Of a DNA stretch of 64,000 nt, positions 1 to 64,000 are shown piece after piece. A program made the position numbers and the translations under genes. Every line of letters begins with the position of its first letter. The first letter of the stretch is position 1. The notes under the pieces were generated by a model. That model was not told the origin of the DNA. It searched no databases and saw only the letters and a program-made list of their open reading frames with translations. This DNA is from Eledone cirrhosa (taxonomy: Eukaryota): contig OZ024743.1 in NCBI GenBank assembly GCA_964016885.1, positions 214,024,001 to 214,088,000 of the forward strand. The letters run 5' to 3'.

Positions 1-68
1 AAAATTCATTGTGGGATTTCATAGCAGTTTTCATCTAGGTAGCAAGAACAGGTTGACTGCTGTGTCCC
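1..68 (-). repeat. Fragment of the Neptune PLE terminal repeat (pLTR)
   Basis: Nearly identical to 39945-40008 (aaaattcattgtgggatttc...gctgtgtccc) and the reverse complement of part of 44007-44353. Confidence 0.85.
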
Positions 69-307
<239 letters not shown>

Positions 308-424
308 ATATATGTATATATATATGTATATAACGAAGGATATGTGGTAAGGAACCAGGTGGACCATAACGCACCAAAGTACTCAATACTTGAGGTAGTA
401 GAGTGGGTAATAGGAACCAGTAAG

Positions 425-518
425 ACCCCGACAGCTGAGCTCAAGCCGTTTCGACGGCTAATTCTGGACTAAATGAACATTTATCCTGGTATTTAAATAG
501 CCGATCTTCTCAAGGGGT
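425..518 (-). ncRNA. Hammerhead ribozyme, U3-A8 variant (family A)
   Basis: Mirror image of 695-788. Confidence 0.8.
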
Positions 519-694
519 AATTCCATATATGGTCAAAGTGATTGTCAAAAATCAGTAGTAATTCTGTGGTTGCAAATTAGTAGGGGAGATGGTGGCTAAA
601 CCTGCTGGCAGGTTTAGCCACCATCTCCCCTACTAATTTGCAACCACAGAATTACTACTGATTTTTGACAATCACTTTGACCATATATGGAATT

Positions 695-788
695 ACCCCT
701 TGAGAAGATCGGCTATTTAAATACCAGGATAAATGTTCATTTAGTCCAGAATTAGCCGTCGAAACGGCTTGAACTCAGCTGTCGGGGT
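695..788 (+). ncRNA. Hammerhead ribozyme, U3-A8 variant (family A)
   Basis: Stem I ACCCC/GGGGT; core TTGAGAA; stem II GA(T)CGGCTA/TAGCCGTC with a long loop; GAAA; stem III ACGGCT/AGCTGT; GTC cleavage triplet. Confidence 0.8.
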
Positions 789-861
789 CTTACTGGTTCC
801 TATATATGTATATATATATATATATAGATATACATGTATATATGTATATATATATGTATAT

Positions 862-1025
862 ATAAAGATTAGGATTGGTGCTCTGAAATCGCGATGTATA
901 CATGCATGTATGTAAGTATAGTATATTTGGCAATATACCCTATGTTTAATTAAAACAGTTTGAAGACCTTGCACTATCATTTTTAAAGTAGTGACTATGT
1001 CACCTACTTCTTTTTTCAGCAAAAG
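862..1025 (-). repeat. Diverged family D fragment
   Basis: Similar to the reverse complement of about 17570-17730 (ggtgctctgaaat..gcgat..ttaattaaaa..gaagacctt..agtagtgac). Confidence 0.7.
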
Positions 1026-1048
1026 TATATATATATGAGAAGCATATA

Positions 1049-1084
1049 TATTTGAAAAGCAGAAGAACTGCGAAACCGGTAATG
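1049..1084 (+). ncRNA. Minimal hammerhead ribozyme motif, U3-A8 variant
   Basis: TTGAAAA-GCAG-aagaa-CTGC-GAAA-CCGG-TA. It has the palindromic ACCGGT stem III typical of PLE minimal HHRs, but stem I is only about 3 bp. Confidence 0.65.
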
Positions 1085-1156
1085 GAACCAAATAAATATA
1101 TATATTTTTTAAAAAATAAGACTCCAGTTGCATTTTGGATTTCATCTTTTTTTCTT

Positions 1157-1227
<71 letters not shown>

Positions 1228-1320
1228 ATCTGTAATCATTCCTATTCATACTTACATATAATCTTTAATAAATATCCATAAAACCATTTGAATTGAAGTC
1301 GGACTCAGCCACGCGCCTTC

Positions 1321-1379
<59 letters not shown>

Positions 1380-1799
1380 TTACTTTAGAGTGAGGAAAAG
1401 CTGAAGAACGTCTACATTCACACACATATATATATAACAAAGAAAGCGTTGGAAAATCCTAGAATTTCTTTGGAAGGTTTTTTGATATGAAATTATGTGT
1501 TGAAACAGATATTGTTATATTTGGGGAGAGTTATGTTGTCCAACATAATAATAAAACATACCCACTGTTTCGTTTGGTTTTCACTTCAGTTCAGTATATT
1601 TATTCAGTTCAGTACATTGGTTACCAGCTAAATTATTATATTGACAATATTAGGACAACGTGTCAAAGCAATACTATATGTCACAAAATATATCAATAAG
1701 ATTAGTGACATGGCTACCTCTGTTTCTGACAAGGAATTCAATGATGGTGGGCTGGTTTTGGTCAAACAGTATTAGACAAGTCGATACATCTCCAGCAAT

Positions 1800-2285
1800 A
1801 AAGCTATCTGGGTTTGATATCCAACAGTGGTCAACCTCATAGTCCATCTAGAAAATGAATAGAGAGTGTACTTCACTGAGACCACTGCTCATCAGTTTGC
1901 ACAAGCAACACCTGACACTACTCTAACTGCTTTTAAAATAAATTGCCACTTGTAAGACTTGGAATCGAAGGGAGCAGAGTCATTTCGTGGAAGGTCATGA
2001 ACTCAAGGAAAGTGATGCTATTGTTCATGTTTACAATGACCCCAACAAGTGAGTATTTTTATTTACGGCTACATCTGCATATTATTAAAGTGCCAGCGTC
2101 ATTTAAGGACCTCAGGTGATTTGGAGGAAAGGTGCGCGCAATATACCAAGAAGCATGTAAAGAGCATGGACTCCTGCATGGCAATGGACATTGGAAGAAG
2201 AGCTTAGAAGCACCAGCAGTCAGTTGAGTAACCAGTCAAATAAGACAGTTGCTTGCTACTATACTCACAGTATGTAGCAACGATA
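1800..2285 (+). pseudogene. Helitron Rep/helicase remnant
   Basis: Broken-frame translation gives YPTVVNLIVHLENE*RVYFTE, TPDTTLTAF, YLRLHLHIIKVPASFKDLR, YQEACKEHGLL and QIRQLLATILTVC, matching conserved RepHel blocks. Confidence 0.75.
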
Positions 2286-2312
2286 AAGTGAATATACTCT
2301 GTGTGTGTGAAG

Positions 2313-2380
2313 AGTAGCTTAGTGGTTAGACCGTCTGCTTCACAATTGTGAGAGTTAATTCGATTCCGGACAGAGGGATG
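2313..2380 (+). mobile_element. Degenerate tRNA-derived SINE head
   Basis: A-box-like tagcttagtggttaga and B-box-like ttcgattcc; resembles the SINE at 39.04-39.25 kb. Confidence 0.4.
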
Positions 2381-2899
2381 TATTGATTATATTTCACGCA
2401 GCTGTAGAAATGAGTTGCGAAGCCAATCGCAATTTAAATTTTCTTTGAATAACATGTGTGGCGTGGCGAAGTGGAGATTGGTATGCAAGAGATATTGCTG
2501 AGTTGATTTTGTTATTAAAAGTTATATTTCTACTATTGTTTTCGTATCTAATGTTCTTAGCATATGTGCGCTTTTCCATAGGCATATCATCTCTGTGGTA
2601 GATGTGAAATGTAGGGTTTTAATATGTGAGACAGTTACTTGGTTATTAGATTATCATTCGTGTCGTTTGGGTTAGATTCAATGTTTCGATCGTAGTTAGA
2701 TCTACGTAATGTGGTATTGTAATTAATTATACTTGCATTTCTGCTTATTTAGTTATTGTTATCTACATAGTATTGGATTTTCCCATTATATCCTGATCTA
2801 ATTAATGCTCCATTCTGATATTGTGAATTTTGGTCGAATATTACGCTATTATAGGATAATCCAGATATCCTATTAGATACATGTTTACTACTGATATAA

Positions 2900-4400
2900 A
2901 TATATACTTAGGTAGATTTTTAGTTTAGACCCAGCATATTTTGTTTTGTTTTCTGAAATTGCGTATAGTTGTGCTCAGATCATACTTTTAACAGGCCGTT
3001 TAAACTGCTGCAAGTGTACTTGATCGGAAAGTCATGAATATGGAAATATTTTGAGAGAAAGAACGTTCAATGCAAGACGGACTAAACGCATTGATTATTG
3101 TTGAGCCTGAGTGATTGGTCACAGAATGGGGGATGAGAGGAAGTGAAGAGATTCAATTTGGGGTGCCAGTGTCAGTTGGTATAAAAGTAGCAAGCTCAGA
3201 AAGACAAAGAGCATTTTAATCGGAATACAAGAGGCACAGGGAGAAGATGGTACCCCTGCGTACAAGAGGATTAATAATGTATGTGAGTGAATATAAGCCA
3301 ATTAGCAGAGGCAATTCTTTCGGATGTACTCTAGGAAGATATTGGGATCAATAGTGGTACAGCTCCAAACATGGTAGAATAACTTCAGAGAGTTATTAAT
3401 TGCTCACCGGTAATTAAGTGAATGCTTTTGGTTATTTTGTTTTCTACTTTTTGAAAGACAGAAAGCTGGTATGATGCATTCGTGGTCTCTGTTTACAAAG
3501 CCAGTGCATATCTGCAGGTGAGATGTCAAGATTGCATGTAGATAATGATTGGTCTAAGACGGCTATGGGAGAATGAATATGACTATTATCTGGGTAAGAT
3601 GAGGTACTATTTGACGTTTTGGCTGGAACGTCAGAAACGTATATAAGAAAGGATGTTGGTGATAAGCCCAAACTCAGGGATACACCAGAATTGATAGAGT
3701 ATAACACAGAGAGGGCACTGTGCTTTTAAATCATAATAAAGTTATATCATATAAAGCCAGCGATCCAAGAGCTGACTGACGGATATCGGTACAGATAGGC
3801 AAGTTTGATAAACGATTCGCATGTTGGAAACGGTCAGATATGTTGCTGGTGGTAAAGGAAGCAAACTTCTTCACGAGATGGTTAGCTTACAAATGAAAGA
3901 ATTGGGAGAATAGAACCCTAGTAGATCTGGCTATACAGAAGCCGGATTGCTGATCATTAAAGGTGTTGGATAGCGTCATTCATAATGGCAGTTTCATTAC
4001 CTTGTGAGAAAAAGATAGGCGGCATGTGATAGGGTTTGTCCTTGATTACAATGCAAGGAACTTTAGCATGTTTCCAAAGACCAGCTCATATCACTTAAAC
4101 AGACATGCATTAAGAAACTGTGTACGGACAGGGGCAGCACTGGTGTACAATGTTTAAGTTTTATGGAAATGGTATTGTCAGATCTATTTGTACAAATATA
4201 GGTATTTCGGACCTTGGCGTGCATGTACATCTGGTGGTGTGTCACACTGAGGGAAAAGAATATCTTAGGAAAGGCCTTTATTGGGAAAGCACGTTTCGGA
4301 ATAACTACACTGATAATAGAATTGGCATATTTCAGTCAGCTGAACGTCTATGACATATGAAATAGGTTCCTCTCATTAGAAGAATCGATGTGGGTTTGTG
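2900..4400 (-). pseudogene. Ancient non-LTR retrotransposon RT remnant (CR1/L2-like)
   Basis: ORF 3444-3707 gives SGVSLSLGLSPTSFLIYVSDVP and SYPDN, degenerate forms of GVPQGSVLSPxLFxIYxND and YADD. Boundaries approximate. Confidence 0.55.
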
Positions 4401-6499
4401 AAGTAAACTTCATATTTCCACAGAATCACAAAGGCTATTTTACACTATGCGCTCATTCAAGCGTAATCCGATATAGGGCTTAGAGAGATAAGGATATATT
4501 CGAGTTACAATCTTGTTCAAGTCGGAAAGTCAAGCGTATTCCTATCTTCATTTTGAGTATATTAAACTTTGTTTTTCAACTACGTTTTTCAAAGTATTTT
4601 ACGTTCCGCGTTTAATTGTTTAACGGAAATCGTTCAGAGAATTTCAGGATTTAGGCGACTAGTCGTAGAATTATAGAAAAGGATCCTAAACCGGAGGTCT
4701 GTCCCTACAACATACGCCATTGTGAATTCCGCTCAAAGTAAACAAGTTTCAGGTGTTGGTTTTAATCCAGGGAATGGACTGAGTATACCACCTTAGCTGC
4801 CTTTTATAATTCACGAGCTCATATATGTGAAGGAGATTTCACTTTTCGCATATCTTGAATGTGTTTCCTTTATAATAAAACCCATTGCATATTAACCGTG
4901 TAGTATAGTGTTTACGTAATCTTCGGTATTGATAACATTAGTGGATAGATGAGAGCATACTCATATACCATACATACTGCTCGAGGTTTCCCTATATATC
5001 GTAATTTCTGTTTGTTTTGAAGGAATTGTGCTCTGCTGTAATTTCCTGTTCTGGCATTCGATAAGGTAGATAGAGTAGAGGGATGTTGCAGGATGTTTTT
5101 GTGGTGATATATATCACATCTCAACAAGGGACGTGAGTATGTTTGGTCTATTATATACTGCATTGCAATATATTTATTTGCAGAATATCATTCACGATTG
5201 AATCTGAGTATCAGTTTATTAATTTATTTAACAATACTGTCCACTAACATTCCAAAATAAAGCCTCAAGACTCCTTAAACTCTTCTTGTCAACAAATTGA
5301 CCATTTTCTAGTTCTTTACTAGTCAACATTTTCCCTCAAGCTACTATTATCGTATAGTCTCATGCATTAAATTCATAATATTTCAATTATATTTACATGT
5401 TGTTTTTACATTTTATTTACTACTAAAATGAAATTATTCATGAAATAATAAAGATTTTCCAACACTTCTGAGAATAGAGAAATAAATTCTATGTATTTCG
5501 CCCCAAAGCTTCTAATTACAATAAACGCTTCTTGTCTGACTTTTGAATCATTGCTGTTTTTTATATAATTTTTTCCAATCTTAATTTCTCTCAGAGAGAT
5601 CGTAAATTGCTCAGAGACATAAATTAATTGCAAATATGTTAACTTTGATAATCTAAAGCAATTTGCCATTAGCACCAATTATTTCGGTCTTGTTTTTCAT
5701 AGTAAGTTTAATAAATTTCAAAAAGTAAGATTACTTCTAATTGAGAATGTTTGCAGCATATTTTCTTTTTAAATATCAACGAAGTTATATCACAAGAGGT
5801 AACATTATAGAACAGCCTGCTATTCAGCGAATTGTGAAACAACAAGTGTTATGTTTTCAATTGAAGCTGAATATACAATGCTTCTCCGTTTGTATTATTA
5901 TGTGATATAAATGTTAATTTCAGATCTGTTAAATCTGGTTGTTGAGGCACGAGATACATGGAGTATGCTTTCGTTTAACAAATTGAATTAAGCTTCGTGG
6001 CTTTTTAGGTAACACCCCATACACATTTATGGTGTAAACATGTATTTTAATAAAGCCTGCTCCTACGAAATAATATTCGATATCACTATAACAAATTACA
6101 GAAATAAGTTTGAATAAGTGTATCGGTGGTGATATAACTCTTAGAGGATTTGTCAGGATAACTCACTTAATAAATCCCAGAATATAATGCGTGTTATTTC
6201 TCGTATTTATATTAGAGTGTATGGTTATTATTCCAAATGGCAGTTATTCCAAAGTAAACTGAGTGGAAGTAAAAACGCTTTCATGAAACTATCACAGGAT
6301 ATTCTTGTGAAGGAATGTCTGAAGACAGGTCCTGTCAAAGGAAAATACATGATTTGTGGTTTAACTGTCTACTGTTTATTGTAACAAGAAATTTAAAATA
6401 ACAGCATGGGCTTGGTGTGGTGAAATACAGTCTTGCACACACGCACATGGATTCACACACAAAAAAGTGCATACACCAACAATCGTCATCCCCCCCACA

Positions 6500-6537
<38 letters not shown>

Positions 6538-7494
6538 GTGTGTGTGTATACATTAGCTAGTATATGCCCTATCATAAATACGAAATTAAGGATTCTATCA
6601 CATCTACATCGAATCTATTAATCCAGAATTATATTATACCCACACTACAAAATGTATATCTTAAACGCAATTTCAAATGCCCATACGAACTACAACCCAA
6701 ACACATTCCCATGTAAAAGAGGTAAAAACACTGGTACGATGGTGACGAACGAAATCCAGCTGCTGTTGTCCTAATGTGTTCTTTCACTATAATTGAAGCG
6801 GCCACCCCGTTAGGTACTCCGGAGTCCACACTAAAATCGTACAATGAACCACAAATTAATAATCGCTAGTCACAACACCAAGAGAAAACAGAACTGAAAC
6901 CAAATTACATTATACTCAATTGAATCCCTCTTAAAAATATATATACATATATATATACTATCGCTAAGAATTAAAGAAACATCAAAATAATTATATTGAC
7001 AAACAATTAAAATAAACATTAAAACACATTAAAATACATTAAAATACATTAAAAATAGGAAAAAAGAAATCAACTCGCAAGGCGACTGAATATTTTATCA
7101 TATCAATCTCTCAAATAACATAACCTGAAAGAATCCTACACAAAGAGAACAGAAATCAAATCATAATTTCATTAGACCTGCTAACTATGAAAGAAAATAT
7201 TGCAATTAACAACTGACTATAAAGGAAACAACCCCAAGGGAATTAACCTCTCAACCATCAAATATAAGAGAACAGAACTGAAAAGAAAATCTTAATTGAC
7301 AACTAGTGAACATAAAAAAATCCCGAACTAAAAAAAAAATGAATGCATGCATACATGGTCCTGTACTTTCTAGGGTAGTTTCAAACCTGACGAAATCCAT
7401 CACTTCTCCCGGTCTGAATACAACAGATTTTTTCAAGTCAAAGATAGAGAGTGAGAGAATGGAAGCCGGAAAGGGATATAGGAGAATAATCGAC

Positions 7495-7650
7495 AGTACT
7501 AGATTGACACTTTTTATCGACTTCGAATGGATGAAAGGCAAAGTTGACCGCGATGTGACTTGAACTTAGAGAGTAGAGAGCCGAATCGACTACCGCAAAG
7601 TAAGTATTCTAATCGACATTCTAAAGACTTAGCGAATTCGCAGCCTAAAA
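7495..7650 (-). mobile_element. Octopus-type SINE copy (degenerate)
   Basis: ttttatcgac..ggatgaaaggcaaagttgacc..ttgaact matches the reverse complement of 28484-28625. Confidence 0.65.
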
Positions 7651-8731
7651 CAACTCATTAACGATTAAAGAAAAAGGAACGGAACTGGAATCACATTATA
7701 ACCTAACTAACCACTTCTTAACAGATACCTAATTTAAGAATTAGGCGACCGACAAATAAACAGGAGCAGAATGAAGTTACAGTAAACAAAAATATTTAAT
7801 ATGCTAAACAAATAAATAATCTAACATAACCTAAATTTGAACTAAATAATATATTTTAATAAAATAAAATAATTAAAAGTAAGTAACAATAATATAGCTA
7901 ATTACCTGAAAACTGTACTGTCCTGCCCCCTGTGTCGAATGGGTAAGATTCACAATATCCTCTAGTCAAATAAACGATCGCCCTCACTCAATTGACATTA
8001 TCGAAGTGCAGGGAAGCTCGCTACTCTCAGTTCTCGGCACTTTGCCCTCTGGTTGCCAATGATTAACCTTTTCCAACCTCCACCTAACACTCAGTACGCT
8101 GCAAAGCCAAACATCCCTTTACTCATCATCATTGAATAAATACGGAACAACCATTAAAATAACAATGATCGCGACCTGGTGAGAAGATAAAAAAGGCAGG
8201 GACACTTACACCGAATCTAAATTAGTTGAACTCTCATATGAAATTAGATTAAATATTCATTAAATATTCCCACCCTCACGATAAGCTGCCTACGCTAGGT
8301 CGTTACATTTCTTCCCCATCTTCCTCTCTAATAAAACCAACAAATAATAACAAATGATATTCAAATTACTCAACGCACTCCTACGCTAAGATTGAAGTGT
8401 TTATTTAAAAGTTTCCTACGATAGCACCGCTTAATCATATGTTATCAGATATAATTACATTTAGCCATAAACTTAGTAGAAAGACCATCGCTCCTACAGA
8501 ATATAAATATTTGACTAGGAAATATAAAAATATTAGTCTTTTAAAGCATAACACTAATGTCCCTTTCTTATAGACCATTTCTATCGCAATGTCTTAAAAA
8601 TTCACTCTATTAACACATCAACTAGTCCTGTTCATTGCTAATCTTCTAACATAAATTCTAAACCACCTATTTTCGAGATGTTTCTAATTTTGACCGCATA
8701 TTTCCTTAATATATCAGCCCCTGGGTGTTTA

Positions 8732-9349
<618 letters not shown>

Positions 9350-9350
<1 letters not shown>

Positions 9351-10250
9351 GGAATTATCTTGGAATTTGACATTTCCAACAAATGGAGCCCTAATAAAAT
9401 AAGTTCTAGAATGGCCAAAACTTAATGACTTAAACCGCTAAAAGAATTACGGCTTACCTCTAATTTGAGTATTAGAATTTGGACTGACATATCCTGTCAG
9501 AGTAGAACAGATATTCATTTGGAAACTTATGAACCATTCGGAAGGAATTGTAAAAAGTTTAAACGAATAAAATTTATTGATGAGCAAAGAATTAATAATG
9601 GATGTGGTTGTATAAAGAAATTGAATCTTAGCCTAAATACAGCATAAAACGATGGCAGGTGAGGATTTTGGCTGCGTGGTTAGGTCCACATTACTCGATT
9701 ATACCATATGAGCAAATAGAAAAATCCTCAAGTTAAACCCATTCCATTTCAGCTGAGCTGCACGCTTGCTCGTTTCGAACTGTCTTAACGGAGTCAATAT
9801 TAAGAATGTAGTCAGTCCCGTCAGATGAGACAGTAAGTACTAAAATTGTATTTTATGGTGTACGAATCTGTTAATCTTTCTCAGCCTTTCCGCATGTTAG
9901 TTAAATTTGATACGTGTTTGGCGGTACAAGGGTTATGACTATAATACATGGTATTACAAATTAAATTTAAGCAAATGATGGGATTTGATGTAGTTAACCC
10001 GAATCGGTCTCATAGAGAGCTTTGTGAGTAGGCTAAGTCTGGGTGGGTTGCAGGTGGAACCAAGCAGGGTAATCAAACAATGAATATGTTAGATGATGTG
10101 AGAAATACATAAACAAAACTATTAAAGTCTAGATGGGGGTGGGATTACATCATGAAATTGATGCTTTTTAAGTTGGAATATCTGTTAAAATGACCATTGC
10201 TTGAACGTGGGCAGTGAAGAAGGCAGATGTTAGCAGTCCGTTACGATATA
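9350..10250 (+). pseudogene. Highly decayed LINE C-terminal remnant (I/Nimb-like)
   Basis: Only scattered motifs (YLGI, KTMAGEDFGC, LLDY) in broken frames. Confidence 0.3.
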
Positions 10251-12279
10251 AAAATGGTAAAACAACTAGTTGTATTATATTATATAATCACTAAGAAAAA
10301 TAGACATAGTATATTTTGTTTAATATTTTGCTATGCCAAATACAGATGCATCGAACACTAACCTGTGATAATTTCGCTCTTCTTGTCCCGAAGAAATGAA
10401 CACACACACACAAACGCACACGCACAAACACGCACACACTCTATCTATCTACCTACCCATTTATCTATATATCTATCTATCTACTTATATATATACTTGT
10501 TATTTATATGTAAGTTACAGGGATATTTAACTCATTTTATACATATACATGCACGAATATATATAATAATAAGATAAAATATATGAGGATATATATGCAC
10601 AACTTAAAGTATATCATATAAAGAACAATACAAAAAAAAAATAGTTCCATAAAATTGGTGGTTTATGTCTATAATATGGTGTATAAATGTATATAATCTC
10701 AGGTACGAAGGTATTTATCTTCACTAAACGCAATATGAATAAGGTGGATTATTATCTCTCTCATATGATAAAATTCGTGTTGTCGATTAAATGACTTCAA
10801 CCAATATTCTGTTGTATATGATCAGATCTATAAGCAAAGTGTTTTATTTATATAACAATTCTTTAAGGTGGCATGATTAGAAGCAGATTTAGCATTTTCT
10901 AGAAGCAGGACGATGTACCTCATATATAATATTTTTCTCTCGACTACGTAAGTTATAGTGTTGCTTGCTTTATCCCAGCCTAATCTGGAGCCGTACAACT
11001 AGAACCTTTGTAAATATTGAAAGGAATTGACGGTAGGATAAACGCAACGACCAAGCAACGCATGAACTAAAAGGAAGCTGCTGTATGTTAAAATATGAAT
11101 AATCACTTTCATGTTTTATATGCCGTAAATATAAGAATATGTTGAAATATTATTCATACAAAATTCTTTGGTGTGACTGACCCTAGAAATTAGTAATACG
11201 ATATTTATTGATATTGACAATATCCATCATCCCTAACTACCACTATTCTCAACACACAACATATCCATGGATCAAATCCCTGGAGGCCACGTTTTTGTTA
11301 GTTGTATTTGCCTGAATGATTCATTCGGTATCTGAGCACAGAAACCTGAACCAGTTTATGCAGGCTTCATTTTAAAAATTAATGTTTACTATACAAGACG
11401 GTAACACTTACTTTCTAAATGTCAAGCGTTGAGACCTCATGCTGCTTTATGACTTTGTATAAATGTTATTGTTATCGAGACCACCATTTCAAAATGAATT
11501 TATCAACTGTGATCTTTCCACAGAGGTTAGGAAGTGTAATTTCATCAAGACCTAGAAGATGACACAAACTTCGACGTTCGTGTCTATGTATAGCTGGTAC
11601 AAGTTAAGGTAATACGAAGAGGAGAGCAATTACATGAGAAATTAAATGCATGAAACTTATCTTCCCTATGTAAAAATAAAACAAATGTTTCGATAATTAC
11701 TCAGAAACAAAATTCGTTGTATTTAATGTTCCCAATAACTGTGCAAAAAACACAGATGCAACCTTTGGTTGCTACTGATAACTGCATACACATGTGCATA
11801 AAATCGTGCTTTAAAGAGATTTTGTAAATGTAACAATCTCCCAAGTGTCTGTCCGGTATCAATATGTCGATATGCCCGCTATAGTGATATAAAGTAAACA
11901 TATAGACGCTGATACAAGTTCTCAACTTTGATTTCCACAATAAAATGTCTCTCAGCAAGATTGCGTTTTCATATATGTGAATGGTTAGACAAAGAGACAC
12001 CATCGTTAAAGAGAATAATTTCCAATGTCATGTTTGACAGAAAATTTGCAAATGAGCTGGTGCAATTGAAGTCACATTTGAACATATACGATAAGCAAAC
12101 ACAAAGCGGAATCAAGTACAATTAATCAAGTACAGATCTCAATGCCAGCAAGGAACAGACATAACTTGAAAGAAGTGGTCAAGCTTGTACGGAGCAGATG
12201 ATATATATATATAATCCGAAGAGGGCTCGATAAGGATAATATATATATATCAAATATATAAAAACCATAGAGCAAATAT

Positions 12280-12382
12280 TTATTAAAATAACAGATTAAA
12301 GTTTAAGCAAAGGATCTTCTGAAGCAGAAGGGCGAAAACAGCGATTCTTTGCTTGCTTAAACTCTAATCTGTTATTTTAAAA
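12280..12382. repeat. Small imperfect foldback repeat
   Basis: ttaaaataacagattaaagtttaagcaa pairs with ttgcttaaactctaatctgttattttaa. A related sequence lies at about 60550-60605. Confidence 0.65.
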
Positions 12383-13075
12383 TATCTATATATACATACC
12401 ACTATCATTTGATAATGCATAAACATGCTGAAACCGCTAATAGACAATTATTAAATATAGAAATAGATAAATAAATGCCATTGTTAATTAATAAATAAAT
12501 CAACTAATACCTTAACACTTCACACAAAGTAAAACATTTCGTTTTAATCATTTTCTAACCCAGAAAAAATAGAGAGAGATAATACATTTTTCTTCCTAAT
12601 AATCGTCTCTTTCTCCCTGTTTATATATATATATATATATTAATTTATTGAATTATTTATATTGATGATATACGTATATGTAAGTAGTTTCAGTTATGTC
12701 TGTTTTGATTAGCTGTTTCCCAAGAATCAAATATCAAACCAGATGACCTCCACTTGATCACTTCATTCCTTTACTGTTTCTCCTCATTTCGTTCATCGTT
12801 TCCTATCATACGTTTATCAATATCTCCTTCAACCATTGTATGTACATACGCCTGAAGAGATGTCAGAAAACAACATTACTGCAGACTATCTTAGCTCATG
12901 AAATTATTGGGTGCAAATGGAAAATCGAACGTACGAATTATAATAATTTAATATTTGTTCTATTTGTGTGTATAGAGCATTCTTAGGTTTTGGATATTTG
13001 ACGATACCCCAAAAGACTCACACACGAACACACACACATACCCACATATGTAGATAGATAGATAGATAGATAGAT

Positions 13076-13115
<40 letters not shown>

Positions 13116-13116
<1 letters not shown>

Positions 13117-13311
13117 ACGAAGGGGATGTGGTAAGGAACCAGATGGACCATAACGCACCAGAGTACTAAATAATTAAGGTAATAGAGTATGTAATACGAA
13201 AATGTTTAACCTCGACGGCAGAGCTCTTGCCGTTTCGACGGTTATTTCTGGAGTCCAGAAAAAGCCGTCGAAACGGATTGAGCTCTGCCGTCGGCGGTTA
13301 AACATTTTCCA
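13116..13311. mobile_element. Mini-foldback of a family A relative, broken inside the HHR
   Basis: Left tail is homologous to family A (taacgaagg..gtggtaaggaacc). Both arms contain only the 3' half of the HHR (gtcGAAACGG..GAGCTC..GTC). (TA)n flanks. Confidence 0.8.
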
Positions 13312-13547
13312 TATATATATATATATATATACATACATTGAAGTGGAGATTATACGTAAATACTAGATTTTAAAATATATTTCAACATTCATTTCTCTAT
13401 AAAATTATACTAGGTATTTCTAAATGCTAGTTTGTTTATATACATGACAGGTTGTACAACACACTCCCCGACATAGACAAAAACACACACTCACACAGGC
13501 ACACAGAAGCTCCTAATTATCATTCTCTCTATCTCTGTCACTCTCTC

Positions 13548-13596
<49 letters not shown>

Positions 13597-13707
13597 GAAT
13601 ATAGACATAGAATATTCGAAAATAATATATCGCTATTTCAGAGCATTTATTCCAATTTATATATATATATATATATATATATACTGTAATTATGTATAAT
13701 TCATGTA

Positions 13708-13769
13708 TTTTATCTGACGAGGACGTACTGAAAAAACAGCACAGTACCTTTGAAATATATATAATAAAA
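13708..13769 (+). ncRNA. Minimal hammerhead ribozyme (family C)
   Basis: TTTTAT-CTGACGA-gg..GTACTG..CAGTAC.ctt-GAAA-TATATA-TA-ATAAAA; stem I TTTTAT/ATAAAA. Confidence 0.65.
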
Positions 13770-13996
13770 CATATATTTTGATTATGTGAATGTCTTCATT
13801 TATTATTATTCTGAATAATAATAACTCCAGAAAACCTTTTTGTAGAGTGCTTTTAATCTATTGTAAAACTATATTCATTGAGTAATCAATGAACCATATT
13901 AATCTTTGGTTTTATATACATATATATATATATACATGTGTGTGTGTGTGTATAAATGTGGACATACACATATACAAACACACACATATATATACC

Positions 13997-14037
<41 letters not shown>

Positions 14038-14128
14038 CGAAGGAAATGTGGTAAGGAACCAGGTGGACCATAACGCACCAAAGTACTCAATATTTGAGGT
14101 AGTAGAGTGGGTAATAGGAACCAGTAAG

Positions 14129-14222
14129 ACCCCGACAGCTGAGCTCAAGCCGTTTCGACGGCTAATTCTGGACTAAATGAAAATTTATCCTGGTATTTAA
14201 ATAGCCGATCTTCTCAAGGGGT
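14129..14222 (-). ncRNA. Hammerhead ribozyme, U3-A8 variant (family A)
   Basis: Same motif as 695-788. Confidence 0.8.
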
Positions 14223-16043
14223 AATTCCATATATGGTCAAAGTGATTGTCAAAAATCAGTAGTAATTCTGTTGTTGCAAATTAGTAGGGGAGATGGTGGC
14301 TAAACCTGCCAGTAGGAGAAAGAGGGGAGGGGTGGAGTAGCCCCAATCAAGCGTTTGTAGTGCCAGCTACAGCTGGGCATGAGGTCAAAGAAGATACAGG
14401 GGAGGGGGAGGGGGAGGAAGTCGGAACGGTAGGTAGAACAATGGGGGGTAGAAATATATAGGAAAGAAAAAATACTGAGAGTGAAGAAAAGCAAATAAGT
14501 GTAAAGAAAAACAAATGAGTGTAAAGAAAAAAGTAAAGTAAATTAAATTCTACGACCTAGGTCTCAGGCTATTGTTAGGCTAGAATAAATAAATAAATAA
14601 AGACAGAAAGAAGTAAAGAAAGAAATAAAGAAATAACGAAATAAGTAAAAGAACTAGGTGGGACGAAATAGGCGAGGACCCTTTTAAGAGGTATAAGTAC
14701 GTAAATGATACGGTGACGGGTCAACAAAAGGGGCCAAAATACTAAAGAGACTACCACGAAATAAACAATAAAGGTTTCCATCCCGGGCACAATTCCAGCA
14801 ACCACCCAGTGCAGCAAAGTGAACTAATACGAGATAATAATTCTGAGTCCCGAGAAAAATATATACTAATGCTAACTCTAAAAGATCTAAAACAAGCTAC
14901 ATGAAAGTTCGTACGAAGTAAAGGTAGAATACGGAAGAATAAATTCAGAATCCACCCCGCCCAAAAGAAAAGCGAAGAAAGAAATACTGAAACGAAAAAA
15001 TAAGGCATAAGTGCCACTAAGAAATATAGAGGGCACAGAGAATAGTGGGAGCGGTCGGAAAAAGGGGACAAGTATCCGGAGTCTAAACCAACTGCTATAA
15101 AGGGCGGAGTCCGCCAAATCTATCCTAGACTAGGGGAGGGGGTGGGGGTACTAAGGCTACAAGGGGCCAAAGGGCAGCCTCGGGTGGGCGAGAAAAGACG
15201 CCGACAAAGGAGAAGAGCTGGGGTAGAAGGACTAAGGAGAGAGGGGGGAAGGAAGGAAATAAAGGAAGCGATAAAAGAATACAAAGAAGATCTTACGTCT
15301 CCCTTGGCAAGCAGGGGTTACCCAGTGCAAAATCGGCAAGTGGGGTGTTATATCCCTAGTCTACCCCCCCCCCCCCCGGGTCATTATGGGGTTTGAGGGC
15401 GAGGTAAGTCCTACGCAATCTATGTTTACATGCAGTAACCAGTTCATCTTTCTTGTTTAGGAGTTGGTCCGTCGAAAACAGCATTTGAAACCTTTATTGT
15501 TTATTTCGTGGTAGTCTCTTTAGTATTTTGGCCCCTTTTGTTGACCCGTCACCGTATCATTTACGTACTTATACCTCTTAAAAGGGTCCTCGCCTATCCC
15601 GTCCCACCTAGTTCTTTTACTTATTTCGTTATTTCTTTATTCCTTTCTTTACTTCTTTCTTTCTTTATTTATTTATTTATTCTAGCCTAACAATAGCCTG
15701 AGACCTAGGTCGTAGAATTTAATTTACTTTACTTTTTTCTTTACACTCATTTGTTTTTCTTTACACTTATTTGCTTTTCTTCACTCTCAGTATTTTTTCT
15801 TTCCTATATATTTCTACCCCCCATTGTTCTACCTACCGTTCCGACTTCCTCCCCCTCCCCCTCCCCTGTATCTTCTTTGACCTCATGCCCAGCTGTAGCT
15901 GGCACTACAAACGCATGATTGGGGCTACTCCACCCCCTCCCCTCTTTCTCCTACTGGCAGGTTTAGCCACCATCTCCCCTACTAATTTGCAACCACAGAA
16001 TTACTACTGATTTTTGACAATCACTTTGACCATATATGGAATT

Positions 16044-16137
16044 ACCCCTTGAGAAGATCGGCTATTTAAATACCAGGATAAATTTTCATTTAGTCCAGAA
16101 TTAGCCGTCGAAACGGCTTGAGCTCAGCTGTCGGGGT
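16044..16137 (+). ncRNA. Hammerhead ribozyme, U3-A8 variant (family A)
   Basis: Same motif as 695-788. Confidence 0.8.
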
Positions 16138-16147
16138 CTTACTGGTT

Positions 16148-16179
<32 letters not shown>

Positions 16180-16180
<1 letters not shown>

Positions 16181-16374
16181 GTTATTCCGGGTTGAATCGG
16201 AGGTAACCACATTAAGTAAGGTACTCAATACATTGCAGAGTATAAAAGTTTTAATATAGATGAGAATCTACAGGACTAGAACTGTTTCATTCTTTAGAAA
16301 TCATCAGGAATCAGAGATTCCTGATGATTTCTAAAGAATGAAACAGTTCTAGTCCTGTAGATTCTCATCTATAT
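16180..16374. mobile_element. Family F mini-foldback with a CTGATGA..GAAA core in both arms
   Basis: About 16255-16311 is mirrored at about 16316-16374; core CTGATGA-tttctaaagaat-GAAAC at 16321-16344; one-sided tail 16180-16254. A diverged relative lies at about 16990-17120. Confidence 0.75.
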
Positions 16375-16884
16375 ATATATATATATATGTGTGTCTGTGT
16401 GTCTGTGTCTGTGCCTCTGTGTGTGTGTATATATGTGGATATATGTGTATTCATGCATGCTTTCATGTATGTGATTATATTTCTATGTGCATAAATATTA
16501 CACGAAATAGAGATTAATGTATATATTAATAAGTAGATACTTAAAACTTGGTATCCGTATCTTTGTTTCTGAAACGTAGCATTAACTGATTACATGTTTG
16601 GTTGTAGATGATTCTATGCAAAGTAATTGATACTGTAATACATTCAAATAAGCAGAAGTACGTTTACAACGTATTTACGATATTCATAGATCTAAATTTG
16701 CAAACCGATTCAATATATAATATTCGAATATGCATAAATAAAACCCATAATCGTATATGACAATTGAATATGCATAAGCTGGTGGCTTTTGTATTAAGGA
16801 ATGTATGTGTTTGTGAAAAAATTGTCATTATCCTCATATGTGCAATAAATGAATAAAAATAAATACACATGTATATATGTGTAT

Positions 16885-16922
<38 letters not shown>

Positions 16923-17274
16923 GTTCATGTATTTGTATTCACAGAGTGCACACATGTGCGTCTGGGGGTGGGGTTGCTGTGCTGTATGTGTATCCCGGGT
17001 TCAGTCGGGGAAAACCACAGTAAGTAAGGTACTTAATACATAGTATTGTATATAATGCTTAATATGGCAATGGCTTCTACAGGAATAGAACTGTTTCATT
17101 CGATTGAAACACTTCTTTTCCTATATATATATATATATATATATATGAATGTATATATAGTGTATTTTGTAATACACTGCATGCTTAATTAAAAGCATTT
17201 CGAAGACCTTATGCTATTGATTTAGAGTAGTGACAGTCTCACTTACTTTAATTTTCAGCAAACAGTGGAGATAA

Positions 17275-17319
17275 AGCTGACAGAGCTCTGTTTCGCATTT
17301 TTTTATGCTTATCAAAGCT
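17275..17319 (-). ncRNA. Hammerhead ribozyme, U3-A8 variant (family D)
   Basis: Mirror image of 17515-17559. Confidence 0.8.
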
Positions 17320-17514
17320 AACTACTCCTCCTGTTTGCTGAAAATCATGAACGTTTGATTCTTATAGTAAATAATCAGGAACTGATTTTATAGAGCGGTT
17401 GCCGGTCAAGCAGAAATTGAAAATTAGAATTGTGGCTTTGTAAAAGCGATATATATATGAATGTATATATAGTGTATTTTGCATCATGATTTTCAGCAAA
17501 CAGGAATAGTAGTT

Positions 17515-17559
17515 AGCTTTGATAAGCATCAACAAATGCGAAACAGAGCTCTGTCAGCT
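17515..17559 (+). ncRNA. Hammerhead ribozyme, U3-A8 variant (family D)
   Basis: AGCT-TTGATAA-GCATcaacaaATGC-GAAA-CAGAGCTCTG-TC-AGCT; palindromic stem III ACAGAGCTCTGT; GTC site. Confidence 0.82.
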
Positions 17560-17719
17560 TTATCTCCCCTGTTTGCTGAAAATTAAAGTAAGTGAGACTG
17601 TCACTAGTCTAAAGCAATAGCATAAGGTCTTCGAAATGCTTTTAATTAAGCATACAGTGTATTGCAAAATACACTATATATACATTCATATATATATCGC
17701 TATTTCAGAGCACCAATTC

Positions 17720-17750
<31 letters not shown>

Positions 17751-18179
17751 GTGTCTGCAGTGACATGAAATATTCGATTGTAAGAAGATGGCTACCATGT
17801 GTGTGCCTGATTATTCACTCTCTATAAGCGTGTCTTTGCCTGATTAGTGCCCATCTGTGTGTGCGACCTGGTGTCCGCACATCAGCTGGGTAGCTTACCG
17901 CTAAAACTTGCACGAAGTTTTTCCATTGTTCCAGTGAACTATACAGCTTTATTGCATTTGTACAGGTCGGCAAAATTTGTGGGAATCTTTGTAGCTTACT
18001 TTTGGCTTAACCATCCGAACAAGCATTACTGCCGATAACATTACAAAAGGTCTTCCATCTATACCTCTAATTTTTTCTTAGCCTTTTTCTTTAGAATACA
18101 ACAATCGGAAAACAGCTAAAATCTATCTATCTATCTATCAGTTGCCAAACAGACATAATTCATAGATATAGACATATCA

Positions 18180-18640
18180 AATAAAGCGCAGTACCTGAAG
18201 GACGCTGCGCAATATATAACTGTCGAGAGAAATGGATATTTGGGCCGCAACCCTGAAGAAAACAATTTTCTACAGAACTGTGTCTATAGAATCGAGAAAA
18301 CCTGCTTCTTTGCCTCAGAATACAGTAGGTGAGTCAAGGTAGGCAATGCTAGACATTGCCTACCTCCAGAGGGCCAAGCAGTATGGGAGAACCTCGGTGC
18401 TCTTCAGAAATGGGGCCCTCGCTCAAAGATATTCGTTGGCTACGATTAAAACGAGCCAATACATATTTTTCCCTACATATATGGGAAGAAAGCACACTAG
18501 ATAAGGGTAGACGAGATTAAAACGACTGCGGACAGACACCTTCCTCTCCGGACAGCAACTCATTCTTTCGTTTAAATACCAATTCAGGAGGAAAATGAGA
18601 GTATTGAGAGGGGCGCTGCAACCTAGTCAATTCGTTGAAA
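18180..18640 (+). pseudogene. RTE-clade LINE C-terminal remnant
   Basis: Degenerate LP..QYGE..GP..KD pattern resembling the RTE RLPKxxxYGEL..GRP..R.KD block. Confidence 0.4.
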
Positions 18641-18749
18641 GGTAGGTAAGTGTATACATACTTCAACATCATCCTAATAGAAGTGTGCATACATTTGCGT
18701 GTATATATATATACATTTACGTGTATATATATATATATATATATATATC

Positions 18750-19540
18750 TTGGTTGTCCATCGTAACCGATGATGCTCTCTTCTTCATTGTTGTTCCCGT
18801 CTGCCGTGGGCGCGAAGGTGGCTGTGGAGACCGATCCTTAACTTGCAGGTCCGGGGTCAGTGGGAGCAGGGGAAGAGACCAGAGTCGCTTGGGGCAGCTG
18901 CTGATGCCTTTCTCCTCAGGGTCAGGAGGAGAACGACTTGCGCATCCAGGTCGCCCACGTGCGGGTTTGAGACTGGCAACTCCCAGAGGTTATCTCCACA
19001 TGTTACCTCCCCCTCTCGCCTATCGTCACAGGACTGTGGGAGTGCACACTAAATAAGAAACCTGTGCGGGGAAGGTTTATAGTGGGAGGGCCAGTGCACA
19101 GTGACGGTCCCATTAACTCGGCCGCAGAAGACAGAATCCGGTGGTACGGAGGACCATCACAACCAGAGACTTCCTTGCCTGCAGTGGATGGCTACTGTAG
19201 TGCCTTGCCGTGCCCTAGCGCTCCACACCGCTTGCTGTCCCCGCCTTCGTGACCGTTGGGATGATATTGTTCTCCTCCACTCACTTCGGCGGATCCAGTC
19301 TTCGCATGCAGGGGTAGGCATCCCCTATCTAACTCACCGGGGGGTTTCAGACCCGTCCGGGTACTCTCAGCTTGGTTCGGCCCGCCAGCCAAGGCGGTGG
19401 CCGCTGACGCATGCTACAGCTTCTTGGGGCCACAGGTGAGAGCTGAGTATCAGGTAGGACCCAATGCAGGACGAGCTCTCCTGAAAGGACATGGCTAGCC
19501 CCCACCCTACAAAGGTACATGCCTCTCCCTGACACCACAT
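18750..19540 (-). mobile_element. Internally deleted RTE-like element (GC-rich 5' UTR-like part joined to 3' end)
   Basis: GC-rich island with RTE-5'UTR-like stretches (gcatgcgaagactggatccg), ending ..cgatggacaaccaaga(TA)n. Recognised by resemblance only. Confidence 0.45.
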
Positions 19541-21240
19541 GGATATATGCGTGTGTATATGCCTGTAGTGTCAGGGAGGGGCATTTACATACATATACAT
19601 ATGTACAAGTGTATATACATATTTACACATTTTTGATGGCCGATGACACTTATGAGTTCTTCCGCCCTTTGTCAGGTTTTGTTTTTTGTCCTGCAGGGTG
19701 TCCAAAATCACCCTACTCACCAAGACACTCGGTGGAGTTGCCAGTTTAGTCGCCGACGACCCGACCATGTGACAGGTTGTACTGGGCTTACATGTTACCA
19801 GTAGCACGCAGGAGTGACCTGACAATATCTATATATGTATATATATATATATTAATGATATTAATAAATGGAAACTATATTTATAAAACCATATTTATTT
19901 TATTATATATATTTCAATATATTTGTGTGTGTGTCTGTGTGTGTATATATGCTTTCCAGCTCATATAAAGTTAACTCACTTTCAGATACTTATCCTCCAT
20001 AAACTCTTATTCTTCACTTTCCTTAAATTATACTCTTTACAGATTCTCTTTCTATTTACTTTCGTTTTTAACTTTATTTTTAATTTTATTTTTATCTTTA
20101 CTTCACATCCACCAGTACCCCCCCCTCCCTACTCTTCCATTCACTTACCTAATATATTCCCATTCCACATTTTACTTCCCCATTTTCTTTCACTCCTGAT
20201 TTTATTGTCACTTGCGTTTTCCACCCCAGATATATTCTGTTGTTTCGCAGCCGATTTTATATTTGTACTCATTTATTCATATGCCTGATTTATACTCTGT
20301 ATCTATGTGTCTGAGTGTGCTTATGTGTGTATACGTTCTGTATATGTATACGAATGCCTCCGTATGTGTGCGTGCGTACGTATATATGTGTGTGTATGTG
20401 TGTTTTTATATCTATGTTTTTATATCTATGTTTTTTACATTCTTATTTTTACGTGTGTGTGTATGCGGGTGAATGAATGTGAATGTGTATGCATATGTGT
20501 ATATATGTATATGTATGTATGGGTGTGTATGTGTATGTTTATGTGTATATATATATATATATATAGTCGCGTACGTACGTGTGATTAGATATACATGGGG
20601 CGATATATATATATATACGTACCTCGTGTGTATGTATGTACGCATGCATGAGCTTTTGTCTGTACGTATTTGTGTGTATAAATATTTTTTTTATAGATAT
20701 ATGTTTTTTATAGATATATATGTATGTACGTGCGTACCTATGTTTGTTTTCTTTTCTCTAGTGTTAATTGATTACTTTCCCTTTGATTAAAAAAATTTCT
20801 TCATTCTCATATATTGTTTCATTTTTATACATATATCGAGAATGACACTTCTTTTTACTATTACACTCCCTTCCCTCTCTATCTTCCGCATATAAGTGAT
20901 CAAGCGTGTGTGTGTGTTTATACGCGTGCTTTCATACTCGTATGTGTATTTAATACCTGTATCTGGATGCGTGTCAACTATATTATCATTTTCTTTTTCA
21001 GCTCATATTATATACGTATTTGTGGTCACATATACACAAATATACTTGCCCTCATATATGTACCTACGCACACATTTTCACCATACACATGCATTTGTAC
21101 AGACACACATATGTACATATGTGAGTGTATATACATACATATACACACACCCTAACTATATTTCCTTATATTTTTTATATATTTTTTGCATTTCTTGAGG
21201 AGACTTTCCAAATGTTTCACTATGTTTTATATTGCCTTGT

Positions 21241-21297
21241 CCGACGAACGAATGAGGACGTTTTTCGTATTCGTCTTATTCGGGAAACCTCTGGTAA
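21241..21297 (+). ncRNA. Degenerate hammerhead motif at the end of a low-complexity PLE-like 3' UTR
   Basis: CCGACGA-aCGAATGAGGACG..CGTCTTATTCGg-GAAA-CC-tct-GG-TA; U4>C change and poor stem I. Confidence 0.45.
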
Positions 21298-21424
21298 TCA
21301 TGTAATTATATTGTATTGTTTATTATACATAACATTTTGCTCTGGTACTTATATAGAGCACTCTTCACTCCTATGACTTTTTCAATTTTCAACGGAAACT
21401 TCAATACACACACACACACACACA

Positions 21425-21514
<90 letters not shown>

Positions 21515-21526
21515 GGAACCAGTAAG

Positions 21527-21620
21527 ACCCCGACAGCTGAGCTCAAGCCGTTTCGACGGCTAATTCTGGACTAAATGAACATTTATCCTGGTATTTAAAT
21601 AGCCGATCTTCTCAAGGGGT
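21527..21620 (-). ncRNA. Hammerhead ribozyme, U3-A8 variant (family A), same strand as the ORF
   Basis: Same motif as 695-788. Confidence 0.8.
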
Positions 21621-22718
21621 AATTCCATATATGGTCAAAGTGATTGTCAAAAATCAGTAGTAATTCTGTGGTTGCAAATTAGTAGGGGAGATGGTGGCTA
21701 AACCTGCCAGTAGGAGAAAGAGGGGAGGGGGTGGAGTAGACCCAATCAAGCGTTGGTAGTGCCAGCTACAGCTGGGCATGAGGTCAAAGAAGATACAGGG
21801 GAGGGGGAGGGGGAGGAAGTCGGAACGGTAGGTAGAACAATGGGGGGTAAAAATAGGAAAGAAAAAATACTGAGAGTGAAGAAAAGCAAAAAAGTGTAAA
21901 GAAAAAATTAAATTCTACGACCTAGGTGTCAGGCTATTGTTAGGCGAGAATAAAATAAAGAAAGAAAGAAAGAAGTAAATAAATAAATAAATAAATAAAT
22001 AAGGAAATAAGTAAAAGAACTAGGTGGGACGAATTAAGCAAGGACCCTTTTAAGAGGTATAAGTACGTAAATGATACGGTGACTGGTCAACAAAAGGGGC
22101 CAAAATACTAAAGAGACTACCACGAAATAAACAATAAAGGTTTCCATCCCGGGCCAGCAACGACCCAGTGCAGCAAAGTGAACTTGTACGACATAATAAT
22201 TCTGAGTCCCGGGAAAAATATATACTAATGCTAACTCTAAAAGATCTAAAACAAGCTACATGAAAGTTCGTACGAAATAAAGGTAGAATACGGAGAAATA
22301 AGTTCAGAATCCACCCCGCCCAGAAGAAAAGCGAAGCAAGAAATACTGAAACGAAAAAATAAGGCATAAGTGCCACTAAGAAATAAAGAGGGCACAGAGA
22401 ATAGTGGGAGCGGTCGGAAAAGGGGGGCAAGTATCCGGGGTCTAAGCCAACTGCTATAAAGGGCGGAGTCCGCCAAATCTATCAAAGACTAGGGGAGGGG
22501 GGAGTGGGGGTACTAAGGCTACATGGGGCCAAAGGGCAGCCTCGGGTGGGCGAGAAAAGACGCCGACAAAGGAGAAGAGCTGGGGTAGAAGGACAAAGGA
22601 GAGAGGGGGGAAGGAAATAAAGGATGCGATAAAAGAATACAAAGAAGATCTTACGTCTTCCTTTGCAAGCAGGGGTTACCCATTGCAAAATCGGCAACTG
22701 GGGTGTTAAAGCCCTAGT

Positions 22719-23490
22719 CTACCCCCCCGGGTCATTATGGGGTTTGAGGGCGAGGTAAGTCCTACGCAATCTATGTTTACATGCAGTAACCAGTTCATCT
22801 TTCTTGTTTAGGAGTTGGTCCGTCGAAAACAGCATTTGTAAAGTTTCATCCGAGCATAAATTGCACGGACGGCGTCCTCCCGTGTAAGAATTGGCTCTGG
22901 ACAGTAATCTCCAAGTGAGATCATAGGTGATGTTGTTGTCCTTGAGGTCCCATATGTGGCCCGAAAGTGTAGTGGCGTGACGCCGGGCCGGGTTTCGGAA
23001 GGTATGTCTATGTTGGTATAGCCGGGTCTTGAAGTCACATGCGGTAAGTCCTATATAGGCTTTGTTGGAGGTATCCGTCCTCACGTTGCACTGGTAGATC
23101 ACATTACGGTCTCTGCATCTATTGTCGAGTGGGCAAATAGATCTATCCGGGCAGTTACACCTCCTGGTCGGTTCTCCACTGCTATTTAGGTTATTTCTGC
23201 CATCGGGGTTGAGTTTTTTGTTGTTAGAGGAGACGATGTTTTGTGCGAAGTTTGGTGTAGTGCTGTAAGAGAGTTTGATGGTATTTTTGTTAATTATGTT
23301 GTGGTAGCGGTGTTGTAATGGGAAGTGTTTTTCAATGAGCCTAAAGAATAGTTTCCCGATGGGAGTAGTCACCTCTGCGTTGTGGGGAGGATTGAACCAT
23401 GTTACATTGCGTGAGCGGCGGTGTCTCCTGCTGGTTCCGCTAATGGGATCTGGACAGTAGGATATTTCCTCCCGGAAATATCCTACTGTC
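22719..23490 (-). pseudogene. PLE C-terminus: linker + GIY-YIG endonuclease (open frame, 5'-truncated)
   Basis: WFNPP, KLSYS, CNC..CPL..C, VIYQC..YIGLT, FKTRLYQH, CNLC..E, CKH. Confidence 0.9.
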
Positions 23491-23552
23491 CTAATTTGCA
23501 ACCACAGAATTACTACTGATTTTTGACAATCACTTTGACCATATATGGAATT

Positions 23553-23646
23553 ACCCCTTGAGAAGATCGGCTATTTAAATACCAGGATAAATGTTCATTT
23601 AGTCCAGAATTAGCCGTCGAAACGGCTTGAGCTCAGCTGTCGGGGT
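23553..23646 (+). ncRNA. Hammerhead ribozyme, U3-A8 variant (family A)
   Basis: Same motif as 695-788. Confidence 0.8.
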
Positions 23647-23760
23647 CTTACTGGTTCCTATTACCCACTCTACTACCTCAAGTATTGAGTACTTTGGTGC
23701 GTTATGGTCCACCTGGTTCCTTACCACATTTCCTTCGTTATATATATATATATATATATA

Positions 23761-26107
23761 GAAAAGATGAATATAAAATGAAAGTGCTTTTTTAAAAAGG
23801 AATTTATTAGGTATTGATATATGTTTCTGTAACAGACGGAATACCTATGTATCGCTGCTTGCGTAACCATATAATGTTAGCACGTATTCGATAGCAATTG
23901 TATAATCAGTTGTCACTTCTTCAGAGATATTGGATAAATTGGAAAAAATCAGAAAAATTGAAGTATTTATATTAGTTGTAAGAAAGGAAGAAGGGGATTG
24001 TATGTGACAGATGGCAATTCAATTTACTGGTAAACAAGTATATGAAAGGTTTCTAATGAGATTACAATGAGTATATGGTTTATTTTATCTAAATAAGAAT
24101 TTTTGGGAGTGCCTATTTTAATCTATACTTGACCAATTGAACAATGGACAGGGCTGGTCGTTTGGTGTAGTAGTATTAATAGATATAAAGTGTCAATTAA
24201 GGAAGAGGGAGATTTCACTGCTACTGAATAACAATGCTGGTAGCCTGCTGGTATATGCATTAGGGAATTGAATTAAGAAATCTCATTTTATCTATAGCAG
24301 TTTACATTAAATGGTAAAGAATAGAAGAGTTGATAGAATTAAGACTAATAGAGAATGTTAATATGTATTTTGACAATCAAACGGAGATGGAGACAGGCGT
24401 TCAATCCTGGTAGTGTTTGTAATATGAAAATGTAGATTTCAAACGATGGTTACAGTATAGCGATCGCTCTATTCCGTTATTTAATAAAATATTTTTGGAT
24501 TTCATAATACAAAATAATTCCATATTACACAATTTACAAAATTCCTGTCCGTGGCAATGGAGGGTGATGCTATTATATCCCATTTTAGGTTAAATTGTTG
24601 GTTATTTTCGCGCAGCTGCCAAGCCTTGTCTGCGAGTGTTGTTACATAACGCTGGTTTTCATGTTTTATCGAGTAACGATGTCTATAAAGGCGAGATTTG
24701 AAGGAGGTAGCTGTAGACCCCACATAGTACCACTTCTGGCTATCCGATTCGATAGTACATTTGTATATGATGTTGCGTTCAAGACACTGATTGTTCAACG
24801 GACACATTCCTGGTTGGACACAGTTACAGTTATAATTTTGCGTTGTTGTATGTGCATGGATGGGTTGATGAGGTTGCTTAGGTAAGACGGAATGTTGTTT
24901 GTTGTTCTGTGATGTAATAGCCGATGTTTTACGTGTATTGTTATGTGTTGGAAGGCGTTTATACAACCGTTTTGCGTTAAGCTTTTTTATATATTGTTCA
25001 AATGTACTATCGAATCGGTTAGCCAGATGTGGTACTATGTGGTGTCTAAAGCTACCTCCTTCAAATCTCGCCTTTATAGACATCGTTACTCGATAAAACA
25101 TGAAAACCGGCGTTATGTAACAACACTCGCAGACAAGGCTTGGCAGCTGCGCGAAAATAACCAACAATTTAACCTAAAATGGGATATAATAGCTTCGCCC
25201 CTCCATATGGCCACGGACAGGAATTTTGTAAATTGTGTACTATGGAATTGTTTTGTATTATGAAATCCAAAAATAGTTTATTAAATAACAGAATAGAGCG
25301 ATCGTTATACTGTAACCATCGTTTGAAATCTACATTTTCATATTACAAACACTACCAGGATTGAACGCCTGTCTCCATCTCCGTTTGATCCTCAAAATAG
25401 ATATTAACATTCTCTATTAGTCTTAATTCTATCAACTCTTCTATTCTTTACCATTTAATGTAAACTGCTATAGATAAAATGAGATTTCTTAATTCAATTC
25501 CTTAATGCATATACCAGCAGGCTCCCAACATTGTTATTCAGTAGCAGTGAAATCTCCCTCTTCCTTAATTGACACTTTATATCTATTAATACTACTACAT
25601 CAAACGACCAGCCCTGTCCATTGTTCAATTGGTCAAGTATAGATTAAAATAGGCACTCCCAAAAATTCTTATTTAGATAAAATAAACCATATACTCATTG
25701 TATTCTCATTAGAAACCTTTTATATACTTGTTTACCAGTAAATTGAATTGCCATCTGTCACATACAACCCCCTCTCTTCTTCCTTTCTTACAACTAATAT
25801 AAATACTTCAATTTTTCTGATTTTTTCCAATTTATCCAATATCTCTGAAGAAGTGACAACTGATTATACATTTGCTATCGAATACGTGCTAACATTATAT
25901 GATTACGCAAGCAGCGATACATAGGTTTCCGTCTGTTACAGAAATATATGTCAATACCTAATAAATTCCTTTTTAAAAAAGCACTTTCATTTTATATTCA
26001 TCTTTTCTACATTTTTTCCGGAATATAATTTATACTCGTTGAGCAAACCTACACGTACGCTGTTCATCTCTAACGTAACGATATATTATCACTACATTAT
26101 CGATAAC

Positions 26108-26118
<11 letters not shown>
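23761..26118. mobile_element. Family G PLE giant foldback (about 1 kb arms) with the GIY-YIG C-terminus on both strands
   Basis: About 23761-24763 is mirrored at about 24999-26008. Translation includes CNCVQPGMCPLNNQC, IIYKC..YVGSTATSFKSRLYRH, CKLC..E and CNH. Right-only tail 26010-26118. (TA)n flanks. Confidence 0.92.
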
Positions 26119-26153
<35 letters not shown>

Positions 26154-26983
26154 CTGTAGAAAAATATCAGGATTAGATTACATTAAATTATTTAATTGAT
26201 TTACGAACGTTTTTATCAATGCAACAGGAATAATCATTTCTGCCTGTATTAATCTCAAGATTCATCAAACAACATAAATAACATTAATATTTCCCAAACC
26301 TATGTCCGAATATTTCAACTCCGAAAACGTAAAATATTTAAAATATAGTTTGGAAAATGTTAAAACTTTATGGAAGACTAAACACGCAATTAAATATTTA
26401 ATGTTTATAAAGATATAATGTGCTGTGACTAAAACATATTTTGTTAGACCATTACACACTAATACACATATACTATACACTAAATTAATGTTATTGGAAA
26501 ACAACTGGAGATTATACGTTTAATAATACTATATTAATTGAAGTAACGAAAAATTATGAGATTAACATTAAAAGAAAATATTAAGAAAATCAAAACAAAA
26601 GTTATGGAAACTTAATTCAGTAATAAAAATATCAATAACTGTATGTTATAGATTTATTACTAATACATTTTTAATTCTATTCAGATTATAAATGAAACAC
26701 GCGTGTACGACTGAATAATGGTTTAGTAATAAACAAAAAAAAAATAGCAGTATATTAGTGTCTTACGTAATGTCGTTAATTATGTTATACGTATTGATAC
26801 GACCTCGTCATTGTTGCTATACAATTGATACGACCTCGTCAGTCATCTATTATATAATTTTTTATTGATAGTGTGATATGCTCCGGGTGAATGTTTTGCT
26901 CATACACCTATAGCGCCTGATAGACATATACACACATAAATTCATAAAACGATAAATGTACATATACACATACACACACACGT

Positions 26984-27028
<45 letters not shown>

Positions 27029-27468
27029 ATTATATGAATTCTTTTTTTTTGTTTGAGATATATTTTTAAAATAATTTTTATCGATATCTTTTATCATATC
27101 CCTGTGTTACGGGAAATTTCAGATCGAAACTTAAACAGAGGCACGGTAACACCCTCATAAGCAAACATATTTATGTTTATACTATATACTATATATGCAC
27201 CTTTGACGAGTTGTAGTGCACCTGAGCACTTTACACAATAATTTCATTATATTATATGTGCGACGGACTTCTGCAGTTTCAAATTACAGATGAACCCGAT
27301 GTGACGTTAATTAAAACTGAAGCCACAATAAAATATTCGCGAAACGAGCTCTATATCAACTTCCCCGTGCTTGCGCCTCTTTCTTTCTTTCTTTCTTCTC
27401 TTTGCTCCGTCCTGCCTCCCTCTCTCAATATACACAAATATACATCTATGCACACACATACACCCCCC

Positions 27469-27521
<53 letters not shown>

Positions 27522-28483
27522 CGTGTGTTTGTGTGTGTGTGTGTATTTATATATATATGCGTATGATTCTTGTGTGTATTTGTGGATACTCACATACACA
27601 TACACACAGTCATTTTGCCTAATGTTTGAAATAAAATTCTTACATAGTCATTATTGATTTGCAATATATGCGGTTATAAATTAATTAGATGCTTGCGATT
27701 TCCTCTTCGCATGTACATACACCACTTTATATACCTCGACGCACGAACATATTTGTGTCTGTGTAAATGTATGAATATGTTTATATGTGTATATATGCAT
27801 ATAAATGTTCAAAATATTGAGTAATTTAATAGATAACGCTATACTTTGATATTTGAAAACTTACCAGAGTCAAATATTACTTAGAACATTCCAATATAGA
27901 CGAAGCAGCGATAGTTGAATGACTCTTTACAGAAAAGCAGATAATATTTAAATAAATCTTTTAAGTTTAAATCTCGAAGTCTTTGAATGTTTAATATCGA
28001 TTCTACTTCAACAAAGCGATTATTTTCTCATAAACATGCAAAGCTTCATCATATTAGTTACATACACACATACATTCACACACATACACGCACACCACGC
28101 ACACACACATATATATATATGAAACTAACAAGTCAATTTGCTTAGAAAGCCGTGCAATGCAAGAAAGTTAGATTGCCAAGGTAATAATCAGAATGGAAGA
28201 GAGAGAGGGGGGGAATACATGAACGGAAGAACAACTTAAAGTTAACTTAGCAATTTAATATATATATATATTCCTTGCTATGGCTAAGTGATGAGTTTTG
28301 TTATTCTGGAGTTTCCTTCTCTGCATTCACAGAAGTAGCAGATGAGAATATTGTCTGAGAATACAGCGAGTTCACAGCTGAAACTGAAAATTAACAAGAG
28401 CCATAATAAAAACTCTACTTTGGTATTTATTACTTATTCGTCAATATCCCGCTTATATATATATGATATTATTTCTCTATATT

Positions 28484-28840
28484 GGTGGATTGGCAGTATT
28501 GGTAGAGTGTCGGACACCATGCTTTGCAGCATAGAGTAATGGCCCTTGCAATTCTGAGTTCAAATCCCGCCGAGGTTAACTTTGCCTTTCATCCTTACAG
28601 GGTCGATAAAAAAAGTACTAGTCACGCACAATTATTTCTCCATATATACATAATTGTTTCTACTTATGGCACAAGGCCATCAATTACCCAGTGCATTACT
28701 GGTACTTTATTTTATCGACCCCGTAGGGATGAAAGGCAAAAATATCCTCGGCGGGATTTGAACTCAGTCTGTAAAGGGCCGTAAATGTGCTGCAAAGCAT
28801 GGCGTCCGACCCTCTACCGATACTGCCAGTTCACCACCTA
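28484..28840. mobile_element. Tail-to-tail pair of Octopus-type tRNA-derived SINEs
   Basis: Plus copy 28484-28625 (tggcagtattggtagag..gagttcaaatcccgccgaggttaactttgcctttcatcc..gtcgataa); diverged minus copy about 28690-28840. Confidence 0.75.
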
Positions 28841-28899
28841 TTCTCTATATATACATAATGGCTCACAGTGACTGTGCCAATATGTATATAAATATGCAC

Positions 28900-28936
<37 letters not shown>

Positions 28937-29153
28937 GTTAAAAATGTACATCTACATATGCATACTGAAATACTAGTGTGTATATGAATACACACACGTA
29001 TACATATGTAGGTGTACCAAGTCTTTCGCTGGTCGCTTTACAGTGAGCGGCCCAGCTATTCTGTATGTAAACACACAGACAAACCGGTTTTTAGAGTCAT
29101 ACTGGTTTTTCGGGGGAACACCTTCCCCCTATTCTCCAGAAAGCCAGACAAGG

Positions 29154-29198
29154 AATATTGAACTAGTTTCGTTGTTGTTACAACTCATCAGCAATATT
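29154..29198 (-). ncRNA. Minimal type I hammerhead ribozyme
   Basis: Reverse complement of 29553-29597. Confidence 0.85.
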
Positions 29199-29552
29199 TA
29201 CCTATCTGCCGGCCTTTCTGGAGAATTGTAAAAGCACATATCGTTATATGCTTTTTCTATGAAAATTAGTAGTGGGCAGACTAATTTGCATAGAGTGTGA
29301 GTACGCACCGGTTCAGCGGAAACGATAAAAACAAATAACGAAACGAAATTAAATTTCGTTTCGTTTGTAACTCACTTTTGTATGACTGACGCTTAAACAA
29401 TTAAGTTAAAAATGTACATCTACATATGCATACTGAAATACTAGTGTGTATATGAATACACACACGTATACATATGTAGGTGTACCAAGTCTTTCGCTGG
29501 TCGCTTTTGATATGTGCTTTTACAATTCTCCAGAAAGGCCGGTAGATAGGTA

Positions 29553-29597
29553 AATATTGCTGATGAGTTGTAACAACAACGAAACTAGTTCAATATT
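29553..29597 (+). ncRNA. Minimal type I hammerhead ribozyme
   Basis: AATATTG-CTGATGA-GTTGT-aaca-ACAAC-GAAA-CTAG-TT-CAATATT: 7 bp stem I, 5 bp stem II, palindromic ACTAGT stem III, GTT site. Confidence 0.87.
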
Positions 29598-30021
29598 CCT
29601 TGTCTGGCTTTTTTGGAGAATAGGGGGAAGGTGTTCCCCCGAAAAACCAGTATGACTCTAAAAACCGGTTTGTCTGTGTGTTTACATACAGAATAGCTGG
29701 GCCGCTCACTGTAAAGCGACCAGCGAAAGACTTGGTACACCTACATATGTATACGTGTGTGTATTCATATACACACTAGTATTTCAGTATGCATATGTAG
29801 ATGTACATTTTTAACTTAATTGTTTAAGCGTCAGTCATACAAAAGTGAGTTACAAACGAAACGAAATTTAATTTCGTTTCGTTATTTGTTTTTATCGTCT
29901 CCGCTGAACCGGTGCGTACTCACACTCTATGCAAATTAGTCTGCCCACTACTAATTTTCATAGAAAAAGCATATAACGATATGTGCTTTTACAATTCTCC
30001 AGAAAGGCCGGTAGATAGGTA

Positions 30022-30066
30022 AATATTGCTGATGAGTTGTAACAACAACGAAACTAGTTCAATATT
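30022..30066 (+). ncRNA. Minimal type I hammerhead ribozyme
   Basis: Identical to 29553-29597, 469 nt downstream. Confidence 0.87.
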
Positions 30067-30357
30067 CCTTGTCTGGCTTTCTGGAGAATAGGGGGAAGGT
30101 GTTCCCCCGAAAAACCAGTATGACTCTAAAAACCGGTTTGTCTGTGTGTTTACATACAGAATAGCTGGGCCGCTCACTGTAAAGCGACCAGCGAAAGACT
30201 TGGTACACCTACATATGTATACGTGTGTGTATTCATATACACACTAGTATTTCAGTATGCATATGTAGATGTACATTTTTAACTTAATTGTTTAAGCGTC
30301 AGTCATACAAAAGTGAGTTACAAACGAAACGAAATTTAATTTCGTTTCGTTATTTGT

Positions 30358-30395
<38 letters not shown>

Positions 30396-30784
30396 TTACC
30401 CATCCGAGAAAGATGTGTTTCCCTGTGAGTTGAAAATATTATAGAGACCTTTAATCGATTTTTGTACATAGTTGGGTGTGTACATCATTAAAGCAACCAC
30501 GGATAAACAGCTATTTGATGGGATCTATGCCTATTTCTTCATAGTATTATTCTAAAATGGGTGTTATAATTTGCTATAATTATTGATCATTTTATTAGTT
30601 AATTAAAATGTATATTACCAAATGTAGTATTCGAAAAGAAAGCTCTTGAAAGAATAAATATATAAATAAACAAACAAATATTTTGATTCATATGCATATA
30701 TATATGTATGCATGTATATATATATATATGTATATGTATATATATAGCTCTCTGTGTAGTTTACCGCTAACCAAAGAATATAGA

Positions 30785-31545
30785 GCTGAGGCCCAAAACT
30801 ACAGGCCAGTCTCCCTGACGTCAAATTTCAGTAAAGTCTTGGGCCAAATCACCAGAAAGTAGCCGATCACGTTCCTCGAGGAAAATGACCGCCTAACTAG
30901 CACCCAGCATGGATTTCGTCCAGGAAAAAGCTACCTTACACAGCTGTTGCAACACTATGACGGGGTACTGAAACAACTCCTGGACAGCTCACATGGCGTG
31001 ATATATCTTGGCTTTGTGAAGGCCTTTGACAAAGTCGACTACGGAATGATATGTCACAAAATACACAGACACGGCATAATTGGAAAAGTAGGTGAGTGGC
31101 TGCATGATTTTTAAAAGACATAAGATCTTCAGTTATATATTATTCTATCAAGAGCTTTCTTTGCAGCCAATGTGGCCCTCTCAAAGGAAACATCAATAAC
31201 AAGTGGAAGCACTACTGTGTTTGATAGCTCTCTCAGACAGGACTTTTGTAGGACATCCAACATCCTTCACTAGCTATGCTGATGACACAACGGTATCACA
31301 GGCAATAAAACACCCGGCTGATGCTGCCCTTTTACAACAACATCTGGATGTCATATACAAATGAGTTGAGGACAACAATATACAGGTTAATGCTGGAAAA
31401 CTTCAAGCCCTACAATACCAATCTGCTAAAATAAGAACAGTACAACACAGCTACACTGGACGAAGAGGAATTGACATCCCCGTGTCAAGATCGATACGTG
31501 ACCAGGGGATTGACATTAGCGACCAAGCTTCTTTTTCTTCACATA
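30785..31545 (+). pseudogene. CR1-clade LINE RT fragment
   Basis: Homologous to about 46200-46970 (NYRPVSLT, QHGFRPG, AFDKVD, SYADDT). Confidence 0.85.
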
Positions 31546-31773
31546 TATATACGGTATATATATATTTGAAAAGATGTGAGATCCTTAGTACAGTTAGGTA
31601 TATTTGAAAAAAAGGAAAAGAAGGACTTCACTTGTAGTGTTGAAAAATTTATGATTTAATGTCATAAAATTATAATATTATAACATTAAATCATACATTT
31701 TTTAGCACTACAAATGAAGTCCTTCTTTTCCTTTTTTCAAATACACACACACACAAACACACACACACACACA

Positions 31774-31836
<63 letters not shown>

Positions 31837-31859
31837 TAAAAAAATATATATATATAAAG

Positions 31860-31938
<79 letters not shown>

Positions 31939-31939
<1 letters not shown>

Positions 31940-32554
31940 TTTGCAACGGGTCACTTTGTGGCTCAATGAAGAGTTAATAAATTAAATAATCAGAGCTATA
32001 TATCATAAAACATGTCTATAAAATCACCAGATAAAATATATACCGTTTCCTCTCCCAATTAGCATAATTAACCATATAAAAAATCGATTAGACCAAGCGA
32101 TGAGAATAAAGGCTTCTATGAAGAAATCTCCGACAAATAACCGAAAGCAGCCCTTCGCGGCGGTTGCGACGGAGTATTTATCGAATATTTCGACAGCGTG
32201 TATAAATCGACCAGATATACAGTCAACTAAACAGAATTAGGTGTAAAATAAACTAGGAGAAAAGTGAACATATTTAGTTACCTCTACCATGGTTTCGTGC
32301 GCAATTTAAGATATCCGATAACATTGGACATCTGGAGCACCGGACTCTTGAGGAGTTATCAAATTTAGACAATTAATTTTCCAAAGTGATCGCGCCAAGA
32401 ATACATTCAAAAATGGCTAAGAATCGTGACGTAGCAGCGGTCAAGTTAGAAAGAATGTGATTAGTTGCTTGCGGCTGGTGGGCTTTTGCTAGAAAGCGCA
32501 GCCAAATACAGCCAAAATTGTATCTCAACCTAACGGGAGATTATTACATATAAA

Positions 32555-32631
<77 letters not shown>

Positions 32632-32985
32632 TTTGCAACGGCTCAATGAAGAGTTAATAAATTAAATAATCAGAGCTATATATCAGAAAACATGTCTATA
32701 GAATCACCAGATAAAATATATACCGTTTCCTCTCCCAATTAGCATAATTAACCATATAAAAAATCGATTAGACCAAGCTATAAGAATAAAGGCGTCTATG
32801 AAGAAATCTCGGACAAATAACCGAAAGCAGCCCTTCGCGGCGGTTGCGACGGAGTATTTATCGAGTATTTCGACAGCCTTTATTTTTATAGCTTGGTCTA
32901 ATCGATTTTTTATATGGTTAATTATGCTAATTGGGAGAGGAAACGGTATATATTTTATCTGGTGATTCTATAGACATGTTTTATG
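31939..32985. repeat. Direct duplication (period about 690 bp) ending in an inverted copy of about 110 bp
   Basis: About 31939-32197 repeats at about 32631-32877; about 32875-32985 is the reverse complement of about 32685-32793. Confidence 0.8.
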
Positions 32986-33999
32986 ATATATATATATATA
33001 TACATATATATATACATATATATATATACACGCACATGTATGAATATATGATGGCTACAACTCGATTTCGAGCATTTCCATCGCTTGATACTTACTTAAG
33101 CATGAGCATCACGGACGTGGCCTTTTAGTCCTACTAGGGACAACACCCTGCAATACCGTACATCGAACGAAATGTCACATATCGAGCGATGCCTGTGCTT
33201 GAAGCTATTTTTTAGTGAGGTAAGTATTTGCACGGACAAATCCCACTCACTGAACGTCAAATGCATATGTGGAAACCGAAGAACTGGTCTACATCATTGG
33301 ATGCAAATGAAGTTGCAGTTTTTATATCAGAATGACCTTCTCCTAGAGAGATGTTTTAATGGAGACTAGGAGTCTCGCGCTATACAAAAAAGTATATATT
33401 CTTTATTGGATGACTTTTGGGTTCATGCGCCGTTTGGTACATACATACCCAGGTACACATATATATATAGGAATAATTTAAATCAATACACAATCAATAA
33501 TATCGATCTTATTTTCTAGCAATTGCTCGATGACACAACAGTTGTGAAATGTATGGGTCGGAGCGTACACATAATATATTTATGTATCTCTCTCTCTCAT
33601 TCTCTTTCTATCCCTATCTCCATAATATATCTGTATTTTTAACCGTTGCTCAATCAATGTTAAACGTTGATTACCAAATAAATTGACTATGGAGATATAA
33701 AAGATACAGAAGCGAAAACCAACCAAGCAGTGAGTGTGTTCTGTCATTATTTCTGGCAACATTATTACAACTATATGAGCCTCCCCAATATATATATATA
33801 TTTATATATATATATATATATAGTAAGGTGCATTATTGGTTGTGTAAAATGGTCCAATAACTTTATGCTAGCAATATTAAGTTCTCCACGCTTTTGTATA
33901 TCTCCAATTCCATTCGAGGGAACAGCTAGCTGATGTAAAACGGAGTATAAGTATCAAAATGAAAATCCGAAGGCAAAGTAAAATTCCAATCATTTAATT

Positions 34000-34069
34000 A
34001 CGACACATGTTTCAATAAGAGATAGATCGATTATGAATCCATTATCGATTATCACGGATCTCATCAGGT
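34000..34069 (-). ncRNA. Hammerhead motif (family H)
   Basis: Mirror image of 36339-36408. Confidence 0.6.
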
Positions 34070-35429
34070 GAAAATGAATTGTCTTCAAATTCTTGATATG
34101 AGGGAGAAAAAATAACGATGTTCTCTCACAGAATTCCTTCCCTCATATGGAGACACACCAGTCAGAGACACTGCGGCTGCTATTAGCCTCAGTTGATGTC
34201 ATAAAAGTTTTCAGATTTCTATCGCTGCAAAAGACGATGGACATCAATCAAATCTGTAGGGATACAGTCAGTCACAGTTAAAAGTGAATGGGTACACACA
34301 CACTCCACACCCACATACATCGGCTCGAGATAAAAGAAAAAATATATACATATATATACACACATCAACACAGTATTAAACCCGTAGAATTAGCGTGGGT
34401 GGGTACACACACTTTCTCACAGACCGAAGCGATGTCCGAGAAAAAAAACAAATATAATAAAACAAATATAAGAATGTACCAACACAGCATTCACCGAAAG
34501 TTAGTTCACAAAGCAACATAAGCTATGTCGGTCAAATCTCAATTTGACGATGTAAACAGGAAATATTGGGTTGACCAACGCTCCACACATACACACACAC
34601 ACACGCGTGTGCGCACGCGCAAGTAAGTTAAGTTCAGTGTTCTGCTATACGTGTATAGATCGAATTGTAACATCCATATCTTCAAGTGTATTTTATGGTA
34701 TATACACATCCGAATCGTCCAAAAAAGGGTATGTCCGGGTATATACACATCCATGTGAAGAGCAAGCAATCAGCTCATGTCGAACTCCTTGTGTACTGCT
34801 GTCCCATTGAGAATCCGTGTCACCAAATCCGTGCGTGCAAGCAACTGCAATGTAGGCCGGCAAAGGGCTCCGTGTAGGGTTGGGTATTGGGTAAATGCGT
34901 CCTCAAATGCGATTTACCGTCATATGGGCCAATGAGCTTTTAAGATAGTTGTTTGAGTGGTGGAGGTGTGTTATCCAACACAGAAGGTGAGGTAAGAACA
35001 CACAAGACAGTAAAATCCAAAGGATGTGTGTAGGCCCATTAATAGTGTGTCAGTATTATTGTTCAATCCGTAACAGTGAGTCCTCCATGTTTAGGTGATC
35101 ACGCATCAGAATCTGGTGTAGTGTTCAGTCGGTAGGAATGTGACAGTCGTAATTGTGGGAGCTCAATGTCTAAAGGAAATGGGTACTGTGTGTAGAGTTA
35201 TGTATAGAGAGCGTAATCGGTCTTAACTAAGTGTGTAATCAATCTAACTATTTACTAGATAGGTATTCTAAAAGAGAGCACTCAGCTGTGAGAACTCCGT
35301 GGAAACAGGCCAAGTATCGTTTGCAAGTGCGCAAACAATCTTCGCCGTCTAACTACCTAAGTGTGTGACTGTCCGTTTATTGAGAGAACTCTATGGCTAA
35401 AGTAGAGAGGGAAGAGTTATTGGTAGGTT

Positions 35430-35837
35430 ACCTTCCAAAAATCCTGCGGAAGGTTTTCGAGGTTCTATGTTGACAGTTGCTGAAAATATCTGCTCTCCTA
35501 TTAATTAATAGGGGGCCGCCTCTAATAATATTAAAAGTTTCAGCTATACATAAATTGCAGACGCCAGTGCTGCCGTTATAAGGTTGGGCTGAGCAAACTA
35601 TGGACCAGGATAAGGAGTGCTCTATATTCTGATGTTTAAGCTTCCAGACTAAATCCGAAAGTGCCGTGCTATTTTTTTAATCTAATCTATTAAAGGTATG
35701 GCGGTGATTATACCATCTATCCTTAATTCCGTGGCAGTTGCCCCAACATACCTAAAGGTTCTATCAGGAGTGGAGACCTTACAGTCGTAGACTATGTTTT
35801 TAGTAAGGCATTTCCCAGCCATGGGGCAGGTGGCCTG
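35430..35837 (-). pseudogene. GIY-YIG endonuclease remnant absent from the ORF track
   Basis: Manual translation gives QATCPMAGKCLTKNIVYDCKV..RYVGATATE, a frameshift, then KDRWYNHRHTF..STALSDLVWKLK..CNLCIAE..CQH. Confidence 0.85.
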
Positions 35838-36338
35838 TGTGTGTATGTGTGGGGCGGTGGTTAACCCAATATTTCCAATTTACATCGTCAACTTGAGATT
35901 TGACCGACATAACTTCTGTTGCTTTGTGAACTAACTTTCGGTGAGTGCTGTGTTGGTACATGCTTATATTTGTTTTATTATATTTGTTTTTTTCTCGGAC
36001 ATCGCTTCGGTGTTTGTCTACGGGTTTAATACTGTGTTGATGCGTGTATATATATATGTATATATTTTTCTTTTATCTCGAGCCGATGTATGTCGCTGTG
36101 GAGTGTGTGTGTACCCACTCACTTTTAACTGTGACTGACTGTATCCCTACAGATTGGATTGATGTCCATCGTCTTTTGCAGCGATAGAAATCTGAAAGCT
36201 TTTATGACCTCAACTGAGTCTAATAGCAGTCGCCGTGTCTCTAACTGGTGTGTCTTCATATGAGGGAAGGAATTCTGTGAGAGAACATCGTTATTTTTTT
36301 TCTCCCTCATATCAAGAATTTGAAGACAATTCATTTTC

Positions 36339-36408
36339 ACCTGATGAGATCAGTGATAATCGATCATGGCTTCACAATCGATCTATCTCTTATTGAAACA
36401 TGTGTCGT
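36339..36408 (+). ncRNA. Hammerhead motif (family H)
   Basis: CTGATGA..long stem II..GAAA-CATGTG-TC; stem I weak. Confidence 0.6.
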
Positions 36409-36450
36409 AATTAAGTAATTGGAATTTTACCTTGCCTTCGGATTTTCATT

Positions 36451-36487
<37 letters not shown>

Positions 36488-36489
36488 GT

Positions 36490-36810
36490 ACACGTACATA
36501 CATATATGTATACAGACGTACAGTAGTATATATATATATATACATACATGCACCGTATGGATTTACCGAACATTTATTATAATGCTCGGTGTGTTTGTAC
36601 AGCGTTCCTTTGTCAGTGTTAAACAAACGAGCAACGATGGTTGCTAGACTCTACGGCTTAATACGGGATGTTTGTTTACAAACACACCGAGCATTATAAT
36701 AAATGTTCGGTGAATCCATACGTACATATATATATGTGTGCATGTATGTATATATATATACATACTACTGTCCGCCAGTATATCTATATGTATGTACGTG
36801 TACATACTTA
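36490..36810. repeat. Small foldback element in TA-rich context
   Basis: cgtatggatttaccgaacatttattataatgctcggtgtgtttgta pairs with tacaaacacaccgagcattataataaatgttcggtgaatccatacg. Confidence 0.75.
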
Positions 36811-36866
36811 TATTTAATTAACAGCCGTACTAAGAGTGGGAATTAAAATTTCCTTTCATTTTTTCC

Positions 36867-37021
<155 letters not shown>

Positions 37022-37128
37022 ACGCTATTTGAGAACAGATTTATGGTTAAAAGAAAACGCTTATATAATAACAGAAAAAAAACTGTATTCTTATACATAT
37101 AACATGAACATAAAACTAAATTAGCAAT

Positions 37129-38205
37129 TTAATAATGTAATTCAATGAAACTACCATAAGCATCAATAACTGCCTCTAAACGGGGTCGAAATCGTTTCCA
37201 AGCTCGGATTAAGCGGTCTTTGTTCATATCGGACATGCTTCGAATTATGGCGGCTTTCAAAGAATCTTTGGTGCTATGGGGCATTTTCCACAACATTGCT
37301 CCATACATAATAGTCCAGTGGATTGAGATCTGGAGAATTAGGAGGCCAAATGTTGGGGGTGATGTGATCATACAAATTGTCAGCCATCCATTCTTGTGTA
37401 ATTTGAGCCTTGTGTGATGGTGCAGAATGTTGTTGAAAGACATAAGGCCTTCCATTGCATACATTGTTGATCCAAGCCTTAACAACTTTATCCAGATCCT
37501 CAATATATGTGGAAGCATTCACCCTATGGTCTTGTGGAAAAAGGTGAGGAAGCATCACATGTCCATCATTGCTAACACGACCCAAAACCATGGCACTTGC
37601 AGGAAATTGTGTGTGCATTACTCTTGAAACCTCAGAAGGGTCTGCACATAGCCACCTGCCATTTCTTTTGTTAGTTTTCTGGTCCTGGTCAAAGTTTTTC
37701 TCATCTGAGAAAAACCAAATCACACCATCTGATGGATTTTTAAGTTTGTTTAAACGTCTTTGGGATCTAATTGAACGCTTTTTTTTTGTTTTTCTGACAT
37801 GAATTGACCTCTTCTCATCACATAAGATTTGTATCTGATGTCTTCATGTACAACATTTCTGATTGTTTTTCTGACACACCAACATTTTTTTCAATTGACC
37901 TCATTGATTTTGATGGATTATCATCAATGTTTTGCTTAACTTCCTGAATAAATTCAGGTGTCCTGATAGAATAAGAGCGTTTGGAATGTTTTTTACGTTT
38001 TTATACAGGTAATACGCTTCCATATTCTTTCTCTAACTCACACCAAATCTTGTGGACAAAAGATCTTACAACTTTCAGAAAACGAGAAATTTCTAAATCC
38101 CCATTCGGAGCCTTCAAAGGCACAGTCACAGCATTCCTTATCATTTCATTAGTAAGCTTAGTTATGTTCATTGTTATTTTCTGGAATGGAAATTTAATAA
38201 AATAG
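37129..38205 (-). pseudogene. Tc1/mariner-superfamily transposase, DD37D (maT) type, frameshifted
   Basis: FFSDEKNF, FQQHSAPSH (catalytic D mutated to H) and WPPNSPDLNPLDY; 37 residues between the second and third catalytic positions. Confidence 0.88.
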
Positions 38206-38214
38206 TCGAATAAA

Positions 38215-38335
38215 ATAATTGTTTCTACTTTTGGCACAAGGCCAGCAATTATCTCAGTACATTACTGGTACTTTATTTTATCGACCCCGTAAGGATGAAG
38301 GGCAAAGTTAACCTCGGCGGGAATTGAACTCAGAA
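38215..38335 (-). mobile_element. Octopus-type SINE fragment
   Basis: actggtactttattttatcgaccccgtaaggatgaagggcaaagttaacctcggcgggaattgaactcaga. Confidence 0.75.
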
Positions 38336-38478
38336 TGAAGAAAAAAAAGTGTGTTATACATATATACAAATACATATATACATATGTATATATATATATA
38401 TACATATATATATACATATATATATATATATGTATATATATATACATATATATATATGTATATATATATATATTTATT

Positions 38479-38509
<31 letters not shown>

Positions 38510-38518
38510 GTACATATA

Positions 38519-38567
<49 letters not shown>

Positions 38568-39005
38568 GTATATATATATGTATAAGTATGTACACGTGTG
38601 TGTGTGTGTGTGTGTGTATGGTTATATGTATATATATTATTTGTCTATTATAAGATGTATACTTTCACAAACACACAACCTCAAGTTATTCCAATATGTT
38701 TGCATGTAAATAATCCATTGGCGCAAACTAAATGGATATTAGATTCGGAGATTCTGAGCTTTGAACTTTGAACATTTCATATTCATAATGTATGTTTCAT
38801 ACAGAACACGAACACTTTATTCAATTATCACTGTTTCCCACATATTTAAATCGTCTCAATACTATTTAGTTCTCGTAGATTTTCAAATATCAAAGTATAG
38901 CATTAGACATCAAATTACACAAGTGTTCCAATATATTGTTGCCATCTGAATACATAAACACATATAAAACTATATTTAAATACATATATATACTACACAC
39001 ACACA

Positions 39006-39039
<34 letters not shown>

Positions 39040-39040
<1 letters not shown>

Positions 39041-39252
39041 ACGATCGACTTTCGTCAAATCGGACCGAGGGAACAATGTTTCCGTTGGTCTTTCCAATTG
39101 CTAATACTATCTATCGGTCGCAACTCCAAGTAGAAGGAACACCGTGAAATAAAGTGTCTTGCTCAAGGACATAACGCATCGCCTGGTCCAGGAATCGAAC
39201 TCACAACCTTACGATTGCGAATCCGATTCTCTAACCACTCAGCCACACGCCT
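39040..39252 (-). mobile_element. tRNA-derived CORE-like SINE
   Basis: Reverse complement has ggcgtgtggctgagtggttagag (A box), gagttcgattcc (B box), then gtccttgagcaagacactt (CORE-like). Confidence 0.8.
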
Positions 39253-39256
39253 TCAC

Positions 39257-39553
<297 letters not shown>

Positions 39554-39664
39554 TATATAGATCTTGTTACCCGTAATAATTAACTAACTAATTCACCAAT
39601 CACTCCTCTCCTATCTTCTCTCCTATCTCGATCTCTCTCTTTAAGATGGGTTACTCTTGAACTG

Positions 39665-39695
<31 letters not shown>

Positions 39696-39831
39696 AGTGT
39701 AATTTTTTACACAAAACGAAGGTTATAGAGAAAATTGAGGTTGGTAATGGCACATGGAATATATGAGACAGAATACTTTTTTGTGAAAAAACATATAATT
39801 TTATAAGGTCAGGAAATAATAAAGGGTATAA

Positions 39832-39879
39832 AAAATGACCGGTTTCAATGGGTCTGCAAAAGCCATCTTTTCAAATGTT
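39832..39879 (-). ncRNA. Minimal hammerhead motif, U3-A8 variant (Neptune pLTR)
   Basis: Mirror image of 44199-44246 with one stem II substitution. Confidence 0.65.
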
Positions 39880-40604
39880 GATTAATATTAAGAAAAATTA
39901 ATAATACGAAGAGTTAAAATTTGAGATTTGAAAATTCAAGTATAAAATTCATTGTGGGATTTCATAGTAGTTTTCATCTAGGTAGCAACAAGTTGACTGC
40001 TGTGTCCCTTTCTGGTAGTGAATGAGAAGTTATTTGGGGTGTGGGTTATTTTATAAAGGTCAGATTTAGCATTTGAACATAACAAGAACTACAACAGACA
40101 CATTTACACCACCAAACCCAACACACACTAACCACAGGCACATCCCCCACCAACACAAACCAAATACGGCCAACTACACCAAAAGAAACACACCCAACCA
40201 CCACAACACTGGTTTCCGTAGAAATGCCCCCTACATAAACCAACGACGAAATAACATAGATCCAACTCACAACACACACACCACATTCCCCAGAAGAAAT
40301 CCACCCAGACCACTTGAAATCACAACAGAACTTACCCACAACCACACCAGACATCACCCTCAATCCAACAAAAGACAACCCCCAACCTCAACACTCTGTA
40401 CCACAGAAATAACGCACCCAGACCACATGAACCAACAACAGAACCCTTGCTCATCAACAACCACAACACATACCACCCCCGCCATCACATTCACCCTCAT
40501 GAAACAACAAGCTACAGACCCACACGCAACAGACCAACAAAATATAATCACACACAAAACTACATTCCTTTTTTAGGGAAAAGCCTGAAATACCAGGATA
40601 CTCG

Positions 40605-42881
40605 ATGGCCCCCCCTCAGGAGAAACCAAAAATAATCAACCTCTCAAAGACACCTCTAACCAACACACAAATCAACATTTTAAGTAAGGGCCTGAAATTT
40701 ACACCTACACCACGTAAACCAAACTTCCTCGAAATGAAGGATGACATCATGGAATACTGCCGAAAGCTGCGACTAACGGAATTCTTCCACAACGACACCA
40801 ACACTGAAGACGAATCAGTGGTTAGAAATAAAAACAATTTCTGCCCACAAAAGGGAAGAAATAAAGCACTGGACACGTACTGCGAACACATCACCAACTT
40901 TCTCTATGAACAAATTACAAATAAACACACGAAATCAAACCTATCTACACACGAATGGGAAGAATTATTCACACTTAGAAACAACCCTGAGATAACTATC
41001 GAAGAAGCCGATAAAGGCAGTACTGTTGTCATTATGAATACGGACTACTGTAGGACCCTCGCACTTAACATTTTAGAAAACAACACATACTATGATAAAA
41101 CAGAAAACTACAAACACACCAAAACAATGGGGAACCTTTTGACCTTACTGAATAAATACCGCAACAGCTTAACCACAAAAGAGTTTAACTATATAAGCCA
41201 CTTCAAATGCAATACAAGATCTTTTTACGGCTTACCGAAACTCCACAAATGTAAACCTATAAACGATGCATGTGACACCTCAACCAACAATTACATTGAA
41301 CTAACACCACCAGAAGACCTAAAACTCAGGCCAATTACAGCAGGCCCTACATGTGAAACCCACAGACTTAGCAACTTTCTGGACATCCTACTGAAACCCT
41401 TTCTACAACATATACAGAGCTACATACGAGATGACCTTGACATGCTGAAACACCTCCCTAAAACAGTAAGTGCAAATACAATTCTTGTCTCCTTTGACGT
41501 AGTAAACCTCTACACAAACATACCCCACAACTATGGAATAACAGCAGTCCAATACTGGCTTAACACACACCCATCAGAAATACCGACACGCATCAACACA
41601 GATTTTATCACTGACGGACTCCGCTTTATCCTACAAAATAACTACTTCACATTCAATGGTTCAACATACAGACAAGTATCAGGTACGGCAATGGGCACGA
41701 AAGTAGCACCCACATATGCCAACCTTGTCATGGGATTCCATGAACAACAAATATACAGTCAGTCCCTTCTGTTATTTGGAGACTCTTTCCACACACACCT
41801 CAAAGCCAATTGGAAAAGATATCTAGACGACTGCTTTATCCTATGGCAAGAAGACATGAACTAACTTACTACGTTTAAAAACATGATAAACAACATAGAT
41901 AATAACATACAATTCACAATGGAATCCAATCCTAAGGAATTAGCCTTCTTGGATATTCTCATCTCTGTAATAGACGGGAAATTAGATACAGATATATTCT
42001 ATAAACCCACAGATTCCAAGCAATACCTCTTTTTCACATCAAGTCACCCAAAAGATACAAAACTTAACATTCCTTACAATTTGGCCAAACGTATATGTAC
42101 CATAGTATCAGATCGACCTAAACGGGAGCAAAGACTAAAGGAACTAAAAGACACCCTTATCTTAAGAGCCTTTCCACTTGAAATAATCAACAATGGAATA
42201 GACAGGGCAAAACACCTAAATCCCCATCAACTTAACAATCCAAAACAGAAAACCACACTCAACACCCTGCCATATGTATCCACTTTCAACCCCAGAAATA
42301 CCGAAATGTTTGATCACCTACACCAAAACCTCCCCATCCTACTTAAAGATGTAAAAATGAAGTCTATTCTTGAAACACACAAGATCCTTAAAAGTAAAAG
42401 ACAACCCAAATCACTTAAACGCATTCTCACTGGACCAAATATACCCAAACCAATCCTCAACCCTACAGTTACCAAATGTGGTAGAACAAACTGTGGAACG
42501 TGCCTCTACCTCACTGAAGGACAAACATTTACATTCAAAGATGGCCAAACATTTACAGTAAAAAACAATTTCACCTGCAACTCGGAGAACTTGATTTACG
42601 CAATAACTTGCGGTGGGTGCAAACACAACTACATAGGACAGACGGGTCCTTCATTACGCAAAAGAATGACCATCCACCGCCAACAAATCCGGGACGCTAA
42701 CACAAGAAAAATCCCCTTGAGCAGCCATATTGCGAACTGCGCAGGAATGACACTACCCAACTTTAAAATCTTCCCCTTCTACAAGTGCTCAGATTCGTTC
42801 ACACAGCAACAAAGAATAAACAAAGAAAATCTATTCCTTAACAAATTTAAACCAAAACTAAACGGGTTATCACCCCAATAG
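40605..42881 (+). pseudogene. PLE reverse transcriptase + Cys-rich linker + GIY-YIG endonuclease (one in-frame stop at 41862-41864)
   Basis: ADKG, FYGLPKLHK, LRPI, SFDVVNLYTNIP, GTAMGT, RYLDD, FLDI, linker CGRTNCGTC, LIYAITC..C..YIGQT. Both ORF pieces are in the same frame. Confidence 0.93.
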
Positions 42882-43149
42882 AATTGTCATAAAATATAAA
42901 CACACATACGCACGGTATCACTACTATTAAAGACCAGAGACCAATTCTGTAGAATCAGGTTTATTCGTTGACAGACCATGCCTTTGTGTGACCAACACAT
43001 CCATGTCAAACCCTGCACGTGCACACACATATATCTATATATATATGCGCACACAGAATTCACCACTGTCGGTTGCGGGGCCCAATCTACATGAAGAACT
43101 CAATGTGATCAGAATGACTTGTATTTTAATTTCACTGTCCCAACTTCTT

Positions 43150-43604
43150 ATAGTATGGAAAAAATATATGTGTATGTATGTATATATATATATATATTTG
43201 GAGGCCATTTCTCTGTGTGTGGGTGTATGTATGTGTATATGTGTGTGTGTGTATGTGTGTGCATGTGGATGTATGTATTATGTGTGCGTGTGTGTGTGTG
43301 TGTATGTATGTGTGTATCTGGATGTATGCGTATGTGTATATATATATATGTGTGTGTGTGTGTGTTTATATATATATATGTGTGTGTATGTATATATATA
43401 TGTGTGTGTATGCTTGTATGTGTGTATGTATATATATGTGTGTGTCTGTGTGTATGTATGTGTGGGTGTGTGTGTTTATATATATATATGTGTGTGTATG
43501 TGTATATATATGTGTGTGTATGCTTGTATGTGTGTATGTATATATATGTGTGTGTGTGTGTGTATGTATGTGTGGGTGTGTGTGTATATATATATATATA
43601 TGTG

Positions 43605-43647
<43 letters not shown>

Positions 43648-43786
43648 GTGTATCTGGATGTATGTGTATGTATATATATGTGTATGTGTGTATATATATA
43701 TATATGTGTGTGTATGTGTATATATGTGTGTGTGTGTGTGTGTGTATGTGTGTATGTATATGTATGTGTGTGTGTATGTATGTGTG

Positions 43787-43825
<39 letters not shown>

Positions 43826-43890
43826 GGATATGTGTATGTATATGTATATGTATGTATGTGTGGATGAAGGTATGTGTGTATATATATAGG
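43150..43890. repeat. Compound (TG)/(TA) low-complexity tract inside the PLE 3' UTR
   Basis: Interspersed gt/at dinucleotides with higher-order recurrences (tatgcttgtatg, tatctggatgtatg). Confidence 0.9.
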
Positions 43891-44198
43891 TGTAAGTGCA
43901 CTAAATCCCTTTCTATCACGCTCCACTCTCCTACCGACCACAGGAAGATATATGTATGTATATTGCTTCCACCCCCTCACTGACCAGCAGCTGGCCAGCT
44001 GGCCATTGCTAAATCTAACCTTTATAAAATAACCCACACCCCAAATAACTTCTCATTCACTACCAGAAAGGGACACAGCAGTCAACTTGTTGCTACCTAG
44101 ATGAAAACTACTATGAAATCCCACAATGAATTTTATACTTGAATTTTCAAATCTCAAATTTTAACTCTTCGTATTATTAATTTTTCTTAATATTAATC

Positions 44199-44246
44199 AA
44201 CATTTGAAAAGATGGCTTTTGCAGACCCATCGAAACCGGTCATTTT
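44199..44246 (+). ncRNA. Minimal hammerhead motif, U3-A8 variant (Neptune pLTR)
   Basis: TTGAAAA-GATGG-cttttgcagac-CCATC-GAAA-CCGG-TC; stem I aacat/atttt imperfect. Confidence 0.7.
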
Positions 44247-44417
44247 TTATACCCTTTATTATTTCCTTACCTTATAAAATTATATGTTTTTTCACAAAAA
44301 AGTATTCTGTCTCTTATATATTCCATGTGCCATTACCAACCTCAATTTTCTCTCTCTCTATATATATATAGTATAAAAAAACGAAAAATCAGTGATGCAT
44401 CATAACCCAGTTTATTG

Positions 44418-44508
44418 CGTGTTACAATTGTTTCGCCGACAGGTAGCTCGAGACATGATCACTGCATGGATCTGGCTCATACTAAGCCTGCAGGTTTCCT
44501 CAGACACG
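44418..44508 (-). ncRNA. Hammerhead ribozyme in a separate short insertion
   Basis: Reverse complement reads CGTGT-CTGAGGA-..cagg..cctg..-GAAA-CAATTG-TA-ACACG; 5 bp stem I and palindromic ACAATTGT stem III. Confidence 0.7.
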
Positions 44509-44607
44509 GGTACTTCGTTCGGAGCAAATTCTCTCACTGGGGTGTTATCGTCAAAAGAACACCTTAAAAAATAAAAAAATATATATATATTTCGTTTCTC
44601 CCAAAGC

Positions 44608-44654
<47 letters not shown>

Positions 44655-44657
<3 letters not shown>

Positions 44658-47600
44658 CTGCTGCTGAATGTCAGAGGCCCTGGTAAAACTCAGTAACATG
44701 AGTAAAATTTCCTACCTGGGAGACTTAGCCATAAGCAATCAAGCACTATGTATGGCACTAACGGAAACGCACCTGACAAGCAGTATAGCAGATTCAGAAA
44801 TACATATACCGAAATATACTGTATTTCGTTAGGACGGGAAGGAGAGAACTCATGGTGGGGTTGCTCTCTAAAACCGTGAAGATGTCACACCAATTGTACA
44901 GTTGACACATTCAAAGTCAGTCTGTGACACACTGATAGTACATATGAAGCAACTACAGACAGTAATATGTGTCACATATCGGCGCCCGATACCCCCATTC
45001 ATGAGGGTACATTTGAGGATAGCCTAAGTAGGATAGAAGAGGCCCTTGACAAACTGGACCAGGGTCTCAACATTCTACTGCTGGGAGACTTCAACCTACC
45101 AAAGGTCAAATGTCCTGAGGGCCACCTCCTCCCTGGAATGACATCAATAGAACAGAGACAGACGGAATCCCTGCTGGCCCTCACACACAGGCTGTTCATG
45201 GAGCAAGCAATACTCCTCCCAACAAGAGGCGAAAATGTCCTGGACCTCTGTTTTACAAACAATGAAGTGCTCATCCACAATGTAAAGGTGACACCAACAA
45301 TTCTCTCGGATCATAACAATTTAGAGCTAATGATATGTGGTCCGAGAGAACCAAAAGAGTCAAAACCACCAAGAAGCTCCGGGACGTTATTCAGCCTTAA
45401 CGTCTACAAGGCTAACTGGAAAAAAGATTAAGAGAGAAATCCGGAAGCAAATATGGAGTGAAAACACCGCCACACAAGACACTAACACACAATTTCAAAA
45501 CTTCATGACAACGATACACACTATATGCAAAAATTTGTCCCGGAGAAAAAGGCAAACAGACACAAACATCTTATTCCCACAGATAGGAAAATCCTTATGA
45601 GACATAGAACCAAGCTCTCAAACGAGTTGAATAGTCAACAAGAAAACAAAAACGAGGAGGAATCGTATTTGAAATGTGCACTACTTGGCACCGAGATTGC
45701 ACTCAAACTTTCCCAGGAAAATGAGAGGGCAAAGAAAGAGAACAGGGCCATAGAAAAGATTAAAACAAACCCTAAGGCCTTCTTTAAATTTGCAAAAGAA
45801 ACTGCCTCGGTACACTGCAAGATTGAGTCACTCTTCCATACGGACAGTTCATTAACCGAAAACCGCCAAGAGATATGTGAAATACTGAACGAACACTACA
45901 AAAGTGTGTTCACATGTCCACTAAGGCACATGCAAATAACGAAGCCAGAGGAGTTATTTGATGCCACAACACTACATGAAGAAATGGCGACCATCAACCA
46001 CATAGACATAACGGAGGAGGATGAAATTAGAACAGACTCAGCTGCTGGACGTGATGGATTCCCAGCAGTTCTCTTAAAAACATGTAAGCGGGCCTTAGCA
46101 ACTCCACTGAAGATGCTCTTCAGAAGCTTCTTGGCTAGCGGTGTACTACCCAGGGAGCTGAAAGAAGGCACAATATGCGCTAACCATAAAGGAGGTAGCA
46201 GAGCGGAGGGCAAAAACTATAGGCCAGTCTCCCTGACGTCGTATATCAGTAAGGTCATGGAGCGAGTCGTCAGAAAGAAACTGGTCACTTCCTCGAGCAA
46301 CATAACCGCCTGACTAGCACCCAACATGGCTTCCGCCCAGGAAGAAGCTGCCTTACACAGCTGCTACATCACTACGACTGGGTACTGAAACAACTACTAG
46401 ACAGCTCACATGTGGACGTGATATATCTTGACTTTGCGAAGGCCTTTGACAAGGTCGACCACGGAATGATATGTCACAAACTACACGAACTCGGCATAAC
46501 TGGAAAAGTAGGTGAGTGGCTGCATGACTTCCTAAAGGACATAAGCCAGACAGTCGCAGCAAATGGGACCCTCTCAAAGGAAACAACAATAACAAGTGGG
46601 GTGCTCAGGGGACAGTACTGGGACCACTAATGTTTTTGGTGGCTCTCTCACACATTCCCTCTGTAGTACATACAACAACATCCCTCACTAGCTATGCTGA
46701 TGACACTAAGGTAGCACAGGCAATCAAAAACCCGGCTGACACTGCCCTTTTACAACAAGATCTGGATGCCGTATACAAATGGGCGGAAGAAAACAACATG
46801 CAGTTTAATGCTGGAAATTCCAAACCCTACAATACAAACCTCCAAACAAACCTGCAAACATAAATATAGTACAACACAGCTACACAGGACCAGGAGGGAT
46901 CGGTATCTCCGTGTCAAAATCGATACGAGACCTGGGCATAGACATGAGCGATGATGCATATTTTTCCTCACACATCATGAAGGTCGCGACAATGTGCAGA
47001 CGACTCGGTGACTCGATCTTGAGGACTTTCCGGACAAGAGACCGAGACACCATGTTGATACTATGGAGGACATTTGTCGTAAGCATCCTGGTCTACTGCT
47101 CCCAGTTGTGGTCACCCCAGAGTGTCAAATTAACAACGGAGCTTGAGGCAATCCAGCGAAGCTACACTAAGAGGATTGCCACGATGACGGAGACACGCTA
47201 CTGGCAGAGGCTAAAGGAACTGAACCTCTACTGTGAGCTGTCTAGTAGTTGAACGAAGACGCGAGAGATATGCAGTGATCTACATGTGGAAAATCCTGGA
47301 GGGAGCAGCACCAAACTTTGGCATTAGGAGCTGGACCAACCATCGAACAGGACGTCAGTGTGTGGTGCCAAAGGTCCCGTCTTCCACATCTAGAATAAGG
47401 TGCAGGTATTGCAATAGCCTGGGATTCAAGGGCCCTCAACTCTTCAACAAGCTGCCGAGCGATCTGAGAGATTTGCATGACGTGGAGGTGGATGTCTTCA
47501 AGAAACATCTCGACACCTTGCTATCCAGGATCTCGGATGAGCCCACAGCAAGGCACGAGGGAAACCTAAGGGCAGCAGCAACAAACTCCCTCTTACACCA

Positions 47601-47702
47601 GTGGCCAACCTATACAGGCTGGAGATAAAATGTGTAGCAACAAGGGCTGCCTCAGCATGGCCTCAGTCGGATGGCTGAAACAGGTAAAAGAGTAAAAGAG
47701 TA
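44655..47702 (+). mobile_element. CR1-clade LINE ORF2 (APE + RT), frameshifted, inserted in (TA)n
   Basis: LTETHL, LLGDFNLP, LDLCF, SDHN, NYRPVSLTS, YLDFAKAFDKVDH, SYADDTK, RDLG, ERRRERY; 3' (gtaaaaga) repeats. Confidence 0.9.
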
Positions 47703-47960
47703 TATATATATATATATATAAATAAACATAAATAAAAGGACCTGAAAAGTTTAACAAGTTTGTGAGTGGATGTACGTGTAAGTGAATGTATACATACGAA
47801 TAATATAGGGCAGATATAGAATCTCGCTATTCAACATATAGTTGAAAACCAATAAAGTTTACGAGGATCTGGATTTTATATCTTAGCTAAAACTGGTATC
47901 AATTTGTAAGAAGAATATTTGTATATCTGTAAAGACTCACAAACACATACGCATATATTG

Positions 47961-48050
<90 letters not shown>

Positions 48051-48656
48051 TTCACTCTCTCGCTCTCTATCTATCTATCTATTACTTTAACTATTAATTT
48101 TCCGTTTGCTCGCCCTGAAAATACCTCACAAAAAATAACGCATTCCACCATTGATTACACAATAACACAACTGTTTCTAAACAAATACTTTATAATGTTT
48201 TCTCACGTTTTAGATTACTAAAGCACAGTTATAACTTTTTGCAAAAGAAACAGGTCTTCCAGTGAGGTATATCTTATTAGTTGAGGACTTCTTTTAATTC
48301 ATTACCTCAAATTCTTTCTGTATATATTGTTGCTGTCACTATCTCTATGTCGCGATCTATATGTAAGCTGATAATAAATGAAAATATACTCTGATGATGG
48401 CGAGTTTGAGCCTATTCCCGATGGCCGCAGTATAAATACATAAGGAAATTTGGGAACTAACTGTTATGAAAAACCTTCTTAAAAAACTATAAAATTTCCG
48501 TTTTTGTAACTTCATATCCTCGGGATGAAGCTCTATTGGCTGAACATGTGTTAGTTTAATAGCATATTGAATCTTTTGTGTTTCTTAATCTTTATATATC
48601 AGCTCTCTGTGAACCCCATTGCATCGAGCTTTAAACCCACTGGTAAACTTATACAT

Positions 48657-49094
<438 letters not shown>

Positions 49095-49420
49095 GCATCC
49101 AAGCACCCTTACTACAATATATATACATATATATACATATATACATAAATATATACTTTATTTGATTGACCCCGTAAGGATGAGAGGCACAGTTAACAAC
49201 GACTGGATTTGAACACAGACCATAGTTACGTCCCTTTACGTTCTGAGTTCAAATATATATATTTATATATGTAAAAGTTCTATTAAAATTGTTGGGATAC
49301 AACAAGCAAATATTTTTATAACTGATTTAAAGCACTCAACAAATATTTGGAGCTTCCAACAGTAATGGTTGCATTATTTAAGGGTATGTCAATATTTATT
49401 TATAAAACTGATCTATATTA

Positions 49421-49485
49421 TATTTTATCTGATGAAAGCACACCATAATTTAACTTGGTGTCCTTGAAATATGTATAATGAAATA
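49421..49485 (+). ncRNA. Minimal hammerhead ribozyme (family C)
   Basis: TATTTTAT-CTGATGA-AAGcACACCA..TGGTGTcCTT-GAAA-TATGTA-TA-ATGAAATA; 8 bp stem I. The downstream sequence matches the PLE end at about 61640-61705 and 19860-19915. Confidence 0.75.
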
Positions 49486-49565
49486 AATATGGTTTTATAA
49501 ATATAGTTTCCATTTGTTAATATTGTATATTTATATATATATTTGTAGCTAGGTTGCTTGGATGC

Positions 49566-49624
<59 letters not shown>

Positions 49625-49627
49625 GAG

Positions 49628-49727
<100 letters not shown>

Positions 49728-50308
49728 GGATTAGTTATTTGTAGAGATAAGCAAGGAAATAATTAAATGAATATTAGTAAATATTAGCTTTGAATAATTG
49801 ATAGGATAACCGAACACGGTATCCAACGATGGAAAATATTTAAACAAATCTATACGTAATTGTAAGGTAAGTAAGACTATGAAGATTCCAAAAGTTAATA
49901 TTTACAATATAACTTTGAAAAAAACTTTGAAACTAAGGAATGTCCCGGTGGTTGTGTGGTGTAACTGCTATGTATGTACAACTGCTGAATTTACAGAGCA
50001 AACACTATTCAAGGTTCAATTTACTCGGGCAAAGAAGATTTTTTGGCTGGAGTTTCTCATTTTGCCAACTAGAGGAAGGAAGAATGTAGAAGAAGACCCC
50101 TTCTAGCTGTGGCGATACCTTCCTTTGGCTTAGCCGTGCCAAAAGCACCACCTTCGTCGGAAGCTCTAGCTGTGACTATACCATACATTGGTTTAACCGT
50201 AATAAAGGCACCGCTCGCCTCGCATTGATAATGTTGATGACTGCTATAGCTTCCATTTGCTATAGCAGTTATGCAAATCATCAATTACATACACCCACAT
50301 ATCCCCTC

Positions 50309-50381
<73 letters not shown>

Positions 50382-50665
50382 TATATATAACAATAATATT
50401 TATATTCAAAAAAGAAAATGGTTATAAATGGAGGAAAACCCCCTCTGTCTACACTATATAGAACAGCCAAATAACAGCAATTTCACCAACACCAGAAACT
50501 TGATACACCACCTACCCCATCACCCCGCTGTGTACACTAAATATAACAGCCAGATAACGGCAATTTCACCACCAACACCACCAATCCCAGCATCATAATA
50601 ATAATTACTATTATTATTGTCTCAAGTTTTAACAAAATGTTTAAATCCAATATTACGGAAATATG

Positions 50666-50802
50666 TCAACACATATTAAACATACGCGACACAAACGCAT
50701 AGATACTACAGATCAAACAAAACTAGTCTATTCAACACATATATTAAACATACGCGACACAAACGCATAGATACTACATATCAAAAAAACTAGTCCATTC
50801 AA
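50666..50802. repeat. About 65 bp tandem duplication
   Basis: atattaaacatacgcgacacaaacgcatagatactaca..aaaactagtc occurs twice. Confidence 0.85.
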
Positions 50803-51261
50803 CAAAACTCAGTAACGACAACGCCACCACTCCATCCATCATTGCGACCACTATCCCATCACCGCCGCCACAACTCCTTCATTGCTACCACCACTATTAC
50901 CCTGTTAACTTAAGAAAGGGGAAGGTGGCGGTATCACTAGACAAGGGAGAGGCTAGCAAAAGATATAAATAGATTGACTTAGTGACCTGGCCACCGGCCA
51001 AACGTCAACAACTATGGCACTGCTGGCTCCCCCCTTCCTCACCAACAATATAAAAAGCCCCAGCACCACCACCGACATAGCCAACAACAATAACAGGCAA
51101 CTTCAGCAAAAAGTATATTATATTATTGTAATGCACTGGGTAATTGCTGGCATTGTGCCTGGAGTGGAGACAATTATTAATAATTTCATTCTTAAGCCAC
51201 GCAATGTTCACATTAAGGAACCACTCATGATAATAACAATTTAAAAAAACAACAAAAAAGA

Positions 51262-54200
51262 AAACCCCGTGACCAAGAAATACCGGGATGGCGGCCGGCG
51301 GGGAATAGCCGTGTCTCTAGGGGAGAACGACCCCTCTAGTCTTGGTTGACTCTCGTTCTAGAAGTGGTAACACGAAATGATTACCTCTTGGCGGATAAGG
51401 ATAAAACGCGACAAAATAAAGTAAATGTCTAATGATAAAATCTCAAACCGGATCGGCCGTCACCCGGGTAAAAAAGGGCCGCGTCCCTCAGAGAGGAACC
51501 AGACTGGGGTCGAAAAATCAGCTAATGATTCAAACCTTCCCATCACTTCGGAACTGGAGACCTCCCATAACCGGAATACTCCTACTGTTGGCCCTCCATG
51601 CTCACCACCAAGAAATCCAAAGAAAAAGAGAGAAAAATGGTCAAGGGAAGATAATAAAGAAGTCCTTGAGGCTTTCTACACTGCCATGTACTACCCATCA
51701 AATACATCGAATACAGAACAGACATATATCAACTGGAAAAAGAAACATCCCGAAAACAGAGGCTATATTGACAGTAACAAACTAGCCAATATACGAAGAA
51801 ATATTGTAAGAAAAAAGTTACTAACTGATATAGAAATTGATCAGATCAAGCTATTAGCACAAAATCAGCGAAGGGAAAATGAAACATGTGTCAGTGAAAA
51901 CGAGGTAAACTGTAACACTTCGAGTTCCAGGGTTGGGGCGGAATCACTGGCAACAGAACAAATTAAAGAAAGGATCGAAAAAGTGGAGGGAGTGCATGCT
52001 CAAGATGAAACTCTAAATGAAACTAATGAGATCGTAAATGATAAAGAAATTAATGAGAATGAACTTGCCAACTTGAAGGATGAAATTATGATCGAATGGA
52101 TGAAAATGAAAGAATCTAACATGGTGCAGTGAGACACCCTCCCTAAGATCCAGAACTCCAAACAGAACCAAAAGATAATACACAAGACTAACATAATTCT
52201 CAAAAACATTATCATCACAAACAAACTAAACATTACTGATTTAAATCATCTCTATTATGCATCGGTTAAAGTCACCACTCACTTATGTGGAGTGAAGATG
52301 AAAAAACAAAGGAATTCCCACAAGAAATCTACTTGGCAAGAGAACATCAATCGCCAAATAAACCTTCTCCGATCTGACAGAAATTTTAACAAACTATAAA
52401 GTAGGTGAACATGTTAAACAAACTAAACTTAGAAAATTGAAAAGAAAGTACAGTATAAAATCAACAAGTGACATAGACATGCTGATAGAAACAATCAAGC
52501 AAAAAGTGTCGGCCAAAGCTGCTCGTATAAGGCGCTTTGGAAAACGATCTAGATTCTATAAGGACAATAATATGTTCAAAAACAACCAAATAAACTTCTA
52601 CAGAAAAATTGGTAAGTCAACAATAACTGCTAAATCAATACCACCCAAGAAGGAAGTGCAAGCATTGTGGGAAAAGATCTGGGCCGAAGAAAAAGTTCAT
52701 AATATACATGCCCCATGGAATGACAGACAAATGAAAGATACAGCTCACCTTGAGGAACAAATATGGGAAAATATAACAGTTGAACAGTTGTGCTTGGCTC
52801 TAAGAAAAAACAGCAAATGGAAATCCCCAGGAAAAGACAAATACAAAATGTTTGGATAATGCCTTCACAGAGTCTCATGAGCTGTTAGCCCAACTTTACA
52901 ATGAAATAGTTAAGGAGCCAGAAAAGATACCATCATGGCTAGTTAACGGAATTACACTCCTGCTTCCGAAGAATGATGAGACAAACAATCCCAAAAATTA
53001 CAGACCGATAACTTGCTTGACCACAATGTATAAAATTTTAACATCAGTCCTAACTGAATACACATATGACCACCTGATAACAAATGACCTATTTCCCATT
53101 GACCAGAAAGGGTGTAAACCAGCCTCATATGGCTGTAAGGATCAGCTTTTGGTTAACAAAATGCTACTGGAAGATTGTCATAATAGACACACAAATCTAT
53201 CAATTGCTTGGATAGATTATAAAAAAGCATTCGATAGTTTGCCACACAGTTGGATTGAAAAATGCTTAGAGATTTTCAAAATATCCCCCGTTGCCAGGAG
53301 GTTTTTGTCATTCAGTATGAAGACATGGAAAACGACACTCCTTTTGAATAGTGAAACAAAATCACTGGAAGCTGGAGAAGTTAATATTAATTGTGGAATT
53401 TTTCAGGGTGACTCTTTATCACCGCTTTTATTCTGCATCGCACTTATACCATTAAGTAAAATGCTCAATTAAACAAAACATGGATATAAAGTCTATGACA
53501 AAACCATTAATCACTTGTTCTACATGGATGACCTGAAACTATTTGCAAAAAATGATGAACAATTGCAAGGGCTATTATCCACTGTGGAGCAGTTCAGTGA
53601 TGACATTAAAATGGAGTTTGGACTAGATAAATGCGCCAAAGCAACGTTCACAAAGCTGCTGAAAAGTTCAGATATTAATCTTGATCGGGGGAACGTGATA
53701 AGAGAACTTGATCAAGAAAAAACTTACAAATATCTAGGTGTTTGTGAAGGAGACGGAATCAAGCACTCGGCAATGAGGGAAAGGATAAGGAAGGAATGTT
53801 ACCGCAGAGTAAGAGCAATCTTAAGAACGGAATTGAATGCAAGGAAAGGATCGATGCCATAAACACGCTTGCAATACCAGTAGTAACCTACAGTTACAAT
53901 GTCATCAACTGGTCAAGCACAGAGATCCGTAGGCTCGATACAAAAATTCGAAAATTCTTAGCCATGCACAGAATGCATCACCCTAAGGCAGATACAGATA
54001 GAATATATCTCCCTAGGAAAGAAGGAGGACGTGGGTTAATCCAGTTAGACATTGCGTTGAAAACTGCAACAATTGGATTATCTACATATCTAAGGGAATC
54101 ACATGATTGGATGATCAAACTTGTTTTGAAACACGAAAGCATCAAAAGATCATACTCCATTACAAAAGATGCACAAATATACAGTAATGGACTACACATT

Positions 54201-54883
54201 TCAGAAGTCCCATTTACTGCTGAAATGGAAAACACAGAAAAAGCAAAGCAGGTAAAAGTAACTGCAAAGAAAGAACTGCTACAGAAACTGGCTAAGAAAT
54301 GGAAAGAAAAGCCTCTGTATGGAAATTACCCAGAACGAGCTAACAATCCTGATGCTGACAAAACATTAACCCATCAGTGGTTGGCCTCTTCTGGACTGAA
54401 ATCGGAGACTGAAGGTCTGATTATATCAGCACAAGATCAGTGTCTGCCATCAAAAAATTACCAAGCCAACATAATAAAAAATGGATGCAGCCCATTATGC
54501 CGTGTATGTAAAAAACAACCAGAGACCATTGACCATATAATTTAAATGTGCAGTCCTATAGCTCCAACCGAATACCTAAACAGGCATGACAGAGCTGCAC
54601 AATACATACATTGGATAATGTGTAAGCATTTTGACCTGACCCATCAAAAGAATTGTTGGGAGAATCAACCACCTCCCATACTTAAACAAGATCACATCTC
54701 AATCTTGTGGAACTTTAGCATCCAAACAGACCGAAAAATAGATGCAAATAGACCTGATATAATACTGAAGGACTTTAAAAAGAGGGTATGCCTGCTAATT
54801 GATATGTCCGTTCCAATAGACAAGAATGTATGTATAAAAACATTTGAAAAATTGAGCAAGTATAAGGACCTGGAGATAGAAAT
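51262..54883 (+). mobile_element. R4/Dong-clade non-LTR retrotransposon (RT + CCHC + restriction-like endonuclease), disrupted and 3'-truncated
   Basis: WKSPG, NYRPITCL, IDYKKAFDS, GIFQGDSLSP, YMDDLK, GGRGL, CRVC..ETIDHI, RHD, RPDI, IDMSVP, KxxKY. Confidence 0.9.
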
Positions 54884-57800
54884 GCCTGCCCTTCTTCCCC
54901 TTTAAAGGAGGATGCCGGGGTTATCTGCACAATGGACTCAGTCGATTACGGGATCCGTCCTACACGCGACAGCAGCTGTTCGACATAGCTCCACAAGTCA
55001 GCAATCCTCGGGCACTGAACGATTGCGTGCAGGACGGTTTCAGTGACCTGCGCGCATCTCGGACAGACTCGGATGACAGCACCTCCGTGCTGTAAAGCTT
55101 ATCCCGAACTGGCAACCCGCTCCGTTTGCAATGCCAGGCCAGGGGTTTCTGGATGTTGTCCATAGGCCCCGGTCTGAAAGTTCTCTCTGTGAGAGCGAAC
55201 AGCTGATCGTCTTCGACGCCGAGGGTATCCCTGAGAACGTTGTCGCTCTTCCACTACACCAGCCCTCTATAGAACGGTGAGGTGGATATTCCACTGGCAC
55301 TAGTGCCCAGCTGGTAGAGGGCGGTGAACACTTGCAGACATTCCAGCTTCCAAGCCCTATCCCTCAGTCTACTCCTGATCCAGGACTGCAGCTCGGTCAA
55401 GGAAAAGAGCTGAGGAAAAGCGCGTCTGGCAAACGGTGACCACACCTGTTTACCGTAAAGGAAGCACCAGAGATGTCGCATCCTCTGTATGTTTGCGCAT
55501 CATCAGCCACAGCATACCTAGTCCTTCCACAACAAGCGGAAGAGAATGCGCTCCATTTTTGTCAGAGTTGGGCGGGGGGGGGGGGGGGGGCAAGGTACGA
55601 CGTTCAGGCGGTAGGAGATGAGGGGCGCTATGTACGCATTCGCCACCGCCGCCTGACCTTTGACAGACAGCCTCCTCTCGGCCCATTTCTGGGTGAGAGA
55701 GGTCAACCTGCTCATCACCTCGCTCCAGTCTTTCTCCATCTAGAGGTCCGGACCAAACCACACCCCGAACAATTTAACTGATCCTTCCGTCCAGCACCTC
55801 ACGACGCTGTCGGACGGCATGGACTTGACTCTCCAGGTGCCGAGTTGCAAGCCCACCGACTTTTCCTGGTTTATCTTTACTCCTGTCGCCGCTTCGTATT
55901 CCTTGAGAGCGGTGGCGAGCATCTGGACGTGTTTGGTGCTCGACACCACCACGGTGACGTCGTCGGCATAAGCTGACACGGATCTCCCGCATACCAGTTC
56001 ACGTGGGACCCCCTCCCCTCATCTTCTCCAATTTATGCAGTAATGGCTCTAGGGCCGGTACGTACAAGAGGGACGAGAGGGGGCTACCCTGTCGAACCGA
56101 GCGCATGATGCTGAAAGGCTCCGACAGGTGACCATTCACCCTCACAATCGAGCAGATGTGACTGTGCATCGCAGCGATCCAGCTCCTAAAAACGGGCCCG
56201 AAGCCGACCGCCACTAGGACAGCAGCGAGGTACCGATGGTCGACCCTATCAAATGCTTTAGATTGATCTAAGTTGATCAGGGCCTCACCCGTGCCAGGTT
56301 CCTTAACCACCCTCTCAATGATCTATCGCATCAGATGGCGGTTGTCGTGGATGGATATGTCCGTAGTGGCGCATGTCTGCGCAGCTCCCACCAGATCACC
56401 GACGACAAGCGCTAGTCTCTTTGTTAACAGCTTGGCGAAAATCTTAAACTCTGCGTTTAGCAGAGTTATGGGCCTGAAGTTGTCTATAACGTCCCCTTGT
56501 TCGGGACTTTTCTCAGCAGCGCCACTGCTCCCAGGCTCACAAAACTGGGAATGCTCCCGTCTGCTGCCAGTTGCAGTAGACATCTGCCAAGAGGTCGCCG
56601 AACAAGTCTGGCATATATGCATAAAACTCGTAGTGCAGACCATTCAAACCTAGCGATTTACCCCTCGTGCTTCCCGTATTTCACCTGCTGTTATCGGATT
56701 TTCGCAGCACTGCGCTGCGGTCTCCGAGAGCCGCGCCAGCCCGTCGAGGTATGCACCGAAGTCCATACTGCGATCTGGCCCGCCGCCGCTCCCGAAAAAT
56801 TGAGCAAAGTGCTTTTGAAAAGCTGCACACATCTGCTCGGGTTCGAGCAGCATGCGTCTGTTTTCATCAGGCAAAGACCGAAATTTGGACGTGTTTCCAC
56901 GTGGCTCCTCCACCACCCGGGCCCATTGAACGGCTTTCGACCCCTGGTTGCTCAGTGCACGCGCTCTAGCTCTGACAACGCAGCCGTCATGCTTTGCGTT
57001 GAAGAATTGGTCGAGTCACAATCTCGCCGCAAGCACGCCGGTTGTGATGCCTGTCCTAAACGCCTCTTCTAGCTTTCTAACTAACTCTCCCTCTACTCTA
57101 TTTTCCTCTTTCACTACTCCTTTGCTAACCCTTATCGATTCTATTCTAATAGCCCTTTTCAGGGTAAACCACCACCTGTTGTTGACGATCGCACCCGTCG
57201 ACGCACGATTAACTAATTCGCTAATCCATTCTCTGTAAGCTTTGCGCGCCGGGAACGGCGTGTTCAGCTTCCAGTAGCCGGGCTCTTGCCTATGGAGTCT
57301 ATCGAAGTCAACTTCACACATCACAAATCTGTGGTCCGTGTAGTCGACTACTTTAAATTGTGACAACCTACATTAGCCGTATCTGTTTCCCTACAGAATA
57401 CCCTATCTATATACTATCTGGATGACCCGATGCGGTTTGCCCATGCCCACATTGGCACTTTCGGATAATCCACTCTATATCTGTCAGACAGTACAAAACG
57501 TCTGAGCAGGTTGTTGAGGTTTTTACACGTTCCTGCCCTGTCTACTAGCCCCACATAATCCCAGCGTGCATCTAAGATACCGTTCCAGTCGCCCACTAAC
57601 ACTAAAGAGCGGGACGTTCCAAGAAAGGTCTCTAGATGTCTGAACAAATATGGCCATCCTGCCACAGTTTGGAGCGTAGACAGTTACTAGCCTGAAATCA
57701 TTGCCTTCGCTGCCGGTCACATTCAGCACCACCGACTTACCTTCTGGGTCCTGGAAGATGGCCCGTATGTCGAGATCCAAGCCTCTCCGAAAAAGCACAA

Positions 57801-59689
57801 CAACTCCACCTCCCGATCCTGGACGGCTGGGAGATGCGTATACATCGTAGCCGCCGAAGATCGGTGCGAAGGCTCGTGCTTCGAAGATTCTGGTCTCGCT
57901 CATGGCCACCGCATCTATGTTTAGTGACCTGGGGTTGTTGAGCAGGTGGTCCTGCTTCCATGACGACTCCAGGCCTGCGTATTTATGCTGTCTATTCTGA
58001 GTAAGGTCATTTTGAAAAGGAGTGGAAACAGATGGGAAAGACCACTTACCTTACGTCTTGTGGAGGAAGGATGGTTTTTCCGTCCTTCTCTCTGTTTGTG
58101 TCCCCCTCCTGAAGGATGTCTTTATAAATCCTCCTGGAGAGTGTTTGTCGGAATTCTCAGATGTCCTTGAGGAATTTTAATTTTAGTGTCGTGTACGGTT
58201 TCTGTGTGATGCGAGTGATTTGTATGTGTGGGGGTGGTGTGAATTGTTGGGGTGTTGTATAGTCTTTTTTCTGTGATGATGTTGTTGTATTGGATGTAGT
58301 GTAATAATTGGTTGTTGTTCAAATTTAATGCTGTGTAGTGTGTATCATTTTGGTTGCTTTGTTTTGTTTGCGTTTGTTGTGGGTTTGCTTCTGTTTCGCT
58401 TGTTGGTGATTTTTGTGGTCTTGTGGTTAATGAAGGCGATGGTGTTGGTGTTTGTGGTGATGCTTGTGTGGCTGGTGACATAGCTGTCTTAAATTTGTTG
58501 TTAGTTTGTTTGTTTCTCCCTGCATTTTGTCTTTGGTGGGCGGAGGAAGGAATGTTCTTCTTTCTTGGTTTCTTTTGTTTTCTTTTTTCCAGATACAGTT
58601 TCCTACTCTTCCTCGTCGTCACAATCTGTCTCCAGTTGCAATAGGTCGGAGAGTGGAAAATCCTCCACAAGCGTTGGTTTTGGTTGTGGCGTGGTGGATG
58701 GTGGAGGCGCTGGTGCTAATTCTGTGCGCGGTGGCTGGTGGTGGTGTTGGTTTTGCTACCGTTGCTGCTACAGTTGTTACTGCCATTTCTGCTGCTGGTT
58801 TTGATGGTTGAGTCAGTAGGGTGGGGAGGAGAGGTGGCCTCAACCTTTTAGCCTGGGGGCAGAAAGCCTTTAGGTGGGCTCCTTCTCTACAAATAATACA
58901 ACTAGGCCTTCTACGCTCAACGATTACGGTGAGGTGGCTGCCATCATTGAGGTGTATCACCTCTGGAATTTCCTGTATGTTTTTTTGGTCCTCTTGGATC
59001 ATGAGCTCCATCACAGATCCTGACCAGTTCTCCTGCTTTACTTTTATCACCTCAATTATATTAGTGTCGGCCTCGATGTCGGCGAGGACAGCAGCCATTA
59101 TCCAGGGAATTTCAATGGCCAGCGGAACTTGGGTCACTCTGATCCTTACCAGCCTCTGACCACAATAGCTTGGGGCGAGTATGAACTCATCATTTGTTAA
59201 TGGGGCCATGGAGTGCTCTCTGGCTTCCTGAGGTGTTCCAAAGAACACGTCCACAGTTTCATATTTTTGTCCCCGTCTGATGTGGGTGCTTTGAGCCCAC
59301 ACATGTCCCAAAGCTTTTTGTATCTAAGACTCGGATGCCCGTTCCACTCGGCGCATTTTAATATTTATCGTCCGATATGACACGGTGCATAGGCGCTGAT
59401 GCTCCATGGTATTAGATGGGGGTGGTGAGGCTGACCCTGTAACCGTATTTTTTTACCATTCGCTTGGCTTCATTCAATTCTTCCTGGCTTACTTCAATCG
59501 TTTCATTTTTGTTAGCCGCTTTAGCAAACGACACATTTGGTTTTGCGCTGGTGTTGCTGTTCTTTTGTTATTCTTATTGTTGCTATTGTTGTTATTGTTA
59601 TTTTTAGTATTATTAATTTTAGTTTCAGTTGCGGTGGTTGTGGTGTCAGTGGCGTTCGGCGTGGAAGAGTCGATTTTCGGAGAATTCAT
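54884..59689 (-). mobile_element. L1/Tx1-clade LINE (ORF1 with zinc knuckle; APE-RT ORF2), frameshifted
   Basis: ORF1 CIICREGAHLKAFCP; APE SETR, VYAPN, GDWN, TDHR, GYWKLN; RT FRPITLLN, LDQSKAFDRVDH, VRQGSPLS, AYADD. Confidence 0.9.
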
Positions 59690-60202
59690 TTCGATATTAT
59701 GAGAAAATAATTTATTGTTTGTTTCAGTTGTTGCTGTGGAAGTACGGATATTTGATTGTATATGTTATGGCGTATAATTTTATATTTTCTGGTACATATG
59801 GTTTGGTTATGTGTATACGGGTGTTTTGCGTCTGTGTGAGTATGCAGGTTCATACGTATGTAGGGTGTGTGTATAAGTGTACTTCATGATTTGGTTGACT
59901 TACGTCTCCGAACATTTGTGTATTTACATGTAGGTATGTGTGTGCGCTTGTTATATACGTATTTATTTATTTATATACGTTTATTTAATTATTTATTTAT
60001 TTGTATACAGGCATACACCCACACACATATTTATATGTGCGTGGTTTTGTATACCTATGGTAACCTTTTTCGCGTATGCTTGTGTATGTACGTATTTGTA
60101 TGCGTGTATGTATTTATTTAATTTCTATTACCTCTGTATTGTATGTATTTACTTTGTTCTTAACTCTGAAGCGGAGATTCATTCGATCTCCTAGTTAGAA
60201 TT

Positions 60203-60475
60203 TTAGTCTACGACTTCTGCTATACCATTTACGTGGTTTTGTCTTTGCGTGCAAATGTTCTCCATGTTCCACATATGACGTATTATCTTCGTTTTTTCGT
60301 TCATTGCCAGAGAACGTCTCTATGAACCACCTAAGAGATCATTAGTCTACGCCCGCTTTTATACCATAAACGTGGTTCTCTCTTTGCGCGTAATTGTTTT
60401 TCACCGCTCCTATTAATGACGTATTATATTCGTGTTTTCCCGTTCTTTGCAAGGGAACGTTTCCACGAACCATCC
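60203..60475. repeat. Diverged tandem duplication of about 140 bp upstream of Tx1 ORF1
   Basis: ttagtctacg..ataccat..acgtggtt..ctttgcg..atgacgtattat..gaacgt..gaacca occurs twice. Confidence 0.75.
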
Positions 60476-60606
60476 TCCGGTTGCAACGTTTTTTGAAATA
60501 TCCACTTCTGCGTTTACAGATTGATTTTGTTAGTTTCAGAAGATCGCGTTAAGGGTGAAAGCAGCGATTCTTTGCTTAAACTTTAATCTGTTATATTAAT
60601 AAATAT

Positions 60607-61287
60607 TCGCTTTACGCGTTTTAATTGTCCTAATAACTTAATTTATTTATTATTGCACCGACGTGAGGTATATGATTTTTAATGCAATGAAATATCTATG
60701 ATCGTCGGCAAATCACTGATGAGGGACTTATTTTATTACATGTTTTCCATGTGCTACCAGCAGTATTTTTCTCCCCATTTTATCACATATATTTACCTAA
60801 ACTGCGATTCCGTTTTTTTCTCTCTCTCTCTCTCTTACTGCTCCCTTATTCTCTCTGTTTCTCCTACTTTCTTTCGCCCTCTCTGACATGTCAGTTAACT
60901 CTTCCTCACACTTCCACTCACTCACTCACTGTTTCTCCTCTCCTCACTTCACCCCGTTCGCAACGAAAGCAATTTCTCTCTTTCTTACATTGCATTCGTT
61001 CGCGAAAGGTCTTTTTTCTAAGCACTCATATATTCACCTAGCTTATGCTAACAGAATAACTATGAAGCTTGTTTCCTTCCTCTACGGTTAGCTCTACTCT
61101 TTGTTGTTTTCCTGTCTCACTCGCTTTACGCGTTTTAATTGTCCTAATAACTTAATTTAGTTATTATTGCACCGACGTGAGGTATATGATTTTTAATGCA
61201 ATGAAATATCTATGATCGTCGGCTGACGGGGACTTATTTTATTACATGTTATCCATGTGCTACCAGCAGTATTTTTCTCCCCATTTT

Positions 61288-61292
<5 letters not shown>
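60607..61292. repeat. About 180 bp direct repeats with 514 bp period, ending in (TA)n
   Basis: tcgctttacgcgttttaattg..ccccattttatca at 60607 and 61121. Confidence 0.85.
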
Positions 61293-61322
<30 letters not shown>

Positions 61323-61344
61323 GTATACATATGTAATATATGTA

Positions 61345-61482
61345 TGAGGGTGGTGAATTGCCAGTTGTTATAACGTCGAATAGAATGGTTTGTGGTATTC
61401 TTTCCGGCTCTCTACTCTCTGAGTTCAAATCCCACTGAAGTCAACTATACCTGTTATCCTTTTGAGGTCGATACAACGTACC
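61345..61482 (+). mobile_element. Octopus-type SINE (degenerate)
   Basis: ggtggtgaattgccag..ctgagttcaaatccc..gtcaact..atcctttt..gtcgata. Confidence 0.65.
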
Positions 61483-61575
61483 ATATATGTATATATATAC
61501 ATATACATATATATATACATGTATATCCATAAACACTTATATATATGTATATATATACATATATACATATATGTA

Positions 61576-61634
<59 letters not shown>

Positions 61635-61637
<3 letters not shown>

Positions 61638-64000
61638 ATTAACAATATTAAATAAATGGAAACTATATTTATAAAACCATATTTATTTCATTATATATAT
61701 TTCAGGGATATCATATTAACAATATGCTATGCCTTCCCCAGACAAAATACAATATAAACAGTTTTATAGATAAATAGATTCGACATACCGTAACAACATC
61801 TACTTGCATTTGAGAAGGTTGATTTGGTAGTGACAAAATTGTACACAGAGAGAAAGAAAGAGAGAGAGAAAGAGAGAAAAAGAGAGAAAAAAAAAAGAAA
61901 AAAAAAAGAAAGAAAGACAGAAAACGAAGAAAAAGAAAAAGAAGAAATGCATGGAACAAAATAGAGAGATGGAAAGATAGATAAAGAGAAGAACTTCATG
62001 TAAAGAAACAGAAAGAGATATATATATAGAGAGAGAGAGGAAATAGAGATAGATACATATATATAGAAAGCTAGGTAGTGGGACGTCTGTTGAATAACGT
62101 ATCAATGATACATTTATTTATTTATTTATTTATTTAGCTCTAGTATTAATGTAAGGGAGATATATGGAGAGAAAACCAGCTGTTATATAGGGAGAGAAAA
62201 AATATATAGAGAGAAAAAATTTAAATTTACAAAATTTAAAAATATCCAGACACAGGCGAGGCGTAAAAACCTCTGTTTTAATGTAGAGGTATTAGTATTT
62301 ACAAAACCAGCCTCTACATTGTAAATATCAGTATTCCTGAATGAGATATGTATCCACAATGTGTGAAAATAAATGGTCTTATGTTTAGTTTAAAAAAAAA
62401 AAAAAAAATTCATGTTTATGTGATAATTACAAACATCTATGTGAATGTACATGATCAATTCTGCAAACCCTAAGTTCACGGAAAGTATTCTCAATGCGGT
62501 ATAAAAAAATTTAAGTATACATATATGTGTATATAGAGTCAATATTACTATTTCTGTCTCTACTCTACAAGATTATCTATCAAGCAAAAATAGAGCAGAT
62601 TTCAATATACTAATAAAAATAAAAATATATCGGAAACAAAACTAAAAATAACAATAATAATAATAAGTAATAATAAAATAGAAAACTAAGAAATATTACG
62701 AAAGAATATTACATATTAAAAATATTACATAATTAAAACATTTACATATTAAAAATATTAAAAATAAAAATATTAGGAAATACTACAATAATAAAAATAA
62801 AATAAACCACAAAGATCAACCCTTCAAAATTAATTGACAATATATTGCCAAGTTCATTATAAACATCAGAGTCAAAAAACAGATAAAGCCAAAAATTATC
62901 TATCAAATCGCATCTAGCAAAGATCATTTCAAAAAGTATAGGATGCCCAATTTGGTCTACATGTGTTCTTATATTTAATATAGAAGTTTATCTAGTGTAA
63001 CGTTTATTCGAAATATTTGGAGCATCAACTTTTAGGGTAGCTTAATTTTTCATGAAGAATGTTTAAATAAAAATAAATAAAATAAAAATAAAAAGAATAA
63101 AAAGAGAATCAAAGATTTATCGGCTAGTTTCCCATATAATTATAAATCAAACTAAATATACTACATTTTAAATTTAAATTTATATTTAAACGTTGAGTTT
63201 AATCTATGTTTGCAACAACTGAATAAATTTGACCGTAGATTAAGGGAATTTTTAGATTTTAGTATAATGAATATCTCCTCTGCGCAGAGGTCACATGTCT
63301 CAGAGGATGAATTAAAAGGAATCCCTCTTGAGACTATATTCCAAGCCGTCGAATATCTAACGTTATCTAGCTTAAGTTGCCATAGTACGCCTGATAGTGC
63401 CGTTGAAGATTTTTTACTTGGATCTGTGAAAGGATTCTTGTGGTTATTATAGCGAAGTTTAAATTCCGTCGATGTGGAACCGACGTAGTTAAAAGAATTA
63501 GAGTCAGTATTAACATTACAATTGTATACTATATTTTTAACTAAGCAGTTGTTATTTAACGGACATTTAGATCTATCTCTACAGTTACATTTGTTAACTT
63601 GTATATTATTTATGCTGTTATCACTAGGTTTTAAGTTCCTATTATTTATTCTATTGATATTTTGTGCTAAATTTTTGGTGGATGAGTAGGTTAATTTAAT
63701 TGTATGTCTATTGAAAATTGAGTGATATCTATGTGTTCTAGGGAAGCGATTATCAAGAGCTTTAAAAAATAGTTTAGCGATGTGGGTTTTAATGTTTAGT
63801 GAGAAAGGGGGGCAAACCAAATTATGTTCCTAGTTCTATTTCTTTTAAATAGAAAAGAACTAGGAACATAATTTGGTTTGCCAAGAAATAGAACTAGGAA
63901 CATAATTAATAATATTTTTAGTTTTGTTTCCGATATATTTTTATTTTTATTAGTATATTGAAATCTGCTCTATTTTTGCTTGATAGATAATCTTGTAGAG
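61635..64000 (-). mobile_element. Family C PLE, 5'-truncated foldback continuing beyond the window
   Basis: GIY-YIG ORF and long 3' UTR with a degenerate HHR (CTGGGGA..GAAATATATATA) near 61685-61750. About 63910-64000 is the reverse complement of about 62563-62650. Confidence 0.85.
63161..63820 (-). pseudogene. PLE C-terminus: GIY-YIG endonuclease (open frame, 5'-truncated)
   Basis: PPFS, KLTYS, CNCRDRSKCPLNNNC, IVYNC..YVGST, FKLRYNNH, CDLCAEE, CKH. Confidence 0.9.

What the first reader, a model, noticed from the sequence alone, without database searches (positions are those of the whole stretch)
29591..30066. The monomer is self-complementary along almost its whole length (branched fold)
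Seen local hairpins: GGGGGAA/TTCCCCC, TCTGTGTG/CATACAGA, GCTGG..CGCT/AGCG..CCAGC, CTACATATGTATAC/GTATGCATATGTAG, AACGAAACGAAAT/ATTTCGTTTCGTT, CTATG.AAATTAGT/ACTAATTT.CATAG, AAAAGCATATA/TATGTGCTTTT. Long-range pairs: GTATGACT/AGTCATAC and GTGAGT/ACTCAC. TTCTCCAGAAAG/CTTTCTGGAGAA extends HHR stem I and would hold the cleaved ends together for ligation. G:U-type pairs suggest selection on RNA rather than DNA structure (inference).
Basis: partly seen in the sequence, partly recalled or inferred. Interest (0 to 1): 0.75.

Follow-up and report, generated by a model that had tools for sequence, protein, structure and literature searches.

The report
Conserved branched fold of a retrozyme
This 469-base unit is one of thousands of copies of a non-coding jumping repeat whose RNA is predicted to fold into a branched shape, kept in a distant sister repeat through paired sequence changes, and that shape likely lets it cut itself out, close into a circle and be copied back into the genome by a Penelope-type transposon enzyme.

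Summary
The fold is real, but 'almost whole length' overstates it: 66.5% of bases pair, against 60% in shuffles. Folding energy is z about -11 (+) and -9 (-). The unit (29591-30059) is the monomer of a non-LTR retrozyme with a type I hammerhead; about 9,500 cores match in this genome.

Covariation supports the fold. A sister family only 61% identical folds independently to the same branching shape (2 of 4 copies exactly). It shares 37-52 pairs, 7-14 of them changed on both sides (null for two copies: about 3 shared, at most 3 two-sided).

Two joined units fold as a double hammerhead; a lone circle is predicted to be off. Of 54 two-armed insertions, 49 end at two fixed sites beside (TA)n, the Penelope 'tail', and sister-family ends fall at the homologous sites. 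A>G changes shared by all units of an insertion suggest copying from an edited RNA, probably a circle.

The G:U argument alone is weak. Cleavage, expression, circularity and the partner enzyme are untested. The scan has already reported this element class, the two-armed ends and the editing marks on other DNA of this genome. Verdict: new member of a known kind.

The parts
29591..30059 (+). Retrozyme monomer (469 nt), from one predicted hammerhead cut to the next; predicted circular RNA
28931..29507 (-). Left (inverted) arm of the insertion: monomer positions 123-469 then 1-231; outer end at the proximal start site, next to (TA)n
29509..30361 (+). Right arm: monomer positions 388-469, one full unit, then 1-303; outer end at the distal start site, next to (TA)n
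29553..29597 (+). Type I hammerhead 1: stem I AATATTG/CAATATT, CUGAUGA, stem II GUUGU/ACAAC, GAAA, palindromic ACUAGU stem III; predicted cut after GUU at 29590
   Evidence: Rfam HH9 38.8 bits, below gathering score 52
30022..30066 (+). Type I hammerhead 2; predicted cut between 30059 and 30060; pairs with hammerhead 1 through ACUAGU in the predicted double hammerhead
29154..29198 (-). Type I hammerhead in the inverted arm
29591..29621 (+). 5' strand of stem I and its two extensions (pairs with 29994-30028); closes the body of the monomer
   Evidence: mean probability 0.86, 0.44, 0.99; stem I two-sided changes in the sister family
29623..29640 (+). Hairpin GGGGGAA/TTCCCCC; compensatory changes within the family (2 pairs) and against the sister family (4 pairs vs S175)
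29650..29840 (+). Domain closed by long-range helix GTATGACT/AGTCATAC (invariant in the family; TA>CG and AT>GC in the sister family), holding the long TA-rich arm 29735-29806
29815..29828 (+). Small hairpin CTTAA-TTGT-TTAAG; insertion ends at monomer positions 231-236 fall in its loop and 3' side (inferred proximal reverse-transcription start)
   Evidence: homologous ends in the sister family
29845..29923 (+). Domain closed by GTGAGT/ACTCAC with the 13-bp hairpin 29855-29883 and a U-rich single strand ending at 29895 (monomer position 305, inferred distal start); 29821-29895 is the Penelope-type 'tail'
29926..29964 (+). 14-bp helix carrying ATGCAAAT (29929-29936), conserved in sequence in both families; hot spot of A>G changes; possible snRNA-type promoter element (octamer role recalled, untested)
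29965..29990 (+). Hairpin AAAAGCATATA/TATGTGCTTTT
28880..28931 (.). Left (AT)n target tract
30363..30393 (.). Right (TA)n target tract

Best explanation
The unit is the monomer of a non-coding, hammerhead-bearing repeat inserted as two back-to-back arms in (TA)n, and its branched RNA fold, conserved by covariation, likely serves as the scaffold for a retrozyme life cycle. Step 1 (inferred): a tandem array is transcribed. Step 2 (predicted): the long stem I folds each unit back on itself so that two neighbouring hammerheads pair through the ACUAGU palindrome and cut as a double hammerhead. Step 3 (inferred from other retrozymes): the monomer is ligated to a circle, probably by RtcB; a lone hammerhead with a 1-bp stem III is predicted to be off in the circle, which would keep it closed. 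Step 4 (ends shown, enzyme inferred): a Penelope-type RT/GIY-YIG protein nicks (TA)n on both strands and starts copying at two fixed internal sites about 70 nt apart that the fold presents. It would run round the circle, and the two cDNAs are joined at variable inner ends. Editing of A to I in the helices is likely fixed as A>G in all units of an insertion.
For: Fold: z -11. Within-family covariation: 97.9% of cells paired, 19 two-sided cells (0 of 500 shuffles), slid controls 31-48%.

Selection: transmitted variants keep pairing in 13 of 22 states vs 21 of 89 unit-only variants (p=0.003; without A>G 6 of 15 vs 11 of 79, p=0.027). Variable sites are 25 of 228 paired vs 29 of 136 unpaired (p=0.009), while unit-only variants are equal per site.

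Sister family (61-62% identical): same level-5 shape in 2 of 4 copies on + RNA only; shared pairs 52, 49, 43, 37 with 14, 13, 9, 7 two-sided. Column-permutation null for two copies: mean 2.6-2.7 shared, maximum 15; two-sided maximum 3.

Ribozyme switch: the MFE of 29520-30095 has the double-hammerhead pairing (-206.7; constrained double -204.9 vs two singles -190.4). An active single hammerhead costs 7.6 kcal/mol in the circle.

Ends: 54 of 54 two-armed insertions are divergent and 49 of 54 have one end at 229-238 and the other at 301-307. The 10 sister-family ends matched by a motif script lie at the homologous sites. Two internal RT start sites delimiting the tail were shown in vitro for a Penelope element (PMC11167929).

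Template: inner ends show no excess at the cut site (2 of 114) and arms reach 14.3 kb. A>G is 7 of 17 insertion-wide variants vs 17 of 185 unit-only (p=0.001). A339G has 117 hits, largely in arrays, vs 3 single hits for the T340C control. This insertion has its own T134C in 4 of 4 copies across both arms. Open RT plus GIY-YIG frames exist in the genome.
Against: No cleavage, transcript or circle was observed.

The double-hammerhead stem III has ensemble probability of only about 0.24, and the two stem I registers are about equal. The cut triplet is GUU in nearly all cores of this subfamily (GUC in 71 hits, against 5,279 cores); GUU is recalled as the weakest NUH triplet. In the 2026 preprint only 1 of 9 predicted frog retrozymes cleaved.

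Within the family only 5 pairs change on both sides (34 of 500 shuffles reach that), both long-range helices are invariant, and states are not independent events. With DNA parameters, shared pairs on the - strand reach 45 for one sister copy.

Some long arrays are mosaic in one arm, which fits later DNA-level amplification or multimer templates. The triple A>G is not private to one insertion (at least 5). No partner element shares recognisable sequence. The 79 insertions were not a random sample.
Confidence: 0.75

Rival explanations
1. Same element and same fold, but the template is an uncleaved linear multimer transcript rather than a circle. The hammerhead is dispensable, and long uniform arrays come from recent DNA-level amplification.
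For: Hammerhead mutants did not affect insertion by the anole Penelope protein in vitro, and unprocessed RNA was the main substrate (PMC11167929). Mosaic and period-3 patterns in one arm of some arrays. GUU triplet.
Against: Arrays of 20-24 units carry the same rare variants in both opposed arms. The core and the ACUAGU palindrome are kept in two families 61% alike, with covarying stems I and II.
Confidence: 0.17
2. The self-complementarity is selected or generated at the DNA level (folding of the single-stranded cDNA, hairpin-driven conversion, TA-microsatellite origin of the long arm), not in RNA.
For: Both strands fold strongly. TA-rich stretches give large z-scores here. The long arm is an expanding (TA)n hairpin in the sister family. 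DNA-parameter folds share up to 45 pairs on the - strand for one copy.
Against: z is -7.4 without the TA arm. The shape is conserved only for + RNA, and shared pairs are higher on + in 4 of 4 comparisons. A>G is strand-asymmetric. The covarying set includes ribozyme stems I and II.
Confidence: 0.05
3. The unit is the detached pseudo-LTR of an autonomous Penelope-like element, and the fold is simply that element's RT-binding structure.
For: Frog retrozymes are homologous to Penelope pLTRs (preprint 10.64898/2026.07.22.740005). Tail-type ends.
Against: BLAST of the monomer against 40 GIY-YIG loci found only separate retrozyme insertions and TA-rich matches. UTRs read after those frames and in one Hydra-like family show no homology by eye. 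Only part of a very large set was examined.
Confidence: 0.1

Closest known systems
Metazoan non-LTR retrozymes (coral, mussel, axolotl/newt satellite 2; Cervera and de la Pena 2020, PMC7229834, parts 2-4 of 6 read)
   Same: Tandem non-coding units, each with a type I hammerhead; GC below 50%; no LTR; predicted highly self-paired circles. The 1-bp stem III with palindromic tetraloop matches HHR_Amex1, which works as a dimer.
   Different: 468 nt against 170-400 nt there (inside the 51-972 bp range of the 2026 preprint). Divergent two-armed insertions in (TA)n with two fixed ends. Whole-monomer fold supported here by covariation; in the parts read it is only an MFE prediction. No RNA evidence here.
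Penelope-like elements (Craig et al. 2021, PMC8557442, passages; Frangieh et al. 2024, PMC11167929, parts 1-2 of 4)
   Same: Tandem plus inverted insertions, (TA)n preference, a tail present at one end only, two internal RT start sites, hammerhead with minimal stem III.
   Different: No ORF. The tail is about 69-74 nt rather than 30-40. The start sites are U-rich, not an AC-rich stem-loop.
Viroids and plant LTR retrozymes (from PMC7229834 discussion; otherwise recalled)
   Same: Small, structured, ribozyme-bearing RNA, predicted circular.
   Different: Branched and only 66% paired. Type I hammerhead on one strand only. Genome-encoded in thousands of copies. No LTR, PBS or PPT arrangement seen.

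Membership tests
non-LTR retrozyme | Type I hammerhead in every unit | tested here: met
   Core, stems I-III and NUH read directly; Rfam HH9 37.8-38.8 bits, below gathering score 52; stems I and II covary
non-LTR retrozyme | Short tandem repeats in many dispersed copies | tested here: met
   5,279 and 9,503 core matches, controls 0; arrays up to about 31 units
non-LTR retrozyme | Non-coding, no LTRs, GC below 50% | tested here: met
   No frame of 120 aa or more over the element; GC 0.38; ends are partial units
non-LTR retrozyme | Stable, highly self-paired predicted circular RNA | tested here: met
non-LTR retrozyme | Self-cleavage of the transcript | not testable with these tools
   Only folding predictions
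non-LTR retrozyme | Expressed as linear and circular monomer RNA | tested here: inconclusive
   Indirect only: A>G marks shared across units and arms
Penelope-mobilised non-autonomous element | Tandem/inverted insertion with a tail between two fixed ends, in AT-rich or (TA)n targets | tested here: met
   49 of 54 two-armed insertions
Penelope-mobilised non-autonomous element | Co-occurring intact RT plus GIY-YIG elements | tested here: met
   L135 938-aa frame with RVT_1 and GIY-YIG hits; 745-747-aa frames of a young Hydra-like family, label inferred
Penelope-mobilised non-autonomous element | Sequence shared with the terminus of an autonomous partner | tested here: inconclusive
   None found in 40 GIY-YIG loci or one Hydra-like family; small sample
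Viroid-like replicon | Rod-like, near-complete pairing or ribozymes on both strands | tested here: not met
   66.5% paired and branched; hammerhead hits on the sense strand only
Viroid-like replicon | RNA-to-RNA replication (minus-strand RNA) | not testable with these tools
   No stranded RNA data

The most novel reading that the evidence does not exclude
The circle is amplified as RNA in the germ line, a viroid-like replicon that is also pasted into chromosomes. One edited form with three A>G changes that destroy the conserved ATGCAAAT element occurs in at least five otherwise near-identical insertions on three chromosomes. If that element is the promoter, those copies could not be each other's parents, and one edited RNA lineage must have been multiplied or reused without a DNA stage.
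Probability: 0.07. Interest if true: 0.85.

Novelty: new member of a known kind. Interest (0 to 1): 0.45.

Why it matters
Highly self-paired folds are expected for retrozyme circles but, in the paper sections read here, rest on energy predictions alone. This pair of families gives a covariation-supported architecture. It ties three functions to named helices: double-hammerhead cutting, an off state in the circle, and two reverse-transcription start sites. That makes the long-proposed route (circle plus Penelope enzyme) testable with defined mutants. It is a refinement of a known class, which the scan has already met many times in this genome.

Tried and rejected
No RNA holder was listed by the run search. 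Contigs from four coded runs of unrecorded kind were laid; they show presence of pieces and the same variants but nothing on expression.

A DNA search with the tail region returned nothing, not even the window itself, so it is uninformative. Look-up of earlier findings by sequence was empty.

Partner hunt: BLAST and reading of 40 GIY-YIG loci and a Hydra-like family gave only short AT-rich resemblances (a TTTCGTTTCA word in one family's UTR; TTTCCATTTAT near an end of the Hydra-like family). I judged these chance-level.

Rejected: arms stopping at the cut site as a sign of linear monomer templates. Apparent cases were alignment artefacts; the count is 2 of 114. Rejected: the triple A>G as private to one insertion. 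Rejected: z-score alone as proof. Rejected: G:U count as proof. Rfam miRNA hits are TA-repeat noise below gathering scores. The bacterial promoter scan is irrelevant here. Coats et al. 1994 on the newt promoter is not held; I saw it only as cited in PMC2220036.

Full report
OBSERVATION. Ten of the 12 quoted motif pairs are in 29591-30066 as written; AGCG..CCAGC is AGCG.CCAGC, and CTTTCTGGAGAA lies outside (this unit reads CTTTTTTGGAGAA). The stretch folds at z -10.8 (+) and -8.4 (-), with 0 of 100 shuffles as good. As a circle it gives z -11.0 and -9.0, and -7.4 without the TA-rich arm. Only 66.5% of bases pair, against 60.2% in shuffles, and 43.5% are in pairs above probability 0.9. Three of 14 random stretches of the window also reach z -9.7 to -14.9. 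So the fold is stable and branched, not near-complete, and it needs comparative support.

ANATOMY. A type I hammerhead recurs at 29553-29597, 30022-30066 and, on the other strand, 29154-29198. Rfam HH9 scores 37.8-38.8 bits against a gathering score of 52; the core was read directly. The predicted cuts define a 469-nt monomer, 29591-30059. The insertion is an inverted arm (28931-29507) plus a direct arm (29509-30361) between (TA)n tracts. The 3.0-Gb genome has 5,279 cores of this subfamily and 9,503 under a looser pattern, controls 0. Scan notes call the animal a cephalopod; I did not test this.

COVARIATION WITHIN THE FAMILY. From 71 distinct full monomers of 87.5-100% identity I aligned 20 chosen to span the tree. 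The window's own circular MFE structure is 97.9% paired across them. Nineteen cells change on both sides (0 of 500 shuffles) but in only 5 pairs (34 of 500); slid controls are 31-48% paired; both long-range helices are invariant. RNAalifold gives 6 of 146 two-sided pairs, including hammerhead stem II. Across 79 insertions (428 units; best hits and the first hits on one contig, not random), pair states found in three or more insertions keep pairing in 13 of 22 cases, against 21 of 89 for unit-only variants (p=0.003; 6 of 15 vs 11 of 79 without A>G, p=0.027). Transmitted variation falls on 25 of 228 paired vs 29 of 136 unpaired sites, while unit-only variation is equal (0.39 vs 0.40 per site). 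These states are not independent events.

COVARIATION ACROSS FAMILIES. A weak BLAST hit led to a sister family with 18,114 marker hits. Ten full monomers were extracted and 4 of them aligned with 6 family members. They are 61-62% identical to the window. Folded one by one, they share 52, 49, 43 and 37 pairs with the window at the same columns, of which 14, 13, 9 and 7 change on both sides and 2-3 on one side. These include stem I, stem II, the first hairpin and GTATGACT/AGTCATAC. Sixty column permutations for each of two copies give 2.6-2.7 shared pairs on average (maximum 15) and at most 3 two-sided. Two of the four copies have exactly the window's level-5 shape on + RNA; none do on the - strand or with DNA parameters. 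One copy does share 45 pairs on - DNA. GTGAGT/ACTCAC is present by eye in the sister family but is misaligned in the automatic alignment.

THE G:U CLAIM. The unit has 11 G:U pairs on + and 12 on -. Among 112 pairs predicted on both strands, family variants give G:U(+) 21 vs A:C(+) 7 (p=0.013), but 7 vs 4 when shared by two or more rows and 10 vs 6 among transmitted states. Two sister copies give 15 vs 6 and 14 vs 6.

RIBOZYME. Stem III is one pair plus the palindromic loop of ACUAGU, like axolotl HHR_Amex1, which cuts as a dimer (PMC7229834). The MFE of the real two-hammerhead stretch is the nested double hammerhead with both CUGAUGA cores open (-206.7). The constrained double form scores -204.9 and two singles -190.4. 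In the circle the core is sequestered and opening it costs 7.6 kcal/mol. Ensemble probability of the shared stem III is only about 0.24. GUC occurs in 71 hits, so GUU dominates. Ligation of mussel and axolotl monomers was 30% and over 80% with RtcB and 1-3% alone.

INSERTION. All 54 two-armed insertions are divergent; 49 have one end at 229-238 and the other at 301-307, 1 has both near 231-237, and 4 are other. Of 25 scored as single-armed, 21 end near 305. The first site lies in a small hairpin, the second on a U-rich single strand. The 10 sister-family ends picked up by a motif script lie at the homologous places (the script looked only there). This matches the Penelope tail and its two internal RT starts (PMC11167929; PMC8557442). 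Inner ends are spread round the monomer, with 2 of 114 near the cut; 39 of 53 and 32 of 50 arms exceed one monomer (the sample favours full units).

TEMPLATE. Among variants private to one sampled insertion, A>G is 7 of 17 when shared by all units and 17 of 185 when in one unit (p=0.001). Over all 225 private variants A>G vs T>C is 27 vs 15 (p=0.06). Genome-wide, A339G has 117 hits in several lineages, and the T340C control has 3 single hits. Two arrays chosen for A339G carry 5 and 8 further A>G in every unit (their nearest neighbours are about 2% away, so some may be subfamily differences). The triple change is in at least 5 insertions. One 22-unit array is uniform in both arms, while others are mosaic. 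I read this as reverse transcription of edited RNA, most simply a circle. An uncut multimer remains possible.

PARTNER. The genome is rich in Penelope-like elements, but no shared terminus was found. ATGCAAAT at 29929 is conserved in both families. Newt satellite 2 has an snRNA-type promoter (passage in PMC2220036); the octamer's role in it is recalled, not checked.

KNOWN AND NEW. Read: PMC7229834 parts 2-4 of 6; preprint 10.64898/2026.07.22.740005 parts 1-3 of 5 (proposes Penelope origin; 35 species, 31 vertebrates plus three insects and a coral); PMC11167929 parts 1-2 of 4; passages of PMC8557442 and PMC2220036. No supplements were seen, and they may list cephalopod retrozymes. Searches for retrozyme+octopus (3 papers), hammerhead+cephalopod+retrotransposon (3), retrozyme+A-to-I+rolling circle+reverse transcription (2) and retrozyme+covariation+secondary structure (7; listings only) showed no title or abstract on this family or on a covariation-supported retrozyme fold; the library is partial. 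Earlier scan notes already describe this class, the two-armed ends and the editing marks in this genome. They gave me the editing, promoter and Hydra leads, and they are not independent support. What this finding adds is the comparative support for the fold and the mapping of the ribozyme switch and both start sites onto it.

VERDICT. Observation partly confirmed, interpretation partly supported. New member of a known kind; interest 0.45.

Noticed in passing
L146, L155-L184 (G000): Sister retrozyme family, 18,114 hits of a 20-nt marker, monomers 430-538 nt, GUA cut site; its long arm is an expanding (TA)n hairpin that varies between units.
   Followed up: yes
window 40548-42881 (+): Penelope-like element: RT frame (RVT_1, below cut-off) and GIY-YIG frame separated by one stop.
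   Followed up: partly
window 63161-63829 (-), also 22719-23570 (-) and 24502-25173 (-): Endonuclease-end fragments of Hydra-like Penelope elements (label inferred). The first belongs to a young family with 745-747-aa open frames elsewhere (L215-L218).
   Followed up: partly
L074, L225-L228: Triple A>G in ATGCAAAT, fixed in all units of at least five insertions that otherwise differ by 0-0.4%.
   Followed up: partly
L223: Another hammerhead repeat (core CTGATGA...GAAACGCGTA) inserted inside a Hydra-like element.
   Followed up: no
L011:2072-2349: A SINE-like insertion in a retrozyme copy contains CACTCACTGTAAA, nearly the same word as the monomer's weak hairpin at 29706-29718.
   Followed up: no
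window 9009-9154: Near-perfect long hairpin, probably an inversion junction; miRNA hits are below gathering scores.
   Followed up: no
window 31960-32992: 244-nt direct repeat with a 117-nt inverted copy between TA tracts, a similar tandem/inverted layout.
   Followed up: no
window 28541-28780, 30780-31500, 44928-47628, 51420-54545: Inverted pair of short repeats, and degraded LINE-type RT fragments (labels recalled from motifs).
   Followed up: no
runs X5, X6 (organisms B, C): Contigs of two other organism labels hold 190-230-nt pieces with 4-8 differences from the monomer.
   Followed up: no
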